From positions 14,524-78,523 of the forward strand of contig JAJTIE010000018.1 in NCBI GenBank assembly GCA_021300195.1: a stretch of DNA of 64,000 nucleotides, given 5' to 3'. Of the stretch, positions 1 to 64,000 are shown one piece after another. The notes below the pieces were generated by a model. The model was given only the letters and a program-made list of their open reading frames with translations. It was not told the origin of the DNA and searched no databases. How positions within the stretch are numbered: the stretch's first letter is position 1; every line of letters begins with the position of its first letter. The stretch comes from Bacteroidota bacterium (GTDB lineage: Bacteria > Bacteroidota > Bacteroidia > J057 > JAJTIE01). A program made the position numbers and the translations under genes.

Positions 1-397
1 TACCCCCTGCTTTCTCTACTCGGTCCAGAATGGGCTGCACATCCTTGCCGCCCTTCAGGTAAATCAGGGTACCCCCTGCACCCGGTTTCATCTTGGGGTG
101 GACGGAAATGTGGCCAGACAGGCCGTGCTGCTCGCGGGCCGGGAAGAAGGCCATCTCCGACTCGCCCGCTCCCTGCTTCTGCTTCTCCACTTTCAGCTCT
201 ACACCCAGGATGGTGTTGTAGAATTTTACGGCACGCTGCAGGTTGGTTGCTGGTATTTCAAACCAGGCCATATCAGGCATCGGCGGGGCGGGTTTCTCTT
301 CGGGGGCTTTTTCTGCCTGTTCTTTCGGTTTTTCGCCTGCACAGGCCACGGCTGCTACAGCCAGCAGTGCAAATAGGAGGTAATTGAGTTTTTTCAT
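1..397 (-). CDS. VOC/glyoxalase-fold lipoprotein (partial, runs off the window start)
   Basis: Not in the ORF track because it is truncated. The complement ATG at 397-395 gives MKKLNYLLFALLAVAAVACAGEK..., a signal peptide with a lipobox Cys. WFEIPATNLQRAVKFYNTILGVEL follows and is paralogous to the next gene. A TAccTTTG box lies on the minus strand at 426-433. Confidence 0.6.
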   Translation of the reverse strand, partial: MKKLNYLLFALLAVAAVACAGEKPKEQAEKAPEEKPAPPMPDMAWFEIPATNLQRAVKFYNTILGVELKVEKQKQGAGESEMAFFPAREQHGLSGHISVHPKMKPGAGGTLIYLKGGKDVQPILDRVEKAGG

Positions 398-511
398 GTT
401 ATGTAAGCGTAGAGGTAATTAGCTGCAAAGGTACACAAAAAAGCATCCGGGGAGAGAGTGCGCCCCTGCCCCGGATGGGGTGGAAACCGGGCTGCGGTAC
501 AGGCGTGTACG

Positions 512-901
512 CTAGCTCAGGTCATGCAGGCCCACCACATTGCCTTCAGTGTCCTTCATCAGGGCAATGTGCCCCAGGTGCTCGCCCAGCGAGGTCTTGG
601 GCATTAGCACCATGCCCCCCTGCTGCGGTACGGCAGAGAGAACCTGATCCAGCCTGCCGGTAACGTCCAGATACACCACGGTGCCCGTAGTGGCCGGCTT
701 GTGCATATCGCTCTTTACCAGCGCGCCGCCCACACCGCCTTCCTGCTGCTGGTAGGGTAGCATGGCCATTTTCATGTTGCTTTTTTCTCCGGCCATGGTG
801 GTGGCCTCCAGCTTCGCGTTTAGCAGGGTTCCATAGTAGCTCATGGCTCTATCCAGGTCGGCTGCCGGAATTTCAAACCAGGTTAGGGTGTTTTTCATCA
901 T
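512..901 (-). CDS. VOC (glyoxalase/bleomycin-resistance/dioxygenase fold) family protein
   Basis: 129 aa. WFEIPAADLDRAMSYYGTLL is typical of small VOC-family proteins. It is a tandem paralogue of the partial gene at 1-397. Confidence 0.75.
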   Translation of the reverse strand: MMKNTLTWFEIPAADLDRAMSYYGTLLNAKLEATTMAGEKSNMKMAMLPYQQQEGGVGGALVKSDMHKPATTGTVVYLDVTGRLDQVLSAVPQQGGMVLMPKTSLGEHLGHIALMKDTEGNVVGLHDLS

Positions 902-1027
902 TATTTTGATTTATAGAAGATAATAGAAGAATCTGTTTTATCCGTACTTTGGTCATTGGTCGGATAAAGCACGAAGGTAAGGGGGCCGTAAGAAGCGTGC
1001 CACAAAAAAGCACCCAAGCCGGAAAAC

Positions 1028-2092
1028 ATGATGCCAAACTGGAATATAGACTGGCTGAAACCCCAAAGGCACATTAGCTGGATCCGTTGGTTGAGCCTGC
1101 TGATCTTTGCCCTGCTGGTGCCCAGCCTGAGTGGTTTTATCGCCTACGGCATTTTTTCCGCTCAGGGGTACGTGCTCCTGTATGGGTGGTGTTTTCTGTA
1201 CGCGGCCTTTGTGTGGGAACTGAACCTGCGCCTATTGCGCTGGCTGCTGGCGCACGAACCCCGGAGCGAGCAGCGCACCTGGCGTATGGTGCGCTGGCTG
1301 CTAGCGCACAGCGTGCTGACCGCCGCCCTCAGCGTTGGCGGCGTTGCGCTTACCTGCTGGCTATTCACCATCCCCTACGTGTGGGACATTCAACAGCGAA
1401 ACCTGCTGTTCCTAATCCCCAGTGTGCTGGTGGTGGGGCATTACTACGAAACAGCTTTTCACCTAAGCAAAACCCAGGAGCTGGCCCTGAAACAGGCCCA
1501 GCTAGCCCAGGCCAGCAGCGAGGCCCGGCTTCAGGCTCTGATGCAGCAGGTAGACCCTCATTTTCTGTTCAATAGCCTGAATGTGCTGCTACAGCTGATG
1601 GAGGAAGATGTAGCACGAGCCGAAGACTTTGTGCAGCACCTGAGCCAGCTGTATCGCTACGTGCTGGAGCATGGCAAGCAGCCCCTGGTGCTGCTGGAGG
1701 AGGAGCTGGGCATCCTGGCACACTACGAGGCCCTGATGCAGCTACGCTTTGGCCATAGCTTTCGGCTGGAGTATACCCTGCAGCTCAACCCAAACGGGTA
1801 TCTGATTCCGCCAACCAGCCTGCTTACCCTGGCCGAAAATGCGCTCAAGCACAACCGGCTGTCTAGCGAATCGGCCCTATGTGTGCAGGTGCGCGAAAGC
1901 CACAGCGGGCAGCAGCGATGGCTGGAGGTAGAGAATGAGATCCGGACCAAAAATCAGCCCGACTATTCTACGCGCCTGGGGCTGGAAAACCTGCGGGGGC
2001 GCTACCTGCTGGCCACTCGGCAGCTGATAGAGGTGCGGGCCAGTGCCACACACTTTCTGGTTCGGCTCCCACTGGTTGAGGTATACCGATGA
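1028..2092 (+). CDS. Sensor histidine kinase, LytS/YehU (His_kinase) type
   Basis: The N-terminus has several TM helices. The QVDPHFLFNSLN phospho-acceptor box and a C-terminal HATPase-like region (NALKHN) follow. The stop overlaps the response-regulator start (ATGA). Confidence 0.8.
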   Translation: MMPNWNIDWLKPQRHISWIRWLSLLIFALLVPSLSGFIAYGIFSAQGYVLLYGWCFLYAAFVWELNLRLLRWLLAHEPRSEQRTWRMVRWLLAHSVLTAALSVGGVALTCWLFTIPYVWDIQQRNLLFLIPSVLVVGHYYETAFHLSKTQELALKQAQLAQASSEARLQALMQQVDPHFLFNSLNVLLQLMEEDVARAEDFVQHLSQLYRYVLEHGKQPLVLLEEELGILAHYEALMQLRFGHSFRLEYTLQLNPNGYLIPPTSLLTLAENALKHNRLSSESALCVQVRESHSGQQRWLEVENEIRTKNQPDYSTRLGLENLRGRYLLATRQLIEVRASATHFLVRLPLVEVYR

Positions 2093-2841
2093 TGAAAGTA
2101 CTGATTGTAGAAGATGAACCCAGGGCCCGCGAGCGGCTGGCCCGGCTGCTACGCAAGCAGCCCAATGTGGAGGTACTGGGCTGCCTGGACAGCATAGCTG
2201 CGGCACACACCTGGTTCGAACTGAATGCGGCCCCCGACCTGGTGTTTCTGGATATAGAGCTGGGAGATGGCTCCAGCTTCGAGCTGCTCGAGAGCCTGAA
2301 ACCTGATTTCCCCATCATCTTTACCACCGCCCATGCCGGCCATGCCCTGGAGGCCTATGCCTACAACAGCGCGGCCTATCTGCTGAAGCCCTATACCGAG
2401 GCACAGCTACAGCAGGCACTGGCCAAGGTGCGCAAAACCGAGCAGCACTACACAGGTGCACGAATGGACAGCCTGCTACAGAGGCTGGAAAAGCAGGCTG
2501 CCTATAAGAAACGGGTGGTGGTGCGCAAGGGGCGAGATTTTGTAGCCCTGGAGACCCCACAGATTGCCTACCTGTTTACGGAGCAGAAGATCGTATTCGT
2601 CCGAGACACGGCCGGGAACAACTACATCTGCGAAAGGACGCTGAGTGAACTGCAGGCCGAGTTGGACCCCGATCAGTTCTACCGCGCCAACCGGCAGTTT
2701 CTGATCAACTTCTCGGCTATCGGCCGCATCTGTAGCCTGGAAAAGGGCAAGCTGAACCTGGAACTGCTACCGAAACCCAACGGGCAGGTGGTGGTGAGCC
2801 AGGAAAATGCCGCCGAATTCAAACAATGGCTGGAGCGATAA
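2089..2841 (+). CDS. LytTR-family DNA-binding response regulator
   Basis: A receiver domain (MKVLIVEDE...DLVFLDIELGDGSSFE) is followed by a C-terminal LytTR-like domain (FYRANRQFLINFSAI). Confidence 0.9.
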   Translation: MMKVLIVEDEPRARERLARLLRKQPNVEVLGCLDSIAAAHTWFELNAAPDLVFLDIELGDGSSFELLESLKPDFPIIFTTAHAGHALEAYAYNSAAYLLKPYTEAQLQQALAKVRKTEQHYTGARMDSLLQRLEKQAAYKKRVVVRKGRDFVALETPQIAYLFTEQKIVFVRDTAGNNYICERTLSELQAELDPDQFYRANRQFLINFSAIGRICSLEKGKLNLELLPKPNGQVVVSQENAAEFKQWLER

Positions 2842-2909
2842 GTGAGCCAGTAGGGTGCGGCATACGCTACCCTGTGCCACCATCTATGCAGAAATTTCTA
2901 GCTTCGTAG

Positions 2910-3794
2910 ATGATCCAGGTAGAATCGGTAACCAAGGCCTACCGCGAAAAGCGCGCCGTAGATGGTATCAGCCTAAGCGCACAGGCCGGGCAGATACTAG
3001 GCCTGCTGGGCCCTAACGGGGCCGGCAAAACCACGCTGATCCGCATGCTTACGCGCATCCTGTACCCCGACTCGGGGCGCATATGGATACAGGGCGAACC
3101 GCTGGCCGAGCACCATCAGCAGCGCATGGGCTACCTGCCCGAGGAGCGGGGCCTATACCGCAAGATGCGGGTGGACGAGCACCTGCACTACCTGCTACAG
3201 CTGAAAGGGCTAGACCGTGATGAGGCCCGAAGCCGCACCCGGCAGTGGCTGGAGCGATTTGAACTAGCAGACCGTGCCCACAGCCCAGTGCAGAGCCTGA
3301 GCAAGGGCATGCAGCAGAAGGTGCAATTCATAGCCACCGTGGCACACGAGCCCGAAATCCTGATCCTGGATGAACCCTTTAGCGGGCTAGACCCCATCAA
3401 CAGCCAGGTGCTGCAAGAGGTGATAGAAGAATGCCGGAGTACAGGCCGAACACTCATCCTGAGTACGCACCGCATGGAGCAGGCCGAGCAGCTGTGCGAC
3501 CGGCTGGCCCTTATCCACCAGGGAAAGGTGCTGTACGAGGGTAGCCTGCGGGAGCTACAGCGGCAGCACCGGCAAGACCGATACCGCTTCGGGCTGGAAG
3601 AGGAGCTGACACCCGAACTGCTGGCGGAACTGCCCGGCAGCTGGATCCTGCTGAATGAGCATACCCTGGAGGTGCAGGGCGACCGAATGGCGCTGATAGC
3701 CTGGCTGAACCAGCGCTATACACTACTGTCTTACCAGCAGCTGGTGCCCAGCCTGCATAGTCTTTTCATCCAAACTGTACAGCAGCATGCGTAA
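2910..3794 (+). CDS. ABC transporter ATP-binding protein (ABC-2/NatA-like)
   Basis: Walker A GPNGAGKTT, signature LSKGMQQK and Walker B ILILDEP are present. Confidence 0.9.
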   Translation: MIQVESVTKAYREKRAVDGISLSAQAGQILGLLGPNGAGKTTLIRMLTRILYPDSGRIWIQGEPLAEHHQQRMGYLPEERGLYRKMRVDEHLHYLLQLKGLDRDEARSRTRQWLERFELADRAHSPVQSLSKGMQQKVQFIATVAHEPEILILDEPFSGLDPINSQVLQEVIEECRSTGRTLILSTHRMEQAEQLCDRLALIHQGKVLYEGSLRELQRQHRQDRYRFGLEEELTPELLAELPGSWILLNEHTLEVQGDRMALIAWLNQRYTLLSYQQLVPSLHSLFIQTVQQHA

Positions 3795-5082
3795 ACTATG
3801 GCTGATTATTGGGCGCGAATACCGCACGCGGGTATTCACACGCGTATTTTTGTTTAGCACCCTGGGTATGCCCGTGCTGCTGGCAGGGCTTGTTTTCCTG
3901 CCCATACTGGTTACCGAAAAAAGCGATGATGGTGCCTACACCGTATTCGTACGGCAGGAGCTGCCCCTGGCCCACTTGCTGGCCGAGCACGGGCATGAAC
4001 GCTTTACGTTCATCTCCGTACCAGATGATCAGCGGGCCCTGGCCCGGCGCATTCGGGCCTTGCCGAACAGCATAGGCATCTATGCCATGGGCGCGCCCAA
4101 CCTGAAGCACCCCCATGTGGCCTACTACACGCACGGCCAACCAGGGGCTGCCACCCTGGGCGAGCTGAAGCAGACCCTGAACGAACTGTACAAGGAGGAA
4201 AAACTGGTGGCTGCCGGGGTGCCACGCAGCCAGCTGGCACAGACCGAGCTGGACCTGAGCTTTGGCGGCACCCGCCTATCCGAGGCGGGCGAAGAGGCCG
4301 GAAACCAGGGTCTGGGCTATGCCGTGGGCTACGCCATGGCCCTACTCAACTATATCCTGCTCATCATCTATGGCCTTATGGTCATGCGGGGGGTGATGGA
4401 GGAGAAGATAAACCGGATTGTGGAAGTGGTGATCAGCTCGGTGCGGCCCTTCCAGCTGATGCTGGGCAAGCTGCTAGGCATAGGCGCGGTAGGGCTTACG
4501 CAGTTTGCCATCTGGGGTGTGCTGCTAGCCTGCCTGCTGATAATTGGCGGGGGCATGCTGGCAGTGGGGGGCGGCATGCCGGGCACACCCGAGCTGGCCA
4601 CACAGCTGGCAGCGGCACCAGATGGCAGGGAGGCACAGGTAGTGCGGCAGATGCTAGCGCTTATAGATGCAAAACTGCTGCTGCTCTTCGGCTTCTTTTT
4701 CCTGACCGGCTTCCTGCTGTACGGCAGCCTGTTTGCCGCCCTGGGCAGCGCTGCTGATCAGGAGAGCGATAGCCAGAACCTCAGCGGCTTTGTGATGCTG
4801 CCCATCATGCTCCCACTACTGTTCCTGGGGGCTATCATAAACGACCCTCATGGCACACTGGCAGTCAGCATGAGCCTGATTCCGCTCTTTGCGCCTGTGG
4901 CCATGATGGCGCGCTATGCCGGTGCAGACGTACCTGCCTGGCAGCTACTGCTCAGCATGGGGCTGATGCTAGCCAGTGTATGGGGGTCCGTCTGGCTATC
5001 GGCCCGCGTTTACCGCGTGGGGATGCTGATGTATGGCAAGAAACCCAGCCTGCGCGAAATCCTCCGGTGGGCACGCGGCTAG
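3787..5082 (+). CDS. ABC-2 type transporter permease (NatB-like)
   Basis: An N-terminal TM helix and a large extracytoplasmic loop are followed by a C-terminal multi-TM ABC-2 membrane domain. The start overlaps the ATPase gene. Confidence 0.75.
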   Translation: MRKLWLIIGREYRTRVFTRVFLFSTLGMPVLLAGLVFLPILVTEKSDDGAYTVFVRQELPLAHLLAEHGHERFTFISVPDDQRALARRIRALPNSIGIYAMGAPNLKHPHVAYYTHGQPGAATLGELKQTLNELYKEEKLVAAGVPRSQLAQTELDLSFGGTRLSEAGEEAGNQGLGYAVGYAMALLNYILLIIYGLMVMRGVMEEKINRIVEVVISSVRPFQLMLGKLLGIGAVGLTQFAIWGVLLACLLIIGGGMLAVGGGMPGTPELATQLAAAPDGREAQVVRQMLALIDAKLLLLFGFFFLTGFLLYGSLFAALGSAADQESDSQNLSGFVMLPIMLPLLFLGAIINDPHGTLAVSMSLIPLFAPVAMMARYAGADVPAWQLLLSMGLMLASVWGSVWLSARVYRVGMLMYGKKPSLREILRWARG

Positions 5083-6359
5083 GCACGCTTCAGGGTAAGG
5101 ACGGTTATCTCGGGCAGGATGCCCACACGGCCCTGGTAGCCAATGAAGCCAAAGCCCCGGTTTACATACAGCTGCTGGGCATCCGCCTGGTACAGGCCCG
5201 CCCACTGCCTGTATAGCCACTGCACAGGGCTGAAGCGGAACCAGGGGTTCTCGGTACCGAACTGCATACCGTGTGTGTGCCCACTGAGGGTGAGGGCTAT
5301 GTGTGGAAAGGCGGGCCGCACCTCGGCATCCCAGTGGCTGGGGTCGTGGCTCATCAGCAGGTGGCAGGGCAGGTCCTCGCTGCCCTGCATGGCCTGGGCC
5401 AGGCGCCCATGGCTAGGGAAGCGGGTGCTGGCGCTCCAGTTTTCCACCCCCACCAGGGCTATTTCATCTTCGCCCCGCTTCAGGCGCACATGCTCATTCA
5501 GCAGCAGGCGCCAGCCCATGCTGGCATGCAGGTCTTTCAGGGCCTGCAGGTTTTCGGCCTTAGCCTGGGCACTGGGCCACTCGCTGTAGTCGCCATAGTC
5601 GTGGTTGCCCAGTATGCTGTATACACCCAAGGGTGCCCGCAGGCGGGCAAAGCTATCTTTCCAGGGGCCCATCTCCACGGCTCGGTCATTCACCAGGTCG
5701 CCCGTAAACAGGATGAGGTCGGGCTGCTCGGCCAGCACACGGTCTATGCCGGCATTCACGGCCTGGTGGTTGCCCAGGCTGCCGGCGTGGATGTCGCTCA
5801 GCTGCACCACCCGCAGCCCGTCAAAGGCAAGGGGCAGCCCGGGCAGGCGCAGGGTATGGCGGCGGGTTTGGTAGGCATAGGCGTTCCGGTAGCCCAGCAG
5901 CATTACCCCATACAGGGTGCCGGCCAGGCCCAGGCCCAGCCAGCTGAGAAAGGTGGAACGAGAGATGGGCACGCCGGGTGCCGGGGCAGCAGCCACGGCC
6001 TGGTAGCCCCACAGCATCAGCCGGCGGGTATCGTCCAGCAGCAGGGGCAGGGTGCCTATCAGCTTGGCAAGGTAGATGCCGATGATGGAAGAAAAAGCAT
6101 ACACAGCCAGGCTGCCCCCACGCAGGGCACTGGGGCCGGGGCCACTGCTGAGCGCGATGCCCACAAACCACAGCAGCACCAGGGTACTAAATAGCCAGTA
6201 GCCATACTGGACCACCGTGCGGGTACGACCGGCAGCAGGCAGCAGGGCACGCACCGATTGGTAGAAGTACAGGTCGATCAGCACAAAAAGAAAGACCAGA
6301 ATGAAAACAGAGGTAAGCGAGCGCACTTTCTTATTCTTGTTAGTAGCCAGCGGAAACAA
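5079..6359 (-). CDS. Membrane-anchored metallophosphoesterase (YkuE-like)
   Basis: The N-terminus has several TM helices. Calcineurin-like motifs follow: LSDIHAG, GDLVND, GNHDYG and SGHTHG. Confidence 0.8.
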   Translation of the reverse strand: MFPLATNKNKKVRSLTSVFILVFLFVLIDLYFYQSVRALLPAAGRTRTVVQYGYWLFSTLVLLWFVGIALSSGPGPSALRGGSLAVYAFSSIIGIYLAKLIGTLPLLLDDTRRLMLWGYQAVAAAPAPGVPISRSTFLSWLGLGLAGTLYGVMLLGYRNAYAYQTRRHTLRLPGLPLAFDGLRVVQLSDIHAGSLGNHQAVNAGIDRVLAEQPDLILFTGDLVNDRAVEMGPWKDSFARLRAPLGVYSILGNHDYGDYSEWPSAQAKAENLQALKDLHASMGWRLLLNEHVRLKRGEDEIALVGVENWSASTRFPSHGRLAQAMQGSEDLPCHLLMSHDPSHWDAEVRPAFPHIALTLSGHTHGMQFGTENPWFRFSPVQWLYRQWAGLYQADAQQLYVNRGFGFIGYQGRVGILPEITVLTLKRA

Positions 6360-6494
6360 GGATGTGCCTGCTCAAAACCAGAAACGTATAGAAAAGTTCA
6401 TCGGCAAGCACAGATGCGCACAGCACAGGAGTCGGGCAAGACACGCCCGAAAATGCAACGGAAACCTCTGTAGCTCCGTACAGCAGGCAGCCAG

Positions 6495-7649
6495 CTATTC
6501 GGCCCCGAAAAACTCCTTCATCTTGGCGAAGAAGCCTTTTTCTTGCTTGCCCGGGTTGGGTACAAAGTTTTCGCTCTGCCGTAGCTTGTCCAGCAGCTTC
6601 CTTTCTTCCGAGCTCAGGCTGCGGGGGGTCCATACATTGATGTGGACCAGCTGGTCGCCCGCCCCATAGCCATTGATGTTGGGTATGCCCTTACCCTTCA
6701 GGCGTTTGATCTCACCACTCTGGGTGCCAGCCTCTACGCGGAACCGGGCCTTGCCATCCAGGGTGGGCACCTCTACGCTGGTACCCAGGGCGGCATCGGC
6801 AAAGTTGAGGTAGAGGTCGTAGATCACGTTTTCGCCATCGCGTACCAGCGTTTCGTGCGGGATCTCCTCAAACTGGACGAGCAAGTCTCCTGCCTCTCCG
6901 CCGCGCTTGCCCACATTACCCTGGCCCCGCATGCTCAGCTGCATGCCATCGCTCACCCCAGCGGGTATCTTTACAGTTAGGCTGTCTTCGCGCTCTATGC
7001 GGCCCTCGCCCGCACAGTTCATGCAGGCTTTGGTAATGATCTTGCCCTCGCCGCCACAGGCGGGGCAGGCCGATACAACAATCTGGCTGAAGAAGCCTCC
7101 GCCTACCTGCTGGCGTACCTCGCCCACACCACTACAGGTACTGCAGGTCTGGAAGCTGCCATTGTCATAGGCACCGGTGCCCGTGCAGGTGGGGCAGCCC
7201 ACATGCCGCCGGATCTTGATCTTTTTCTCCACGCCCTTGGCTATCTCCTCCAGGCTAAGGCGTAGCTTTATGCGCAGGTCGCTGCCCCGCTGGCCCTGTC
7301 TGCGGCGGCCGCGGCCACTGCGGTTGCCGCCGAAGAAGCCCTCGAAGCCCGTACCTTCGAATATGTCGGAGAATCGGTTGAAAATGTCGGAAAAGTCCGC
7401 GGCACCGCCTGCGGAGCCCTGTTCATTTACGCCGGCATGGCCATACTGGTCGTATCGGGCTTTCTTGTTGGCATCGCTCAGCACCTCGTAGGCCTGGCTC
7501 GCTTCCTTAAATTTTTCTTCCGCCTCCTTATTCCCGGGGTTTTTGTCCGGGTGGTACTGGATAGCCAGCCTGCGGTAGGCACGCTTTATCTCATCGCCCT
7601 GGGCTGTGCGGGCCACCCCCAGCACTTCGTAGTAATCTCTTCGGGTCAT
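6495..7649 (-). CDS. dnaJ: Molecular chaperone DnaJ
   Basis: J-domain with HPD (YHPDKNPG), a G/F-rich linker, four CxxCxGxG zinc-finger repeats, and a C-terminal substrate-binding domain. Confidence 0.97.
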
Positions 7650-7696
7650 GTCTTTTCCTTAAACTGATCTGCAGGGAGCCTGCTGGTGGGCGCTTA

Positions 7697-8203
7697 CTAC
7701 TCTCCGGTTATCACCTTGGCGTAGCGGATCACCCGCTCCTGGTATCGGTAGCCTTTTTCTATTACCTCTATCACCTTTCCCTTTTTCTCTGCCTCTTGGG
7801 CGGGCAGGCTGGCAATGGCCTCGTGTAGCTCTGTGTCAAACACTTGGCCCATGGCATCTATGGTCTGCACGCCTTGTTTTTCCAGGGTGCTGTTCAGGTT
7901 TTTGTGCACCAGTTTCAGGCTTTTTATCAGGGCCTCGGGCTCGCTGGTTTCGGCCACGGCCAGGGTACGGTCCAGGTCGTCCAGCAGGGGGAGCAGGGCC
8001 TTCAGCAGCTGGGTGTTTCCATACTTCAGCAGGTCCTCCTTCTCACGGTTGGTGCGGCGCCGGAAGTTGTCAAACTCGGCAGCCAGGCGTACATAGCGGT
8101 CTTGCCAGTCGGTGGCTTCTTCGCCCCGGCCGTGCCCGGCTTCGGGCTCGGGCTTCTCATTTGGCTCTTGCTCGGCCTGCTTTTCCAGTTCTTTCTCGCT
8201 CAT
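7697..8203 (-). CDS. grpE: Nucleotide exchange factor GrpE
   Basis: RLAAEFDNFRRRTNREKE is the GrpE signature. The gene lies immediately upstream of dnaJ on the same strand. Confidence 0.95.
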   Translation of the reverse strand: MSEKELEKQAEQEPNEKPEPEAGHGRGEEATDWQDRYVRLAAEFDNFRRRTNREKEDLLKYGNTQLLKALLPLLDDLDRTLAVAETSEPEALIKSLKLVHKNLNSTLEKQGVQTIDAMGQVFDTELHEAIASLPAQEAEKKGKVIEVIEKGYRYQERVIRYAKVITGE

Positions 8204-8310
8204 CGGGATGTCGTTAATTCAGATAAAGGACGTTCATCGACTCTTGTTCCCCATCAAACACCTTGCCGAAGCCAGCTGCGCAATCCGACATCCGGGGTCC
8301 CTGGGGGTAT

Positions 8311-8823
8311 CTAGTAATTGTATTTCTCCTTGAAATAGGCCCATTCCAGATAGGTGTGGGCATTTTCGCCAAAGTAGACGAGGAGTTTTTTCATCATCCC
8401 CGGGTCCAGATAACCGCGTACGGGCGACAGGATTTCCTGCTTTTCTGACAAAATGACTGTAGTGGGATACTCCATTTTGCCCTCCAGCAGCTGGTAGGCC
8501 AGGCCATGGCAGTTCTCGGTTTGCATCCAGCCGTAGCGCTTGCCCTGAAAACTAGCGGTCTCCTTGCTCCAGGCATTCAGCTTGACAGGTACGAAATGCT
8601 GCTCCAGGTAGCGGATGATCTTGGGATCTTGAAAAGACTGCTTTTCCATAATCTTGCACCAGGCGCACCAATCGGTATACACATAAATCCATACCTTTTT
8701 GCCCTCCCGCTTGGCCTTTGCCACGGCGGTATCCAGGTCATACCAGCCTATGGCCTCATTCCCCGCAGGGGCAAAGGCCGCACACAGGGCAAGGAGTAGA
8801 AAAGCTATCAGCCCTCTCTTCAT
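8311..8823 (-). CDS. Secreted thioredoxin-fold protein
   Basis: Signal peptide MKRGLIAFLLLALCAAFA and the CxxC motif DWCAWCK are present. A TAccTTTG box lies 4 nt upstream of the ATG. Confidence 0.7.
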   Translation of the reverse strand: MKRGLIAFLLLALCAAFAPAGNEAIGWYDLDTAVAKAKREGKKVWIYVYTDWCAWCKIMEKQSFQDPKIIRYLEQHFVPVKLNAWSKETASFQGKRYGWMQTENCHGLAYQLLEGKMEYPTTVILSEKQEILSPVRGYLDPGMMKKLLVYFGENAHTYLEWAYFKEKYNY

Positions 8824-8827
8824 AACG

Positions 8828-8835
8828 CAAAGGTA
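8828..8835 (-). promoter_or_regulatory. Bacteroidota-type -7 promoter box (TAccTTTG)
   Basis: The reverse complement of caaaggta is TACCTTTG, matching the TAnnTTTG consensus. It lies 4 nt upstream of the start codon at 8823, which implies a near-leaderless mRNA. Confidence 0.45.
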
Positions 8836-8936
8836 CGCAATGGCTGGCTGAAAGGCCAGCGCGTAGGGGCTCGACCCCGCCAGCAGCGAGTTGAACCTTT
8901 CGGGCCAGCCACTTGTAGGGGAATAATCAACTCCAT

Positions 8937-9161
8937 TTGCTGCCTATGCAACCACCCAAGCACAAAATGGCTGTGCTGATCTGGCTAGCCATTTATCCCA
9001 TGATTACCCTACTGCTGGCGGTGCTGGGGCCGGCACTGGCCGGGCTGCCACTGCCGCTGCGCTCGCTAGTACTCTCGCTTATCCTGGTGCCCTATATGGT
9101 GTTTGTGGGTATTCCTACGGTAACACGCGTATTCCGCAAGTGGCTGTGGCGACAGGGCTAG
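8937..9161 (+). CDS. Small hypothetical membrane protein (2 predicted TM helices)
   Basis: 74-aa ORF with two hydrophobic stretches. No family was recognised. Confidence 0.35.
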   Translation: MLPMQPPKHKMAVLIWLAIYPMITLLLAVLGPALAGLPLPLRSLVLSLILVPYMVFVGIPTVTRVFRKWLWRQG

Positions 9162-9194
9162 CCGTGCGTGCCGCTTCGTGCTAGCTTTGCGGGC

Positions 9195-9575
9195 ATGAAA
9201 CCATGGATACTCGCCATCGCTGCGGCCCTGGGCCTCAGTGGGGTGGCACTCGGGGCCTTTGGGGCCCATGGGCTAAAGGGGGTGCTGAACCAGGCCCAGC
9301 TGGCTACTTTTGATACGGCCGTGCGCTACCAGCTGTACCACGCCCTGGTGCTGGTGGGTGTTTCGCTTATACCCACAGGCATGGCCCAGCGCAGCTGGGC
9401 AGCCCGGCTGCTGGTGGCCGGTGTGCTGCTGTTTAGCGGCAGCCTGTATCTCTACCTGGCTGGTGGCCCACGGTGGCTGGTGTATGTAACACCTGCAGGC
9501 GGCCTGTGCCTGATGCTGGGCTGGCTGCTGCTGCTGCTCACCGCCCTGCGGCTGCACCGGCGGCCACAGGCCTAG
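9195..9575 (+). CDS. DUF423 (YgdD-like) membrane protein
   Basis: MKPWILAIAAALGLSGVALGAFGAHGLKG is the typical DUF423 N-terminus, and four TM helices follow. The internal ATG at 9195 is preferred over the track start at 9168. Confidence 0.75.
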   Translation: MKPWILAIAAALGLSGVALGAFGAHGLKGVLNQAQLATFDTAVRYQLYHALVLVGVSLIPTGMAQRSWAARLLVAGVLLFSGSLYLYLAGGPRWLVYVTPAGGLCLMLGWLLLLLTALRLHRRPQA

Positions 9576-11229
9576 GCCGGATGGCGGTATACTTGAGTGG
9601 GAAGTAGAGGTTCATGGCCTGGGTGGGCATACCCTGCACCCAGGGCTGTGCCAGCCGGAAGGTCTTATAGTAGTAGAGCGGGATGAGGGGCACATCCTGC
9701 AGCATCTGTTCCTCCATCTGCCTATAGTAGCGCATGCGCAGGCTATCGGGCGCCCGCAGGGCCGCCTCATAGGCTGCATCTGCAGCGGGGCTGCGGTAGC
9801 GGGTGGTGGCACTGCCCTGCGGTGGGTGATTGGGGCTGTAGAGGAGGGAGAGAAAGTTCTCGGGATCGGCATAATCTGCCACCCAGCTGGCACGCCACAG
9901 CAGGGCCTCGCCCTTACGGATGCGCTCGCGCAGGGTGCTGCCCTCCTCCAGCGCCAGCTGCAGCCGGATGCCCAGGGCAGCCAGGTTTTTCTGCAGATAC
10001 TGGGCCACATGGGCATAGCCAGGGTTGGTGTACAGCTGCAGCACGGGCAGGCCCGTGCCACCGGGGTAGCCCGCTGCAGCCAGCAGGGCCTGCGCACGGG
10101 CAGGGTCGTAGCCCGATGCCTGTGCGGGCGGACCTGCGTAGCCCGGCATGCCCGGGGGCACCAGGCCCTGCGCGGCCGGCAGGGCTGTGCCGTGCAGCAG
10201 GTAGCGGCATAGGCCCGCACGATCTATACCCAGGCTGAGGGCCTGCCGCACCCGCACATCCTGCAGGGGGTGGCGGCTGGTGGGGTCCAGGCGGATGCCC
10301 AGGTACTCGGTGCTGAGCTGGGGGCCGGCGTAGAAGGTGAGAGGACGATACCTGGGCCGCAGCTGGCCAGTGGCAGTCAGCAGCTCGTCCTGATAGCTGG
10401 GATCCAGGGCATCGATCAGGTCTATACGCCCCTCCAGAAAGGCATTGAAGGCGCCCAGCTTGGAGGGGATGAAATGCACCGCCACAGCATCCAGGCGCGG
10501 CAGGCCGCGCTGGTAGTAGTGTGGATTGCGGTGTAGCACCAGCAGCCGCCCCTCCTCCCAGCGGTAGAACCGAAAAGGCCCGGTGCCAATGGGGTGCTGG
10601 CGAAAATCCTTTCCGTAGTGTGCCACTACCTCCTGTGGCACAATGCCCGCATAGGGCATGGAGAGCAGCTGCAGAAAGGGCGGGAAGGGCTGCTCCAGGT
10701 GTAGCACCAGGGTGCTGTCATTCACCACCGCCACGCCTGCCAGGGTATCGGCCTGGCCAGTGCGGTAGGCTGCTACGCCCCTCAGCTTGCCATTCAGGAT
10801 CCACAGGCCCGGGCTACCGGTTTCGGGCTGGCATAGGCGGTGCAGGGTGTAGGAAACATCGCGGGCCGTAAGCCTGCGGGTGCGGCTAAGCCCAAAGATT
10901 GGGTGTGGATGAAAGTACAAATCAGTGCGCAGCTCAAAACGATAGGACAGCCCGTCGGCACTACGCGCCCATCTGCGGGCTGCATCCGGCACCAGGGCGC
11001 CACTGCTATCCACCCCCACCAGGGTGCTGAATAGCTGCTGACACATCCACACATTGCTCTGGTTGCTGGCAAAAGCAGGATCCAGACTGGTAAGGCCGGC
11101 ATGCAGATTCAGCCGCAAGACCTGACGATCGGTACGCTGTGGGCTGCTGCAACCACAGAAAAACCATAGAGCAAGCAGAATCAACCGCTTGTCGAACCTA
11201 TGTGGAATTTTGGCCGAGCTTATCAACAT
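9538..11229 (-). CDS. ABC transporter substrate-binding lipoprotein (peptide/nickel, SBP family 5)
   Basis: Lipoprotein signal LLALWFFCGCSS. The length of about 560 aa and the sequence pattern (LHAGLTSLDPA..., GTGPFRF) are typical of SBP_bac_5 proteins. Confidence 0.8.
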   Translation of the reverse strand: MLISSAKIPHRFDKRLILLALWFFCGCSSPQRTDRQVLRLNLHAGLTSLDPAFASNQSNVWMCQQLFSTLVGVDSSGALVPDAARRWARSADGLSYRFELRTDLYFHPHPIFGLSRTRRLTARDVSYTLHRLCQPETGSPGLWILNGKLRGVAAYRTGQADTLAGVAVVNDSTLVLHLEQPFPPFLQLLSMPYAGIVPQEVVAHYGKDFRQHPIGTGPFRFYRWEEGRLLVLHRNPHYYQRGLPRLDAVAVHFIPSKLGAFNAFLEGRIDLIDALDPSYQDELLTATGQLRPRYRPLTFYAGPQLSTEYLGIRLDPTSRHPLQDVRVRQALSLGIDRAGLCRYLLHGTALPAAQGLVPPGMPGYAGPPAQASGYDPARAQALLAAAGYPGGTGLPVLQLYTNPGYAHVAQYLQKNLAALGIRLQLALEEGSTLRERIRKGEALLWRASWVADYADPENFLSLLYSPNHPPQGSATTRYRSPAADAAYEAALRAPDSLRMRYYRQMEEQMLQDVPLIPLYYYKTFRLAQPWVQGMPTQAMNLYFPLKYTAIRPRPVAAGAAAGR

Positions 11230-11245
11230 AAGCTGTTTTTTCGCT

Positions 11246-11253
11246 TACCTTTG
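11246..11253 (+). promoter_or_regulatory. Candidate -7 promoter box (TAccTTTG) upstream of parA
   Basis: Exact match to TAnnTTTG in the 130-nt gap before parA. It sits about 107 nt from the start codon. Confidence 0.35.
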
Positions 11254-11359
11254 CACCTGGCTGCAAGGGCTGACAAGCTAGCAAAATGCACGCAATAAGC
11301 GGGCTAATCGGCTGCACGCCAACCCAGGAAAGAAATAATGTACGTATAAGGAGCTTATA

Positions 11360-12169
11360 ATGGGCAAGGTTATCTCGATTGCAAACCAAAAAGGGGGAGT
11401 GGGTAAAACTACCACAGCCATCAACCTGTCTGCCAGCCTGGCGGTGCTGGAGTTTAAGGTATTGATGGTAGATACAGATCCACAGGCCAATGCCACCTCC
11501 GGGGTAGGCTTCGACCCACGAAACATCAAGGCCTCCATCTATGAGTGCATTACAAACGACGACGTAGACCCGCGCGGCATCATCCTGCAGACGCTCGTAA
11601 ACAATCTGAGCATCCTGCCCAGTCACATTGACCTGGTGGGGGCCGAGATTGAAATGATCAACCTGAACAACCGGGAAAAGAAGATGCGGGCCGTGATAGA
11701 CAAGGTGAAGGGCGACTACGACTTTGTGATCATAGACTGCTCACCCTCACTAGGCCTCATCACAGTGAATGCCCTGACCGCGGCAGATAGCGTGATTGTG
11801 CCCGTACAATGCGAATACTTTGCCCTGGAGGGGCTGGGCAAACTGCTGAATACCATCAAGATTGTGCAGCAGCGCCTGAACCCCGACCTGGATATAGAGG
11901 GCATCCTGCTAACCATGTACGACCAGCGCCTGCGCCTGAGCAACCAGGTGGTGGATGAGGTAAAGATGCACTTCCAGGACATCGTGTTCGAGAGCGTGAT
12001 ACAGCGCAACACCCGGCTGAGCGAGGCGCCCAGCTTTGGCGTACCCGTTATTATGCACGACGCAAACAGCAAAGGCTCGCTCAACTACCTGTCGCTCGCC
12101 GCCGAGATTCTGCGGAAAAACAACATCCCCATGCGTACCGAGCTACCCGAGGCTGTAAGCCAGCCCTGA
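11360..12169 (+). CDS. parA: Chromosome partitioning ATPase ParA/Soj
   Basis: Deviant Walker A NQKGGVGKTTT, followed by VLMVDTDPQANAT. It is followed by parB. Confidence 0.95.
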   Translation: MGKVISIANQKGGVGKTTTAINLSASLAVLEFKVLMVDTDPQANATSGVGFDPRNIKASIYECITNDDVDPRGIILQTLVNNLSILPSHIDLVGAEIEMINLNNREKKMRAVIDKVKGDYDFVIIDCSPSLGLITVNALTAADSVIVPVQCEYFALEGLGKLLNTIKIVQQRLNPDLDIEGILLTMYDQRLRLSNQVVDEVKMHFQDIVFESVIQRNTRLSEAPSFGVPVIMHDANSKGSLNYLSLAAEILRKNNIPMRTELPEAVSQP

Positions 12170-12266
12170 TGCAGGAACAAAGCGAATGACCACCCGAGAA
12201 CAAACAGCAATAGGCAGAGACTAAAAAAACGAACCGGCCAAACAGCCGGCAGAGCAACAGAAAAAA

Positions 12267-13178
12267 GTGGCGGAAAAAAAACCAACAAAACGAGTACTAG
12301 GCCGTGGGCTGGATGCACTCATCCCCCAAGCGGAGTACAATGTGGCAGGTAGCGTGGCAAACCACGGCTATGGCGAGACCGGCTCCATTCACGAAGTAGC
12401 CCTGGAGCACATAGAGACTAACCCCTACCAGCCCCGCACACACTTTGATGAAGATGCGCTGGAAGAACTGGCCGCCAGCATACGCGAGCAGGGCATTATA
12501 CAGCCCATTACCGTACGGCGTATGGGCCAGGATAGCTACCAGCTGATAAGTGGCGAGCGCCGCTACCAAGCCAGTAAGCGGGCTGGCCTGAGCCGGATAC
12601 CGGCCTACATACGCACGGCCAACGATGAGCAGATGCTAGAAATGGCCCTCATCGAAAACATCCAGCGCGAAAACCTGAACCCCATAGAAGAGGCCCTGGG
12701 CTACAAGCGCCTGATGGATGAATGCGAGCTGACCCTGGAGCAGGTGGGCATGAAGGTGGGTAAAAAGCGACCTACCATAAACAACTACCTGCGCCTGCTG
12801 AAGCTACCCCCCGAGATACAGGCCGCCCTGCGAGACAAACGCCTGAGCATGGGCCACGCACGCGCCCTGGTGTCGGTAGACAATCCGGTGTACCAGCTGG
12901 AGATCTTCCGAGAGGTGATGGATAAGGACCTGAGTGTACGCACCACCGAAGAGCGTGTACGCCAGATAGGCAGCCCCAAGGCCACAAAAGAAACCGAAGA
13001 ACCCAGCAAAACGGAACGCACTGCCTATGCCCTGCAGGCCCTGGAGGTAGAGCGCAACCTGAGCCGCAAGCTGGATGCCAAGGTGCGGATACAAACCGGC
13101 CAAGATGGGAGCGGCGAAATCAAAATCAAGTTTTACAACGGGGACGATCTGAATCGCCTCCTGGAGCTGATGGCATGA
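12267..13178 (+). CDS. parB: Chromosome partitioning protein ParB/Spo0J
   Basis: GTG start. RGLDALI is followed by the ParB box IQPITVR...YQLISGERRYQASKRAG and an HTH region. Confidence 0.95.
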   Translation: MAEKKPTKRVLGRGLDALIPQAEYNVAGSVANHGYGETGSIHEVALEHIETNPYQPRTHFDEDALEELAASIREQGIIQPITVRRMGQDSYQLISGERRYQASKRAGLSRIPAYIRTANDEQMLEMALIENIQRENLNPIEEALGYKRLMDECELTLEQVGMKVGKKRPTINNYLRLLKLPPEIQAALRDKRLSMGHARALVSVDNPVYQLEIFREVMDKDLSVRTTEERVRQIGSPKATKETEEPSKTERTAYALQALEVERNLSRKLDAKVRIQTGQDGSGEIKIKFYNGDDLNRLLELMA

Positions 13179-13849
13179 GTGGCCAATGCACAGCAGCAAG
13201 CAGGGCTACCCCCCGGAGGCTGCCACTGGCGGCTGCCTGCATACTGCTGGGCCTGCTGCTGATGCCCGGCACGGGCTGGGCGCAGGCCGACACCACCGGT
13301 GCAAGAACAGACCGGCCACGGAGCAAGGATGCCTACCTGCCCGACAGCCAGGCTACAAACCCGGCAGACGCACTCCCACAGGCCGACACGACCGGCCAAG
13401 GGAACAAACACAAAAAGCGCGCCTACAGCCTGGAATGGCCCAGGCCCAACCGGGCAGCTCTGTACAGCCTCATCCTGCCGGGCCTGGGCCAGCTCTACAA
13501 CCGCGACTACTGGAAACTACCCATCATCTGGGGGGCAGCAGCAGCTGGGGCCTATGCCATTGCTTTTAACCACAATCAGTTTATCCGCTACCGCGCCCTG
13601 GCGGAAGACCAGCAGGACGCACTGCGGGTACAGTACCGCGAGCAGCGAGACTTCTTCCGGCGAAACCGGGATCTGAGCATCCTGCTGACTGGCCTCGGCT
13701 ATGCGCTCGTGGCCGTAGAGGCATACGTGGATGCCCACATGTACTACTTCGATGTGTCAGACGACCTGAGCCTGGCCGTGTACCCAAGCATTCTGCCTAG
13801 CGCACGCATGCCCGTGCCGGGGCTGGGACTATCCCTAAACCTGAGGTAG
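13175..13849 (+). CDS. DUF5683-like membrane protein
   Basis: Signal/TM segment, then the motif LPGLGQLYNRDYWKLPIIW typical of DUF5683. The start overlaps the parB stop (ATGA). Confidence 0.6.
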   Translation: MSGQCTAASRATPRRLPLAAACILLGLLLMPGTGWAQADTTGARTDRPRSKDAYLPDSQATNPADALPQADTTGQGNKHKKRAYSLEWPRPNRAALYSLILPGLGQLYNRDYWKLPIIWGAAAAGAYAIAFNHNQFIRYRALAEDQQDALRVQYREQRDFFRRNRDLSILLTGLGYALVAVEAYVDAHMYYFDVSDDLSLAVYPSILPSARMPVPGLGLSLNLR

Positions 13850-13854
13850 GAGAT

Positions 13855-14139
13855 TTACTCGGGCCGCTGGTCGCCACCGCATTCCTTCAGGGTAGCGGCA
13901 TAGCCCTCGTTGAACTGCATAAGCGCGTCTTTGTCTTCCTTGAAAGGGGTGGCCTTTTCTTGAAAGAACGGAGCGGCATCCTGCCGGCACTGCTCATATA
14001 CCTGGGGGGTTATCTGCTTATACTGCTGCATACAGCCGCAGCGCTGCCGGGCTGCGGCCACCCCTTCTCTATAAGCATCGGGGCCACAGCCCACCAGGGC
14101 CGGGATGGCTAGTGCTAGCACAGCAAGGATCTGCTTCAT
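13855..14139 (-). CDS. Hypothetical lipoprotein
   Basis: The internal Met gives MKQILAVLALAIPALVGCGPD, a signal peptide plus lipobox. The N-terminal 33 codons of the track ORF are Pro-rich and look like junk. Confidence 0.5.
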   Translation of the reverse strand: MKQILAVLALAIPALVGCGPDAYREGVAAARQRCGCMQQYKQITPQVYEQCRQDAAPFFQEKATPFKEDKDALMQFNEGYAATLKECGGDQRPE

Positions 14140-14149
14140 TCCTGCGGGG

Positions 14150-14530
14150 CTAAAAGGGTAAGTCGGATTCTTCTTCCTGATGGGCCAGATCGGCAAAATG
14201 GGCCGGATCGGCCGGGGGGGGCATTGTGGAGCGGCCACCAGCCATGGCGGCCTCTACCCGCCAGGCCTCCAGTGTGGTGAAATAAACCTTTTCTCCCTTG
14301 GGGTTTGTCCACTCGCGCCCGCGCAGGTTGAAGTGCACCTGCACGGTATCACCCGGCTGAAAAGCGTCCAGCTGATCGCAGCGCTCTTGTATGGTCTCAA
14401 ACTTGATGAGCTGGGGGTACTGAGGATTTTCGGCATAGCTCACCACCAGCTCTCGCTTGCGGAAGCTGGCGCTCACCTGCTGGGTAGGCATTAGGGCGTG
14501 TATCTGGCCCTGGATAGAGAAGGAAGACAT
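14150..14530 (-). CDS. DUF3127-like (OB-fold-like) protein
   Basis: The real gene is the C-terminal 126 aa of the 256-aa track ORF: MSSFSIQGQIHALMPTQQVSASFRKRELVV...KFETIQERCDQLD. A TAccTTTG box lies 4 nt upstream of this ATG. The upstream part of the ORF is Arg/Pro/Ala shadow sequence. Confidence 0.65.
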   Translation of the reverse strand: MSSFSIQGQIHALMPTQQVSASFRKRELVVSYAENPQYPQLIKFETIQERCDQLDAFQPGDTVQVHFNLRGREWTNPKGEKVYFTTLEAWRVEAAMAGGRSTMPPPADPAHFADLAHQEEESDLPF

Positions 14531-14534
14531 GGCG

Positions 14535-14542
14535 CAAAGGTA
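14535..14542 (-). promoter_or_regulatory. Bacteroidota-type -7 promoter box (TAccTTTG)
   Basis: Reverse complement of caaaggta. It lies 4 nt upstream of the ATG at 14530. Confidence 0.45.
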
Positions 14543-14589
14543 GGGCTTATGCCACACAGATGCCACGCACCCAAGTAGAATCCCGTGCG

Positions 14590-14874
14590 CTAGGCAATAA
14601 CCAGAAAGTCGCCCTCGGTATCTGCCAGGGGGGGCACTTCTGTTTGCTGTAGCTGCTGCACAAGCGCCTGGGGTGGGCCCTGGGCTAGCCAGTGTGCAAA
14701 CTGCCGGAGGGCTGGCGCTGGGCCCTCTGCCTCGGCCAGCACGCTGCCGTCTGGCTCGTTGCGCACCCAGCCTGTCAGGCCCAGCTCTCGGGCTACGGCC
14801 TGTGCACTGGCGCGGAAGTAAACCCGCTGGACGCGGCCCACTACGCGATAGCGGAATCGCTGCACAGGCTGCAT
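14590..14874 (-). CDS. acyP: Acylphosphatase
   Basis: The internal Met gives a 94-aa protein, [38 protein letters not shown], which carries the acylphosphatase signatures. Its start overlaps the upstream gene's stop in TGATG. Confidence 0.85.
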
Positions 14875-15560
14875 CAAGGTACTGGGGTTGGGATGGGCTC
14901 GCCGGTGGTAGCTGCCACAATAAGATCGGGCACGGGCTGGTCTATGTGCACCAGATAGCTGCGCTCTATTTCCTGCCGCCTTAGGCCGCCTGGTAGCTGC
15001 CGCGGAAAAACCGCGCCTGGGGTTGGACTTGGCTGTACCCACAGTTGCCGCTTGAAGGAGAGATCCGGCCAGTCTGTATTTAGTACCTTGTACAGGCACT
15101 CCTTGGCACACCATACCTCCAGAAAGGTAGCCGGAGATCGGTCTGACTCGTAGTGCCTCAGCTCCTCCTCGTTCATAAACACACGGGCCGTGTTCCAGTT
15201 ACGCGGCACCAGGGTCTGCTCCAGGTCCAGCCCCACCGCAGTCTGGCCCAGGAGCACCCCTACATAGCCCTGGCAATGGCTAATGGATACGGCCAGGTCT
15301 GTATCCGCAAAAAAGGGGGCACCACGGGGGGTGCTATGGAGCACCAGGGCGGGATCCACCATGCGGTAAAGCAGAAAGCGCGACGCAGCATACTCATACT
15401 GCCTGCGCGGGTGCCAGCCTGGGTCAAACTGTGCACGCACCTGTGCCGGGCACTGATCCAGAAAGAAATCGAGTGGCTCGGTTGTATGCCAAAGCTTAAT
15501 ATCGAGCGGAATACGATGGGCCAACTCTGCCATATACCGGCTATACGCCCCTTTGCGCAT
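14874..15560 (-). CDS. 4'-phosphopantetheinyl transferase (Sfp-type) family protein
   Basis: Pattern ...[13 protein letters not shown]...GLDLE...WCAKECLYK... matches the conserved PPTase motifs. Confidence 0.7.
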
Positions 15561-15568
15561 TTGGGTTC

Positions 15569-16216
15569 CTAATCCCGGGCAATAAAGGGATACAAAATAT
15601 AGCTTAGCAGGCCGAAACCCAAGGCCATGGCGGCCAGTGCCTGTAGGTCTCGACCATAGGGTAGTGCCACAAACAGCTTCTGCAGGGCACCTATACCAGT
15701 TAGCAGGATAGGTAGCTGAACCGGCAGGCTCAGGATAGCCATCAGCATACTCTTCTGGCTACCTGCGCTGGCCAGGGCGGCATTCAGCGTAAGGGCGGCG
15801 GCGTATGCCAGGGCCGTAAGCCCAGCCAGGGCCCACACGGCTGCTGGCACGCCCCCCTGGCGCGGCACAAATAGCAGAAATGCCAGGGTTAGCAACAGCT
15901 GAAGGAGCAGCATAAGCAGCGCATTGTATAGCAGGCGGGCCAGCATCTGCTGGGCGGGCCGGGCCAGCTGGTGCCGGTAGTAGGCTATGCCTGCCGGTTC
16001 GGCCAAAAAACTCTTGCCCACAGCAGTAATGGCCACAAAGGCCTGGGCGATCATGTAAAGTACGGCCCAAGTATTAGCCGGCAGGGGCTGGTGGTAGGCC
16101 AGCCCAATGGTAAAGGCAAGGAGCAGCCCATAGAAAAGCAGGCTGTACACAGCCGTAGGGCTCCGGCGCTCCAGCATCCACTCTAGCCGGATAAGAAGAT
16201 GCAGGGTACGCAGCAT
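15569..16216 (-). CDS. Polytopic membrane protein, CcmB-like (heme exporter B / ABC-2-like permease)
   Basis: 215 aa with about 6 TM helices. Size and hydrophobicity pattern resemble CcmB. The call rests on a memory-level resemblance only. Confidence 0.45.
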   Translation of the reverse strand: MLRTLHLLIRLEWMLERRSPTAVYSLLFYGLLLAFTIGLAYHQPLPANTWAVLYMIAQAFVAITAVGKSFLAEPAGIAYYRHQLARPAQQMLARLLYNALLMLLLQLLLTLAFLLFVPRQGGVPAAVWALAGLTALAYAAALTLNAALASAGSQKSMLMAILSLPVQLPILLTGIGALQKLFVALPYGRDLQALAAMALGFGLLSYILYPFIARD

Positions 16217-18501
16217 CAGGGTGCTTTGGCCGGTTCCTTCTCGTCTTCAAACACGTCGCCCATGCGGCTACCACCCTCCTCCTCAAAGAAACGAACCTGG
16301 CTGTCGGGGTCCACTGTTTGGGTACAGTTTGGGTCTGTTTCCAGCCCCTTCGGGCGCAGAAAGGGGCGTTTTTCATAGGCCAGCACTTTATCCTCATAGG
16401 TGGCCTTCAGAAAAGTAGCTACCTCGGGCATAGCCAGCTGCCCACCCTGGCCGTATACACTCCAGGTGGGGTAGTGTATGGCCTGGTCTGCATTGCCCAC
16501 CCAGGCACCCACTGCCAGGTCGGGCGTGATGCACATAAACCAGGCATCGGTATTATTGTTGGTCGTACCGGTTTTGCCCGCCACGTCCAGCTCGTAGGGT
16601 ACTTTGTACTGGGGTTTCATGTTTCCGGCTGTGCCATAGTCCACTACTGCACGCAGGGCTTCTACCACCTGGTAGGCCACTTCGGGTTTCAGGGCTTCGG
16701 CCGTTTCGGGCACGAAGCGCTTCAGCACATTGCCAAACTTATCTTCTATCCGGGTAATGTACACCGGCGCTACCCACACGCCCTGGTTGGCAATGGTGGC
16801 ATAGGCATTTACCAGCTCCATAATATTCAGCTCGAAGGTGCCGAGGGCGAGCGAAGGCACAGCTTGTATTTCAGATTGTATGCCCATCTTCTGGGCATAG
16901 CGCACCACCTCGCCGGGGCTCACCTTCTCGGTGATGAGGCGTGCGGTAACGGTGTTTACGGAGTAGGCCAGGGCCTTGCGCAGGGCGAGCTTGCCGCGGG
17001 GGTACTTGCCGTCGGCATTCTTGGGCCGCCACACTTTTCCGGTGTTGGGGTCTACCCACTCTAGCGGCCCGCCGTCTACACGTGTGCAGGGTGTGTAGCC
17101 GTTGTCGAAGGCGGCGGTGTATACAAAGGGCTTGAAGGTAGAGCCTACCTGTCGCTTGGTTTGCGCAATGTGGTCTACCTTGAAGTATTCGGCATCCAGG
17201 CCGCCCACCCAGGCTTTTACATGGCCGTTTTCTGGGTTAATGGCCAGCATGCCCGTTTCCAGAAACTGCTTGTAGTAGCGGATGCTGTCCATCGGCGTCC
17301 ATTCCACATCCATGTACCCTTTTTCATTGTAGGCAAACACGCGCATAGGCCGTTTTTCAGCAAAGCTGGCCATAATCTGATCGTGACCCAGGCCGCTTGT
17401 TTTCAGCACATTGTAGCGTGCACTCTGCAGCACGGCCCGGCGTATGATTTCCGGGTCCTTTTTCCACTGCTCTTGTCCTTTCATCAGCTTGTTAAAGCGC
17501 TCCTGCTCTGCGCGCATGTGGGCGCGCATGGCCGCCTCGGCATGGGCCTGCAGGCGGGTATCCAGGGTGGTGTATACCCGCAGTCCATCGGTGTACATGT
17601 TGGGGCATCGCTTTCGGCCATTGTGGTTAATGGTTACCTCGCATTTTTCGCACCAGGTCTTCAGCTCCTTGCGGATAAACTCCCGGAAATAGGGAGCCAG
17701 GCCGCTATTGTGGGCCCAGCGCACATTTTTCTTCACGCCCAGGGGCTTGGCCATTAGGCGCTCGGCTTCTTCGTCGGTCAGGTTGTCCTGGTTTCGCATC
17801 AGGGCCAGCACGGTGTTTCTGCGCTCCTTGGCCCGCTCGGGGTGGCGCAGGGGGTCGTAGGCCGTGGGCCCCTTCAGCATACCCACCAGCAGGGCACTCT
17901 CCTCGGGTTTCAGCTCTGTACAGCTTTTGGCAAAGTAGGCATTGGAGGCACTCTGGATACCATACAGCACACTGCCAAAAGGCACCGTGTTCAGGTAGTG
18001 CAGGATGATTTCATCCTTTGTGTAGCGCCGCTCCAGGTAGGCAGCTACAATCATCTCCTTGATCTTGCGCGCCATGCTACGGTCCAGGCCCACCTGTTCG
18101 TTGTACAGGTTTCGGGCCAGCTGCATGGTGATGGTGCTACCCCCCTGCCTGCCCCCGCTCAGCTGAACGCCAAAGGCTCTTAGCAGGCCGATGAAATCGA
18201 TGCCACTGTGGCTGTAGAAGCGCAGGTCCTCGGTGGCTACCAGTGCCTCGCGCAGGTGGCCCGGCAGCTGGCTGAGCCGAGCATATACGCGATTTTCGTG
18301 GCGGTAGTATGAGCCGATCATCTTCCCGTCGGCAGCGTAAACCTGGGTAGCCAGGTTGGTATCCGGGTTTTCCAGATCCTCCAGGCCTGGCATCTCATCC
18401 AGCACACTGGCGATAAAGAGGCTGACCAACAGAAAAGCCAAGCCAAATGCCGAAAGTAGCACGATGCGATAAAGACGGAAAGACCGATTGAAAAGGGTCA
18501 T
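16216..18501 (-). CDS. mrcA: Penicillin-binding protein 1A (bifunctional glycosyltransferase/transpeptidase)
   Basis: GT51 motifs EDLRFYSHSGID and GGSTITMQLARN are present, with transpeptidase motifs STFKP and KTGTT. The internal start MTLFNRSFRLYRIVLL (ATG at 18501) sits just before the TM anchor. The track ORF extends to 18636. Confidence 0.9.
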   Translation of the reverse strand: MTLFNRSFRLYRIVLLSAFGLAFLLVSLFIASVLDEMPGLEDLENPDTNLATQVYAADGKMIGSYYRHENRVYARLSQLPGHLREALVATEDLRFYSHSGIDFIGLLRAFGVQLSGGRQGGSTITMQLARNLYNEQVGLDRSMARKIKEMIVAAYLERRYTKDEIILHYLNTVPFGSVLYGIQSASNAYFAKSCTELKPEESALLVGMLKGPTAYDPLRHPERAKERRNTVLALMRNQDNLTDEEAERLMAKPLGVKKNVRWAHNSGLAPYFREFIRKELKTWCEKCEVTINHNGRKRCPNMYTDGLRVYTTLDTRLQAHAEAAMRAHMRAEQERFNKLMKGQEQWKKDPEIIRRAVLQSARYNVLKTSGLGHDQIMASFAEKRPMRVFAYNEKGYMDVEWTPMDSIRYYKQFLETGMLAINPENGHVKAWVGGLDAEYFKVDHIAQTKRQVGSTFKPFVYTAAFDNGYTPCTRVDGGPLEWVDPNTGKVWRPKNADGKYPRGKLALRKALAYSVNTVTARLITEKVSPGEVVRYAQKMGIQSEIQAVPSLALGTFELNIMELVNAYATIANQGVWVAPVYITRIEDKFGNVLKRFVPETAEALKPEVAYQVVEALRAVVDYGTAGNMKPQYKVPYELDVAGKTGTTNNNTDAWFMCITPDLAVGAWVGNADQAIHYPTWSVYGQGGQLAMPEVATFLKATYEDKVLAYEKRPFLRPKGLETDPNCTQTVDPDSQVRFFEEEGGSRMGDVFEDEKEPAKAP

Positions 18502-18786
18502 GTCGTTTACGTTCAGGGGGTAGTTTAGTTTATTGGGGCTGGCCTGCCACAGGCTAGCAGCTACAAAACTACGAAAGCCCGCTATGCAAAAGCGAAGGCC
18601 TTGGGATACGGACGGGCGAAAACTGAATACGGTCATCTGAAGCCGTACAGCCAGGGCCGAACCTATCTTTTTTTTGTATATATGCTACCTTGGTTCCAAG
18701 CGTGGCCAGGTATTTCACCCAAGCGTATCAGGCTGGCCTGGAAGAACGAACCGAGAACCGGATAGACACTTGTTTTTTTCTACTTA

Positions 18787-19311
18787 ATGAAGATATTCCT
18801 CTGGGGCATGATGGGCAGCGGGAAGAGCACGCTGGGTTTATTGCTGGCGCGTGCGCTAAACCTGCCCTTTGTAGACCTGGATGCAGAGATAGAGCAAGAA
18901 ACAGGGCAAACCATAGCGGAGATCTTTGATGCTGAGGGCCAGGAGGGTTTTCGCAGGATAGAGCAGGCGCAGCTGAGGCGGGTACTAGGGCTGCAGGGCC
19001 AGGGGGTGATCAGCTGTGGAGGGGGTACACCCTGCTACTATAGCAACGCGGCAGAGATGTTGGCAGCCGGTACGGTGATCTACCTACAGGCGAACGAAGA
19101 GCTATTGGCCGAAAGACTTAAGGATGACGCCGGCAAACGCCCGCTGCTGCGCGAACAGACCCCACAAAGCCTGCTAAGCTACCTGGCGCATACGCTACAC
19201 AAGCGGGCACCGTACTACAAAAAGGCGCACGTGATTGTGCCCGTAGCGGGCAAGTCGGCAGCGGAGGTAGTAGCGCACATAGTGCAAAACCTGCCGGGGC
19301 GTGCTGTGTAA
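18787..19311 (+). CDS. aroK: Shikimate kinase
   Basis: Walker A GMMGSGKST, followed by FVDLD and GGG. The size of about 170 aa fits. Confidence 0.9.
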   Translation: MKIFLWGMMGSGKSTLGLLLARALNLPFVDLDAEIEQETGQTIAEIFDAEGQEGFRRIEQAQLRRVLGLQGQGVISCGGGTPCYYSNAAEMLAAGTVIYLQANEELLAERLKDDAGKRPLLREQTPQSLLSYLAHTLHKRAPYYKKAHVIVPVAGKSAAEVVAHIVQNLPGRAV

Positions 19312-19368
19312 AACTATTTCGACGAAAAAACACCCCGCCCACCCACAAAGCACCCTAACTTTAGTGCC

Positions 19369-20226
19369 ATGCGTGCGAAGCTGAAGTGGATAGCTGTATA
19401 CCTATGCGTACTGCTGCCAAGCATGCCTGCCTGGTGCCAGCCTGGTGTGCTAAATGCACTGGACCTGGCGCAGGGCCACTGGGAGATGGCAGCGGTGCGC
19501 CTGCACAACTACAAACAGCTGCCCCTGCAGGAAGAGCTAGGCACTTTTCTGGTACAGGACCCGCAGGTGCTGGCCCAGATGCAGGTGGCCTGGAAGCAGC
19601 AGCCCTTTTACGAAGACTACTGCGACTACCACTACGCCCTGAAGTTTTACCGAGACCGGCAGCTGGTGAAAACCCTGCTGCTGAACCTGGACTGCGGGTA
19701 CATAACCGATGGGCAGTTAAGTTACCGTTTCGCGCCCGAGCAGTTGGTGCGGTTCCGGGCACACTTTGTGCGGGTACCCTGGAGCCATATTCGCTTTACA
19801 GACCTGAAGCTGATGCGCAAGGCGATAGACAAAATAGCCGCCCAGCCCAACTATTATTTCTACAGCGAAACCACCCCCTACCACTACGATGGCTGCTTTG
19901 TGCTGAAAACCACCCGCCATACCTGGGACGAAAAGCTGGACAGCATACAAGACGTACTGCGAGCTCACATAGCCCACTATGCGGGTCGAAACGATTTTTA
20001 TATACAGAGTAAGCTCCTGTTTGCTGACGATGCGGGGCGGATAAGCTACCGGCACGATGTATACTGCAACAAGGGCCTGGCAGCCCGCTACCTGGCCCAG
20101 GATGAGCGCAACCTGGTGTGCGGCTGGCAAAGCCACTTTGAACTAGTGGGCGAGGCCCAACCCAGCCTGGGCCTGGTGGTGGTGGGCATAAATGAAGCAG
20201 GCTACAAACAATTAATGCGCCCATAA
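19369..20226 (+). CDS. Hypothetical secreted protein
   Basis: Signal peptide MRAKLKWIAVYLCVLLPSMPAWC. Coding-like composition; no family recognised. Confidence 0.5.
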   Translation: MRAKLKWIAVYLCVLLPSMPAWCQPGVLNALDLAQGHWEMAAVRLHNYKQLPLQEELGTFLVQDPQVLAQMQVAWKQQPFYEDYCDYHYALKFYRDRQLVKTLLLNLDCGYITDGQLSYRFAPEQLVRFRAHFVRVPWSHIRFTDLKLMRKAIDKIAAQPNYYFYSETTPYHYDGCFVLKTTRHTWDEKLDSIQDVLRAHIAHYAGRNDFYIQSKLLFADDAGRISYRHDVYCNKGLAARYLAQDERNLVCGWQSHFELVGEAQPSLGLVVVGINEAGYKQLMRP

Positions 20227-20269
20227 TGCGTTTTTCCTTCCGGCGCCAATAAGGCGGCAACGTCTTTTT

Positions 20270-22900
20270 TGCCAAATTTCCGCCCTGAAACTCCGTAGAA
20301 GCATATACTACCTCCTGCTGGCACCAGCCCTGCTGTGCCACCTGCCCGTGCTGGGCCAGGATGCGCAGCCGCGCTACCGGGTTACAGGCCGGGTGGTAGA
20401 TGCCGCCTTTGGCAACCCGCTGGAGCTGGCCACTGTGCAGGTAGACAGCCTGCGCATAGGCGGAAACAGCAACCTGGACGGCGAATGGAGCCTGCTGCTG
20501 CCACCCGGCCAGTGGCAGGTGCGGGCCCTACAGCTGGGCTACCTGGATGCCAGCATCACCGTAGTGGTGCAGGTTGCAGACGTGAACGGCCTGGAAATCC
20601 GGATGGCACCCCGAGACCAACTGGACCTGGAGACCATTACCGTATCGGGCAAGGAAAGCCCGGCCAACCGAATCATCAAGAACGCCACCCGCAACCGAGA
20701 CGAAAACCGGCTGGAGGGCATGCAGGCGTATGAGTATGAGAGCTACAATAAAACCACCCTCACGCTGGACAACATAAGCCGGGAAAAGGCTGAGAACAGC
20801 CTGCTACTGCGCCCGGCGCGGGGATATATACGCGAACACGCGCGGGATACGGCCATGCTGGACACCACAGGCAGGTTCAAGGTAGGGGTATTCGTAAACG
20901 AAACCATCAGCCGGGTATACGAGCGAGCAGGCCGCCCACGCAAGGAATACATCATTGCCACCAAGGGCAGTGGCTTTGAAAGTGCTGAAACCGGCCTGGT
21001 AAATGCCCTGCTGGTAAATGCCGACTTCTACAACAGCTATGTTACCATCCTGGAGCGCGAGTTTCTCAGCCCCATTGCACCCGGTGCCTTCATGAACTAC
21101 CGCTTCTACTGGACAGATACGGTGGTGGAAGCCAACAGCCCCGATACCCTGTACGGCATACAGATTGTGCCCAAGCGGCCATATGACCGGGTATTCAAAG
21201 GCTGGATCTACATACAGGGAGGCAGCTGGGCCATCCGCAGGATAGATGTAAGCATGAACGCAGACCCGAACATCAACTTTATCGAAGACATCCGCATCAA
21301 GCAAGAGTTTGCCGAGATAAACGGCCGCTGGGTACCCACCCTAAAGGACATACAGATAGACTTTAAGAACAACGAAGACAGAGTGGGCTTTCTGGGCCGC
21401 AGCATCACCTTCAACAAGGACTTTGTGCTGAACCAGCCCAAGGAAGATGCTTTTTATGAGGGGGTTACGCTCGTTCTATCCGACAGCGCTACCACGCGCG
21501 ACTCCACCTACTGGGTAGATAGCCGGCAGAGCCCCCTGGAGCGCAGCGACCAACTGGCCTACGGACTGGTAGACCACATCCAGGCCCTGCCCATCTGGAA
21601 AATAATCAAGATTACCCAAGAGTTTTTTGCCACCGGCAAAAAACGGGTGGGTGTGGTAAACATCGGGCCCTACAGCAAGGTAGTGGGCTTCAACCAGGTA
21701 GAGGGCCTGCGTACCCAGCTAGGGGTGTATAGCAACGACCGGCTGAGCGATCGCTTCAGCTTTGGTACCCGGGGGGCATACGGCTTTGACGACCAGCGCT
21801 GGAAATACGGTGGCGAGGTCATGTATCGCTTCAAGCGACTGCCAGACATCCGGGCGGGCATCTCGTACTACAACGACATCGAACAGATTGGCATAGCCAA
21901 CTACGAACTGGATGGCACCGGCCTGCTGAATAGTGTGCTGCAGTACCGGCCCCTTACACAGCTAAACTATTACCGAGAATTCAAGGGCTTCTTCCAGGCC
22001 GATGTGTCCAATGGGCTGAATGCCAAGCTACAATACCGGCAGAAGTTCATTGAGCCCGCCTTCCCGATTTTTTTCCAGGAAGCAGGAAAACCTATCCGCA
22101 GCGACTACCAGGTGGCAGAGGTGGGCACCATCTTCCGCATCAGCATCAAAGAAGATTTTGTGATAAAGAAAACGGGTAAGGTGTACACAAAATCCAAGTA
22201 TCCCATCACGTACCTGGAGTACTACCAGGGCTTCCGTGGCCTGGCGGGCGGAGAATGGGACTACCAGAAGGCACAGATAACAGTAAGCGACAAGCTGGAA
22301 ATGGGCCGCTTTGGCTGGCTGAGCTACACCCTATCTGCCGGACGCATTTATGGCAACCTGCCCTACCCCAGCCTGTATGTATACCAGGGTAGCCAGAGCC
22401 TGGCCATGTATGTACTGGGGGGCCAGCAGGATGTGCTGCGCTCCTTCCTGGGGGTTACCAACCGCACAGCCTTCTACCAGAGTGTGAACTTCAACCTCAT
22501 GTACTTCTACGAGTTTGTGGCAGACCAGTATACGGTAGCCGGTTTTGACTACCACCTGGAGGGCTATCTCTTCAACAAACTGCCTCTGCTGCGCTGGGTG
22601 CTGAACAAGCTGGACTGGAAAGAGGTGATAACCCTGCGCCTGGCCAGTGGCAGCATAAGCAAGGAAAACCGCCAGCTGAACAGCCCGCCCGGAGCCAAAG
22701 AGGACCCCGAGCAGATTACCATAAAAGCCCCGGACAAAGTGCCGTACATAGAGTACGGCGTAGGAATTGAAAACATTTTCAAACTACTGCGCGTAGACTA
22801 CGTTCGTAGACTAAACTATCTAAACCCGGATACCCCCAAAAGTTTGGAAAACTTCAACCTGAACTGGGGGTTGCGCTTTAGCCTGAACTTTACCTTCTGA
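20270..22900 (+). CDS. CarboxypepD_reg-like / DUF5686-type outer-membrane protein
   Basis: The N-terminal YRVTGRVVDAAFGNPLELATVQV resembles a carboxypeptidase-regulatory-like domain, followed by a large beta-rich C-terminus ending in F. The frame is open upstream of the track GTG (20348). A TTG at 20270 would add the signal peptide PNFALKLRRSIYYLLLAPALLCHLPVLGQ. Confidence 0.65.
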   Translation, partial: CQISALKLRRSIYYLLLAPALLCHLPVLGQDAQPRYRVTGRVVDAAFGNPLELATVQVDSLRIGGNSNLDGEWSLLLPPGQWQVRALQLGYLDASITVVVQVADVNGLEIRMAPRDQLDLETITVSGKESPANRIIKNATRNRDENRLEGMQAYEYESYNKTTLTLDNISREKAENSLLLRPARGYIREHARDTAMLDTTGRFKVGVFVNETISRVYERAGRPRKEYIIATKGSGFESAETGLVNALLVNADFYNSYVTILEREFLSPIAPGAFMNYRFYWTDTVVEANSPDTLYGIQIVPKRPYDRVFKGWIYIQGGSWAIRRIDVSMNADPNINFIEDIRIKQEFAEINGRWVPTLKDIQIDFKNNEDRVGFLGRSITFNKDFVLNQPKEDAFYEGVTLVLSDSATTRDSTYWVDSRQSPLERSDQLAYGLVDHIQALPIWKIIKITQEFFATGKKRVGVVNIGPYSKVVGFNQVEGLRTQLGVYSNDRLSDRFSFGTRGAYGFDDQRWKYGGEVMYRFKRLPDIRAGISYYNDIEQIGIANYELDGTGLLNSVLQYRPLTQLNYYREFKGFFQADVSNGLNAKLQYRQKFIEPAFPIFFQEAGKPIRSDYQVAEVGTIFRISIKEDFVIKKTGKVYTKSKYPITYLEYYQGFRGLAGGEWDYQKAQITVSDKLEMGRFGWLSYTLSAGRIYGNLPYPSLYVYQGSQSLAMYVLGGQQDVLRSFLGVTNRTAFYQSVNFNLMYFYEFVADQYTVAGFDYHLEGYLFNKLPLLRWVLNKLDWKEVITLRLASGSISKENRQLNSPPGAKEDPEQITIKAPDKVPYIEYGVGIENIFKLLRVDYVRRLNYLNPDTPKSLENFNLNWGLRFSLNFTF

Positions 22901-22964
22901 CAGGTATATTCTGATCCAACCGGGTTGGCTGGTTTATTCGTGCAGTAAAAACCACCCGAGCCTA

Positions 22965-23564
22965 ATGGAACACAGCAACCTACTGGAGCAATGGGAGCGA
23001 AAAATCTGGCAAAACATGCCGGAGCCTGCAGCGGGCATGCTGCTGGTGGCCAACCCCTTTATGCAGGACCCAAACTTCCGGCGAATGGTGGTGCTGCTGG
23101 TGGAACATGGGCCGGATGGAAGCTTGGGCTATGTGCTCAACCGTCCGCTGGATGCCTACATACCCCAGCTGGTAGATCAGTTGGATGGCTTTCGTGCACC
23201 GCTGCTATGGGGTGGGCCAGTGGCCCCAGATACGCTGCACTTTCTGCATCGCTATAGCCCAGGCATTAACGGGAGTGAAACCATATGCCCGGGGCTGTGG
23301 TGGTCGGGCAGCTTCGATCAGCTTGTGCAGATGGCCCGGGGCGGCAGGCTGCTGGCAGAGGATTTTCACTTTTACTTGGGCTATTCTGGCTGGGCACCCG
23401 GGCAGCTGCAGCAGGAGCAGGGCCACCGCAGCTGGCTGGTTACACCCGCCACCCGCGAGCTAGCCTGGCTGGAACCAGCCAACTGCTGGGTACAGGTGGT
23501 GCAGCAGATGGGGGGCCCTAGTCGGCTAATGGCACACTTTCCTGCCGATCCCGGCCTGAACTGA
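22965..23564 (+). CDS. YqgE/AlgH family protein (UPF0301)
   Basis: LLVANPFMQDPNFRRMVVLLVEHGPDGSLGYVLNRP is the family signature. Confidence 0.85.
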   Translation: MEHSNLLEQWERKIWQNMPEPAAGMLLVANPFMQDPNFRRMVVLLVEHGPDGSLGYVLNRPLDAYIPQLVDQLDGFRAPLLWGGPVAPDTLHFLHRYSPGINGSETICPGLWWSGSFDQLVQMARGGRLLAEDFHFYLGYSGWAPGQLQQEQGHRSWLVTPATRELAWLEPANCWVQVVQQMGGPSRLMAHFPADPGLN

Positions 23565-23675
23565 AAAACCGGGACAACACGAGCAGCAGCATTCGGGATG
23601 AAAATCGGGGGTTTCGGAACAAAAGTCCGGGCTGACGCGCAGGGCCGTTTTCTTTCTTTCTTTCTCAACACTACT

Positions 23676-23978
23676 ATGATTCATTTGATAACAAGCGACA
23701 TGAACTCTAAACCCAAAATCAAAAGCCTAGGCAAGTATAGACAGTGGGAGCCCATTATCCTGAAAGCTTATGTGGAAGAAACCGGCACCTATACCATACG
23801 CTACAGTATAGGAAACTACCACGGTCAGGAAACACAACGCCTAACGGTGGGGGATGCACTTGTGTTTAGCAACACCCTGCAGCGCAAGGGGGAAATAGCC
23901 CTGAGCGCACTGCTACCTACAGGAGATAGCCTGCAGGATGCGGAAGGCCACACCTACTTTACTGCAGAGGTAGGCTAG
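23676..23978 (+). CDS. Hypothetical small protein (AT-richer orphan)
   Basis: The internal ATG at 23676 gives a 100-aa product. No family was recognised, and the GC content is visibly lower than in the neighbours. Confidence 0.4.
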   Translation: MIHLITSDMNSKPKIKSLGKYRQWEPIILKAYVEETGTYTIRYSIGNYHGQETQRLTVGDALVFSNTLQRKGEIALSALLPTGDSLQDAEGHTYFTAEVG

Positions 23979-23996
23979 CGCCCACCCTGCCACAGG

Positions 23997-24647
23997 CTAG
24001 GCCAGGAACAGTGCCAGCGTGGCAAAAAAGAGAAACTGCATGCCCAGCACCCAGGGGGCCAGCGGGTTTGTGCGTGTGGGCGCCTTGTATTGCCACAGTA
24101 GGCTGAAGAGCAGGGCCAGCACAAACCAGGCCAGGTAGTTCTGTAGCGGGGGGGTGGGTGCCTGCCAGCGCCACATATCCAGGGCAATGGCTACCGGCTC
24201 CATACACACATCCAGCAGCAGCAGTAGCAGGGCCGCTAGCAGGGCACGCCAGGGGGGGGGCACCAGCCGGTGCAGCCTAGGCAGGCTATTGGCTGCCGCC
24301 ACCAGCAGCAGCCAGTTTAGGCCAATAAGCAGGGGCGTGCCCCACAGCTGTATGCCCAGCACCGGGCCATAGGCATAGGCACCAAAAGGAAAATGCGTCT
24401 GCACGCCCAATACCTCCACCCCAAAGCCCAGGCCATACACAGCCAGCGCCACTGGCAGCCAGGCCCTGCCCGGGTGCTGCAAGAAAAAAAGAGCGGATAC
24501 CAGCAGCAGATGGTAGGGCGTCATCCACACAAACAGGGGGCGGCTGTAGGGCCACAGCATGCCGGCTGTACCCACCACATACGTAACCCCAATGATGAGG
24601 CGGGCGGCTGGATAGGAAATGCTAGGAAACAAAGCCAATGGAAACAA
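23997..24647 (-). CDS. Carotenoid-biosynthesis-associated membrane protein (DUF422-like)
   Basis: About 7 TM helices. The pattern GFGVEVLGVQTHFPFGAYAY...GTPLLIGLNW resembles DUF422. Confidence 0.5.
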   Translation of the reverse strand: MFPLALFPSISYPAARLIIGVTYVVGTAGMLWPYSRPLFVWMTPYHLLLVSALFFLQHPGRAWLPVALAVYGLGFGVEVLGVQTHFPFGAYAYGPVLGIQLWGTPLLIGLNWLLLVAAANSLPRLHRLVPPPWRALLAALLLLLLDVCMEPVAIALDMWRWQAPTPPLQNYLAWFVLALLFSLLWQYKAPTRTNPLAPWVLGMQFLFFATLALFLA

Positions 24648-24744
24648 GCGCTTATCGTGTGTAAGATAGAACGAAAGCCGGGAAGAACAGCAGCAGCAAG
24701 ATCGGCAAAAGCAAGATTAGCCCCTAACATTGCCGCCAGGCTAT

Positions 24745-24752
24745 TACCTTTG
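24745..24752 (+). promoter_or_regulatory. Bacteroidota-type -7 promoter box (TAccTTTG) for carB
   Basis: Exact TAnnTTTG match ending 9 nt before the carB ATG at 24762. It supports the internal start. Confidence 0.45.
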
Positions 24753-24761
24753 TCCCCTGTT

Positions 24762-27575
24762 ATGCCCAGAGACACCTCCATCCAATCGGTCCTGATCATC
24801 GGCAGTGGCCCCATCATCATCGGTCAGGCGTGCGAGTTCGACTATTCCGGCACACAGGCCGCGCGTGCCCTGCGCGAGGAAGGCATAGCAGTTAGCCTGA
24901 TCAACAGCAACCCCGCCACCATCATGACCGACCCCATGATGGCAGACCAGGTGTATCTGTGGCCACTCACCCGCAAGAGCATTGTGCGGATACTGGAGGA
25001 GCGCAAGATAGATGCCGTACTGCCCACCATGGGTGGCCAAACAGCCCTGAACCTGTGCATAGAATGCAGCAAGGCTGGAATTTGGGACAAATACGGCGTG
25101 CGCATCATCGGCGTAGACCTGGATGCCATCCACCGGGCCGAAGACCGGGATGTGTTTCGGCGACTGATGGCCGATATTGGTGTGGAAACACCCAAAAGCC
25201 GCGTGGCGCGCAGCTTCCTGGAGGGCAAGGAGGCCGCACAGGAAATCGGCTTCCCACTGGTTATCCGCAGCTCCTACACCCTGGGTGGAACTGGCGGCGG
25301 CTTTGTGCACCGAAAGGAGGACCTGGACAAAGCCCTACGCTATGGCCTGGAGAGCAGCCCTGTGCACGAGGTACTGCTGGAAGAAAGCATTTTTGGATGG
25401 AAGGAGTACGAGCTGGAATTGCTGCGCGATGGCACGGGCAACTTTATTGTCATCTGCACCATCGAGAATTTTGACCCCTGTGGCATCCACACGGGCGACT
25501 CGGTAACCGTGGCACCGGCCCTTACCCTACCCGACACCCAGTATCAGGCCATGCGAGACCAGGCCATACGGGTAATGAACAGCATAGGCACCTTTGCCGG
25601 CGGCTGCAACATCCAGTTTGCCCTCGACCCAGAGTCTGGCCGCATTATTGTGATCGAAATCAACCCCCGTGTAAGCCGCAGCTCGGCCCTGGCCAGCAAG
25701 GCCACGGGCTACCCAATTGCCAAAATTGCTGCCAAGCTAGCCATTGGCTACAACCTGGACGAACTGCACAACCAGATTACCAAAACCACCTCGGCCTGCT
25801 TTGAGCCCAGCATAGACTATGTGGTAACCAAAATTCCACGCTGGAACTTCGAGAAATTTCAGGGTGCCAGCCGGGCCCTGGGCCTCACCATGAAAAGCGT
25901 GGGCGAGGTGATGGGCATTGGCCGAACCTTTGCCGAAAGCATACAAAAAGCCGCCCAGAGCCTGGAGATAAAGCGCAACGGACTGGGGGCAGATGGACGC
26001 GAACTGCGGAAAACCGAGCGCCTGATGGAGAGCCTGGCCAACCCCAGCGCCAATCGCTTATTCCACGTGCACGATGCCATGCAGGCCGGCATCAGCCGAG
26101 ATACGATACAGAAAACTACCCGGATAGACCCCTGGTTTCTGGATCAGGTAAACAGCATTGTACGGATGGAGGAGGAGCTGCGCCAGCACCGGCTGAACAA
26201 CATCCCCACCGAACTGCTGCGGCGGGCTAAGCAGATGGGCTTTGCCGACCGCCAGATAGCCCACCTGATAGACTGCCTGGAAAGCCAGGTGTACAAGCTG
26301 CGCACCGAGATGGGCATAAACCGCGTGTACAAAATGGTGGATACCTGTGCCGCCGAGTTTGAAGCCCAGACGCCCTACTACTACAGCACCTTCGAGGGCG
26401 AAAACGAAAGCCGGGTATCAAACAAAAAGAAAATCGTAATCCTGGGTAGCGGGCCCAACCGGATAGGCCAGGGCATTGAGTTTGACTACTGCTGTGTGCA
26501 TGGCCTCCAGGCCGTAAAGGAGGCCGGCTACGAGGCCATTATGGTAAACTGCAACCCCGAAACCGTAAGTACCGACTTTGACATAGCCGACAAGCTGTAC
26601 TTCGAGCCTGTATTCTGGGAGCATGTGTACGACATCATCCAGCACGAAAAGCCCGAGGGCGTGATCGTACAACTGGGCGGCCAAACAGCCCTGAAGCTGG
26701 CCGAAAAACTGACCAAATACGGCATACCCATCATAGGCAGCAGCTTTGACAGCATAGACCTGGCCGAGGACCGTGGCCGCTTCAGCACCCTGCTGCGCGA
26801 CCTGGAGATACCCTACCCCGTGTTTGGCGTGGCACGCAGCGCACAAGAGGCCCTGGACCTGGTGAAAGACATTGGCTACCCCGTGCTGGTGCGCCCCAGC
26901 TACGTGCTGGGAGGCCAGCGCATGCGCATCGTCATCAACGACGAGGAGCTGGAAAGCCATGTAATAAAGGTGCTGCGCGAAATGCCCGGAAACCAGGTGC
27001 TGATAGACCGATTTCTGGAAGGCGCTGCCGAGGCCGAGGCCGATGCCCTGGCCGACGGGGAACAGGTGCACGTAATGGGCATCATGCAGCACATAGAGCC
27101 CGCCGGCATACACAGCGGAGACAGCACCGCCGTGCTGCCCCCCTTCGACCTGGGCGACCTGACCCTGAAAACAATAGAAGACTATACCATACGGATTGCC
27201 AAGGCACTGAACGTGAAGGGCCTCATCAATGTGCAATTTGCCATCCACAAGGGTAAGGTGTATGTGATAGAGGCAAACCCGCGTGCCAGCCGTAGTATGC
27301 CCTTTATCTGCAAGGCCTACCAGAAGCCCTACCTGAACTATGCCACCAAAGTAATGATGGGCACCCACCGGGTATCCGACTTTGACCTAACCCCCATCCG
27401 TACCGGCTACGCCATCAAGGTGCCGGTCTTTAGCTTCAGCAAGTTTCCCAACGTGAACAAGGAGCTGGGGCCAGAAATGAAAAGCACGGGCGAGGAAATC
27501 CGCTACATAGATGACCTGATGGACGAATACTTCCTGCAGGTGTACAGCGAACGCAACCTCTACCTCAGCCGCTAG
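24762..27575 (+). CDS. carB: Carbamoyl-phosphate synthase large subunit
   Basis: MPRDTSIQSVLIIGSGPIIIGQACEFDYSGTQA is the canonical CarB N-terminus. Two ATP-grasp halves and a C-terminal MGS-like domain follow. The 123 upstream codons of the track ORF are antisense shadow over the neighbouring membrane-protein gene. Confidence 0.97.
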   Translation: MPRDTSIQSVLIIGSGPIIIGQACEFDYSGTQAARALREEGIAVSLINSNPATIMTDPMMADQVYLWPLTRKSIVRILEERKIDAVLPTMGGQTALNLCIECSKAGIWDKYGVRIIGVDLDAIHRAEDRDVFRRLMADIGVETPKSRVARSFLEGKEAAQEIGFPLVIRSSYTLGGTGGGFVHRKEDLDKALRYGLESSPVHEVLLEESIFGWKEYELELLRDGTGNFIVICTIENFDPCGIHTGDSVTVAPALTLPDTQYQAMRDQAIRVMNSIGTFAGGCNIQFALDPESGRIIVIEINPRVSRSSALASKATGYPIAKIAAKLAIGYNLDELHNQITKTTSACFEPSIDYVVTKIPRWNFEKFQGASRALGLTMKSVGEVMGIGRTFAESIQKAAQSLEIKRNGLGADGRELRKTERLMESLANPSANRLFHVHDAMQAGISRDTIQKTTRIDPWFLDQVNSIVRMEEELRQHRLNNIPTELLRRAKQMGFADRQIAHLIDCLESQVYKLRTEMGINRVYKMVDTCAAEFEAQTPYYYSTFEGENESRVSNKKKIVILGSGPNRIGQGIEFDYCCVHGLQAVKEAGYEAIMVNCNPETVSTDFDIADKLYFEPVFWEHVYDIIQHEKPEGVIVQLGGQTALKLAEKLTKYGIPIIGSSFDSIDLAEDRGRFSTLLRDLEIPYPVFGVARSAQEALDLVKDIGYPVLVRPSYVLGGQRMRIVINDEELESHVIKVLREMPGNQVLIDRFLEGAAEAEADALADGEQVHVMGIMQHIEPAGIHSGDSTAVLPPFDLGDLTLKTIEDYTIRIAKALNVKGLINVQFAIHKGKVYVIEANPRASRSMPFICKAYQKPYLNYATKVMMGTHRVSDFDLTPIRTGYAIKVPVFSFSKFPNVNKELGPEMKSTGEEIRYIDDLMDEYFLQVYSERNLYLSR

Positions 27576-27765
27576 GCACTACCCCTGCGGGGATTTTCGC
27601 GAATAAGTATATTTAGAGAGCAACAGATGCCTCTCGCGGTACGGCCCTGGCAGCCTGCCCTGGCGGGGCAGCAGGCGGGGCAAGGCCACAGTGCCTTTGC
27701 TACTTTTCTTTTGCTCCTCGGCTAGCCTTAGGGCCAGGGGACCAGTACCTACTCAGCAGCACGGG

Positions 27766-27795
27766 GTACGCACCCACTGTTTTGTGCGTACTTTT
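27766..27795 (+). other. 8-bp stem hairpin plus T-run immediately before the R-M start codon
   Basis: GTACGCAC (27766-27773) pairs with GTGCGTAC (27784-27791) across a 10-nt loop, followed by TTTT. The 3' arm overlaps a near-consensus -7 box, TActTTTa. Its function is ambiguous: a terminator-like insulator or a promoter element. Confidence 0.3.
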
Positions 27796-27800
27796 AAGCC

Positions 27801-30800
27801 ATGCTTTTTACCGAACAGCCCCTGCTGCAAACACTGCCCCTGGAATGGCGCGCCCGTACGGTAGAGCTGGGTGAGCTGGAAACCTTTGTAGCGGCACTGC
27901 AGCAGCTGCTGGCGGGCCTGAATGACAAGGAGACCGAAGAGCACAACAAAAACCTGGTGCGCGACTTCCTGAAGGCAGCCTTTGCTGCCGACTATGCCGA
28001 TACCAACACCAAGGGCCGGGTAGACCTGGCCGTGTACCAGGACGGGATGCCCGTGGTGCTGATAGAGGCCAAGGCACCCGGCAAGCATGCGGACTTCCCT
28101 ACGCCCGGCGACCTGAACACCAAGGCGCTGCACGAGCTGGTGCGCTACTACATGGCCGAACGCCTAGAGCACGCCAACAACCGCATCACCCAGCTGATCA
28201 TCACCAACGGGCTGGAGTGGTATATCCTGCAAGCGCAAGACGTGGAGCGCCACTTCTACGAGCACACAGCCTTTCGCAAAGCCTACCAGAGCTGGGCCAA
28301 GGGCGACCTGACCAGCCAGAAGACGGACCACTTCTACAAAGAAATAGCCCGCCCCCACATAGCGCAGCTGGAGGCCGAGCTGCCCTACCTGTACCTGAAC
28401 CTGCGCGAGCTGGGCACCCTGCCCGAAAGCCTGGCACAGCTGCGCAACCATAGCACCTGGCTACAGGCCTTCCGGGTGCTGCACCCCCACCACCTGCTGA
28501 AAAAGCCGCTGCCCAACCGAGGCAATACGCTGAACCGCCCCTTCTACGAGGAGCTGCTACATGTGCTGGGCCTGCAGGAGGAGGGCACCAAAAACCCCAA
28601 GCCCATCACCCGCCTGCCCGAAGCTGAGCGGCAGCCCGGCGCGCTGATGGAGAATGTGGTGGCCACCATGGTGGCCAAAGGCAAAAAGCTGCTGGAGCGC
28701 GAGCCCCTGATGTCGATGGTGCCCACCTATGGCACCACCTATGACGAGCAGGTGTTCAATATGGCCTTTGAGCTGGTGAGCACCTGGCTGAACCGCATCC
28801 TCTTCCTCAAGCTGCTGGAGGGCCAGCTGGTAAGCTACCATGTGAACAACAAGGGCGAACCCGGCGATGCCCGGCAGGCTTTTCTCCATACCAAAAAGAT
28901 ACCCGACTTCTTTGCCCTGCGCGATCTCTTCTTCCAGGTGCTAGCCGAGCGGCCCGAACAGCGCGAGCAGGAGCTGAAGGAGCTCTTTGGCCATGTGCCG
29001 TACCTAAACAGTTCGCTCTTTGAGCGCACAGCGCTGGAGGAGGCCACGGGCATAGAAATCAGCAGCCTGTACCCCCACCGCAGGCTGCTGCCCTACCGCA
29101 AAACGGTGCTGCGGGTAAAACCCGACACACCCCTAGACTTTCTGCCCTACCTGTTCGACTTTCTGGATGCCTACGACTTTAGCACCGTGGAGGTACGCGA
29201 GGTGCGGGCGGGCAACCGTGGCCTGATAGACGCACGGGTGCTGGGCCTGGTATTTGAGAAGCTGAATGGCTACAAAGACGGCTCCTTCTACACCCCCAGC
29301 TTTGTTACCATGTTTATGGCCCGCGAGGCGGTGCAGCGCGCTGTGGTGAACAGCCTGAACCGCGAGCTGAAGTGGGACTGCCCGGACTATGCCGCCCTGC
29401 GCGACCGTGTGGAGTGCCTGAAGAAGGAGGAACGACCCCGGGTGTCGGGCCTCATCCGCCAGCTGCGGGTGGTAGACCCCGCCGTGGGCAGCGGCCACTT
29501 CCTGGTATCGGTGCTGAACCAGCTGATATACACCCTGTGGGAGCTGGAGCTGCTGTACTACCACGACAGTGCCAGGGGCAAAGACAGCGACAAGCTGGTG
29601 CTGCCCGCACGCTACACCTTCAGCATCGTGGAGGACGAGCTACTGCTGGCAGACCAAAATGGAGACCGCCTGCGCTACCACCTGGGCCGAGACGGAAAGC
29701 CCAACGCCGAGGTGCAGGCCCTGCAAGAAACCCTCTTCCACCTGAAGCAGGAGCTGATAGAGAACTGCCTATTTGGCGTGGACCTCAACCCCGCATCTGT
29801 ATACATCTGCCGCCTGCGCCTGTGGATAGAGCTGCTGAAGCACGCCTACTATGCCGCGCCCCACTATCGGCATATGGAAACCCTGCCCAACCTGGATATC
29901 AACATCAAGCCGGGAAACAGCCTGGCCAGCAAGTTCCGATTGCACCTACCGTTTGTTGAAACCCGAAACGAAGAAATCTCGCTGGCACTGTACTTAAGCA
30001 GTGTGCATGCCTATAAGCACGAAAAAGATATAGAAGAAAAAGGGCGGCTTACTGCGTATATCGATAAGGTAAAAAAACACTTCACAAAATCATTCCGGGT
30101 ACAAAAAAACGACCCGCTTGAAGTAAAGAGAACTCAGCTTGAATCCCAGCTGATGGAACTGACAGGCCTGGGGATGGAAAGACTTCTGTTAAGTATTATG
30201 GAAGTATGGTCCGATGAGTCCAGAAAAAAGAAGATTGAAAAAATAACCAGCCAAATCCAAGAGATAGAGCAGGAGATAAAGAAAAAGGAAACGGGCATCC
30301 TCTGGAGAAATGCTTTTGAATGGCGGTTCGAGTACCCGGAGGTGCTGGACGAGCGGGGCGACTTTGCGGGCTTCGACCTCGTGATCGGCAACCCGCCCTA
30401 CATACGCCAGGAGCAGATACAGCACCTGAAGCGTGTGCTGGAGCAGAACTACGACACCTACACCGGCAGGGCTGATATATATGTCTTCTTCTTCGAGCTG
30501 GGCTACCAGCTGCTGCGGCCCGGTGGCACCCTGGCCTACATTACCAGCAACAAGTTTATGCGCGCGGGCTATGGCGAAAAGCTGCGCGCCTACCTACAGC
30601 AGCACATGGCCATCCGCACGCTGGTCGACTTTGGCGACCTGCCAGTGTTTGACGAGGCCATAGCCTACCCCGCTATCTACGTAGGCGAAAAACGACAGCC
30701 CGAACCCGAGGGCAGCGGCCTGCTGGCCCTCACCGTGACAGACAAGGCCGAGATGAAAACCTTTGCCCAGCTGTACGACACCCAGGCCCTGCGGCTGGCC

Positions 30801-31736
30801 CAGCAGCAGCTGGAGCCCACCGCCTGGCGGCTGGAAGACCCGCAGGTGAGCCGCCTGCTAGACAAGATGCGCCGTGCCGGCACCCCCCTGGGCGAGTATG
30901 TGAGCGGCAAGATATTTTACGGCATCAAGACCGGCCTGAACGAAGCCTTTGTGGTGGATGCCGCCACCAAAGACCGTCTGATAGCCGAAGACCCCCGCAG
31001 CATCGAGGTGCTGAAGCCCTTCCTGCGGGGTAGGGACATCAAGCGGTACGAAAAGCCGGTGGCAGAGACCTGGCTGATCCTGCTACCCAAAGGCATTACC
31101 ATCAAAAGCGCGCGCGACGGCGAACCCCTTCCTGCTTTTTTACAGGGAACGGTGGTGGAAGAGGCACCCGCCCGCTATGGCACCATCGCCTACGAAGAAG
31201 CGGAGGAGTGGCTAAAGGGAAGCTATCCCGCTATATACAAATGGCTGTTGCCCTTTAGGGAGAAGGCGGAAGCACGCGCAAACCAGGGCGACTTCTGGTG
31301 GGAACTGGGAGCTTGTAGCTATTATCCCGAATTTCTGAAGCCCAAAATTGAAGTGCCCGCCATTGTCTCGCGCAGTAGCTGTACGCTAGACACACAGGGG
31401 GCTTTTTCGAATGACAAAACCACCATCATAACGGGTGAAAAAGTATTGCTAGTATTACCCCTATTGAACAGCAGGGCGGCAGAGTTCTTTATGAAGTGTA
31501 TCTCGCCTACTCGCCAAAATGATTATTATGAGTACAAGCCCGTCTATCTCGCCAGGATTCCCATCCCCAAAGCCAGCAAAGCGCAGCAGAAGAACCTGGA
31601 AAAGCTGGCCCAGCAGGTAATGGATGCCAAGGCGCAGGGCGCAGATACCGCAAACCTGGAGGCGCAGATAGACACCCTGGTGTACGAGCTGTACAGCCTC
31701 AGCACAGATGAAATCGCACTAATAGAACAGGGCTAG
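27801..31736 (+). CDS. Type IIG restriction-modification enzyme (fused PD-ExK endonuclease / N6-adenine DNA methyltransferase / TRD; Eco57I/TaqII-like)
   Basis: 1311 aa. The N-terminal nuclease motif is D(28023)LAV...VVLIE(28065)AK(28071). The AdoMet motif I is VVDPAVGSGHFLV (about 29469-29501). Catalytic motif IV is VIGNPPY, with NPPY at 30390-30401. The C-terminal 300 aa or so is variable and TRD-like. There is no separate hsdS or hsdR gene and no BREX partner genes. Confidence 0.85.
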   Translation: MLFTEQPLLQTLPLEWRARTVELGELETFVAALQQLLAGLNDKETEEHNKNLVRDFLKAAFAADYADTNTKGRVDLAVYQDGMPVVLIEAKAPGKHADFPTPGDLNTKALHELVRYYMAERLEHANNRITQLIITNGLEWYILQAQDVERHFYEHTAFRKAYQSWAKGDLTSQKTDHFYKEIARPHIAQLEAELPYLYLNLRELGTLPESLAQLRNHSTWLQAFRVLHPHHLLKKPLPNRGNTLNRPFYEELLHVLGLQEEGTKNPKPITRLPEAERQPGALMENVVATMVAKGKKLLEREPLMSMVPTYGTTYDEQVFNMAFELVSTWLNRILFLKLLEGQLVSYHVNNKGEPGDARQAFLHTKKIPDFFALRDLFFQVLAERPEQREQELKELFGHVPYLNSSLFERTALEEATGIEISSLYPHRRLLPYRKTVLRVKPDTPLDFLPYLFDFLDAYDFSTVEVREVRAGNRGLIDARVLGLVFEKLNGYKDGSFYTPSFVTMFMAREAVQRAVVNSLNRELKWDCPDYAALRDRVECLKKEERPRVSGLIRQLRVVDPAVGSGHFLVSVLNQLIYTLWELELLYYHDSARGKDSDKLVLPARYTFSIVEDELLLADQNGDRLRYHLGRDGKPNAEVQALQETLFHLKQELIENCLFGVDLNPASVYICRLRLWIELLKHAYYAAPHYRHMETLPNLDINIKPGNSLASKFRLHLPFVETRNEEISLALYLSSVHAYKHEKDIEEKGRLTAYIDKVKKHFTKSFRVQKNDPLEVKRTQLESQLMELTGLGMERLLLSIMEVWSDESRKKKIEKITSQIQEIEQEIKKKETGILWRNAFEWRFEYPEVLDERGDFAGFDLVIGNPPYIRQEQIQHLKRVLEQNYDTYTGRADIYVFFFELGYQLLRPGGTLAYITSNKFMRAGYGEKLRAYLQQHMAIRTLVDFGDLPVFDEAIAYPAIYVGEKRQPEPEGSGLLALTVTDKAEMKTFAQLYDTQALRLAQQQLEPTAWRLEDPQVSRLLDKMRRAGTPLGEYVSGKIFYGIKTGLNEAFVVDAATKDRLIAEDPRSIEVLKPFLRGRDIKRYEKPVAETWLILLPKGITIKSARDGEPLPAFLQGTVVEEAPARYGTIAYEEAEEWLKGSYPAIYKWLLPFREKAEARANQGDFWWELGACSYYPEFLKPKIEVPAIVSRSSCTLDTQGAFSNDKTTIITGEKVLLVLPLLNSRAAEFFMKCISPTRQNDYYEYKPVYLARIPIPKASKAQQKNLEKLAQQVMDAKAQGADTANLEAQIDTLVYELYSLSTDEIALIEQG

Positions 31737-31737
31737 C
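31561..31737 (+). repeat. Direct repeat copy 1 (last ~59 codons plus stop of the R-M gene)
   Basis: Aligns without gaps to 33668-33844. About 19 mismatches in 177 nt were counted by eye. Confidence 0.85.
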
Positions 31738-31804
31738 AGCACACATGGTACAGGCGCTACCGACGAGAAAAACAAGACTGCCCCACTAACGTACACACCC
31801 GCCA

Positions 31805-32455
31805 ATGGCTAGCAGTACAGCTAATACAGACTACACACAGCTATTCATCTACCGTATTACCCATAGGGACAATATACCCTATCTACTGGAAAAAGGTATT
31901 TGTTCGTCCAATAGTCTTAATGTTTCACCAAGTTATGTGAATATTGGCCATAAGGAGGTGATCGAAAAACGGAATGCTACGCCAGTAAGAATAGATGGGT
32001 ATGGTGTATTGCACGACTATGTGTCCTTTTATTTTACCCCACACTCGGTAATGTTGTACAACATCAAAACCGGCTATGGGAATGTTGAGCAACGGCCCCA
32101 GAATGAGATAGTGATATTACAGGCTTCTATTATGTGTGTTATTGCGAGTGGACAGCGCTTCTTCTTCACCGATGGCCAAGGCAATGCTCGCATCACTAAA
32201 CACTTAGCCAACCCAACGGATCTGGATAAAATCGATTGGCCGTTGATACGTAAACGTGATTTTAAAAACGAGCCGCAGGACATGGATAAGCACCGAAGAT
32301 ACCAGGCCGAATTTCATGTACATGGGTGCGTACCCGTTAGCTGCATCCATAAGATCGTTGCTTACGACACAGAAACCACTACTTTTGTAGAGAGGGAAGT
32401 AAATAAGAATGGGCTTTCCATTCCCGTACAGGAAGACACAAAGTATTACTTCTGA
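31805..32455 (+). CDS. darT: DarT, DUF4433-family DNA ADP-ribosyltransferase toxin
   Basis: Colinear with Thermus/Mycobacterium DarT as remembered: IYRITHRDN (cf. IYHITHIDN), VLHDYVSFYFTP (cf. VLHDYVPFYFCP), FFFTDGQG (cf. FVFTDRHG) and the catalytic-Glu box YQAEFHV (cf. KQAEFLV). The Glu codon is at 32309-32311. The gene is AT-rich relative to its flanks. Confidence 0.9.
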   Translation: MASSTANTDYTQLFIYRITHRDNIPYLLEKGICSSNSLNVSPSYVNIGHKEVIEKRNATPVRIDGYGVLHDYVSFYFTPHSVMLYNIKTGYGNVEQRPQNEIVILQASIMCVIASGQRFFFTDGQGNARITKHLANPTDLDKIDWPLIRKRDFKNEPQDMDKHRRYQAEFHVHGCVPVSCIHKIVAYDTETTTFVEREVNKNGLSIPVQEDTKYYF

Positions 32456-33510
32456 TGGCTATACGGTTCACACAGGGCAATCTATTACAGTCTGAGGCTG
32501 AGGCCTTGGTTAACACCGTTAATACTGTCGGGGTAATGGGTAAAGGTATTGCTTTGCAATTCAAGGAAGCCTTCCCTGCTAACTTCAAGGCTTATCGCGA
32601 AGCCAGCAAGCACAATGAGCTGGCGCCTGGTAAACTGCTAGTACTACGCGATAAAAATCTACAGTATGGGGAGAAGATCATCATCAACTTCCCTACCAAA
32701 ACGCACTGGAAAGGTGCCTCCAAATATGAGTATATAGAGAGCGGGCTGGTAGCACTACGTAAGCTACTGCTAAAGGGTGAGATACAGAGCATTGCCATTC
32801 CGCCACTGGGCTGTGGCCAAGGTGGGCTGGATTGGGCCCGTGTAAAGCTGATGATACTAGAGCATCTGCAGGGCCTGGAAACAGTAATCGACGTATATGA
32901 ACCCAATAGCGAAATCAAGGCTACATTACAAGCCCAGCCTATGCATAAAAAGCCTGTTAAGCTGACCCGGGCCAGGGCTATGCTACTCTATGCCTTGTTT
33001 CACTATGAGCAGCTGGGTGAACAGAGCAGCCCTTTTTCGGCCAATAAACTGGCTTACTTTCTGCAAAGACTAGGAGAGCCTATGAAATTGGAGTTCAAGC
33101 CTTACATTTATGGCCCCTACGATGAGAAAGTAACACATGTGCTTTATGCATTAAATGGGCAATATCTAAAGGGGTTGGAGCAGAAACAGGCCAAATCTTT
33201 TGAGCCCCTACTACTAGACTACAGCAAATGGAAAGAGGTGAGCACCTATGTGGCAGAGCAGCTGAATGAGGCAGAGCAAGACCGCCTTCAGCGACTAATA
33301 CAATTGCTTACCGGGTTTGAGAGCGAACTATCACTTGAGCTTCTAGCTACAGTAGACTTTATACTGGCCCGTAACCCTGAATACAACCAAAAACAGGTAA
33401 TGGAAGCTATACGCCGGTGGAACCGGCGCAAAGAGCGCTTGTTTAAGGAAGAGTATGTACAAATAGCATATAACCATTGGGTAGAGCACCAGGCACTTTT
33501 CAGCAATTGA
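32455..33510 (+). CDS. darG: DarG, macrodomain antitoxin (DNA ADP-ribosyl glycohydrolase) with C-terminal toxin-binding-type domain
   Basis: The N-terminal macrodomain FTQGNLLQSEAEALVNTVNTVGVMGKGIALQFK...IINFPTKTHW...PPLGCGQGGLDW is nearly colinear with TaqDarG. The Lys of FPTK is at 32698-32700. The start overlaps the darT stop in TGATG. Confidence 0.9.
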   Translation: MAIRFTQGNLLQSEAEALVNTVNTVGVMGKGIALQFKEAFPANFKAYREASKHNELAPGKLLVLRDKNLQYGEKIIINFPTKTHWKGASKYEYIESGLVALRKLLLKGEIQSIAIPPLGCGQGGLDWARVKLMILEHLQGLETVIDVYEPNSEIKATLQAQPMHKKPVKLTRARAMLLYALFHYEQLGEQSSPFSANKLAYFLQRLGEPMKLEFKPYIYGPYDEKVTHVLYALNGQYLKGLEQKQAKSFEPLLLDYSKWKEVSTYVAEQLNEAEQDRLQRLIQLLTGFESELSLELLATVDFILARNPEYNQKQVMEAIRRWNRRKERLFKEEYVQIAYNHWVEHQALFSN

Positions 33511-33639
33511 GTAAGGGGGACACCATAGTAGAATCGCATTGCCTATTGCAGGGCAGTCATTATCTCGTCCTCCTAAATCTATTAGTTGTACATACTATTT
33601 GAGCTCTACATGCCCTTCAATTAGGGGCAGATATTTGAG

Positions 33640-33843
33640 ATGAAAACACAACATGTTGAGACTATCCCCATCCCCAAAGCCACCAAGGCGCAGCAGAAGA
33701 ACCTGGAAAAGCTGGCCCAGCAGGTAATGACCGCCAAGGCGCAGGGCGAAAATACCGAAAGCCTGGAGGCGCAGATAGACGCTATCGTATACCAGCTGTA
33801 CGGGCTTAGCACAGATGAAATCGCACTAATAGCACAGGGCTAG
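33640..33843 (+). pseudogene. Orphan remnant of a Type IIG R-M gene 3' end (67-codon ORF)
   Basis: Residues IPIPKATKAQQKNLEKLAQQVMTAKAQG...STDEIALIAQG* parallel the R-M C-terminus IPIPKASKAQQKNLEKLAQQVMDAKAQG...STDEIALIEQG*. Only 8 unrelated codons (MKTQHVET) precede the homology. Confidence 0.6.
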
Positions 33844-33844
33844 C
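33668..33844 (+). repeat. Direct repeat copy 2 (displaced R-M 3' end)
   Basis: See 31561-31737. It has the same length and the same stop context (cagggcTAGc). Confidence 0.85.
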
Positions 33845-33926
33845 GGGGGCAGGGATCAGGCACACCAGCTGGCACCTGTCGACCCCCGACAAAACACACC
33901 GGGGAGGGGAGGCAGGGCTACTGCCA

Positions 33927-35315
33927 CTACACCAGCACGGCTGGCGCAGCCTGCACCCGGGCCTCAAACTCGTCCTGAAAGCGCAGGATAGCACCGCGTA
34001 CGGGCCAGGCGGCGGCATCGGCCAGGGCGCAGATGGTGCGGCCCTCCATGTTGTAGCACAGGTCTAGCAGCAGGTCCAGGTCGCGGGTGCCGGCCTGGCG
34101 GTGTACAAACTTGGCCAGCAGGCTCTTCAGCCAGCCGGTGCCCTCGCGGCAGGGGGTGCACTGGCCACAGCTCTCGTGGTCGTAAAAGGCGGCGGCGCGG
34201 TAGGCATAGCGCACCATGTCTACCGTTTCATCCAGCACCAGGATGCCGGCCGTACCCATGGCCGATCCGGCCTTGCCCAGGCTGTCAGCGTTCATGGTTA
34301 CGCCCTCTATGCTGAAGGGTTTGCCGTGGGCATCCACGTTGATGCGACCGCCCATCATGTCTTTGTACTGGTCGGTGGGTACCCAGCCGGGTGTGCTGCC
34401 GTCGGCCCGCAGCACGGGTACCGATACACCACCGGGCACCACGGCCTTTATCTTTTTGCCGCCGCGGATGCCGCCAGCTACATCGTAGATCAGGTCGGTA
34501 AGCAGCATGCCGGTGGGGTACTCGTACACGCCGGGCTTGTTTACATGGCCGCTGATGCCGTAGAGCACGGGGCCGGGATGATCGGGCGCACCCAGGCTGC
34601 TAAACCACTGGGCGCCGTTTTTCAGCACCAGGGGTACGTTGGCCAGGGTCTCTATGTTGTTGATGGTGGTAGGCTTGCCCCACAGGCCGTACTGGGCCGG
34701 GAACGGCGGCTTGCTGCGCGGGTAGGCCCGCTTGCCCTCCAGGCTCTCCATCAGGCTGGTCTCTTCGCCACATATGTAGGCACCGGCACCCTTGTGCACG
34801 AATACGTCGCAGCTAAACTGGGTGCCAAACAGGTTCTTGCCCGCATAGCCCTTGGCATAGGCCTCGTCTACTGCTGTTTGCAGGATGTCTATCCAGTCGG
34901 CATACTCACCGCGGATGTACACATAGGCCGCGTCCATCTGCATGGCGTAGCAGGCCAGTATGGCGCCCTCTATGAACAGGTGGGGGTTGAACTCGAAGAG
35001 GCGGCGGTCTTTGAAGGTGCCGGGCTCACTTTCGTCGCCATTGCAGGCCAGGTAGCGGGGCACCCCCTCCTGCTTGGGGGGCATAAAGCTCCACTTAAGG
35101 CCGGCGTTGAAGCCGGCTCCGCCGCGGCCGCGTATGTTGGCGGCCTTTACCAGGTCTATCAGCTTTTTAGGCTCCCAGCTTTCCTCTTTTACCACGCGCT
35201 TCAGCTGTGTGTAGCCCCCGTGCCGGGTGTACACGTCTATTTTGTGGTAGTCCGGTATGTCCGGCAGCAGCACCTTCTGATAGCTTTTCCAGTCCATGGT
35301 TTTGTACGGAGACAA
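33927..35315 (-). CDS. nuoF: NADH-quinone oxidoreductase subunit F (NuoF, 51-kDa FMN/NADH-binding subunit)
   Basis: GRGGAGFNAGLKW (FMN/NADH site), ACNGDESEPGTFKDR, and the 4Fe-4S ligands ESCGQCTPCREG...C are present. No nuoE or nuoG is adjacent. Confidence 0.95.
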   Translation of the reverse strand: MSPYKTMDWKSYQKVLLPDIPDYHKIDVYTRHGGYTQLKRVVKEESWEPKKLIDLVKAANIRGRGGAGFNAGLKWSFMPPKQEGVPRYLACNGDESEPGTFKDRRLFEFNPHLFIEGAILACYAMQMDAAYVYIRGEYADWIDILQTAVDEAYAKGYAGKNLFGTQFSCDVFVHKGAGAYICGEETSLMESLEGKRAYPRSKPPFPAQYGLWGKPTTINNIETLANVPLVLKNGAQWFSSLGAPDHPGPVLYGISGHVNKPGVYEYPTGMLLTDLIYDVAGGIRGGKKIKAVVPGGVSVPVLRADGSTPGWVPTDQYKDMMGGRINVDAHGKPFSIEGVTMNADSLGKAGSAMGTAGILVLDETVDMVRYAYRAAAFYDHESCGQCTPCREGTGWLKSLLAKFVHRQAGTRDLDLLLDLCYNMEGRTICALADAAAWPVRGAILRFQDEFEARVQAAPAVLV

Positions 35316-35415
35316 AGGTTTTACCGGGCCAAATTACGTAAAAGGATCCGAATGCCGGGTGCCAGGCTTGTATACAATCCAACATTACACGGGGCGGTGG
35401 CGGGCTAGGCTGAAT

Positions 35416-35566
35416 ATTAATGATTTGGTAACCCCTGGCGCGGGGCTGCATAGGCGGCTGGGGCTTAACCTGCGCGGCTTATGGCACGGAGGTCTGGATT
35501 TACAAACCGGTGCGCCGACACCCTGTGGGACTGGCTATATGCCTGGTGACGAGGCTGGCTGCGGGC
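35416..35566 (+). repeat. Direct repeat copy A (decayed copy of the pstS leader and 5' codons)
   Basis: About 90% identical to 36801-36953 with two 1-nt indels. The pstS-like ATG at 35481 runs into a TGA after 22 codons (35547-35549). Confidence 0.8.
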
Positions 35567-35638
35567 GCAGCAGCAGCGGTGGCCGTCTGCCAGGTCAGCA
35601 CCGGTGTAGGCAAACGCTGCGGTGCCCTGTGCAGTGGC

Positions 35639-36643
35639 CTAGTCCGATTTGGTTACGCTCAGCTCCAGCACACCACCGGTGCAGGGCGGGAAAAGATCTG
35701 GGAAAACAGGATCGCCGCCCGGATTAAAGCCGCGGATGCGGTAGCGGATTACCTGGTAGGGCTGGCCGGCGGCCAGGCTGAAGGTGGCAGAGGTCTCACT
35801 TACCGTCAGGGGCTGGTAAGCGCCGTACGTGCCCGAGCCGGGCGTGGTCTCCTGGGCCACTTGTGTCTGATTGGGGCCAAAGCCACCGAGATCGATAAGG
35901 GTAAAGGTGGCAGCATCGCTACAGGTGGTTGCCGCGCCAGGCTCTTGCACCTTCAGGTTGCCATAGTCTACGGTAAACTGCTGCGGAAACTCCTCCGCGC
36001 TACAGTTGTTAAGGCTGATACGCGCATCATACTGGGTAACCAGGCCCACCCGGTCGGCACGCACGGGCAAGATAAACTCGTATTGATGGGCTCTATTGAT
36101 GGTGGCCCCATTGGCCGTAAAGGTGGCCGTTTGCCAGCTGCTTTCGCCCGAAATCCGGTATTCTACCTTACTCAGGTGCTCGTAGGTCACGAAATTAAAG
36201 TTGGCTACCTGGCTGGCCGCATCTGTACACAGCCTTCGCACTGCGCCTAAGAAGGCAATGTCGTAGAGCCCTTCTGCGCCATAGTTGATGGTGTAGTTCT
36301 GCGCAAACTCCTGCGGGCCACAGCCCGAGTTGTTGATGTTCTGATCGCTGATACGCACGTCATACTGGGTAAGCAGGCCCACGCGGTCGGCACGCACAGG
36401 CAAGATGAACGCGTATTGCAGGGTGCCCGTGGTGGTAACGGCGGCTGTTTGCCAGCTGCTTTCGCCCGAAATCCGGTATTCTACCTTGGGGATCACGCTG
36501 GTAGAAAAACCAAAGACGGCTTCCTGGCTTGCCGCATCTGCACACAGCGTTTGCTCTGTGGTAAAGAAGGTGATCTCGCACTGGGCGGCGGCCAGCTGTG
36601 CCGACAGCAGCAGGAGCAGCAAGAAGTAAAATAGCCTTTTCAT
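35639..36643 (-). CDS. Secreted protein with two ~115-aa tandem internal repeats (unknown family)
   Basis: The internal start MKRLFYFLLLLLLSAQLAAAQ is a signal peptide (ATG at 36643). The block KVEYRISGESSWQTA...ILPVRADRVGL.TQYD.RIS occurs twice. The repeat is also visible in the DNA (36131-36170 vs 36451-36490). Confidence 0.6.
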   Translation of the reverse strand: MKRLFYFLLLLLLSAQLAAAQCEITFFTTEQTLCADAASQEAVFGFSTSVIPKVEYRISGESSWQTAAVTTTGTLQYAFILPVRADRVGLLTQYDVRISDQNINNSGCGPQEFAQNYTINYGAEGLYDIAFLGAVRRLCTDAASQVANFNFVTYEHLSKVEYRISGESSWQTATFTANGATINRAHQYEFILPVRADRVGLVTQYDARISLNNCSAEEFPQQFTVDYGNLKVQEPGAATTCSDAATFTLIDLGGFGPNQTQVAQETTPGSGTYGAYQPLTVSETSATFSLAAGQPYQVIRYRIRGFNPGGDPVFPDLFPPCTGGVLELSVTKSD

Positions 36644-36800
36644 CAGAAAAAGACAATGTTGAAAAGCCACGCAAAGCAAAGATAGCGGCCCCGTGTGGAC
36701 AGATACGCCTGAAATGGCGAATAGTCGAAAATGATGTTGGGGCCCCGTGTGGGCCATACGCTGCATGCTGCCAGCCAACAGGGCGGGGGGGATATACATT

Positions 36801-36953
36801 ATTAATGATTTGGTAACCCCTGGCACGGGGCTGCATAGGCAGCGGGGGCTTAACTTGCGCGGCTTATGGCACCTAGGTCTGTATTTGCAAACCGGTGGGC
36901 CGGCACCCTGTGGGGGCTGGCTATATGCCTGGTAGCGGGGCTGGCTGCCGGGC
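36801..36953 (+). repeat. Direct repeat copy B (functional pstS leader and signal-peptide codons)
   Basis: See 35416-35566. It contains the pstS ATG at 36866 and an intact lipoprotein signal (LAGC). Confidence 0.8.
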
Positions 36954-37753
36954 TGGCAGGCTGTGCACAGCAGCCCGGCTACATCAAGATAAAAGGGAGC
37001 GAGACGGTGCTACCCATAGCGCTGAAGCTGGCCGAGAAGTATACGGCAGACCCTGGCCTGCCCGACGTATCGGTAACGGCAGGGGGCAGCGGGGTGGGCA
37101 TAGCCGCCCTGCTGGAGGCGAATACAGACATTGCCATGTCCAGCCGGGCCATCAAGTTTGAGGAGCGGGTGAGCTTTGCCGAGCGGGGGGTGCCCTTTGA
37201 GGAACTGGTGGTAGGGCTGGATGCCCTGGCGCTGGTGGTACACAAGGAAAACCCCCTGGACAGCCTGAGCCTGGAGCAGGTAAAGGCCATCTATCAGGGC
37301 CGCATTACCAACTGGAAAGAGCTAGGGGGCCAGGATGCGCCCATCGTGGCCTTCAACCGCGAGAGCAGCTCGGGCACCTATGAGTTTTTCAAGAAAGTGG
37401 TGCTGGAGAAAGAAGACTTCGGTGCGCTGCAAACCGTAGGGGCCAATGGCGAGCTGATAGAAAAAGTGGCCGAAAATGTGCTGACCATCGGCTACGTGGG
37501 CATAGCCTACCTGAACCCGAATGTAAAGGCGATCCGGCTGTACCAGCCGGCACTGGGCCGCAGTGTAAGCCCCACGGTAGCACATTCGCTAGACAAGACC
37601 TACCCGCTGGTACGCCCCCTCTACTTCTACTACCTGCGGCAGGACGAAGCGCGCCTGCGCCCGGTGCTGGCTTTCCTGAAAACCCAGGCGGGCCAAGAGC
37701 TGGTGCTCAGCGTAGGCTATCCGCCCAACCCCAGGTATTACACCGCACCCTGA
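36866..37753 (+). CDS. pstS: Phosphate ABC transporter substrate-binding lipoprotein PstS
   Basis: Lipobox LAGC. IKGSETVLPIA...GGSGVGIAAL...SSR and SSGTYEFF motifs of the PstS/PBP family. It is the first gene of pstSCAB-phoU. Confidence 0.9.
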   Translation: MAPRSVFANRWAGTLWGLAICLVAGLAAGLAGCAQQPGYIKIKGSETVLPIALKLAEKYTADPGLPDVSVTAGGSGVGIAALLEANTDIAMSSRAIKFEERVSFAERGVPFEELVVGLDALALVVHKENPLDSLSLEQVKAIYQGRITNWKELGGQDAPIVAFNRESSSGTYEFFKKVVLEKEDFGALQTVGANGELIEKVAENVLTIGYVGIAYLNPNVKAIRLYQPALGRSVSPTVAHSLDKTYPLVRPLYFYYLRQDEARLRPVLAFLKTQAGQELVLSVGYPPNPRYYTAP

Positions 37754-38991
37754 TGGCAAAACGCGCAGAACAAAAACCCGCGGCCCTTTTTTGGCAGGCG
37801 TTTATCAAGGCCTGTGGCTACGCCAGCAGCGTGCTGGTGCTTATCATTGTCATTTTTTTGTTCCGCGAGGGAGCGGGCCTGTTTAGCAGCCCGGCTATTG
37901 AGAAGAACCTGGTGGCAGCCGTACATCCGTCCAATCCGGTCTCACGCCTATCAGAGGCGGACCTGCACGCCCTACTCCAGCAGAAGATTAGCCGCTGGAG
38001 CGAGCTGGGGGGCCCCGATGTAGCCGTGGAGCTGCTGCACATCAACAACCTGGAGAAGCAGCTAACCCAGTATGGGGTGCTGCCCGCCAAGGCCAAACCC
38101 GAGGCGGTGCTGGGCGCGCGCTATGAGGGCCTGGCCCCTGTGCTGGATAGCCTGCTGGAGCGGCACCCAGGCCTGCTGCTCATCGTTCAGCCACGGTTTA
38201 TACCCAGTAGTGCCAGGCGTGTGGAGGTGGGTACCCTTAGCCTCGGGGGCTTTCTGGCGGGGCGCAGCTGGGAGCCCACGCGCAGCCCGGCCCCGCTGTT
38301 TGGGGCACTACCCCTGCTGTGGGGTACGGTACTGGTTACACTCGGGGCGCTGCTGCTGGCCCTGCTGCTGGGCCCGGCCGTGGCCCTCTACATGGCCGAG
38401 CTAGCCCCAGCAGCGCTATACCGCTGGCTAAAGCCTGCCATCGAGCTGCTGGCGGGCATCCCCTCGGTGGTGTTCGGCTTCATTGGCCTGGTGGTGCTGG
38501 TGCCCAACATACGCGAGGTCTTTGGCCTAAGTAGCGGCAGCACCGTGCTGGCTGGCTGTGTTTTACTGGCCGTCATTGCACTACCCACCATCATATCGGT
38601 TAGCGAAGACGCGCTGCGTGCCGTACCGCGTAGCCTGAAAGAAGCCAGCATGGGCATGGGGGCCACCCACTGGCAAACGATGATGCGGGTGCTGGTGCCC
38701 CACAGCCTGCCCGGCATACTGGCAGCAGTACTGCTGGGCGTAGGGCGCATAGTGGGCGAAACCATGGCTGTGCTGATGGTAACAGGCAATACGCCCCAAA
38801 TGGCCGGGCTGGATTTTTTGGCCAGCGTGCGCACCATGAGTGCGGCCATAGCTGCCGAAATGGGCGAGGCCCCACAGGGGGGCCTGCATTACAAAAGCCT
38901 GTTTGCTGTGGGCTGCCTGCTGTTTCTGCTTACCTTCCTGCTGAATCTGATCGGCCAACTCCTCATCTTCAAGCGTCGTAAATCCCGGTGA
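37753..38991 (+). CDS. pstC: Phosphate ABC transporter permease PstC (with extended periplasmic insert)
   Basis: The C-terminal half has the ABC permease EAA-type region ...SEDALRAVPRSLKEASMGMGATHWQTMMRVLVP. Operon context supports the call. Confidence 0.9.
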   Translation: MAKRAEQKPAALFWQAFIKACGYASSVLVLIIVIFLFREGAGLFSSPAIEKNLVAAVHPSNPVSRLSEADLHALLQQKISRWSELGGPDVAVELLHINNLEKQLTQYGVLPAKAKPEAVLGARYEGLAPVLDSLLERHPGLLLIVQPRFIPSSARRVEVGTLSLGGFLAGRSWEPTRSPAPLFGALPLLWGTVLVTLGALLLALLLGPAVALYMAELAPAALYRWLKPAIELLAGIPSVVFGFIGLVVLVPNIREVFGLSSGSTVLAGCVLLAVIALPTIISVSEDALRAVPRSLKEASMGMGATHWQTMMRVLVPHSLPGILAAVLLGVGRIVGETMAVLMVTGNTPQMAGLDFLASVRTMSAAIAAEMGEAPQGGLHYKSLFAVGCLLFLLTFLLNLIGQLLIFKRRKSR

Positions 38992-39845
38992 AAGCCAGCT
39001 ACCTGAAACAGAAGATTGCCTTCGGTGTTATGCGTGTGCTTACCCTGATCGTGGTGGGCATACTTGCGTTCATCCTGCTCTATGTGCTTATACGCGGCAT
39101 TGGGTCGGTGCTTTCGTGGTCTTTCTGGGCCGATGTACCCCGCGAAGGCCTTACCGAGGGGGGGATTTTCCCGGCCATTGTGGGCACCCTGGCGCTCACA
39201 CTGCTCAGCATCCTATTTGCCTGCCTCATTGCCATCCCGGCAGGCATCTACATGGCCGAGTATGCGCCGAAGGGCTGGCTGAAGTCCAGCGTGGACATCA
39301 TGACGAACAACCTGGCGGGGATCCCCAGCATCATTTTTGGTCTGTTTGGCATGACGTTCTTTGTGGTAGGCCTGGGTATGGGCGACTCGTTGCTGGCCGG
39401 CAGCCTCACCCTGGCTATTATGGCCCTGCCGGTCATCATCCGCACCACCGAGCAGGCGGTGGTAGGCGTGCCCCACGACCTGCGGCAGGCCAGCATTGCC
39501 CTGGGGGCCACTCGTTTCCAGACGATCTATAAAATCACCCTGCCCGTAGCCTTGCCCCGCATCATTACCGGTATCATCCTCAGCGTAGGGCGCGTAGCGG
39601 GCGAAACAGCACCCATTCTCTTCACCGTAGCGGCCCTGTACCTGCCCCGCCTGCCCCACAGCCTGCTAGACCAGGTGATGGCCCTGCCCTACCACCTGTA
39701 TATCCTGAGTGTGAGTAGCCCGGAACCCGATAAAAGTCTGCCCATGGCCTTTGGCACGGCGCTGGTACTGCTGCTGCTGGTACTGGGCCTAAACCTGGTG
39801 GCCAATGCCATCCGGAGTCACTACAAAAAGAAATTCAAGCTGTAA
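38988..39845 (+). CDS. pstA: Phosphate ABC transporter permease PstA
   Basis: [34 protein letters not shown]. The start overlaps the pstC stop. Confidence 0.9.
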
Positions 39846-39856
39846 AGCCCACAATA

Positions 39857-40609
39857 ATGCTGAAGCTGGAAGCCAAAAGCGTAAACGCCTACTATGGCGA
39901 GACCCAAGCCCTGTATGGCGTGAACATGGGGATAGACCGCAATAGCGTAACCGCGCTCATAGGCCCCTCGGGCTGCGGAAAAAGCACCTTCATCCGGCTA
40001 CTGAACCGGATGAACGACCTGATAGACGGTGCCCGCATGGAGGGAGACATCCTGCTGGATGGCCAGAGCATCTATGGCAAAGAGGTAGACCCCGTGGTGC
40101 TGCGCAAACGGGTAGGCATGGTGTTTCAGAAGCCAAACCCCTTCCCGAAATCTATCTTCGAAAATGTAGCCTATGGCCTGCGCATCAATGATATCCGGAA
40201 CAAGAACTACATCCAGGAACAGGTGGAAAAAGCGCTGCACCTGGCAGCCCTGTGGGACGAGGTAAAGGATAACCTGAAAAAAAGCGCCCTCGAGCTATCG
40301 GGCGGGCAGCAGCAGCGCCTCTGCATAGCCCGTGCCCTGGCCGTAGAGCCATCGGTGCTGCTAATGGACGAACCGACTAGTGCGCTAGACCCCATCAGCA
40401 CTGCCAAGATTGAGCAACTAATCGATCAACTAAAGAATGAATTCACCATTGTGATCGTTACACACAACATGCAGCAGGCCGCCCGCGTAAGTGATAAAAC
40501 AGCCTTCTTCAACCTGGGCAGGGTGGTAGAGTTTGGCAACACCAAGCAGATATTCACAAACCCCCAGCAGGCACAAACCCAGAACTACATAACTGGCCGC
40601 TTTGGCTAA
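39857..40609 (+). CDS. pstB: Phosphate ABC transporter ATP-binding protein PstB
   Basis: Walker [10 protein letters not shown], signature [14 protein letters not shown], Walker [12 protein letters not shown], and the typical PstB C-terminus ITGRFG. Confidence 0.95.
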
Positions 40610-40706
40610 GCTGCCCCCGCACATAGCCGCTCCCCCCCCCGGAGAGAACGGCTATGTGAAAGCACGATCGAACCCATACACAACAAAACAAAACACAAAA
40701 CCGGAG

Positions 40707-41417
40707 ATGAGGCTGATAGAGGCGGAGATACAGCAGCTTAAATTCAAAATCCTGGATATGGCCGAGCTGGTGCAGTTTCAGCTGGACCATATTGCCCAGG
40801 CCCTGGTAAATCTGGACTACGACCTGGCACGGAGAATACGGAAAAAGGAAAAGAAGATAGACCAGTATGACACCAAGATAGACAAGCGCTGCGAGCGAAT
40901 AATAGCCCTGCACCAGCCCGTAGCGAATGACCTGCGCTTCGTGTTTTCGGTACTGAAGATTAATGGCTACCTGGAGCAGATAGGAGACGGCATTTACAGC
41001 ATGGCCAGTACCGTACCGGCCCTGAAAGAGCTGCACGACCAGAAGCTGATGAAGAACCTGGGCCTAGAAGGGCTGATAAATGCTACCAAGGAAATAGTAA
41101 CCGATGCGCTCATGAGCTATTTCAATGAAGATATAGCCCTAAGTCAAGCCGTATTCGATCGGGAAGTACCTGTGCTGGAGCAGTATGATAAGTGCTTCAA
41201 ACGACTGGTGCAGCGCATAGGCGAAAAACCGGAGCTAGCCGAAAGCCTGGTGCAGCTCGTGCTGATTATCCAGCACCTGCGGCGCATGGCCCGGCTAGGA
41301 GTGAGTATTGCGGAAGAAACGATATTTTATCTGAATGGCACGATACGGCGCCATAGCGGCGAAAAAAACCCGTCGGCCGGCTGGGAACACAGTCCGCCGG
41401 ATACGCAGGAAATATAG
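40707..41417 (+). CDS. phoU: Phosphate signalling complex protein PhoU
   Basis: Two PhoU repeats (E..D..ID...) starting from the internal Met MRLIEAEIQQLKFKILDMAELV. The 35 upstream codons of the track ORF overlap pstB and are Pro-rich and low-complexity. Confidence 0.9.
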   Translation: MRLIEAEIQQLKFKILDMAELVQFQLDHIAQALVNLDYDLARRIRKKEKKIDQYDTKIDKRCERIIALHQPVANDLRFVFSVLKINGYLEQIGDGIYSMASTVPALKELHDQKLMKNLGLEGLINATKEIVTDALMSYFNEDIALSQAVFDREVPVLEQYDKCFKRLVQRIGEKPELAESLVQLVLIIQHLRRMARLGVSIAEETIFYLNGTIRRHSGEKNPSAGWEHSPPDTQEI

Positions 41418-41482
41418 TTTTTGCGACAATTGTTTTTCTTCGATTTTTGCACTACAAACTGGTACACATAATCCCACTTTAG

Positions 41483-42469
41483 ATGTTTCGCAATTGGACT
41501 ACCCAAACCATACGTATACTCGTTGGACTGCTTTTTGTTTTTTCCGGGCTAATCAAGGTGAATGACCCGCATGGTTTTGCCTATAAGCTGATCGAGTATT
41601 TCGAGGTCTTTCAGCAGGATTTCAGCTTTCCGGCAGCCTTTTTCATTGAATCGGCCTTCGGGCTAGCCGCCCTTATAGCCGTATTCGAGTGTGTACTGGG
41701 TATGCTACTGCTCACAGGCTGGCTGCGGCGCTTCACTACACTGTCCATTTTCGGGCTGATTGTTTTCTTTACGGCCCTCACCTTTTACAGCTGGTATTTC
41801 AACAAGGTACAGGACTGTGGCTGCTTCGGCGATTTTCTGCACCTCACGCCCTATCAGTCCTTTATCAAGGACGTAGTGCTGCTGGTGCTGATTAGCTACC
41901 TGTTCTTGTATCCCAGTCGCATACGTCCGCTTTTGGGCAATAAAAAAACAAATGCCCTGCTGAGTGTGGTGCTGTGTGCCAGTTTCCCCATAATCGTGCT
42001 ATCCACCCTGAACAGTGGGCCTGTAGTAGACCTGCTGGGGGCCTGTGTGGGCTGCGACTTCAAAGCGCACACAGAAAACCCCAACGGCCCCAAGGGCATC
42101 AAGGAATGGATACCCCTGGACAGCGAGTGTGCGCAGAACGGCATGCAGGGCTGGAGCGTGCTGGTGGTAGTAAAGCAGCTGGAAGATGAAGAGCCGGGGC
42201 TGTATGCCCAGCTGAAAGATACCCATGCCAGCCTGGACAGCCAGAAAGTGAGCTTCTTCCTCACCACCGCCAGCCTGAGCAGCGTGCTGAAACCCTGGAA
42301 GGAACAGCACAAACCTGCCTACTGCATAGCACGCAATGGCGGCGATGTACTCAAGACCATTATTCGGAACAACAAGGGAGCCCTGCTGCTGAAGGATGGC
42401 GTAGTAGTGGAGAAATGGGTGGGACAGGTACCCGATGCGGCCGACATTCAGCGCCTGACAGAGCAATAG
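41483..42469 (+). CDS. DoxX/MauE-like membrane protein with C-terminal soluble (thioredoxin-fold-like) domain
   Basis: The N-terminal IRILVGLLFVFSGLIKVNDPHGF plus 4 TM helices is DoxX-like, with a DCGCFG motif. The C-terminal 150 aa or so is soluble. The family assignment is tentative. Confidence 0.5.
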   Translation: MFRNWTTQTIRILVGLLFVFSGLIKVNDPHGFAYKLIEYFEVFQQDFSFPAAFFIESAFGLAALIAVFECVLGMLLLTGWLRRFTTLSIFGLIVFFTALTFYSWYFNKVQDCGCFGDFLHLTPYQSFIKDVVLLVLISYLFLYPSRIRPLLGNKKTNALLSVVLCASFPIIVLSTLNSGPVVDLLGACVGCDFKAHTENPNGPKGIKEWIPLDSECAQNGMQGWSVLVVVKQLEDEEPGLYAQLKDTHASLDSQKVSFFLTTASLSSVLKPWKEQHKPAYCIARNGGDVLKTIIRNNKGALLLKDGVVVEKWVGQVPDAADIQRLTEQ

Positions 42470-42718
42470 AATCCGGGCTATACCCCTCCAAGGCTAGGCA
42501 GAAAGCATGGTCCGCGTCCGGCACCCGCGGTTTGTGTATATTCGCGCCATGCCTATTCGGATGTATATGCACCGGGCAGCCTGCGCAAAACTTGCTCTAC
42601 CCAGGCTGTGGGCCTGCATGCACCCGCGCCCTACCCAAGAGCTGCACCCCTGGACCGGGGGTAATCCCCCAGCGGAAGCGGTACAAGCCCGAGAAGCAAG
42701 CCTGAGCCCCCTGCACAC

Positions 42719-44197
42719 ATGAGTGTAAAAACCCTGGCCCGGCAAACAGCCATCTATGGGCTTAGCTCGATCGGGAGCCGCCTCATTAACTGGGGCCTAA
42801 CGCCCCTGTACACCTACTACCTGACCACGGGTGAGTACGGGGTGTACTCCGACCTGCTCACCTTTGCCTTTTACGGCATTGTCGTGCTCACATTTGGGCT
42901 GGAAACGGCCTATTTCAACTACTACCCCAAGAGCCGGAACGGAGACCGCATTTATGCCACGGCCTTTAGCTGGATCCTGCTGCTTAGCAGCATCTTCTTG
43001 CTGCTTTCACTGCCGTTTCACGTACAGATTGCCGGCCTCATGGGCTACGGCAATGACACGCAGCTGGTTTGGATGCTGCTGCTCATCACAGCCCTGGATT
43101 CACTGGGAGCACTGCCCATGGCAGCCCTGCGTATGCAGGAGCGGGCCGTACGCTTTGCCTCCATCACCCTAAGCCATATCCTACTGATGGTGGCGCTGAA
43201 TCTGATTTTTTTTCTGACGCTGGAGCCCACGGTGTTTTATATCTTTCTGGCCAACCTGTTTGCCAGCGGGCTAAGGCTAGCCCTGAGCCTACACAACAAC
43301 CTACCCAGACTGAAGCTGGTAGAGAGGCGCACCCTGAGCCTAATGTGTACCTATGGATTCTGGTTTATGGTAAGCGGCATGCTGGGTGTAATGAGCGTGC
43401 AGCTGGACCGCAACCTGATTACACGCCTATGGCCGGATGGGCAGCTGTGGCAAGGCAAAGCCTATACCGGAGCGGAACTGAATGGAATCTATTCAGCCAT
43501 ATACAAGGTTGCCATTATCATCACACTTTTCACCACAGCCTATCGGGCGGCTGCCGAGCCATTCCTCTTCAGGCAGGCAAAAAAGAAGAATAGCTTGGAG
43601 AATACTGCGCGTATTTTCAACTATTTCACGATGATCAAGATCTTCATCATGCTGGTAACAGGCTGCCTGGCCTATGAGATAGTGAGCTTCAATGGCTTTG
43701 GGCTGCTGAGCTTTAGCTTTATCCACCCCGACTACTGGCCGGGCCTACAGGCGGTACCCCTGCTGTTAGCTGCCAATGTTTTCTGGGGTGCCCACCTTAG
43801 CTTAGGTATCTGGTACAAGGTAAAGGCCAAGCTCAATTACGCCCTGCTAATATCGGCAGTAGGAGCAGTGGTAACCATCGGGTTAAACAGCTTACTCATT
43901 CCATACATGGGCTTTATGGGGGCGGCTGTGGCTACCCTGGTCAGCTACGCTACCCTGGCTATATTGAGCTACAAATGGGGCAACCGGTACTACCCCGTAC
44001 CCTACCAGGTGAACCGGCTGCTGGTGTACGGGCTCATTGCTTTTGCGCTGGTATGGGGCTTTATGGAGCTTACACTGGCGGGCTACACCCAGGGCTGGTT
44101 CAGCCTGCTGAAGATTGGTTGCTGTGTGGCCTTTATCTGGATCGTGCGGCGGCTGGAGCGGAACAACCTGATGCGCACGCACTTTGCCGAGGACTAG
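42719..44197 (+). CDS. Oligosaccharide/polysaccharide flippase (MOP/Wzx family)
   Basis: 492 aa with about 12-14 TM helices. The N-terminus KTLARQTAIYGLSSIGSRLINWGLTPLYT is typical of polysaccharide biosynthesis (Wzx-like) proteins. Confidence 0.75.
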   Translation: MSVKTLARQTAIYGLSSIGSRLINWGLTPLYTYYLTTGEYGVYSDLLTFAFYGIVVLTFGLETAYFNYYPKSRNGDRIYATAFSWILLLSSIFLLLSLPFHVQIAGLMGYGNDTQLVWMLLLITALDSLGALPMAALRMQERAVRFASITLSHILLMVALNLIFFLTLEPTVFYIFLANLFASGLRLALSLHNNLPRLKLVERRTLSLMCTYGFWFMVSGMLGVMSVQLDRNLITRLWPDGQLWQGKAYTGAELNGIYSAIYKVAIIITLFTTAYRAAAEPFLFRQAKKKNSLENTARIFNYFTMIKIFIMLVTGCLAYEIVSFNGFGLLSFSFIHPDYWPGLQAVPLLLAANVFWGAHLSLGIWYKVKAKLNYALLISAVGAVVTIGLNSLLIPYMGFMGAAVATLVSYATLAILSYKWGNRYYPVPYQVNRLLVYGLIAFALVWGFMELTLAGYTQGWFSLLKIGCCVAFIWIVRRLERNNLMRTHFAED

Positions 44198-46473
44198 TGG
44201 CTCAGTATCAACCGAACTGGGGGTAAGGCTAACTCTTGGCCAGGAGCATGTAGGATATACAGCCCGGCAGGCAAGCCTGATAGCGAGAGCAGCTGCCTGC
44301 CCGCTGGCAGATCCCAGGTTTTCAGCTCTCTACCCATCACGTCCTGTAGTGCCAGCTGTAGCGGCTGCATAGCCTCAACCCATACTTGATCTGTCGCTGG
44401 GTTGGGATACACGCGCAGGGGGCTGGGGGTAGCACCCGCAGAAGAAGCGCGGGAAACGGTGGGGTCGGAGGTAAAGACATAACGCACCAGTATGCCGTCT
44501 GAGGGGCCCCCGCCGTAGAAAAACTGGCTGGCGTTCAGGGCGGGGAAACGGGCCTCACCAAAGGTCTGCCCACCCATCACCGTCTGTACACTGTCGGCCG
44601 CTGCGGCATATAGCACGTCTGCCGCTGCACCCCCGTAGTAGGAGGCCTGCAAAAGTACTGCCGTATGCGAAAACACAGCCCAGTAGCCATCGGTGGTGCC
44701 GCCCCGATATTCGTCCAGAAACCCGGCACGCAGGGTAGGTAGATCGGTGCTGCGAGTCTCGCCTACGGCATACAGCTCACCCTGCTTGCGGTTGACAGCC
44801 AGGCCGTGGGCAAACTCGAACTCGCTACCGCCCAGGGCATACGTACTCCACAGGTTTAGCCCGGCCGTATCAAAACGTGCCAGAAACAGGTCTGATCGGC
44901 CTACCAAGCTAGGCTGGGTGGGCAGCAGCAGGGGGAAGTTGGGGCTAAAGGTATGGCCCAGCAGCACCGGCTTCCAGGCACTGTCCAGCACCAGGCCGTG
45001 CACCTCTTCCTCATCCGTTCCACCCCAGTAGGTACCGCGCCGCAAAGCACCTGCCGAGTCGAGCTTGATCCAGAAAGCATCCTTTGTGCCCGAAAACGCT
45101 GGCTGGGCCGCGCCTGGCACATTCAGATCGGGGCTGCTGGTACTGCCGGCCAGGTAGTAGTGTGCGCCCCGGGCATCCACAGCCAGGCCGCCCGGCTGCT
45201 CAAAAGCCGTTCCGCCATAGTAGCCCGCCCAGCGGAGTCGACCCGTTGTGTGCACCTTGGCCATCCACAGGTCTCCGCCACCCGGGGGGCTGCCCTGCAG
45301 GCCACCCGTGCCCAGGCTGGCCAGGCCACCCGTGGTGGTACCCAGCACAACCACAAAGCCCGATGTATCGATGGCCAGGTGGGTAATGGCATCGATACCC
45401 ACCTGGCCAAAGTACTGACTCCATAGATACAAGCCCTGTGCATTAAATTTGGCCAAAAATGCGTCTTGATTGCCCCCATAGGCCAGCTGACCCAGGCCAA
45501 AGGTAGCAATGGAACCGAGGGTGCTGCCGCCCAGATAGATTGCCCCACTTGCATCTACAGCCACTGCCAGGCCCTCATCGGCCTCGCTCCCACCGAAGTA
45601 GGTAGCCCAGCGCAGGCTGCCATTTGCATTGTTCACACCCACTACGGCATCTCTGGCGGGGCCGCCCTTTACCACCTGGCCGGCAGTAGCCGGAAAGTTC
45701 TCACTATCGGTATAGCCCGCCCAGGCAAAGCCGCCGTCGGGCAGGGTGGCAATAGACCGGATGGCATCGGCAGCGCTACCCCCTATAAAGGACGAAGACG
45801 TGCGCAAAAGAGGATCCACAACGATCGGGCCCGTGGATGCTGCGGCCACTGCCTGGTAGTACAGGCGGGTGCCTACCAGGCGGTGCTGTACCGTCAGCGG
45901 GTGCCCATTCGGTCCCTGCCAGGCAGCTGGTATGTGCTCTGCGAGCCTACCCAGGGGGGTGTGCAGGTGCAGGGCATTCTCCTCGGGCTGCAGGTGCGCA
46001 CCCACCACCTGCCAGTAGAAAGCTGACAAGGCTGCCGCATCCTGTGCCAGGAGGTTGTACTTGAACGAAGCCGCTTGCTCCATCAGCTCGAGGTCTACTC
46101 CGGGTGCTATGCCCCGCAGCAGCAGGGTGTGCGCCGCCTGCAGGCCTGCCTGCGCCCTGTGGCTATGCCCCGTGGTGATAAACCGGTACGTAGCTGCATC
46201 CGCCGCTACACTGGGCTCGAAAGCGTGCGGACGGGTGGGGAAAAGAAAATCGATCCGGACGGCAGCATCGGAGCCATCGAGGGTGCCAGTGGGCACATAG
46301 TGCAGGCCCAGGTCGGACACATAGACCGTAAGGCCCGAAAAACGGGCGTAGTAGCGAATGGCAGCCCCGGCCAGCGGCTGGGTCCATTGGGCCGGATAGG
46401 GTACAAATCCGGCGGCACGCACTTCCGCCAGGCCGGCCAAGAGGAAAATGAGGACTGTCAGGCATTTCTTCAT
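44194..46473 (-). CDS. Secreted beta-propeller-repeat (SBBP-like) protein with T9SS C-terminal sorting domain
   Basis: Signal peptide MKKCLTVLIFLLAGLAEVRA. Units of the form GG...D.G.AVAVD..G..Y..G.T.S recur. The C-terminal LRVYPNPATDQVWVE...GLYILH is a Por_Secre_tail-type domain. Confidence 0.7.
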   Translation of the reverse strand: MKKCLTVLIFLLAGLAEVRAAGFVPYPAQWTQPLAGAAIRYYARFSGLTVYVSDLGLHYVPTGTLDGSDAAVRIDFLFPTRPHAFEPSVAADAATYRFITTGHSHRAQAGLQAAHTLLLRGIAPGVDLELMEQAASFKYNLLAQDAAALSAFYWQVVGAHLQPEENALHLHTPLGRLAEHIPAAWQGPNGHPLTVQHRLVGTRLYYQAVAAASTGPIVVDPLLRTSSSFIGGSAADAIRSIATLPDGGFAWAGYTDSENFPATAGQVVKGGPARDAVVGVNNANGSLRWATYFGGSEADEGLAVAVDASGAIYLGGSTLGSIATFGLGQLAYGGNQDAFLAKFNAQGLYLWSQYFGQVGIDAITHLAIDTSGFVVVLGTTTGGLASLGTGGLQGSPPGGGDLWMAKVHTTGRLRWAGYYGGTAFEQPGGLAVDARGAHYYLAGSTSSPDLNVPGAAQPAFSGTKDAFWIKLDSAGALRRGTYWGGTDEEEVHGLVLDSAWKPVLLGHTFSPNFPLLLPTQPSLVGRSDLFLARFDTAGLNLWSTYALGGSEFEFAHGLAVNRKQGELYAVGETRSTDLPTLRAGFLDEYRGGTTDGYWAVFSHTAVLLQASYYGGAAADVLYAAAADSVQTVMGGQTFGEARFPALNASQFFYGGGPSDGILVRYVFTSDPTVSRASSAGATPSPLRVYPNPATDQVWVEAMQPLQLALQDVMGRELKTWDLPAGRQLLSLSGLPAGLYILHAPGQELALPPVRLILSH

Positions 46474-46498
46474 CTGGCAATATTAATCAGGTACGTGT

Positions 46499-46963
46499 TT
46501 ATTTTTCGTGAAGCAGTACGTCCCAGGCCGCCCGGATGTCGGGATACGAGAAGCCCTTTTGCAGCAGATAGCGTACCACGCGCTCGTATCGCTGCGGGCT
46601 GTCTGGCGGCAGCTGGGCCAGCTTTCGGCGCATCAGTTTTTGGATGCGCTGCTGCTGCTCGGCCCCATCCAGGGCCTGCAGGGCAGCCTCGGCGATCGGC
46701 CCTGGCACCCCCTTCCGGGCCAGGCCTGCGGCTATTTTTTGCCTACCCCATTGGTTTTGATTGGCCTTGCTGCGCACATACAGGCTGGCAAAGCGCTGCT
46801 CGTCCTGGTAGCGCTCATCCTGTAGCAGCCTCAGTATCTCCAGGGCCCATGGGGTGGGGCAGCCCCAGCCCTGCAGTTTCATCAGTACCTCCATAGCACT
46901 GCGCTCCTGCTGCGCACAGTAGCGCTGCGCACGGGTCAGCCAGGGCTCCAGGCCTGGCATCAT
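46499..46963 (-). CDS. recX: Regulatory protein RecX
   Basis: RAQRYCAQQERSAMEVLMKLQGWG...DERYQDEQRFASLYVRSK...WGRQKIAAGLARKGV shows the RecX repeat pattern. Confidence 0.75.
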   Translation of the reverse strand: MMPGLEPWLTRAQRYCAQQERSAMEVLMKLQGWGCPTPWALEILRLLQDERYQDEQRFASLYVRSKANQNQWGRQKIAAGLARKGVPGPIAEAALQALDGAEQQQRIQKLMRRKLAQLPPDSPQRYERVVRYLLQKGFSYPDIRAAWDVLLHEK

Positions 46964-47310
46964 AGGGTATCTCGCTCCTTTTTTGGCAGGGCCGATACAA
47001 CCAGCTCGTAGCTATGGTCTATCCAGTGGCGTAGCTCCACATCGGGCAGGCTGCCATCCAGGCAGATGGTATTCCAGTGCTTCTTGCTCAGGTGGTAGCC
47101 CGGCTGCACCGCCGCATAGCGCGCGCGCAGCTCCAGGGCCTGCGCCGGGTCGCACTTTACACTGATGTACAGGGGCGTGCTATCCAGGCGAATAATCATC
47201 CAGATCTTGCCCCGTACCTTCAGCACCAGTGCGTCGTCGCCAAAGGGCATGGTCGGTTCGCTGCCCGGCTTGGCCAGGGCGTAGGCCTGCAGGGTATCTA
47301 GCTCTTTCAT
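46960..47310 (-). CDS. MmcQ/YjbR family DNA-binding protein
   Basis: PFGDDALVLKVRGKIWMIIRLD...YISVKCDP...PGYHLSKKHWNTI. The internal ATG at 47310 overlaps the GT2 stop (ATGA), and the gene's own stop overlaps the recX ATG (ATGA). Confidence 0.75.
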   Translation of the reverse strand: MKELDTLQAYALAKPGSEPTMPFGDDALVLKVRGKIWMIIRLDSTPLYISVKCDPAQALELRARYAAVQPGYHLSKKHWNTICLDGSLPDVELRHWIDHSYELVVSALPKKERDTL

Positions 47311-48332
47311 AGGGATCGAAATAAGGATCGAAAGGTTTTTTTGCCCCGCACATAGTGCTGCCACAGCAGGCTGCCCGGGTAGTAGCCTGCCAGCTGGTGC
47401 AGCCGACGGGGAGGCTGCAGCCGGCGGCTGCGCCAGGCGGAACGAAGCCTACCCCAGAAGGAGAGGTGGGCACGAATAACGGTCCAGGTAAGTGCCGGGC
47501 GCAGGCGCAGCAGCTGCACAAGGCCCCATACTCCGTCCAGGCAAAGGCGGAAGCCCAGCATCCGCACTGCCGAGCCCAGGGGGGCATTCTTTGCATACGT
47601 CAGCAGGCTATTGCGGATGTTGTAAAACACCTTTCGTGGGTGGCCCATGGGTAGGCTAGCTCCACCCAGGTGGTACACCAGGCTTTTCGGCTCCACCCAT
47701 ATTTCGTAGCCTGCATTCTGGGCACGCCAGCAGAAATCGATCTCCTCCATGTGTGCGCCGAATCCTTGGTCGAAGAGGCCAAGCTGGCGAATAACCGAGG
47801 TGCGTATGAGCATACAGGCCCCAGATGCCCAGAAAACAGGCCGCGCGTCATCGTACTGCCCCTTGTCTGGCTCCAGTGTGCCGAAAATACGGCCCCGGCA
47901 AAAGGGAAAGCCCCAGGCATCGAGCCAGCCCCCTGCGGCCCCGGCGTACTCGAAGCAGGTGGGCTGGCGATAGGAACGGATTTTGGGCATAACGGCGGCC
48001 AGGCGGGGATTTTGCTCGGCCAGCGCCACCAGGGGGGCCAGCCAGCCTGGGGTGCAGGCCACATCGGTGTTCAGCAGCAGTACGTAGGTGCTCTCTATCT
48101 GCTCCACGGCCAGGTTGTTTCCATGCGCAAAACCCAGGTTCTGTGCAGGCTGCAGCAGGCGGGCATCGGGGTAGTGTGTGCGCAGCCAGGCTGCCGAGCC
48201 ATCTGTGCTGGCATTATCCACCATACACAGCTGCAGCTGCGGCCAGCCGGCTGGCTGTAGCGTGGGCATAAACTGCTGGAGCAGGTGTTTGCCGTTCCAG
48301 TTTACAAGCACAAGGGTAACCGTAGCAGGCAC
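47307..48332 (-). CDS. Glycosyltransferase family 2
   Basis: VTLVLVNWNGKHLL...DNASTDGS...LLNTDV shows the GT-A fold motifs (DxD-like). Confidence 0.85.
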   Translation of the reverse strand: MPATVTLVLVNWNGKHLLQQFMPTLQPAGWPQLQLCMVDNASTDGSAAWLRTHYPDARLLQPAQNLGFAHGNNLAVEQIESTYVLLLNTDVACTPGWLAPLVALAEQNPRLAAVMPKIRSYRQPTCFEYAGAAGGWLDAWGFPFCRGRIFGTLEPDKGQYDDARPVFWASGACMLIRTSVIRQLGLFDQGFGAHMEEIDFCWRAQNAGYEIWVEPKSLVYHLGGASLPMGHPRKVFYNIRNSLLTYAKNAPLGSAVRMLGFRLCLDGVWGLVQLLRLRPALTWTVIRAHLSFWGRLRSAWRSRRLQPPRRLHQLAGYYPGSLLWQHYVRGKKTFRSLFRSL

Positions 48333-48349
48333 GGGTGGGGGCAGGGTAG

Positions 48350-48676
48350 CTATAGTCCGAGTTGGCTAATATCCAGGCCCGGTATGTTGGGCAACATGCC
48401 CTGGGTAATCTTGCTCATTTCCTGCCGGGCGGCCTGCTCGGCCTTCTCCAGGGCGTTATTGGTGGCAGCGGCTATCAGATCTTCCAGCATTTCCTTGTCC
48501 TGCAGCACGTCTGCCTCCAGCTGTACGTGCAAGATCTGGCGTGCGGCGTTGGCTGTTACCCGTACCATGCCCCCGCCGGCCATGCCCTCTACGGTGATAT
48601 CGGCCAGCTTCTTCTTTGCCTCTTCCAGGCGCTGCTGCATTTCCTGCATCTTGCCAAACATATCTGCGATATTCAT
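48350..48676 (-). CDS. ybaB: YbaB/EbfC family nucleoid-associated protein
   Basis: 108 aa. MFGKMQEMQQRLEEAKKKLADITVEGMAGGGMVRVTANAARQI is the family signature. Confidence 0.9.
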   Translation of the reverse strand: MNIADMFGKMQEMQQRLEEAKKKLADITVEGMAGGGMVRVTANAARQILHVQLEADVLQDKEMLEDLIAAATNNALEKAEQAARQEMSKITQGMLPNIPGLDISQLGL

Positions 48677-48718
48677 GCTATTCAGAATTTGTTATCCGAT
48701 TGGGTACCCAGCGGAGAA

Positions 48719-48726
48719 CAAAGGTA
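48719..48726 (-). promoter_or_regulatory. Candidate -7 promoter box (TAccTTTG) upstream of ybaB
   Basis: Reverse complement of caaaggta. It lies about 43 nt upstream of the ATG at 48676. Confidence 0.35.
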
Positions 48727-48847
48727 GGCCTTTGCACTTGCATGGGGTTACACAGGGGCAATTTCGGTATTTTTCATTCAGCCAACCGAGGGCAGCTGTA
48801 GCGCAGGAGGTGCCGACCAGCGGTGCTTGTGCCGCACAAGGAACACT

Positions 48848-50413
48848 TCAGGCCGGAGTTACGGGAGATTCCGGCGACTGCGGGGCCACCAGCAGGGTCT
48901 GTTCCCGGTCCAGGACTACCTGGCCTACAGCCAGCTTTTTGTGCTTTCGCACATACTTGCGTTCGGTATAGCTCACGGTGGCCAGGCTGGCCCGTCGCTG
49001 CTTGCTAAACCAGGCTGCCAGGCCAGCGGCATATTCCAGTACGGCGGGCGGAACCTCCTGTTTCGCATGGGCCCGGCGGAGCACCACATGGCTACCCCGT
49101 ACGTCTCGGGCATGCAGCCACAGGTCGTGCTTGTGGGCGTAGCCAAAGGTCAGTCGGTCGTTGCTGGTGGCATTCCGGCCTACCAGGATTTTGAATCCCT
49201 GATATTCAAAGCGGCGAAAGGGGGCCGCGGGGGCATCCCCGGTAGCAGCCGTATCGGCTTCGGGCTGGGGGTATCGGCTCATAAAGGCCTTGAGTGCCTC
49301 CGGGCCATCTACCTGCTGAAAATCGGTAAAAGCCTGGGTCGCCGCCGCAGCTGCGGCCTGTAGCTGGGGCAGCTGGGCCTGTAGCCACTGTAGGCGCTTG
49401 CTGCGGTCCTTCTGCTTCCGGTACCAGCGGGCGGCCTGCTCGGCAGCGGGCAGCAGGGGGTCCAGCTGCACCCGCAGCACCCCGGCCCGATACAGGTCTT
49501 CCAGTTCGATTGCCTCCATACCGGGCCGGATACGATGAAGGTTGGCCATCAGCAGGTGGCCTATCTCTTCGGGCGGACGCTCGGCCAGCAGGGCTGCCAG
49601 GGCCGCCTCCCGGTCGGCATGGCGGGCGGTAGCCAGGCGGTACTGCCGGTGCACCCAGTGGGCCACACGGGCATACCGGTGCTGATGCTGCTGCTGCCGG
49701 TAGTACTGGCGCACATGGGTGGCCAGGGCCTCGGGCAGGGGCAGGCGGGCCAAACCCGGCAGGGGATGCAGGCAAAAAACCGGGCGGCCCGCCTGCTCGC
49801 CCACCGTAGCACTGCCATCGCAGCAGTGGGCCAGGTAGTGGGCCGGGGTGTACGTGTGCGCCTGCATATACTGCCGCATGGCATCGTCTATCCACCTGGG
49901 CACATGCGTGGGGGGAACAGACGGCAGCAAGCTGGCAGGGCAAACAAGGCTAAGAGCTGCAAGATCGAGCTGGCCCGGGCTACGAAAAAACAGGGGGGAG
50001 TCGGCTTTCTGCCTGGCCTGCCAGCAGGCGTAGCCACGGGGGCCAAAGAAGGCCAGGTAGAGCGTTCCGTGCGGAAAGCGCAGAGCCAATACACGGTCGT
50101 TCTCGGCTATTTCGAGTTTCTGCAGAACCTGGCCTACCACCGGTGCCAGCACATCGGCACTATTGCTCCGCTTGCGGGCAAGGTGCGATACGGGCAGGCA
50201 GTAGCTGAACGTGCCAAACCCTATGCGCCAGTGGTGTGGCGCGGCGGCGGCTGGGGCAGTCCACTCCAGCACCAGTTCATCGCGCTGCTGGGTGAAGGCT
50301 GCCGTGCAGCGGCTACCCACCAGCGGCTGGCTGAGGTACACCAACTGCCAAAGAACCGGATAAGCTACCGTATGCTGCATAGGCGCGAGCAGAGGGGAAA
50401 AAAAGACCGGCAC
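48848..50413 (-). CDS. NFACT/DUF814 RNA-binding domain protein (FbpA/RqcH-related)
   Basis: The C-terminal FKILVGRNATSNDRLTFGYAHKHDLWLHARDVRGSHVVLR matches the NFACT-R (DUF814) signature. Confidence 0.7.
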   Translation of the reverse strand: MPVFFSPLLAPMQHTVAYPVLWQLVYLSQPLVGSRCTAAFTQQRDELVLEWTAPAAAAPHHWRIGFGTFSYCLPVSHLARKRSNSADVLAPVVGQVLQKLEIAENDRVLALRFPHGTLYLAFFGPRGYACWQARQKADSPLFFRSPGQLDLAALSLVCPASLLPSVPPTHVPRWIDDAMRQYMQAHTYTPAHYLAHCCDGSATVGEQAGRPVFCLHPLPGLARLPLPEALATHVRQYYRQQQHQHRYARVAHWVHRQYRLATARHADREAALAALLAERPPEEIGHLLMANLHRIRPGMEAIELEDLYRAGVLRVQLDPLLPAAEQAARWYRKQKDRSKRLQWLQAQLPQLQAAAAAATQAFTDFQQVDGPEALKAFMSRYPQPEADTAATGDAPAAPFRRFEYQGFKILVGRNATSNDRLTFGYAHKHDLWLHARDVRGSHVVLRRAHAKQEVPPAVLEYAAGLAAWFSKQRRASLATVSYTERKYVRKHKKLAVGQVVLDREQTLLVAPQSPESPVTPA

Positions 50414-50452
50414 GAGGCCGGTCTGGGGTATAGCGTACAGGCGAGCAGACTG

Positions 50453-51853
50453 CTAGCCTATGTTGTGCATCATCTTGCGAATTCGGCCCGAGAGCAGCAG
50501 CAGCACCAGGCCCAAAAACATCACCACCAGCGCAATGCCTAGAAAGAAGGTGGAGTAGTTGAAGTTGGAGCGGATGAACACCAACAGGCCGGCAAAGATG
50601 TTGGCGATAAATACGCTGCCAAACCAGACACCCATCATAAGCGAACCCAGCCGGGGCGGTGCCAGCTTGGTAACCATGGATAGGCCAATGGGGGAGAGGC
50701 AGAGCTCGCCAAAAGTATGGAAGACGTACGTGAACATGACAAACCAGATGCTGGCCATTACCGTGCTATTGGCCTCCACCTCCAGGGCAGCCATGTACAT
50801 GAAAAGAAAGCCAGCACCTGCCAACACGATGCCAATACCCATTTTGGTGGGCGTATTGGGTTCCAGTTTTGCCTTGGAGAGCAGCGTCCACAGCAGGGCA
50901 AACAGGGGGGCAAAGACAACGATCATCAAAGGATTGAGCGACTGGAAGTAGGCCGTATCGAAGGTGAAGAGTCCGGCCATGTCTTTGTTTACGTGGTTCT
51001 CGGTAAAGAAGGTGATGGAAGTGGGGGCCAGGTCGAAGCCGGTCCAGAAGGCAATGTTGAACACCGCCAGGATCACCAGGGCCCAGATGCGGTCTTTTTC
51101 CACCTTGGTAAGGGGGGTGGATGGGGTGCTGGCGGTGGCGGCCTTTTTCTTTGTCTTCGGCTTCATGCCGGCATCACCCAGGTATTTTTTTCCGAAAAGC
51201 ACATAGACGAGCAGGCCCAGAAACATACCCGCGCTGGCTGCACCAAAGCCCCAGCTGTAGCCCATATAGCCCGACTCGGGCGAACGAAACCACCCGCACA
51301 CAATGGGTGCCACCAGTGCACCCAGGTTGATGCCCATGTAAAAAATGGTAAAGGCGGTGTCCTTGCGCTTATCGCCCGGCTCGTACAGGTCTCCCACCAC
51401 AGTCGAGATGTTGGGCTTAAAAAAGCCGTTTCCGAATGTGATCAGGATCAGGCCGAAAACAAACACGTAAAAATCGTTGCTCACCGCCAGCATGGCATAT
51501 CCCAGCCCCATCAGTAGGCCACCCATCAGGATAGACCTGCGCTGGCCAATGAAGGCATCGGCCAGAAAACCACCCAGTAGGGGGGTCAGGTAAACAAAGG
51601 CCTGAAAAAAGTTGGCAATCAAGCCAGCCGTTTCCTCGGTAAGGCCCAGGCCCGCCATGCCTTCCTTGCCCGGATCCTGTATCACGGCGGCAGCCATGTA
51701 GAGACCCAGAATGGCGCGCATGCCATAGTAGCCAAAGCGCTCCCACATCTCTACGGTAAAGAGCAGGTACAACCCCTTGGGGTGTCCTTTTCCGGTTTTA
51801 GCAGTTTCCAAATTTCTAGGGGTTTTAGGGAATAGTTCTTTACAGGATTGCAC
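50453..51853 (-). CDS. Proton-dependent oligopeptide transporter (POT/PTR2 family)
   Basis: EMWERFGYYGMRAIL and GGFLADAFIGQRRSI are the PTR2 signatures. About 12-14 TM helices. Confidence 0.9.
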   Translation of the reverse strand: MQSCKELFPKTPRNLETAKTGKGHPKGLYLLFTVEMWERFGYYGMRAILGLYMAAAVIQDPGKEGMAGLGLTEETAGLIANFFQAFVYLTPLLGGFLADAFIGQRRSILMGGLLMGLGYAMLAVSNDFYVFVFGLILITFGNGFFKPNISTVVGDLYEPGDKRKDTAFTIFYMGINLGALVAPIVCGWFRSPESGYMGYSWGFGAASAGMFLGLLVYVLFGKKYLGDAGMKPKTKKKAATASTPSTPLTKVEKDRIWALVILAVFNIAFWTGFDLAPTSITFFTENHVNKDMAGLFTFDTAYFQSLNPLMIVVFAPLFALLWTLLSKAKLEPNTPTKMGIGIVLAGAGFLFMYMAALEVEANSTVMASIWFVMFTYVFHTFGELCLSPIGLSMVTKLAPPRLGSLMMGVWFGSVFIANIFAGLLVFIRSNFNYSTFFLGIALVVMFLGLVLLLLSGRIRKMMHNIG

Positions 51854-52116
51854 AAAAATACACGAATTCTTTTTCGCTCCTAGTGCCTGCAGAGGTCAGG
51901 TCTACACTACCTAATTACACGCACAGGCCAGCCTGGCGGACCCTGGCGAGAGACCAGTGGTTCTGTGGCCAGCTTTGTAGCAGCCTGCACAGTGGGTAGC
52001 CAGCCTGGGTATCGGGGCTGAAGGGAAACGGAGACCGGGCATTGAATCGTACGCGTGTGTGGCAGAGTGGGCTGGAACACGAAAAAAAGGACACCCTATA
52101 GCCCCTCTTTTTGTGG

Positions 52117-52124
52117 TATCTTTG
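52117..52124 (+). promoter_or_regulatory. Candidate -7 promoter box (TAtcTTTG) for the dedA-family gene
   Basis: Exact TAnnTTTG match 32 nt upstream of the ATG at 52156. It lies inside the longer track ORF and so supports the internal start. Confidence 0.4.
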
Positions 52125-52155
52125 CGGCCCTACCATTAACCACGCTTCGCGAAAC

Positions 52156-52833
52156 ATGGAGTTTTTGTCTGCCCTCAGCGATATGCTGCAATACATCAAG
52201 CCGGAATACATCATTCAGTCGGCGGGGCCCTATCTGCTGGTAGTGCTAGCAGGCATCATCTTTGCCGAAACAGGCCTGATGGTGGGCTTTTTTCTACCCG
52301 GAGACAGCCTGCTGTTTCTGGTGGGCCTGTACACAGCCACGGGCTTGATTAGCGTTCCGCTGGTGGTGGTGCTGGGTGTGCTGATGGTGGCTGCCATTGT
52401 GGGCGACCAGACGGGCTACATCATTGGCCGCAAGCTGGGCCCGGCACTTTTCCGGAAGCCGGAGAGTCGTTTTTTCAAGCCGCAGTACATAGCACGCACC
52501 AAGTCCTTTTACGATCGGCACGGGGGCAAAGCCATCATTCTGGGCCGCTTTGTGCCCATTGTACGCACCTTTGTGCCCATGATAGCGGGGGTGGCCAACC
52601 TGGAGTATCGGAAGTTTGTGTCGTACAACGTAATAGGCGGCATTGTATGGATAGGCAGCATGACGCTGCTGGGCTACCTGCCGGTGGCGCTGGCCGGGCC
52701 GCGCCTGGCCGAGCAGTACATCAAGCCCAATGTGCACTACATTACGCTGGGCATTATCCTCGTCAGCGCGGTGCCCATCCTCACCACCTACCTGAGTGAG
52801 CGGCGGCGCAGCAAAGCCCAAAAAGGGGCATGA
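52156..52833 (+). CDS. DedA family membrane protein
   Basis: FAETGLMVGFFLPGDSLLFLVG...GRFVPIVRTFVP are the DedA/SNARE-associated motifs. Confidence 0.85.
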   Translation: MEFLSALSDMLQYIKPEYIIQSAGPYLLVVLAGIIFAETGLMVGFFLPGDSLLFLVGLYTATGLISVPLVVVLGVLMVAAIVGDQTGYIIGRKLGPALFRKPESRFFKPQYIARTKSFYDRHGGKAIILGRFVPIVRTFVPMIAGVANLEYRKFVSYNVIGGIVWIGSMTLLGYLPVALAGPRLAEQYIKPNVHYITLGIILVSAVPILTTYLSERRRSKAQKGA

Positions 52834-53507
52834 GCACAATTGCCGATCGGCTGCAGGCCGTAAAGGCCTCGCTGGCAGAAGCCTGTAGGGCGGTGGGCAG
52901 GCTACCCGAGGAGGTAAAACTGGTGGCGGTAAGCAAAACCTTCCCGGTATCGGCAGCGCAGGCAGCCTGTGCCGCCGGGCAGATGGACTTTGGCGAAAAC
53001 CGTGTGCAAGAGTACCTGCAGAAGCAGCCCCTGCTGCCCGCAGCACACTGGCACCTGATAGGCCCACTACAGACAAACAAGGTGAAGTATGTGGTGGATA
53101 CGGTGCACCTGATCCACAGCCTGGATAGCGAGCGGCTGGCGAGCGAGATACAGAAGCGAGCGAAGAGGCCCGTGGATTGCCTCATACAAATCAATATATC
53201 GGGCGAGGGACAGAAAAGCGGTATTCCGGCAGAAGAGCTACCTGGCCTCCTGCGCTGCCTGCCCCAGTATCCACAGGTGCGGGTGCGGGGAATGATGGGG
53301 ATAGCAGAGCTGACGGAGGATACGAACCGGATCCGCAGCCAGTTTGCCCGACTAAGGGGGCTATACGACCAGCTGGGGAGGCAAACCAGCGAACAGGTGC
53401 AGATGCAGCACCTGAGCATGGGCATGAGCGGAGACTATGCCCTGGCCATTGCCGAGGGAGCCACGATGGTGCGCATTGGCTCGGCCATTTTCGGTGGCCG
53501 CAGCTAG
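52830..53507 (+). CDS. yggS: YggS family pyridoxal-phosphate homeostasis protein
   Basis: LVAVSKTFP...FGENRVQE...WHLIGPLQTNKVKY...MGMSGDY...G.T.VRIGSAIFG. Confidence 0.9.
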   Translation: MSTIADRLQAVKASLAEACRAVGRLPEEVKLVAVSKTFPVSAAQAACAAGQMDFGENRVQEYLQKQPLLPAAHWHLIGPLQTNKVKYVVDTVHLIHSLDSERLASEIQKRAKRPVDCLIQINISGEGQKSGIPAEELPGLLRCLPQYPQVRVRGMMGIAELTEDTNRIRSQFARLRGLYDQLGRQTSEQVQMQHLSMGMSGDYALAIAEGATMVRIGSAIFGGRS

Positions 53508-53516
53508 AGTAGCCGT

Positions 53517-54791
53517 TTAGGCATCGTCTTCCTCATCCTGGGGGGCTGGGTCATTTATTACCAGCTTCACGCGCTTTACATGCGTATCGGTGGCAGTTAG
53601 CACTTGTAGTTCGAAGCGGCCTGCATGCAGGTAGGCTCCGGTGGGGGGCAGGCCCCCGTACAGGGCCAGTACCAGTCCGGCCAGTGTACCATGGCCGCCC
53701 CGGTAGGGCTCAAATTCCGCCTCTGGCAGCCCAGCTAGCCGGCATACATCCACCAGGGGCATGCGGCCAGATATAACGAAGGCATTGTCGGCCAGGCGGG
53801 TGTAGCCGGGGTCGTGGGTGTCGCCTTCATCCCGAATGTCGCCAAATATCTCCTCCAGGATATCTTCCAGCGTAATGATGCCACTGGTACCCCCGTACTC
53901 ATCCACCACAATGGCCATGTGCTGCCGCTGCTGCTGAAAAGCCCGGAGCAGGGTATTTAGCCGCTTGGTATCGGGCACATAAAAGGGCTGCCGGATCAGC
54001 TGCTGCCAGTTCTGCAGCTTGTCGGGCTGCTTTAGCAGGTCCTTCACATACAGGATGCCCATAATGTGGTCCAGGCTAGCGCGATAAACGGGTATGCGCG
54101 AATGGCCATACGCGCGGGCCGCCTGCCACACCGTTTCCGGGCTTGCCGTGTCGGGCAGGGCGCGCACATCCACGCGTGCCCGCATAATGCTGCGCACGGC
54201 CGTCTGGTCCAGGTCTACCAGCGCACGCAGAATGCGCTTTTCCTCCGCTGGCGACTCCGTTTCCGGCGTGTGCAGGATAGCCTCCTTTAGCTGCCGGGCC
54301 GTCATGCCCTCGCCTTGTTCATCCCAGGCCTGGTGGGCATACTGCGCCAGGCGGCCCAGCACGCGTCCGGGTAGGTATAGCACATAGTAGGCAGGCAAGA
54401 GCGGCAAGGTGCCCCAGCGCAAGACAGCGGCCGGAAATGCCGCCCCGAACAAACGGGGCTGATACTCGCCCACAAAAAGCTGAGCCAGAAGAGCAACAAG
54501 AAATAGCACGAGATAGAACCCAGCCGTAGCCCCGGCTGGCCAGAACGAGCGAAACAGAAACGCGAGGCTAAAAACCCAAAGCAAAATGGCGAGCGTATCG
54601 GCAATAGCGAGTGTGCCCAGAAAAGTACGCGGCTGCTCGTAGAAGGTCCGGAGCCAGCGCTCACTCAGGCCCCGGGCCCGCTGCCGCAGGCGCAGCTGCT
54701 GGCTGCCCGGCAGGCCAAAATAGGCAGACTCGTAGGCAGACAATAAGCAGGAAAAACCGAGCGAAAAAAGTGCCAGAATCAGGTAGAGCAT
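53517..54791 (-). CDS. CNNM(DUF21)-CBS-CorC_HlyC hemolysin-family membrane protein (GldE-like)
   Basis: An N-terminal 4-TM DUF21 domain is followed by a CBS pair (VRSIMRARVDV...IPVY) and a C-terminal CorC_HlyC domain (VDEYGGTSGIITLEDILEEIFGDI). Confidence 0.85.
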   Translation of the reverse strand: MLYLILALFSLGFSCLLSAYESAYFGLPGSQQLRLRQRARGLSERWLRTFYEQPRTFLGTLAIADTLAILLWVFSLAFLFRSFWPAGATAGFYLVLFLVALLAQLFVGEYQPRLFGAAFPAAVLRWGTLPLLPAYYVLYLPGRVLGRLAQYAHQAWDEQGEGMTARQLKEAILHTPETESPAEEKRILRALVDLDQTAVRSIMRARVDVRALPDTASPETVWQAARAYGHSRIPVYRASLDHIMGILYVKDLLKQPDKLQNWQQLIRQPFYVPDTKRLNTLLRAFQQQRQHMAIVVDEYGGTSGIITLEDILEEIFGDIRDEGDTHDPGYTRLADNAFVISGRMPLVDVCRLAGLPEAEFEPYRGGHGTLAGLVLALYGGLPPTGAYLHAGRFELQVLTATDTHVKRVKLVINDPAPQDEEDDA

Positions 54792-54846
54792 CTGTATCGC
54801 GATGGAATGAGTGGGGCTATGAAGATAACAGTCTGTTCAAGAATAC

Positions 54847-55818
54847 TCACAAGAGCTGAAGCTGCTGAAACAGGCGATGCATGGCCCGGGGCATGGGGTG
54901 GGCAGGCAGGGCTGCCAGGGGCACCCACTGCCAGTGCAGGGCCGGCGGCGGGGCCTGCCTGGCTAGGTATAGCTGCATCTCAAAATGCGTAAAAATGTGC
55001 GAAAAGAGCGGGGCATCTGGGCCCGCCAGCTCCTGATAGGGCAGGGTGTACAGGCCCTGCCAAAATCCCTCGGGCTTTTGCACCAGCGCCAGTTGCTGGT
55101 CTTGGATATGGAGGTAAAACGTGAAAGGGCGGCGCGGCTTGGCTTGTTTCTTGCCCCTGGTGGGCAGTTGGGCCTGTAGGCCCCTGCTATAGGCCGCACA
55201 AGACGCTCGCAGGGGGCAGTAGGGGCAGGCAGGGCGGGTGGGTGTGCACAGGGTGGCCCCCAGCTCCATCATAGCCTGATTGTGCGTATAGGCATCCTGG
55301 CTCAGCCGCGCCAGGTCATCGGCCTGTGCCTGAAAATGTTTTTTGGCGGCAGGCGTGTCTATGGGCGTATCATCTGCATACAGGCGGGCCAGTACACGAA
55401 ACACATTGCCGTCTAACACGCCCACCTGGCTATCAAAGGCAAAACAGGCAATGGCGCGGGCGGTGTAGGGCCCCACACCCCGGAGGGCAAGCAGGCCGGG
55501 CACATCCGGCGGAAAGTGGCCCTGTTGCACAATCTGCCTGGCGGCAGCCTGCAGGTTTCGGGCACGGCTGTAGTAGCCCAGGCCCTCCCAGGCTTTCAGC
55601 ACAGCAGCTTCCTCTGCATCCGCCAGGGCTGCCACGGTGGGAAACCGGCGCAGAAAACGCTCGTAGTAGGCAAGCCCTTGGTTTACGCGTGTTTGCTGCA
55701 GGATCACCTCGCTGAGCCAAATGGCGTAGGGGTCGCGGGTTTCGCGCCAGGGTAGGTCCCTCTTGTGGTGTAGGTACCAGCTTTTAAGCCCTTGCAAGGC
55801 AGTATCCATGATCCTCAA
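54847..55818 (-). CDS. mutY: A/G-specific adenine DNA glycosylase MutY
   Basis: LPWRETRDPYAIWLSEVILQQTRV, the HhH-GPD region GVGPYTARAI, and the 4Fe-4S cluster loop C...C..C.....C are present. A C-terminal NUDIX-like domain follows. Confidence 0.9.
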   Translation of the reverse strand: MRIMDTALQGLKSWYLHHKRDLPWRETRDPYAIWLSEVILQQTRVNQGLAYYERFLRRFPTVAALADAEEAAVLKAWEGLGYYSRARNLQAAARQIVQQGHFPPDVPGLLALRGVGPYTARAIACFAFDSQVGVLDGNVFRVLARLYADDTPIDTPAAKKHFQAQADDLARLSQDAYTHNQAMMELGATLCTPTRPACPYCPLRASCAAYSRGLQAQLPTRGKKQAKPRRPFTFYLHIQDQQLALVQKPEGFWQGLYTLPYQELAGPDAPLFSHIFTHFEMQLYLARQAPPPALHWQWVPLAALPAHPMPRAMHRLFQQLQLL

Positions 55819-55947
55819 AAAATAATTTATCCTGAATAAATTTTACCCTAAATTTGCTGTTAATAGTTTTACCAGTTATTAACACCGGGTTTGGCGCAGG
55901 CCAAAACCCAAAGTACGTAATCCTGCTAACTAAATTTTTTCGCTACT

Positions 55948-56250
55948 GTGACCAAAGCCGAGATTGTAAGCAAAATAGCCCAGAAAACCGGGCTGGAGAA
56001 GGCCGATGTGAGTGCCTCGCTAGAGGCCTTCTTCAAGGTTGTGAAGTCCTCCATGGCCGAGGGAGAGAACATCTACATCCGGGGCTTTGGCAGCTTCGTA
56101 GTTAAGAAACGGGCGAAAAAAGTGGCCCGCATCATTTCGCGCAATAAGCCAATTGTTATCAACGAGCACTACGTGCCCACCTTCAAGGCTGCAAAAGTCT
56201 TTATAGACAAGGTAAAAGAGAGCGACAAAATCAAGACGAAAGAGGAATAA
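55948..56250 (+). CDS. HU/IHF family DNA-binding protein
   Basis: GTG start. MTKAEIVSKIAQKTGLEKADVSASLEAFF...IRGFGSF...R.ARN-like arm. Confidence 0.9.
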   Translation: MTKAEIVSKIAQKTGLEKADVSASLEAFFKVVKSSMAEGENIYIRGFGSFVVKKRAKKVARIISRNKPIVINEHYVPTFKAAKVFIDKVKESDKIKTKEE

Positions 56251-57179
56251 TGCCGAACCAGCCACTCGAAGGGAAAAAACCGATTCGGACGAAACAGACC
56301 TACGTTTTACAGCTTGCGCTGATAGCACTGGGTGTCGTGGCGCTGGTGTTTCTCTCCTTCACAGACCGAAAGGCCCTGGTGCAGGCTGGGCCACCGGCAG
56401 CCGCTGCTGGGGCAGCTATGCCAGAAGGGAAGGAAAGGGCCCAGGCCGACACCGAGCCACTGCAAGCTGGAGACCTGGAGGCACTGACTGAAGCCCAGCA
56501 GCGCAACTGGCAAGCAAGCCAGCAGCAGCTGGCAGGGGCCCGCCAAGCGGCAGACTCGGCCACAGTGCTCCGGCAGCTGGTGCAGCAGGCCAGGCAGGAC
56601 AATCGGCCAGACTATGCCGGCTACTACGCTGGCCTGCTGGCAGCAAAAAGCGAACAGGCTACCGACCACCTGGAGGCGGCACAGCTGCTAAGCCTGGCCC
56701 GGCGGCAGTACAGCCAGCTAAAGCAAGCGCAAATAACGGTGCGTAAGCTTAACACCGAAGCCATAGCCCACTACCGGGCCTATCTGGCTGCACAACCCGC
56801 AGATGCCCTGGCCCAAGTGGGCCTGGCCAGCAGCCTGGTACAGAGCGATACACCCATGGACGGTATACGTGCCCTGCGCGAACTGGCAGAAAACAAGCAA
56901 GCTAGTGTAGAGGTACAATACCGGGCCAATATGGAGCTGGCAACCTTTTCTATCCAGACACAGCAGGCGGAAAAAGCCCTTAGCCGACTATCTGTATGTA
57001 TGGCACTGAAACCGGCAGAATTTGAGCCCTACTATCTGGCCGGACTCGCACACAAAATGCAACAACAAGCGGAAAAAGCAAGACCCTTGTTTGAAAAAGC
57101 CTTATCTTTGGCCCCCAACACTGAGATTCGGTCGGAGATTCGGGCCCTGATGGGAGAGGAATCCCAGACGATACAATAA
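56250..57179 (+). CDS. Membrane-anchored tetratricopeptide-repeat protein
   Basis: One N-terminal TM helix is followed by an Ala/Gln-rich linker and TPR-like helices (AIAHYRAYLAAQPADALAQVGLASSL...). Confidence 0.6.
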   Translation: MPNQPLEGKKPIRTKQTYVLQLALIALGVVALVFLSFTDRKALVQAGPPAAAAGAAMPEGKERAQADTEPLQAGDLEALTEAQQRNWQASQQQLAGARQAADSATVLRQLVQQARQDNRPDYAGYYAGLLAAKSEQATDHLEAAQLLSLARRQYSQLKQAQITVRKLNTEAIAHYRAYLAAQPADALAQVGLASSLVQSDTPMDGIRALRELAENKQASVEVQYRANMELATFSIQTQQAEKALSRLSVCMALKPAEFEPYYLAGLAHKMQQQAEKARPLFEKALSLAPNTEIRSEIRALMGEESQTIQ

Positions 57180-57209
57180 GAGAGTAAGACACAGTAAATT
57201 TCCACGTAT

Positions 57210-57305
57210 ATGCCCTGCGGTAAAAAGAGAAAGCGTCACAAAATGTCGACCCACAAACGCAAGAAGCGTCTTCGCAAGAATCGGCACAAGAAGAAGAACA
57301 GGTAG
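57210..57305 (+). CDS. Small basic protein, bS22-like (AURKAIP1/COX24-domain type) ribosomal protein candidate
   Basis: 31 codons, below the ORF-track cutoff: MPCGKKRKRHKMSTHKRKKRLRKNRHKKKNR*. The KRKRHKM..HKRKKRL core resembles mycobacterial and Bacteroidota bS22. Confidence 0.6.
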   Translation: MPCGKKRKRHKMSTHKRKKRLRKNRHKKKNR

Positions 57306-57432
57306 TTCTTCGCCCTGGGCAAAGCACCAGGGGCCTGAGTAGCACAGATGCTGTGCCGCTATACAGGCACACAAGCACACCCATACGCAGGTACGCCGAT
57401 TTAGCGAAAGGTATACCCAAAATAACCATGCC

Positions 57433-58989
57433 TTGGCGAATGAGCTATTAGTAAGCAGCACCGAAGAGGGGCTACAGCTTGCGATCCTGGAGAATAGACG
57501 CCTTGTTGAACTTCAGTATGAGAAACGCAACAACCTGTTTGCGGTAGGAGATGTTTTTCTGGGCAAGGTAAAGCGTGTTTTACCTGCCCTGAATGCCGTT
57601 TTTGTAGACATTGGCTACACAAAAGATAGTTTCCTGCACTACAGCGACCTGGGTCCTCAGATTGAGACACAAACCCGGTACCTCAAGTCTGTGCTCAGCT
57701 CCAACGGGCGGCACATAGCGCTAGACAAGCTGGAGGCCGTGCCAGACATTGACAAGCACGGCAAGATAAGCGAGGTGCTAAAGACGGGCCAGGTCATTCT
57801 GGTTCAGATCATGAAAGAGGCCATTAGCAGCAAGGGGCCCCGGCTGGCTAGCCAGCTATCTCTTGCTGGTCAGTACTGCATTCTGCTACCCTTTGGCGGG
57901 GGGGTTTCGGTAAGCCGAAAAATGCACAGTGGCGAGGAAAAGAAGCGCGTACGCAAGATTCTGGAAACCTGGAAGCCCCGGCACATGGGTGTCATTGCCC
58001 GTACGGCAAGCGAGGGGGTAGAGGCAGAAAAACTACAGGCCGACCTGAACCAGCTGCTAGCACGCTGGAACGCCATGGTGGAGGAACTGGTGGGGGCCAA
58101 ACCGCCCCGAAAAGTGCTGAGTGAGATAAACCGGACCAGCAGTGTACTGCGCGACATGCTTTCCATCGGCTTCGATTCCATCCTGACGGATAGCACCAGT
58201 GTGTACGAAGACCTGATGGCCTACGTAAACGAGCAGCAGCCAGACCTGAAGCGGGCTGTGCAACTCAAGAAATCGCGCGAGGGACTATTTGAGCAATATG
58301 GCGTGGAAAAACAGATCAAAGGTGCCTTTGGCAAGACCGTAAACCTGGGCAGTGGGGCCTACCTGGTGGTAGAGCACACAGAAGCCCTGCACGTGATAGA
58401 CGTGAACAGCGGGAGCCTGCGCATGCCCAGCCTAAGCCCGGAGGAAAATGCCCTGCGTATAAACCTGGATGCAGCCAGTGAGATAGCCCGACAGCTACGG
58501 CTGCGCGATATGGGCGGAATTATCGTGATCGACTTCATCGATATGCGCAGCGCCGAAAGCAAGAAAAAGGTTTTTGAGCAGCTGAGTGATGAGATGAAGA
58601 AAGACCGGGCCAGGCACACCATCCTGCCCATGAGCCGCTTTGGCCTCATACAGGTTACGCGCCAGCGGGTGCGGCCCGAGGTGAACATCAGCACCGAAGA
58701 GGTGTGCCCCAGCTGCGGCGGCACCGGCAAGATAAATCCCTCGATACTGCTGGCAGACGAGGTGAACCGAAATGTGGATTTTCTATTCCGCAAGAATAAA
58801 ATGAAGCAGCTAAGGATGAAGATGAATCCCTTCCTGGCTGCCTACTTCACCAAAGGTTTCCTCAGTAGCCCCCGCTTCAAATGGCTGAAGCGATATGGAA
58901 AGTGGGTGCGTATAGATGCGGTAACCTCCATGCCTTTCACCCAAGTGCGTTATTTTGGCGAGGGTGACGAGGAAATAAAACTGGACTAG
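57433..58989 (+). CDS. rng: Ribonuclease E/G family (RNase G/CafA-like)
   Basis: An S1 domain (VGDVFLGKVKRVLPALNAVFVDIG) is followed by the catalytic region HVIDVNSG...IIVIDFIDM and a CPxCxGxG zinc-link. Confidence 0.9.
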   Translation: MANELLVSSTEEGLQLAILENRRLVELQYEKRNNLFAVGDVFLGKVKRVLPALNAVFVDIGYTKDSFLHYSDLGPQIETQTRYLKSVLSSNGRHIALDKLEAVPDIDKHGKISEVLKTGQVILVQIMKEAISSKGPRLASQLSLAGQYCILLPFGGGVSVSRKMHSGEEKKRVRKILETWKPRHMGVIARTASEGVEAEKLQADLNQLLARWNAMVEELVGAKPPRKVLSEINRTSSVLRDMLSIGFDSILTDSTSVYEDLMAYVNEQQPDLKRAVQLKKSREGLFEQYGVEKQIKGAFGKTVNLGSGAYLVVEHTEALHVIDVNSGSLRMPSLSPEENALRINLDAASEIARQLRLRDMGGIIVIDFIDMRSAESKKKVFEQLSDEMKKDRARHTILPMSRFGLIQVTRQRVRPEVNISTEEVCPSCGGTGKINPSILLADEVNRNVDFLFRKNKMKQLRMKMNPFLAAYFTKGFLSSPRFKWLKRYGKWVRIDAVTSMPFTQVRYFGEGDEEIKLD

Positions 58990-59082
58990 AGCACGGGGGG
59001 AGGAGCACGACACCTGTCTCGCAAAGGCCACTACTCCTCCCCTGGCTCGGGCATAGGTACACACAGGTACACCCGCTGCGAC

Positions 59083-60867
59083 CTAGTGAATAAGCACCGT
59101 TCGGGCTACGGTAGTATTGGCCGTATGCAGCCGTATACTATAGGCACCCGGCTGCTGAATACCGATGCTCTGCCGCCAGGGCAGTATAGCGGTATCGATG
59201 GTATGACGCTGTACCGTGCGCCCAAGGGGATCTACTACTTCTATCCAGGCACCAGCCAGTGGCTGGCTACCACTCAGTTGTAGCTGCCCGCTACTGGGGT
59301 TGGGATAGAGTGTCCAGGCTAGCTGGCCCGTACTACCCTTGGCACGAGCGGTAAGCTGGCTCACTTCTATACCACTGGCTATCTGGGCTTGGCAGCTATT
59401 CGCATCTTGCACCCATACTTGATAGGTGCCCGCGGGCAAATCCTGAAGCGGACTGGGCAAAAAGCTGGTGGGAGGATTGGCATTCGTACTTACACCAAAA
59501 CGAAGCACGCCTGTGCCACCGCTGGCCGTGGCCATAATTTCTCCGGTAGCGCGGGCCTCTGCCATACCGGCGAATGCCGCAGGGCCAGGTACAACGGCAG
59601 AAAGTGAACTCGCGCAGCTGGCGCCACTCGGATGATTGGAAACAGCCAGGCTGATGGTACCTGCGGGTAAATCGAACAAGGTATAGGGATTGGCCGGGAT
59701 GGGTACCCATGCCTGACCTGCCTGCTGCATATAGTAGCTACCGGCCGGACTAAGTGACAGGGTAAGCGACCCATCTGTGGCACCCGGGCAGCTAGCTGCG
59801 GTAGTGGTGTGCTGTACAGAAAATGGCAGCTGGCTACCCTGGTTTATAACAAAGCTGAGGGTATAATCGCATGCACCACCACCGCTGCTGGTAGATATTT
59901 GATAGGGGCCGGTATAGGCATTGGGCGCAAAGCCATCCAGTGTAAAGGGGTTGCTGGTTACGGGGCTCCAGGTGTTTCCGTCATAAAAGTAATAGGTGCC
60001 GGCGGGACTAATGGTCAACTCTACTGAGCCATCATTGCCCAGGCAACCGGCCGGAGTAGTTGATTGGCTAACGGTAAAAGCTAGCTGTTGCCCTACGGCA
60101 ATAGTGCCACCCAACTGGTTGTAGCAGCCCGGTTGGTTATTGTCTGCCGGAGTGGTGGCCTGTGTGGTTACATCCCAGGCATAAACCCGATAGGCACCGG
60201 GTGCCAAGCCCGTAAAGCTGACCTGGCCGCCAGACGGTGTATGCAGCTGGCCCGCAACAAAAGCGCCTGTGGCAGCTGAGTACAGGCCTAGCCGAAGGTC
60301 CGACTCCGCATAACTATAGTTGGCCGTGATGCCACCAATATTTATCTGGCCGGTGCTGCCGGGGCAGGCAGAGGCGGATGCACTGGGTGCCGCTGCCTGG
60401 ATCTGGTTGTTGGAGGCCGATATACTTACATTTGTGGCTATGCGCTGCCAATCATCATCATGAATGGTGCCAATGTTACATGCGGCGCAAAGAAGTGGAC
60501 AGGAATGTACACCGCAGTTCAGGCGAACATACAGGTCATAGCTACCTGCGGACAGGCCCGAGATGGTAGCACCGGCAAAGGTGTGGTCTACCCAACCCGG
60601 ACTGGCAGGGGTAGCAGTGGTAGAGGCCGGAAAAACGGCAAACTGTAAGTCTTCGGGCGTAAATGTCTCGGTGCCAATCACATTGGCAGCAGAGAGCTGA
60701 ATGGAACCACCCTGGCCACTACATACTGCATTGGTTACGGTATAGTTGGCAGCTGGGCTGGCATTCACATAGGCAATGTCGCCATCGTCGGTATAGATGG
60801 TTTGGGCAAAAGACAACCTCGCCAGTAGGGTGAGGAGTAGGAAAATAGGGGTGCGCAGGGGTGCCAT
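59083..60867 (-). CDS. Secreted repeat protein (SprB-repeat-like Ig-like units) with T9SS C-terminal sorting domain
   Basis: Signal peptide MAPLRTPIFLLLTLLARLSFAQ. Units of the form C.G..DGS..L..SPAG.YY recur. The C-terminal WTLYPNPSSGQLQL...GAYSIRL is a sorting tail. Confidence 0.7.
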   Translation of the reverse strand: MAPLRTPIFLLLTLLARLSFAQTIYTDDGDIAYVNASPAANYTVTNAVCSGQGGSIQLSAANVIGTETFTPEDLQFAVFPASTTATPASPGWVDHTFAGATISGLSAGSYDLYVRLNCGVHSCPLLCAACNIGTIHDDDWQRIATNVSISASNNQIQAAAPSASASACPGSTGQINIGGITANYSYAESDLRLGLYSAATGAFVAGQLHTPSGGQVSFTGLAPGAYRVYAWDVTTQATTPADNNQPGCYNQLGGTIAVGQQLAFTVSQSTTPAGCLGNDGSVELTISPAGTYYFYDGNTWSPVTSNPFTLDGFAPNAYTGPYQISTSSGGGACDYTLSFVINQGSQLPFSVQHTTTAASCPGATDGSLTLSLSPAGSYYMQQAGQAWVPIPANPYTLFDLPAGTISLAVSNHPSGASCASSLSAVVPGPAAFAGMAEARATGEIMATASGGTGVLRFGVSTNANPPTSFLPSPLQDLPAGTYQVWVQDANSCQAQIASGIEVSQLTARAKGSTGQLAWTLYPNPSSGQLQLSGSQPLAGAWIEVVDPLGRTVQRHTIDTAILPWRQSIGIQQPGAYSIRLHTANTTVARTVLIH

Positions 60868-60947
60868 ATTGTTTGTTTTGGGTAATGAATGTGTTTGACT
60901 GAGTGTGGTTGTACGCAGTGGGCCTGCATTGCGTTATCTTGCGGTGT

Positions 60948-62279
60948 ATGAAGGCAGACCGCCTGGCCCCCGCCGGCCTCCTCCGCTTTACAGGCTGGCA
61001 CATGCTTACCACCAGCCTGCTGCTGCTGGGCTATATGGGCTACTATATCTGCCGGTCCAACTGGGCGGTGGTAACACCCCTGCTACTAAAGGAGTATGCA
61101 CTGATGGGCCTGACCATGGCCCACATCCAGTGGATAAGCAGTTTTGGGCTGGGTATGTATATGCTCGGCAAGGTTGTGAATGGAATACTGGGCGATTTTA
61201 TCGGAGGCAAGCTGATGTTTGTGCTGGGCATGGTCCTCTCGGTAGTGGCCACCCTGTACATGGGCCTGGCGCTGGGCTTTGGTACGCTGTTTATTGGGTG
61301 GGGGGCAAACCGGCTGGCCCAGAGCATGGGCTGGGCAGCCCTGGTAAAGAGTGTGGCACGCTGGTTCAACTATTGGCACTACGGCCAGATAATGGGTATC
61401 CTCAGCCTCAGCTACTTGTTTGGAGACAGCCTGGCACGCATTTTCCTGGGTTACCTGATTGAGGATGGCTTTGGCTGGCGTGGGATATTTTACTTTAGTG
61501 CCGCCGTACTATCCACTGTAGCGCTGATTACCTGGTGGATGCTGCCCGGCTCGCCCGAGCAGAAAAAACTACCGCCCGCGCGCATCAATCCACAAAACCT
61601 TTTTGGCGAGGCTGGGGACAAACCGCAAGCTTACGGCATGCTTCGGCTGATAAAGCCCTTCTTTTCGCATCACGCCTTCTGGCTAGTGGCCCTCATGAGT
61701 TTTGGTCTAACGGGTGCCCGGGAGCTGATTAATCAGTGGAGTGTACTTTATCTGGAAGAAATCAGTGGGATGGCCGCTGGAATGGCGGCCCGCTATAGTG
61801 CCATTTTTTCCTTTGTGGGAGGTATTTCGGCCTTGATCTTTGGTTTTGGCACAGATAGATGGGCGCGTGGCAAGCGAGGAGCCCTTATACTGGGCTCCAT
61901 GGTCCTGCTGCTGCTCATCAGCCTGGCATTTTATGCTGCCGGGCAGCGCAGCTCACTGTGGGCAAGCCTGGTAGGGCTTGGGGTAGTGGGTTTTCTGCTG
62001 ATCGGGCCCTATACTTTTTTGGCAGGTGCCATTGCGCTGGACCTGGGAGCCAAGAAGGCCTCGGCTACGGCTGTGGGCCTGATAGATGGGGCTGGCTATC
62101 TGGGTGCCTTGTCCAGTGGCATCGTGGCGGCCTACCTGCTGCGGCAGTACACGTGGAACGCGCTTTTTCTGCTCATAGCCCTGCTGTGCAGCCTCACAGC
62201 GCTGGCTGCTTTCCTATACTGGCGCAGCTACGAGCGGGCTAGTAAACCTGCCGCCGCTGGCGGAGCGACTGGCGAATAA
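60948..62279 (+). CDS. MFS transporter (organophosphate/sugar-phosphate antiporter-like)
   Basis: About 12 TM helices. YYICRSNWAV and GDFIGGK motifs resemble the GlpT/UhpC-type subfamily. The internal ATG at 60948 is preferred over 60903. Confidence 0.75.
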   Translation: MKADRLAPAGLLRFTGWHMLTTSLLLLGYMGYYICRSNWAVVTPLLLKEYALMGLTMAHIQWISSFGLGMYMLGKVVNGILGDFIGGKLMFVLGMVLSVVATLYMGLALGFGTLFIGWGANRLAQSMGWAALVKSVARWFNYWHYGQIMGILSLSYLFGDSLARIFLGYLIEDGFGWRGIFYFSAAVLSTVALITWWMLPGSPEQKKLPPARINPQNLFGEAGDKPQAYGMLRLIKPFFSHHAFWLVALMSFGLTGARELINQWSVLYLEEISGMAAGMAARYSAIFSFVGGISALIFGFGTDRWARGKRGALILGSMVLLLLISLAFYAAGQRSSLWASLVGLGVVGFLLIGPYTFLAGAIALDLGAKKASATAVGLIDGAGYLGALSSGIVAAYLLRQYTWNALFLLIALLCSLTALAAFLYWRSYERASKPAAAGGATGE

Positions 62280-62937
62280 GGCCGAGCAGCAGTCGTTCGT
62301 CTGGAACGCCGGTGTGGTGCAAGGTCTGGTTAATAATCACGCGAGGGACACCCCGGATTCCGTACTGCGCAACCAGCTCCGGAAACTGCGTGGCATTTAC
62401 GATGTTCGTGCGAATGTAGTAGGGATTTACGATGGCAAACTGATTGGCCAAGTGGGCCGCTACCGGGCAGTAGAAGCAGGTGGGCGTAACGAACACGTCC
62501 AGGGTAATCAGCTCATCTATGGCCTGCAGCTCGTGCACAACAGAAGAAGAAAGGCTGGTTTCGGCCCCAGAGGTCATGGCTATTGCCCTCAGAAAAGAAT
62601 TCAGCTCGTAGCCGGACGGGATGCCATAGTAGCGTATGTGGTGGTCTACCTCGCCCAGCAGGCGTATAGCGGGTAGCCAGCGGATGTACAAGGCGCTGTC
62701 CAGCTCATCCAGGCTCTTTACCTCCTGCTGGTGCAAGCGGATGGATGAACTACAGGCAGCAAAATGCGCGGCAAAACGTGCTGTCCACTCGCTGTTACAC
62801 ACATTTTTGACAAACCGATCGCGAAAGCATTTTTGCCTTGCATAGGTATACAGGCTTACCGGAGCCTGCACATGCCGACCCAGGTACTCGGTTATTTCTG
62901 CCGCCTGTCCCTTTGAAAACATGGGATGGTAAGGCAA
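62239..62937 (-). CDS. Thioredoxin/glutaredoxin-like protein (two-domain)
   Basis: The C-terminal domain VFVTPTCFYCPVAAHLANQFA...YGIRGVPRVII has a CxxC and the cis-Pro context of the Thioredoxin_3/glutaredoxin-like fold. Confidence 0.6.
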   Translation of the reverse strand: MPYHPMFSKGQAAEITEYLGRHVQAPVSLYTYARQKCFRDRFVKNVCNSEWTARFAAHFAACSSSIRLHQQEVKSLDELDSALYIRWLPAIRLLGEVDHHIRYYGIPSGYELNSFLRAIAMTSGAETSLSSSVVHELQAIDELITLDVFVTPTCFYCPVAAHLANQFAIVNPYYIRTNIVNATQFPELVAQYGIRGVPRVIINQTLHHTGVPDERLLLGLIRQSLRQRRQVY

Positions 62938-63001
62938 GAAACCACCTCAAAAGTTCCGTGCAGGGCTACAGGAACCGGAAATAGCTGCTACACGGGCAAA
63001 T

Positions 63002-63928
63002 TTATTGCTCTATGGGATTGGCCAATCCCACAAACTGTAGCACCGCGGCCAATAAGCACAAGCCCAATGCCAGCCACAGGATGGGCCGGTGCAGTAGCAC
63101 TGCCTGCTGCACATAGCGCGGCATTCGGTTGGCCTGCAGATATTGATCCAGGTGGCGGAGGGATGCAGCCATATCCTGGGGGTACCCGGGCGTGTAGATG
63201 CGGCCAGCCGTATGACTACATATCTGGCGAAGATAGTTTCGTGCAGACTGCGCGTCAGCCGTGTCGCCCAGATAAATACCCTGCACGGCTACCTGATGTG
63301 CCCGTGCATAGCGGGCCACCGCCTCTGGGTCCATCATGCCCGTATTGTTCTGTGCATCGGTTACCAGGATTAAAATACGATCCGAAGCCGTAGCCTGGCT
63401 TAACCGCTGGATGCCCAGGCCAATGGCATCGCCCAGATTGGAACCTGCCGGGGGTATCATGCCCACATGTACCTCTGCCAGCTGGGCTAGCAGATAGGGA
63501 TGGTCTTGTGTAATGGGCACAAATGACAGGGCCCGCTGAGCAAATAGACCCAAGCCTATACGGTCCTGCGGGCGCTGCTGAACGAACTGGCTGATAGCGT
63601 GGCGCGCCACTGCCAGCCGGTTGGGCTTCCAGTCCGTAGCCAGCATACTGCTAGATATATCCAGCATGATCACCACCTCCAGGCCGCGGCCAGTGTCTTG
63701 AGCAGTACGCACGTAGCGTACCGGCCGGGCCAGTGCCACAACTAGCAGGAGCCAGGCTAGTAGATAGCAGGCGGGTACCAGTACACTCAGCAGCCAGCCG
63801 CCGGGCCCAGGGGCAGGCGCGTAGGTATACTGCAGGGCTATGCGGCGCCGGCGCCGAAACCTGCGGTAGAGCCAGAGCGCAGGTAGCCCCAGCACAAAGG
63901 CAAACATCCAGGGATACTCAAAGCTCAT
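63002..63928 (-). CDS. VWA domain-containing membrane protein (BatA-like)
   Basis: Start MSFEYPWMFAFVLGLPALWLY is followed by a TM helix and the vWA MIDAS motif MLDISSSM. The internal ATG at 63928 is preferred because the upstream gene appears to terminate overlapping it. Confidence 0.8.
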   Translation of the reverse strand: MSFEYPWMFAFVLGLPALWLYRRFRRRRRIALQYTYAPAPGPGGWLLSVLVPACYLLAWLLLVVALARPVRYVRTAQDTGRGLEVVIMLDISSSMLATDWKPNRLAVARHAISQFVQQRPQDRIGLGLFAQRALSFVPITQDHPYLLAQLAEVHVGMIPPAGSNLGDAIGLGIQRLSQATASDRILILVTDAQNNTGMMDPEAVARYARAHQVAVQGIYLGDTADAQSARNYLRQICSHTAGRIYTPGYPQDMAASLRHLDQYLQANRMPRYVQQAVLLHRPILWLALGLCLLAAVLQFVGLANPIEQ

Positions 63929-64000
63929 GGCGGGCCTGTAGATAGTGTGCTTTGTATAGTGCCTGTAGCCGCGCATGCAGCTGGCGCAGCTGATCGACGG
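63918..64000 (-). CDS. 3' end of an unidentified upstream operon gene (partial)
   Basis: An open frame enters from the window end and reads ...VDQLRQLHARLQALYKAHYLQARHEL*. Its stop overlaps the VWA gene start region. Identity unknown; DUF58 would be the usual BatA partner, but that is a guess. Confidence 0.3.
   Translation of the reverse strand, partial: VDQLRQLHARLQALYKAHYLQARHEL

What the first reader, a model, noticed from the sequence alone, without database searches (positions are those of the whole stretch)
27576..33926. Compact two-layer defence islet (Type IIG R-M plus DarTG) between the core genes carB and nuoF
Seen in the sequence:
- The ~6.3 kb between the carB stop (27575) and the nuoF stop (33927) holds only the R-M gene, darT, darG and the R-M remnant.
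- All are on the same strand.
- The R-M stop and the darT ATG are 68 nt apart. I could find no TAnnTTTG promoter box in that gap, whereas such boxes are easy to see before many other genes in this window.

Inference: darTG may be read through from the R-M gene. That would give a single transcription unit combining a self/non-self nuclease with an abortive-infection DNA ADP-ribosyltransferase. A physical and possibly transcriptional fusion of these two DNA-targeting defences is not something I know to be described. It raises the question of cross-talk, for example whether DarT-modified ssDNA or stalled forks affect R-M activity, or whether methylation status matters to DarT targeting.
Basis: inference. 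Interest (0 to 1): 0.7.

Follow-up and report, generated by a model that had tools for sequence, protein, structure and literature searches.

The report
DarTG cargo inside an R-M gene's duplicated end
A bacterial restriction enzyme gene and a DarTG toxin-antitoxin defence pair do sit together between two housekeeping genes, but this kind of pairing is already known; the new detail is that DarTG was recombined into the tail of the restriction gene, leaving a duplicated gene end that also brackets other cargo genes in related restriction genes.

Summary
Between carB and nuoF lie only an intact single-chain Type IIG R-M gene (27801-31736), darT (31805-32455), darG (32455-33510) and a 67-codon R-M C-terminal ORF, all on the + strand, with a 68-nt gap.

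The claim that this pairing is undescribed does not hold. DarTG inserted in Type I R-M operons, with methylation/ADP-ribosylation cross-talk proposed, was reported in 2016. A single-promoter Type I R-M/DarTG2 island was dissected in 2025.

New here:
- The low-GC darTG cargo is bracketed by a 181-nt, 89%-identical direct duplication of the R-M gene's last 60 codons.
- The upstream copy is invariant across strains. The downstream relic has four haplotypes and marks a recombination breakpoint.
- Related R-M genes carry other cargo at the same spot: Pycsar, a Gp49/HTH pair and an unknown 595-aa gene. Two of these have the same kind of relic.
- None of 80 other DarTG loci sits next to this R-M family.

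So the pairing is opportunistic docking, not a dedicated partnership. Read-through transcription is plausible but unproven: there is no -7 box within 500 nt upstream of darT and no hairpin in the gap. This is a new variant of a known kind, of moderate interest.

The parts
27789..27796 (+). Near-consensus Bacteroidota -7 box TACTTTTA (one mismatch) 4 nt before the R-M ATG; candidate R-M promoter
   Evidence: Five one-mismatch boxes lie in the 225-nt carB/R-M spacer. The geometry (box 4-9 nt before the ATG) matches exact boxes at 8828, 9182, 14535 and 24745. Inferred, not shown.
27801..31736 (+). Single-chain Type IIG restriction-modification enzyme (nuclease + N6-adenine methyltransferase + TaqI_C specificity domain), 1311 aa
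   Evidence: Pfam DUF7149, DUF7814, Eco57I, TaqI_C. PADLOC REase_MTase_IIG E=5e-256. NPPY at residue 864 and D74...E88-x-K90. GC3 0.75, the same as carB at 0.74. Scores below the BREX PglX cut-offs.
31557..31737 (+). Repeat arm A1: the last 60 codons plus stop of the working R-M gene
   Evidence: 181 nt, 89%. Identical in every strain examined.
31737..31804 (+). 68-nt R-M/darT spacer with no promoter box and no hairpin
   Evidence: MFE -10.9 against -16.3 +/- 2.6 kcal/mol for shuffles.
31805..32455 (+). darT, ssDNA ADP-ribosyltransferase toxin, 216 aa
   Evidence: Pfam DarT 3e-51. NCBIfam toxin_DarT equivalog. Aligns to Thermus DarT 7OMV with Glu in the QAEF motif at the position that reads Ala (QAAF) in that deposited chain. 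GC 0.43, GC3 0.47.
32380..32387 (+). Exact TACTTTTG box inside darT, 68 nt before the darG ATG; possible internal antitoxin promoter (weak lead)
   Evidence: Not enriched in other loci: 5 of 64 against about 6 expected, although 4 lie at -59 to -63.
32455..33510 (+). darG, macrodomain ADP-ribosyl glycohydrolase antitoxin with C-terminal DarT-binding-type domain, 351 aa
   Evidence: PADLOC DarG 2e-117. NCBIfam equivalog. Macrodomain matches Thermus DarG 5M31, E=7.5e-41, with NFPTK conserved. C-terminal half matches the M. tuberculosis DarG chain 7YK3_B, E=1.6e-15.
33511..33663 (+). Low-GC (0.41) trailer that belongs to the cargo
   Evidence: Stop codons occur in the relic's frame. It has no similarity to the R-M gene.
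33664..33844 (+). Repeat arm A2: relic of a former R-M allele's last 60 codons (inside the 67-aa ORF 33640-33843); population recombination breakpoint
   Evidence: Four haplotypes occur among strains, two of them with patches converted to the A1 sequence. In L125 it differs at 18 of 181 positions while darTG is about 99.9% identical.
33927..35297 (-). nuoF, right-hand housekeeping border
   Evidence: Pfam Complex1_51K, NADH_4Fe-4S. Gene call of 456 aa in public contigs.

Best explanation
This is a chromosomal defence islet in an uncultured Sphingobacteriia (Bacteroidota) species. A host-like-GC Type IIG R-M enzyme provides restriction of unmethylated incoming DNA. A canonical macrodomain-antitoxin DarTG module provides abortive infection by ADP-ribosylating single-stranded DNA.

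darTG is foreign cargo. The spacer, darT, darG and trailer together span 31738-33663. This cargo was recombined into the 3' end of the R-M gene rather than beside it. It lies within a 181-nt direct duplication of the last 60 R-M codons. The upstream arm completes the working enzyme. The downstream arm is the relic of an earlier R-M allele.

The repeat spans exactly the part of the gene that stays similar between R-M alleles, from the IPIP motif after the specificity domain to the stop codon. The structure therefore most likely arose and spread by homologous recombination that used this conserved segment as a homology arm. Two routes fit: single-crossover integration of a circularised fragment, or a double crossover from a donor that already carried both arms.

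darTG is probably transcribed by read-through from the R-M promoter, and darT and darG are translationally coupled.

The pairing is opportunistic. The 3' end of this R-M family is a docking site for varied toxin or abortive-infection cargo. It is not a co-evolved R-M/DarTG machine.

Shown here: gene identities, the repeat, its population behaviour and its recurrence. Inferred: the recombination route, co-transcription and defence activity.
For: Identity and intactness.

Cargo is foreign. GC3 is 0.47 (darT) and 0.51 (darG) against 0.74-0.80 in carB, the R-M gene and nuoF. Both repeat arms have GC3 of 0.72.

The repeat is 181 nt, 161/181 identical, and its homology ends at the stop codon.

Population evidence:
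- A1 is invariant and A2 has four haplotypes.
- Two of the haplotypes carry A1-like patches at 33683/33687 and 33730-33732.
- L125 is 0.07% divergent to the left of 33700, 10% divergent in A2 and about 1% divergent across nuoF.
- All relic alleles keep the reading frame and an R-M C-terminal sequence.

Recurrence in the R-M family:
- L136: a Gp49-like plus HTH pair followed by a 94-nt, 90% relic.
- L181/L182: a 595-aa gene starting on the R-M stop, then a 104-nt, 98% relic.
- L124, the closest homologue at 64% identity: a low-GC Pycsar pair 4 nt after the stop.

No specific partnership:
- 0 of 80 DarG loci hold this R-M family.
- About 10-15% of those loci lie within Type I R-M operons.
- The closest DarG relatives are solo.

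Other darTG cassettes are flanked by repeats derived from their target more often than control segments: 6/39 against 14/404, p=0.005.

Read-through.

darTG is dispensable. In a sister MAG an IS481-like element sits between about 31822-31834 and 33720, with the R-M gene intact.
Against: - No transcript data exist. About 80% of genes in the window lack an exact box, so its absence before darT is weak evidence on its own. The 68-nt spacer could hold a non-canonical promoter.
- No darTG-free allele with an intact R-M gene and a hybrid C-terminus was found. No donor was found either; the nearest DarG is 64% identical. The direction and route of the recombination are therefore inferred.
- The first formation of the repeat still needs an illegitimate or circular-intermediate event that I cannot demonstrate.
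- The census of R-M loci is small (about 14 non-redundant) and was made with crude ORF calls.
- Control segments are not independent of one another.
Confidence: 0.65

Rival explanations
1. Dedicated partnership. The IIG R-M enzyme and DarTG form a co-evolved, co-transcribed unit with functional cross-talk. For example, DarT-modified DNA might affect restriction, or methylation might guide DarT.
For: Same strand, a 68-nt spacer with no box and no hairpin. The idea of R-M/DarTG cross-talk is in the literature for Type I systems.
Against: - 0 of 80 DarG loci hold this R-M family.
- The closest DarG relatives are solo in non-defence contexts.
- The closest R-M relatives carry Pycsar, a Gp49/HTH pair, AbiL plus an SNF2 helicase, or an unknown gene instead.
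- GC3 shows that darTG and the R-M gene have different histories.
- A sister strain keeps the R-M gene with darTG missing or interrupted by an IS.
Confidence: 0.1
2. Independent transcription. darTG keeps a promoter of its own, either non-canonical in the spacer or inside the R-M 3' end. The adjacency would then have no regulatory meaning.
For: Solo darTG cassettes elsewhere must be self-sufficient, and many carry a box close to darT. Toxin-antitoxin modules are usually autoregulated (general knowledge). An exact box lies inside darT before darG.
Against: No box, even with one mismatch, lies in the 500 nt before darT, where about 1.3 are expected from the window density. The spacer has no terminator. 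Related cargo genes abut the R-M stop.
Confidence: 0.35
3. Decayed tandem paralogue. The relic is what remains of a second full-length IIG gene that once lay downstream of darTG. It would not be a by-product of cargo insertion.
For: L021 shows two complete tandem IIG paralogues with three genes between them, sharing their last 248 nt at 93.5%.
Against: In the window, L136 and L181 the relic starts directly at the end of the cargo. It is confined to the last 35-60 codons, with no trace of upstream R-M sequence. Three independent deletions ending at the same boundary are unlikely.
Confidence: 0.15
4. In-situ target duplication. The insertion mechanism copied 181 nt of the target exactly, and the two copies have since drifted to 89%.
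For: Other darTG loci show flanking repeats from 100% (L064, 88 nt) and 97% (L050) down to 84%, which could be an age series.
Against: Strains that are about 99.9% identical in darTG differ by 10% in A2. The A2 alleles remain open and look like R-M C-termini. That pattern fits exchange with other alleles, not local decay. No recombinase or transposase lies in the cargo.
Confidence: 0.1

Closest known systems
DarTG2 embedded in a Type I R-M operon (EPEC RptR-RMS-DarTG-M48 island, PMC12255303; general observation in Jankevicius et al. 2016, PMC5179494)
   Same: A thymidine-type DarT with a macrodomain DarG sits physically inside an R-M locus on the same strand. It is expressed from, or proposed to be expressed from, the R-M promoter. 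The site is described as a recombination hotspot for defence cargo.
   Different: - The partner here is a single-chain Type IIG enzyme, not hsdMSR.
- The cargo sits in the duplicated 3' end of the enzyme gene, not between hsdS and hsdR.
- No M48 peptidase gene is present.
- No RptR-sized ORF is evident upstream, although this was not tested with a model.
PrrC anticodon nuclease embedded in the EcoprrI Type I R-M operon (own knowledge, not checked here)
   Same: An abortive-infection effector is encoded inside an R-M locus, giving a layered defence.
   Different: PrrC is physically held in check by the R-M complex. Nothing here indicates protein-level coupling, and DarT has its own antitoxin.
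Integrative elements that carry a surrogate 3' end of their target gene, such as islands in tRNA or tmRNA genes (own knowledge)
   Same: The insertion regenerates the target gene's end and displaces the original end to the far side. This gives an imperfect direct repeat.
   Different: No integrase or other recombinase lies in the 1.9-kb cargo. The repeat spans the whole conserved segment rather than a short core. Homologous recombination is the likelier route.
Specificity-domain shuffling at R-M loci (hsdS shufflons, invertible IIG segments)
   Same: Partial copies of the R-M 3' region lie downstream of the expressed gene and recombine with it. Inverted copies of this kind are seen in L160 and L169.
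   Different: The relic here is in direct orientation and lacks a specificity domain. Recombination would delete the cargo rather than switch specificity.

Membership tests
DarTG toxin-antitoxin / anti-phage system (thymidine-type, DarTG2-like) | DarT ADP-ribosyltransferase fold with the catalytic glutamate | tested here: met
   Pfam DarT 3e-51. NCBIfam equivalog 214 bits against a cut-off of 150. In the alignment to Thermus DarT 7OMV, Glu of the query QAEF motif aligns with the Ala of QAAF in the deposited chain. That this position is the catalytic Glu (E160), mutated in 7OMV, is from my own knowledge.
DarTG toxin-antitoxin / anti-phage system (thymidine-type, DarTG2-like) | DarG with N-terminal macrodomain (catalytic Lys in NFPTK) and a C-terminal DarT-binding domain | tested here: met
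   Thermus DarG 5M31 E=7.5e-41 with NFPTK conserved. C-terminal half matches M. tuberculosis DarG 7YK3_B, E=1.6e-15. PADLOC DarG 2e-117. NCBIfam 400 bits against a cut-off of 250.
DarTG toxin-antitoxin / anti-phage system (thymidine-type, DarTG2-like) | Toxin-first bicistron with coupled genes | tested here: met
   The darT stop TGA overlaps the darG ATG (TGATG at 32453-32457).
DarTG toxin-antitoxin / anti-phage system (thymidine-type, DarTG2-like) | ssDNA thymidine ADP-ribosylation, reversal by DarG, and phage protection | not testable with these tools
   Needs biochemistry and plaque assays.
Type IIG restriction-modification enzyme | One polypeptide with a PD-(D/E)xK nuclease, a gamma-class N6-adenine methyltransferase (NPPY) and a specificity domain | tested here: met
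   Domain order DUF7149 (overlapping HSDR_N), DUF7814, Eco57I, TaqI_C. D74...E88-x-K90 and NPPY at 864. PADLOC REase_MTase_IIG E=5e-256.
Type IIG restriction-modification enzyme | Stand-alone enzyme, not the PglX of a BREX system | tested here: met
   It scores 80 bits against the PglX cut-offs of 400-900. No other BREX genes lie between carB and nuoF.
Type IIG restriction-modification enzyme | DNA cleavage at a fixed distance from the site, and methylation | not testable with these tools
   Needs enzyme assays or methylome data.
R-M-embedded DarTG island of the EPEC RRDM type | Type I hsdM/hsdS/hsdR flanking darTG | tested here: not met
   Only a single IIG gene is present.
R-M-embedded DarTG island of the EPEC RRDM type | RptR repressor as the first gene, and an M48 peptidase | tested here: inconclusive
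   No M48 domain occurs in any ORF of the islet. The carB/R-M spacer holds only a 57-codon GTG ORF that overlaps the R-M start. It was not compared with RptR.
Site-specific integrative element with a surrogate gene end | Element-encoded integrase or recombinase | tested here: not met
   The cargo 31738-33663 holds only darT and darG. No tRNA occurs in the window.

The most novel reading that the evidence does not exclude
The duplicated 3' end of the R-M gene may be more than a scar. It could work as a portable pair of homology arms. Small toxin-antitoxin or abortive-infection cargoes (DarTG, Gp49/HTH, unknown genes) could then move between alleles of a widespread IIG R-M family by ordinary homologous recombination, with no recombinase of their own, while always restoring the host enzyme. 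This would be a recombinase-free route of defence-cassette mobility, and relic-bracketed cargo would be a way to find new defence genes.
Probability: 0.3. Interest if true: 0.65.

Novelty: new variant of a known kind. Interest (0 to 1): 0.4.

Why it matters
The pairing of DarTG with an R-M system has been known since 2016, so the islet itself adds only a Type IIG example.

The architecture is more useful. Three independent R-M genes of one family carry different cargo bracketed by a copy of their own conserved 3' end. In this species the relic is demonstrably a live recombination junction.

If this pattern is general, it explains how tiny defence modules without recombinases get around. It also explains why R-M loci accrete second-layer systems. 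And it gives a simple sequence signature for cargo discovery: an R-M gene end repeated a few kb downstream. The 595-aa gene in L181/L182 is one such candidate.

Tried and rejected
- The genome-contig scan with the R-M protein gave only five distant relatives at 29-39% identity. It found no sister species and no empty site.
- The exact look-up of the 462-aa nuoF ORF failed. The 456-aa gene call worked.
- The global TAnnTTTG count is not above chance. Only the positional test is informative.
- An internal darG promoter is not supported. The box occurs in 5 of 64 other loci against about 6 expected.
- I looked for a darTG-free recombinant R-M protein with a hybrid C-terminus in the 90% cluster. 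All members end in the A1 sequence.
- The small ORFs after the R-M gene in L133 (71 aa) and L180 (40 aa) are not C-terminal relics.
- No C-terminal relic follows the Pycsar pair in L124.
- No Rfam family or tRNA lies in or near the islet.
- The sigma-70 and terminator scans are at the level of their shuffles.
- Hairpins after darG and after the relic are not stronger than shuffles.
- ORF 35639-36799 has no Pfam, PADLOC or NCBIfam match.
- A shufflon was considered and rejected. The relic is in direct orientation and lacks a specificity domain.
- An assembly artefact was considered and rejected. The same structure appears in more than 10 assemblies from four sources.
Full report
**1. What is there**

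The 6.3 kb between carB (stop at 27575) and nuoF (stop at 33927, - strand) holds exactly four + strand ORFs.
- ORF 27801-31736 encodes a 1311-aa protein with the domains DUF7149 (overlapping HSDR_N), DUF7814, Eco57I methylase and TaqI_C. It matches a PADLOC Type IIG model at E=5e-256.
- It has a D74...E88-x-K90 nuclease-type motif and NPPY at residue 864. It scores far below the BREX PglX cut-offs.
- darT (31805-32455) and darG (32455-33510) pass the NCBIfam equivalog cut-offs, at 214 against 150 bits and 400 against 250 bits.
- DarT aligns with Thermus DarT. Its QAEF glutamate aligns with the Ala (QAAF) of the deposited chain; from my own knowledge that position is the catalytic Glu, mutated in the crystal form.
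- The DarG macrodomain matches Thermus DarG at E=7.5e-41 with NFPTK conserved. Its C-terminal half matches the M. tuberculosis DarG chain solved with DarT.
- The module is therefore the canonical thymidine-type, macrodomain-antitoxin DarTG.
- The 67-aa ORF 33640-33843 matches only the last 70 positions of the same IIG model.
- The spacer 31737-31804 is 68 nt.
- Public names of identical proteins place the source in an uncultured Sphingobacteriia bacterium.
- The same arrangement is collinear at 99.7-100% identity in more than 10 contigs from JGI, NCBI, ENA and Logan assemblies.

**2. The overlooked anatomy**

The 'remnant' is one arm of a direct repeat.
- Arms 31557-31737 and 33664-33844 are 181 nt long and 161/181 identical.
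- The repeat starts at the IPIP motif that follows the specificity domain and ends at the stop codon. The sequences after the two stops are unrelated.
- The upstream arm (A1) is the working C-terminus. The downstream arm (A2) is displaced.
- Between them lie the spacer, darT, darG and a 153-nt trailer.
- darT, darG and the trailer are foreign in composition: GC of 0.43, 0.47 and 0.41, and GC3 of 0.47 and 0.51. This compares with GC3 of 0.74-0.80 in carB, the R-M gene and nuoF.
- Both repeat arms have host-like GC3 of 0.72.
- darTG was therefore recombined into the end of the R-M gene in a way that regenerated the gene.

**3. The relic is a live recombination junction**

- Across strains A1 never varies, whereas A2 has four haplotypes.
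- Two of the haplotypes differ from the window by patches that convert A2 to the A1 sequence, at 33683/33687 and at 33730-33732.
- A third haplotype (L125) differs at 18 of 181 positions. It still reads as an open, typical R-M C-terminus.
- L125 is 0.07% divergent from the window to the left of 33700, a stretch that includes the R-M gene and darTG. It is 10% divergent in A2 and about 1% divergent across nuoF. The differences stop at 35649.
- That pattern is what exchange with other R-M alleles would give, with a crossover inside the conserved C-terminal segment. It is not what local decay of a pseudogene would give.
- In a sister MAG (GCA_046345135.1) one contig ends at the R-M gene, the spacer and the first 17-30 nt of darT, followed by one end of an IS. 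Another contig starts with the other end of that IS, joined at 33721.
- The two IS pieces carry matching terminal inverted repeats. On one strand they also carry the N- and C-terminal ends of a DDE transposase, the latter with a YNxERPH motif.
- The simplest reading is that one IS481-like element replaces darTG while the R-M gene stays intact.

**4. No specific R-M/DarTG partnership**

- I fetched 80 metagenomic loci with DarG relatives of 38-60% identity. None has a tblastn match to this R-M protein within 8 kb.
- Of 45 genes immediately upstream of darT, 3 are HsdS, 1 is an N6 methylase and 2 are ResIII.
- Of 68 genes downstream of darG, 6 are HsdR and 2 are HsdM.
- About 10-15% of these loci therefore sit in Type I R-M operons, as published. 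None sits next to a IIG enzyme.
- The closest DarG relatives (60-62% identity) are solo two-gene cassettes, next to a truncated SusD gene or an efflux operon.

On the R-M side, the neighbours vary.
- The closest homologue (64% identity, L124) is followed after 4 nt by a low-GC Pycsar pair: PycTM at 1.5e-27 and PycC at 4e-69.
- A 42% homologue (L136) is followed by a Gp49-like plus HTH pair, then a 94-nt, 90% copy of its own 3' end. The Gp49 match is weak: Pfam E=9e-4 and below the curated cut-off, on a 68-aa ORF with no PADLOC match.
- A 41% homologue (L181/L182) is followed by a 595-aa gene that starts on the R-M stop, then a 104-nt, 98% copy of its 3' end.
- L135 lies between AbiL and an SNF2 helicase.
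- Of about 14 non-redundant R-M loci with enough downstream sequence, three, including the window, show cargo bracketed by a relic. One (L021) shows two full tandem paralogues sharing their ends.
- The 3' end of this R-M family therefore behaves as a docking site for varied cargo.

**5. Flanking repeats elsewhere**

- Eight of 70 other darTG loci also have direct repeats on both sides.
- Where checked, the repeat is the 3' end of the interrupted or adjacent host gene: a YhcH gene in L053 and a GT2 glycosyltransferase gene in L075.
- With at least 1 kb on both sides the rate is 6/39, against 14/404 for shifted pseudo-cassettes in the same contigs. Fisher p=0.005, although the controls are not independent.

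**6. Transcription**

- The box TAnnTTTG is not over-represented overall: 25 hits against 22 expected. However, 10 of 25 hits lie in the 12% of the window that is intergenic, mostly 5-107 nt before start codons.
- The carB/R-M spacer holds five one-mismatch boxes, one of them 4 nt before the R-M ATG.
- The 500 nt before darT hold none, even with one mismatch.
- Sixteen of 51 other darT genes have an exact box, mostly 12-38 nt before the ATG.
- The spacer folds less well than its shuffles, z=+2.07, and no terminator-like site is found there.
- In L124 and L181 the cargo abuts the R-M stop.
- Read-through from the R-M promoter is therefore the more likely state, at perhaps 55-65%. It rests on sequence alone.

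**7. Comparison with what is known**

- Jankevicius et al. [quoted passage not shown] They proposed methylation/ADP-ribosylation cross-talk or locus stabilisation.
- A 2021 review repeats the point.
- A 2025 paper shows an EPEC island with DarTG2 between hsdS and hsdR under one RptR-repressed promoter. It calls the site a probable recombination hotspot.
- New here are the IIG partner and the relic-bracketed architecture. I did not find that architecture in the DarTG/R-M papers I read, and I did not search the literature specifically for it.

**8. Mechanism and its limits**

- The repeat equals the segment that stays similar between alleles. This is what single-crossover integration of a circular fragment carrying that segment plus cargo would produce.
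- Once both arms exist, an ordinary double crossover within or left of A1 and within A2 can move the cargo into any related R-M gene. The L125 breakpoint fits this.
- I could not find a donor, an empty site or a circle. The first formation event is unexplained.

**9. Verdict**

The islet is real and correctly described. It is a new variant (Type IIG) of a known kind of association. The pairing is best explained as opportunistic docking rather than a dedicated two-layer machine. The relic-bracketed cargo pattern is the part worth following up.

Noticed in passing
window 35415-35565 and 36800-36951: A second direct repeat of similar size and identity (152 nt, 89%) flanks ORF 35639-36799 (- strand, 386 aa, no Pfam, PADLOC or NCBIfam match). 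The repeat includes the upstream region and the first ~85 nt of the pstS-like gene at 36866. It looks like another insertion bracketed by a duplicated gene end, just across nuoF from the darTG one. In L125 the divergent tract runs from A2 to the end of this repeat (to 35649).
   Followed up: partly
window 35960-36263 and 36278-36578: An internal tandem duplication of about 300 nt at 72% identity lies inside the unknown ORF 35639-36799.
   Followed up: no
window 8828, 9182, 14535, 24745, 27789: Several -7-type boxes (TAnnTTTG) end only 4-9 nt before the start codon. This implies leaderless or near-leaderless mRNAs for these genes, including carB and the R-M gene.
   Followed up: no
window 24393-24761: The longest carB ORF (1060 aa) overshoots. 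Public gene calls start at 24762 (937 aa), and an exact box sits at 24745-24752.
   Followed up: partly
window 29901-30200 and 31101-31556: The R-M gene is compositionally mosaic. GC3 is 0.51 in a segment of the methylase region and 0.61-0.66 in the specificity domain, against 0.75-0.88 elsewhere. This suggests past domain exchange.
   Followed up: no
L131 (end) and L014 (end); window ~31822-31834 and 33720/33721: An IS481-like element (terminal repeats CTAG(C/T)CTTCATG, DDE transposase with YNxERPH) occupies the darTG position in MAG GCA_046345135.1.
   Followed up: partly
L064 1-88 and 2121-2208: A 2.2-kb metagenome contig holds only darT and darG, with identical 88-nt ends. It is either a repeat-bracketed cassette collapsed by the assembler or a circular molecule.
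   Followed up: no
L034, L035, L037-L040 (darT called as 131 + 88 aa): darT is split by a frameshift in several populations, while sister contigs (L036, L041-L043) have the intact 211-aa gene. The toxin appears to be inactivated repeatedly.
   Followed up: no
L085, L086, L088, L090 (about 450-aa ORF directly upstream of darT): A second, longer protein with a DarT domain precedes the canonical darT-darG pair.
   Followed up: no
L182 7756-9543: A 595-aa protein (only a faint S1 hit, no PADLOC match) is translationally coupled to an IIG R-M gene and bracketed by the R-M relic. It is a candidate unknown defence gene.
   Followed up: partly
L160 and L169, about 1.3-1.6 kb downstream of a truncated R-M gene: An inverted 264-nt, 83% copy of the R-M 3' region lies in gut viral contigs. 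It looks like an invertible, phase-variable specificity segment.
   Followed up: no
L062, L065, L083, L093, and window 32380: Where a TAnnTTTG box occurs inside darT, it sits in a narrow band 59-75 nt before the darG start. This could be a conserved internal antitoxin promoter or a coding coincidence.
   Followed up: partly

Follow-up and report, generated by a model that had tools for sequence, protein, structure and literature searches.

[quoted passage not shown] We interpreted the downstream copy (copy 2) as the stranded end of an older allele of this gene, displaced by the present gene end together with darTG, and put the probability of this interpretation at roughly two in three. The arrangement is a genomic scar of a known type and does not represent a new mobile element.

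Table 1. Features of the R-M–darTG locus (positions in the window)
Feature	Position	Strand	Basis or remark
carB	24762..27575	+	conserved left flank of locus
Type IIG restriction-modification gene, intact, 1311 aa	27801..31736	+	ORF list, Pfam, PADLOC
Copy 1: helical C-terminal tail of the expressed gene, from the IPIP motif to 1 nt past the stop codon	31557..31737	+
42-nt run identical in both copies, putative exchange interval	31581..31622	+
Spacer, 67 nt, R-M stop codon to darT start codon	31738..31804
darT, ssDNA thymidine ADP-ribosyltransferase toxin	31805..32455	+	Pfam DarT 3e-51, PADLOC DarT
darG, macro-domain antitoxin	32455..33510	+	Pfam Macro, PADLOC DarG 390 bits
Stretch of 73 nt containing the cassette/old-gene junction	33511..33583
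Decayed specificity (TaqI_C) domain end of putative displaced R-M allele	33584..33663	+	family C-terminal profile
Orphan ORF, 67 codons, pseudogene fragment	33640..33843	+
Copy 2: tail of putative displaced allele	33664..33844	+	polymorphic across strains
Partner of the 42-nt identical run	33688..33729	+
IS insertion point in other strains; IS absent from the window	33720..33721
7-nt indel polymorphism (GGGGGCA) directly past the copy-2 stop codon	33845..33851
nuoF-like gene	33927..35297	-	conserved right flank of locus

The R-M reading frame carried the Pfam domains DUF7149-DUF7814-Eco57I-TaqI_C and was called REase_MTase_IIG by PADLOC (851 bits). In the cassette behind it, the darT stop codon is overlapped by the darG start. 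A repeat finder singled out one direct repeat of 181 nt (31557-31737 versus 33664-33844; offset 2107, 89% identity), and all other repeats in the 9-kb region were at most 37 nt long, with 70-81% identity. Base-by-base comparison gave 161 identical positions of 181, with 20 mismatches and no gaps. This confirmed the original prediction of an ungapped repeat of about 89% identity around darTG, with the length corrected from 177 nt and the mismatches from about 19. The predicted difference of about 11 in 59 residues came to 11 of 58 on alignment.

The edges of the repeat were both sharp, at ATyCCCATCCCC on the left and one base past the TAG on the right. The mismatches were spread over all three codon positions (6/6/8). 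Past the stop codon, gapped alignment of the two copies found no similarity (score at chance), and the 67-nt spacer showed no relationship to the DNA past copy 2. The GC content was 0.558 in each tail versus 0.455 in the 1926 nt between them, as expected from the AT-rich insert described earlier. At least 8 contigs from independent assemblies carried the duplication.

The R-M homology did not end at the left edge of copy 2. A profile of the R-M family C-terminus followed it for at least 80 nt further upstream. The score was 54.8 bits for the tail by itself, rose to 68.5 bits for the unrepaired sequence and reached 84.1 bits with the best single-indel repair. The maximum in 200 shuffles, each allowed its best indel, was 66.6 bits. 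The best repair fell at 33637-33641, and a 1-nt deletion had turned a Trp codon into TGA (33641-33643) within the decayed domain end, the GC content of which was 0.375. The repaired reading, YYLSSTCPSIRGRYLRWKTQHVET, was similar to P0002, FLASISSSVRGGYLRWKKQYLFQ.

Upstream of the IPIP motif, the remnant and the live gene shared about 20% of the residues, and DNA similarity was at chance. Downstream of it, 47 of 58 residues were common to the two. We read this sharp switch as a mosaic breakpoint at a module boundary, not an insertion junction. Since the R-M homology continues upstream as a different, frameshifted specificity-domain end, copy 2 appears to be a 3' remnant, at least 260 nt long (about 87-90 codons), of a displaced R-M allele. 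The 8 codons before the homology, previously taken as unrelated, belong to this decayed continuation. The ATG of the orphan frame arose by chance through the frameshift (AGA TG(G) AAA), and we therefore regard the 67 codons as a pseudogene fragment, not a gene. The dN/dS ratios among the tails (0.38-0.67, from only 18-22 changes) fit 'diverged while functional' and 'decaying' alike.

The junction between cassette and remnant must lie within the 73-nt stretch. This stretch contained neither a match to the R-M family profile nor similarity to DarTG relatives, and nothing in it was diagnostic of an illegitimate junction. These results support darTG as foreign low-GC DNA that separates an intact R-M gene from a stranded R-M 3' end, in agreement with the earlier suggestion of an insertion at a pre-existing R-M locus. 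The leftover end beyond darTG indicates that an R-M gene of this lineage adjoined nuoF before the present arrangement.

We propose that an older allele of this Type IIG gene ended directly before nuoF. Recombination would have imported the present 3' part, or the whole present gene, with darTG behind its stop codon, stranding the last 90 or so codons of the old allele downstream by C-terminal (allelic) displacement. The two alleles would have had distantly related specificity-domain ends and closely related tails, which would explain why identity jumps from background to 89% at IPIP and ends at the stop codon. The left end was most likely a homologous crossover and the right end an illegitimate join within 33511-33583, the model called homology-facilitated illegitimate recombination. 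The left crossover and the succession of steps are deduced, since neither an intact old allele nor an empty site was found among the genomes compared. [quoted passage not shown] The remnant would then have decayed, through a single frameshift common to all strains and, in some strains, an IS, and would have been patched repeatedly by homologous recombination, producing a local hot spot of variation. Such patching would continue because the 181 nt are still common to the live gene and other alleles in the population. The second option of the original prediction, a crossover with a diverged allele already carrying darTG, comes close to this explanation.

Variation was examined in about 15 independent assemblies of the species (99.4-99.99% identical). 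Copy 1 was invariant in all strains (identical in at least 8 assemblies). Copy 2 had four or more mosaic alleles (A, A', A'' and B), with 30 variable sites. Its four-gamete test was positive, with 14 incompatible site pairs, all spanning the 42-nt run. Short patches of copy-1 state lay inside copy 2 alleles, and allele A', with two such sites, was found in 6 independent assemblies. Copy 1, allele A and allele B were roughly equidistant (19, 22 and 18 differences in 174 nt) and resemble three alleles of a single gene end. Alleles A and B have the frameshift in common and are identical over 33511-33651, which suggested that their tail differences came from later recombination with unsampled donors. 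The 7-nt indel formed the right end of the hypervariable patch.

In four assemblies (L009, L010, L011 and L027), homology stopped at 33721, with an IS inside copy 2. The IS encodes a 354-aa HTH-rve transposase (Pfam rve/rve_3), of which no homologue was found within the window. This interruption suggested that the remnant is dispensable.

Compared with its closest homologue (P0002, locus L001), the expressed R-M gene was itself mosaic in its identity profile. Nucleotide identity was 86-94% over residues 877-1076 and 39% over residues 1197-1236. The R-M family thus appears to exchange modules. The tail is not hyper-conserved in the family: 118 other members shared a median of 22 and a maximum of 30 of 58 residues with these tails. 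The two copies are therefore close alleles, not a mere shared motif.

The tail had also been put forward as a recombination handle. Within the species this was borne out by the mosaic alleles, the incompatible sites and the copy-1 patches. For the family as a whole it was not, as L001 carries a Pycsar cassette past the stop codon, without an orphan tail. Scar-leaving displacement is therefore not the rule in the family. Displacement is supported by another family locus, L080, which has an intact gene followed by a 3' remnant in direct orientation.

At 8 of 43 family loci, the gene is closely followed by a second specificity-domain-plus-tail module, with inverted repeats and a serine invertase alongside, and inversion isomers were observed among such loci. 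Invertase-driven specificity-domain switches have been published for Type I hsdS and Type IIG genes (PMC7672463, PMC13064476), likewise with extra specificity or C-terminal modules beside the gene. On this reading, copy 2 would be a silent specificity cassette, now decayed, from a phase-variation system, and darTG would have been inserted between it and the expressed gene, but we consider this unlikely. The spare modules of the family are inverted, about 350 aa long, intact and adjacent to the invertase, whereas the remnant is direct, about 87 codons long and frameshifted. No relevant inverted repeats and no invertase were found nearby. It is the orphan that accumulates variation, not the expressed gene; a donor cassette would have the reverse effect. 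Insertion of darTG just past the R-M stop codon with a 181-nt target duplication, the copies diverging later, is improbable. Integrase-free rearrangements of R-M loci with long direct repeats are known (Furuta, Abe & Kobayashi 2010, PMC2853133), among them 'insertion with long target duplication' of R-M units (Nobusato and Furuta), and long direct repeats around an insert that lacks mobility genes match this class. In the 2010 study, the C-terminal specificity region of Type IIG genes differed between close strains with matching flanks. A target duplication begins identical, but these copies differ by 11%, against 0.01-0.6% between whole strains. It would also repeat the upstream sequence, and the remnant has a different specificity-domain end; this context and the divergence argue against a fresh duplication. 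Three roughly equidistant tail alleles exist, and the published criteria call for R and M genes in the insert, which here is darTG (PMC2853133).

The original prediction had raised an attL/attR-like surrogate gene end, i.e. site-specific integration of a small darTG element at the R-M 3' end, the integrase being lost or supplied in trans. The direct repeats do bound a foreign low-GC cassette, and the proximal one completes the gene. Prophage e14 and phage 21 integrate into icd in this way, providing a surrogate 3' end and leaving an icd pseudogene fragment. There too the last 50-60 or so codons occur twice and diverged, one set completing the gene and the other orphaned beyond the insert. The icd case, however, comes with both an integrase and a defined att core. 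The whole 64-kb window contained no integrase, transposase or invertase, as previously noted for the first two, and no tRNA gene was present. If an element had integrated, the inner flank of copy 2 should be element DNA, but the frameshifted R-M specificity-domain end was found there instead. Instead of marking out an arbitrary core, the repeat is delimited by a protein-module boundary and the stop codon. Among DarTG cassettes elsewhere, the nearest (60-65% identity) lie in other contexts, tail-free and not beside this R-M family. One short contig, L008, joins copy 2 to copy 1, like the junction of an excised circle or a tandem. Its switch point falls within the 42-nt identical run, and a run of this length exceeds the 31-mer that its assembly collection presumably used, so L008 may be an assembly chimera. 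Taken with these results, site-specific integration has a slim chance. There is practically no chance that the second copy is an assembly or binning artefact, a mis-joined read-through of the same gene end. In its favour, several contigs break off close to the repeats (L003 stops 50 nt before copy 2, and L031 and L032 stop inside it); this reading is refuted by at least 8 assemblies from different projects (NCBI MAGs, JGI, ENA, Logan) that span both copies with their own flanks, and 20 positions distinguish the copies.

For allelic displacement, the closest analogues appear to be the 'C-terminal displacement' orphans of rhs and T6SS loci. Such displacement was reportedly described by Jackson et al. 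in 2009 (as cited in PMC5361080) for rhs and CDI polymorphic-toxin loci. As there, the body of a long gene is conserved while its 3' module can be exchanged, the new module brings a small companion gene set behind it, and the old 3' end comes to lie further downstream as an orphan without a promoter, its orientation unchanged. Orphan and live gene can recombine through a short segment common to both. Unlike there, the gene here encodes a restriction-modification enzyme, not a toxin, and its companions are an unrelated toxin–antitoxin defence pair, DarTG, instead of a cognate immunity gene. The orphan is single and already frameshifted, and what it shares with the live gene is the tail, at the very 3' end, instead of a segment upstream of the variable part.

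In Vibrio cholerae, T6SS effector-immunity modules are displaced by homology-facilitated illegitimate recombination (PMC5361080). That model likewise needs one homologous anchor, one illegitimate end and no integrase, and relics of the previous module remain downstream (PMC5361080). The Vibrio relic is a functional immunity gene under selection, whereas the relic here has no evident function, and the illegitimate junction here is placed only to 33511-33583. The Vibrio arrays later spread between strains by ordinary homologous recombination (PMC5361080). Here, strain L004 differed from the window by 4 SNPs over the 9.8 kb of carB-RM-darTG and by 19 SNPs in 165 nt of copy 2. The near-identical block suggests that carB-RM-darTG also moved between strains by homologous recombination.

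A repeat search and a base-by-base comparison aligned the end of the 1311-aa restriction-modification (R-M) ORF (copy 1) without gaps to the end of a 67-codon ORF, the orphan (copy 2), at an offset of 2107 nt, with 161 of 181 bases identical (89%). The other repeats in the 9 kb around this pair were at most 37 nt long and 70–81% identical. The homology extended from ATyCCCATCCCC (the IPIP motif) to one base past the TAG. Past the stop codon, gapped alignment of the two copies gave similarity at the level of chance, and so did the DNA upstream of IPIP on the copy 1 side against that on the copy 2 side. The GC content was 0.558 in both tails and 0.455 in the 1926 nt between them.

The direct repeat bracketing darTG in the original prediction was thus confirmed, and the gene identities proposed with it (R-M, DarT, DarG, carB and nuoF-like) were upheld by Pfam and PADLOC. 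The R-M gene product is a Type IIG REase-MTase (DUF7149-DUF7814-Eco57I-TaqI_C; PADLOC 851 bits). darT (DUF4433; Pfam 3e-51, PADLOC 194 bits) and the macro-domain darG (Pfam Macro 8e-21, PADLOC 390 bits) are adjacent with a 1-nt overlap, and are predicted to form a DarTG toxin-antitoxin/defence pair. The locus is flanked by carB on the left and the nuoF-like gene on the right.

Positions of features in the window and in the loci and contigs compared with it
Feature	Sequence	Position	Remark
parA and parB	window	11360-13178	partition genes
R-M gene	window	27801-31736 (+)	1311 aa
First low-GC patch	window	29900-30300	about residues 719-836; coiled-coil-like insert in methylase domain
Second low-GC patch	window	31300-31556	about residues 1186-1253; end of specificity domain
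Copy 1	window	31557-31737	tail of the live R-M gene
Proposed right-hand join	window	33511-33583	interval
Decayed specificity-domain end	window	33584-33663	start of the profile match
Indel of the best repair	window	33637-33641
Orphan ORF	window	33640-33843 (+)	67 codons
TGA restored to TGG	window	33641-33643
Copy 2	window	33664-33844	tail behind darT-darG
IS insertion site	window	between 33720 and 33721	IS absent from window
Intergenic DNA before nuoF	window	33845-33926
Second direct-repeat pair	window	35415-35565 and 36800-36951	136/151 identical
Tandem in hypothetical gene	window	35960-36263 and 36278-36578	about 300 nt; 72% identity
Pycsar pair	L001	10019-11286	PycTM and nucleotide cyclase
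IS in copy 2	L009	1-1525	allele B
IS in copy 2	L010	1-27	allele A''
IS in copy 2	L011	1-464	allele A''
IS in copy 2	L027		allele A''
R-M/darTG side of nuoF	L012	7489-11788	nearest other species
Invertible switch	L045	10908-13267
Invertible switch	L049	10892-12776
Invertible switch	L068	11094-13370
Invertible switch	L069
Invertible switch	L077
Direct R-M 3' remnant	L080	11459-11695	profile positions 103-180; 34 bits
Junction contig, first part	L008	window 32282-33729	joined to second part
Junction contig, second part	L008	window 31623-31952

A profile built from the last 200 residues of 110 members of the R-M family aligned with the DNA around copy 2 beginning 80 nt before the repeat starts. 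One frame of this region reads SSTCPSIRGRYLR, a stop and K, and the frame of the orphan then reads KTQHVETIPIP. With a single G restored, the reading became YYLSSTCPSIRGRYLRWKTQHVETIPIPKATK, compared with FLASISSSVRGGYLRWKKQYLFQIPIPTATK in the closest relative. The profile score was 54.8 bits for the tail alone, 68.5 bits for the sequence as it stands and 84.1 bits after the best single-indel repair, which gave a match spanning 33584-33843. Shuffling the 104 upstream nt 200 times, with the best indel allowed each time, gave a mean of 58.8 and a maximum of 66.6 bits.

Because the match ran upstream of the repeat and the repaired score exceeded the shuffle maximum, we interpreted the orphan as what is left of the 3' end of an R-M gene, at least 260 nt long and carrying one frameshift. 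That frameshift created the ATG of the orphan by chance. The eight codons before the homology, which had been taken as unrelated, are homologous to the R-M family according to the profile.

The remnant and the live gene had about 20% of residues in common upstream of IPIP and 47 of 58 downstream. The repeat therefore begins sharply on the left because a diverged specificity-domain end there meets a closely related tail at a breakpoint, and this is not the edge of an insertion. In 118 other family tails, a median of 22 and at most 30 of 58 residues were common with the two copies. Against this background, the 81% protein and 89% DNA identity of the two tails indicated close alleles rather than merely a conserved motif. 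The tails held too few changes for dN/dS to decide. A protein search with the tail peptide listed seven short proteins and omitted full-length R-M proteins, and so leaves room for a live gene with a copy-2-like tail.

The R-M protein was 100% identical to proteins of Sphingobacteriia/Bacteroidota MAGs. Exact-protein look-ups with the R-M protein, the orphan peptide, NuoF and CarB (NCBI, JGI, ENA and Logan) yielded some 15 independent assemblies belonging to the same species. These matched the window at 99.4–99.99% identity in alignments of more than 2.8 kb. The gene order carB, R-M, darT, darG, orphan, nuoF was found in every contig that reached far enough. The duplication is real, since the same layout recurs in independent assemblies. 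A shorter darG call in one contig (L006) reflected a difference between gene callers, not a mutation.

No collapsed or empty site was present in the 11 + 11 contigs from the NuoF and CarB look-ups, which returned only the same layout. Nor was there a collapsed allele among the R-M cluster members, all of which had the copy-1 tail. With NuoF as anchor, an empty-site search found 11 loci in the genome collection, with synteny lost at the best of them (83% identical), and the metagenome collection gave one distant locus and nothing useful. In the nearest other species (L012; NuoF 83% identical), other genes occupy the R-M/darTG side of nuoF. Judging from the sequence, these genes may be a Fic-like ORF and an ORF of 1043 aa, and carB is not nearby.

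Copy 1 was identical in every assembly, and copy 2 varied at 30 sites and occurred as at least four alleles. Allele A, as in the window, was also found in two JGI samples. In allele A' (six independent assemblies) the two leftmost diagnostic sites were in the copy-1 state. Allele A'' (L010, L011 and L027) had GAT at 33730-33732, which is the state of copy 1 and B, and an IS upstream. Allele B (L004/L033, L005 and, with the IS, L009) had 18 differences from A, 11 private variants among them. Copy 1, A and B were about equidistant, with 19, 22 and 18 differences in 174 nt.

The four-gamete test gave 14 incompatible site pairs, all splitting 33683 and 33687 from sites at or beyond 33730. As all 14 pairs span a 42-nt identical run, at least one exchange has occurred inside this run. 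Together with the copy-1-state patches in A' and A'', these pairs pointed to recombination between the orphan and the live gene. The tail had been proposed as a recombination handle, and within the species the mosaic copy-2 alleles and the four-gamete incompatibilities bore this out.

Between L004, a contig with allele B, and the window there were 4 SNPs in the 9.8 kb of carB-RM-darTG, but 19 SNPs in 165 nt of copy 2, together with a 7-nt indel just past its stop codon. A further 10 SNPs lay in nuoF and 8 in the 120 nt of 35530-35649, in and just after the first member of a second direct-repeat pair, and the next 8 kb had 4 differences. Alleles A and B have the frameshift in common, along with the 140 nt upstream of 33652. 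The remnant thus arose a single time, and its tail was re-patched afterwards by homologous recombination with copy 1 and unsampled donors.

In four assemblies an IS encoding a 354-aa HTH-rve transposase was inserted in copy 2, at the same base in two different tail alleles. The orphan is dispensable, since the IS interrupts it in these assemblies. In L009 the other end of the IS could not be recognised.

The R-M gene was a mosaic when set against P0002, the closest homologue (64% overall identity). Nucleotide identity was 86–94% at residues 877-1076, and fell to 35–48% at residues 719-836 and 39% at residues 1197-1236. Both low-identity segments coincided with the low-GC patches of the gene (0.38–0.48). 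The expressed gene thus combines a conserved body with an exchangeable 3' module. The first of these patches is a point at which several MAG contigs break off, and the proteins there are partial (733 and 735 aa). In the locus of P0002 (L001), a Pycsar pair begins 5 nt past the R-M stop, and there is no orphan. With Pycsar in L001 where darTG sits here, the site just behind the R-M gene appears to accept different defence cargo.

The observed architecture was best fitted by displacement of an older R-M allele. Either the whole present gene or only its 3' end would have arrived with darTG behind it, and the old gene end would have been left stranded before nuoF. By analogy with the displacement of rhs and T6SS modules (PMC5361080), the left side would be a homologous crossover and the right side an illegitimate join. 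The old allele, if intact, would be a gene ending ...SIRGRYLRWKTQ(H/Y)VETIPIPKATKAQQ... directly before the intergenic DNA that now follows copy 2.

The fragment was in the same orientation as the live gene, had the 3' part of the family and not the 5' part, and carried a variable module unlike that of the live gene. darTG sits between the gene and the orphan and is compositionally foreign. As the specificity-domain ends are low in GC in both alleles too, GC content does not tie the new gene end to darTG. With this locus, the pattern of C-terminal displacement known from polymorphic toxin loci extends to a Type IIG restriction enzyme as well. The scar is of a known type, and this new example comes with unusually clear population evidence; it is not a new mechanism or system.

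In the leading reading of the original prediction, the repeats were attL/attR-like, left by a darTG element that integrated into the gene end and brought its own surrogate end. Repeats that bracket a cassette are by themselves no evidence of an att site, and the inner flank of copy 2 was the frameshifted end of an R-M specificity domain, not element DNA. The statement that the window lacks an integrase or transposase held: neither these nor an invertase were found among the annotated neighbours (window ~14.8–45.3 kb) or the other ORFs of at least 180 aa scanned with Pfam. Promoter, terminator, Rfam and tRNA scans gave nothing over background, and the window is without a tRNA gene. The nearest DarG homologues were 60–65% identical, and the two contexts examined, one between SusC/D genes and enolase and the other in a DISARM/Vsr island, had no tail fragment or border similarity, similarity being confined to coding sequence. 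The R-M-derived flank, the absent recombinase and the tail-less relatives argue against the att-like model, while darTG as a later arrival at the R-M locus and a recombining tail remain from that interpretation.

[quoted passage not shown] On the other hand, the copies differ by 11% against at most 0.6% between strains, and their specificity-domain ends differ. Copy 2 could also be the decayed silent cassette of a shufflon-like invertible specificity switch, and other family members do have such switches. Eight of 43 family loci in IMG/VR had a second specificity-domain-plus-tail module, which was inverted and accompanied by a serine invertase and by inverted repeats, both long and short. In distant family members of this type (35% identical; L045, L049, L068, L069 and L077), the silent half-gene is convergent (~350 aa; TaqI_C and tail), a 211-aa invertase is adjacent, and the inverted repeats are 180–264 nt and 31–36 nt long and 92–97% complementary. 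Inversion isomers occur among these eight loci (L049 versus L069/L077), and a switch of this kind is already published for Type IIG systems of Bacteroides fragilis (PMC13064476). The remnant, however, is in direct orientation, with no relevant inverted repeats and no invertase nearby. As each of these three explanations fails at least one tested feature, all were disfavoured against displacement of an older allele.

A direct-orientation remnant was found in one other family locus (L080), ~250 nt behind an intact family gene and followed by IS3-like transposase reading frames; there was none in L001 or in the other IMG/VR loci having downstream sequence.

The population data show a defence island remodelled without mobile-element machinery. 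The R-M gene gains a new 3' end and a toxin-antitoxin cassette, and the old end becomes a scar that still recombines. Short orphan ORFs annotated as 'methyltransferase' beside defence genes can be such scars.

One Logan contig (L008; SRR7182477, 1778 nt) joined the end of the darTG segment to its beginning, running through darG, the spacer, a tail, the 67-nt spacer and the start of darT. In its tail, the three left sites were in the copy-2 state and the remaining 17 in the copy-1 state, with no other SNP. This candidate junction would be the product expected of an exchange between copy 2 and copy 1, either a 2107-nt circle or a tandem junction. It may equally be a k-mer assembly chimera, since the switch falls in the identical run, whose 42 nt exceed the 31-mers that we take the Logan collection to use. 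L008 was the sole contig with such a junction, and no reciprocal collapsed allele was seen among the contigs examined.

We regard it as improbable that the two tails make darTG a recombination-mobilised cassette, with RecA-type exchange in the 42-nt run, L008 as its circle or tandem junction, and the mosaic copy-2 alleles as footprints of repeated entries into different resident alleles. If so, exchange would either loop out a 2,107-nt circle (tail, darT and darG) or multiply the cassette in tandem. By a single crossover, the circle could then re-enter any R-M allele whose tail is similar, and a defence cassette would be mobile without an integrase.

Two other candidates were rejected. The 9-mer GGCTAGCAG, common to the end of the R-M gene and the start of darT, was considered as a microhomology junction, but the window has 4 occurrences of it and 16 of GGCTAGC. 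A diversity-generating retroelement did not agree with mismatches between the copies that involve all four bases, and no reverse transcriptase was present in the annotated neighbourhood.

The second direct-repeat pair surrounds a hypothetical gene of 334–386 aa by nuoF, and this gene contains a tandem repeat of its own. parA and parB adjoin each other. The window belongs to the chromosome, possibly close to the replication origin.
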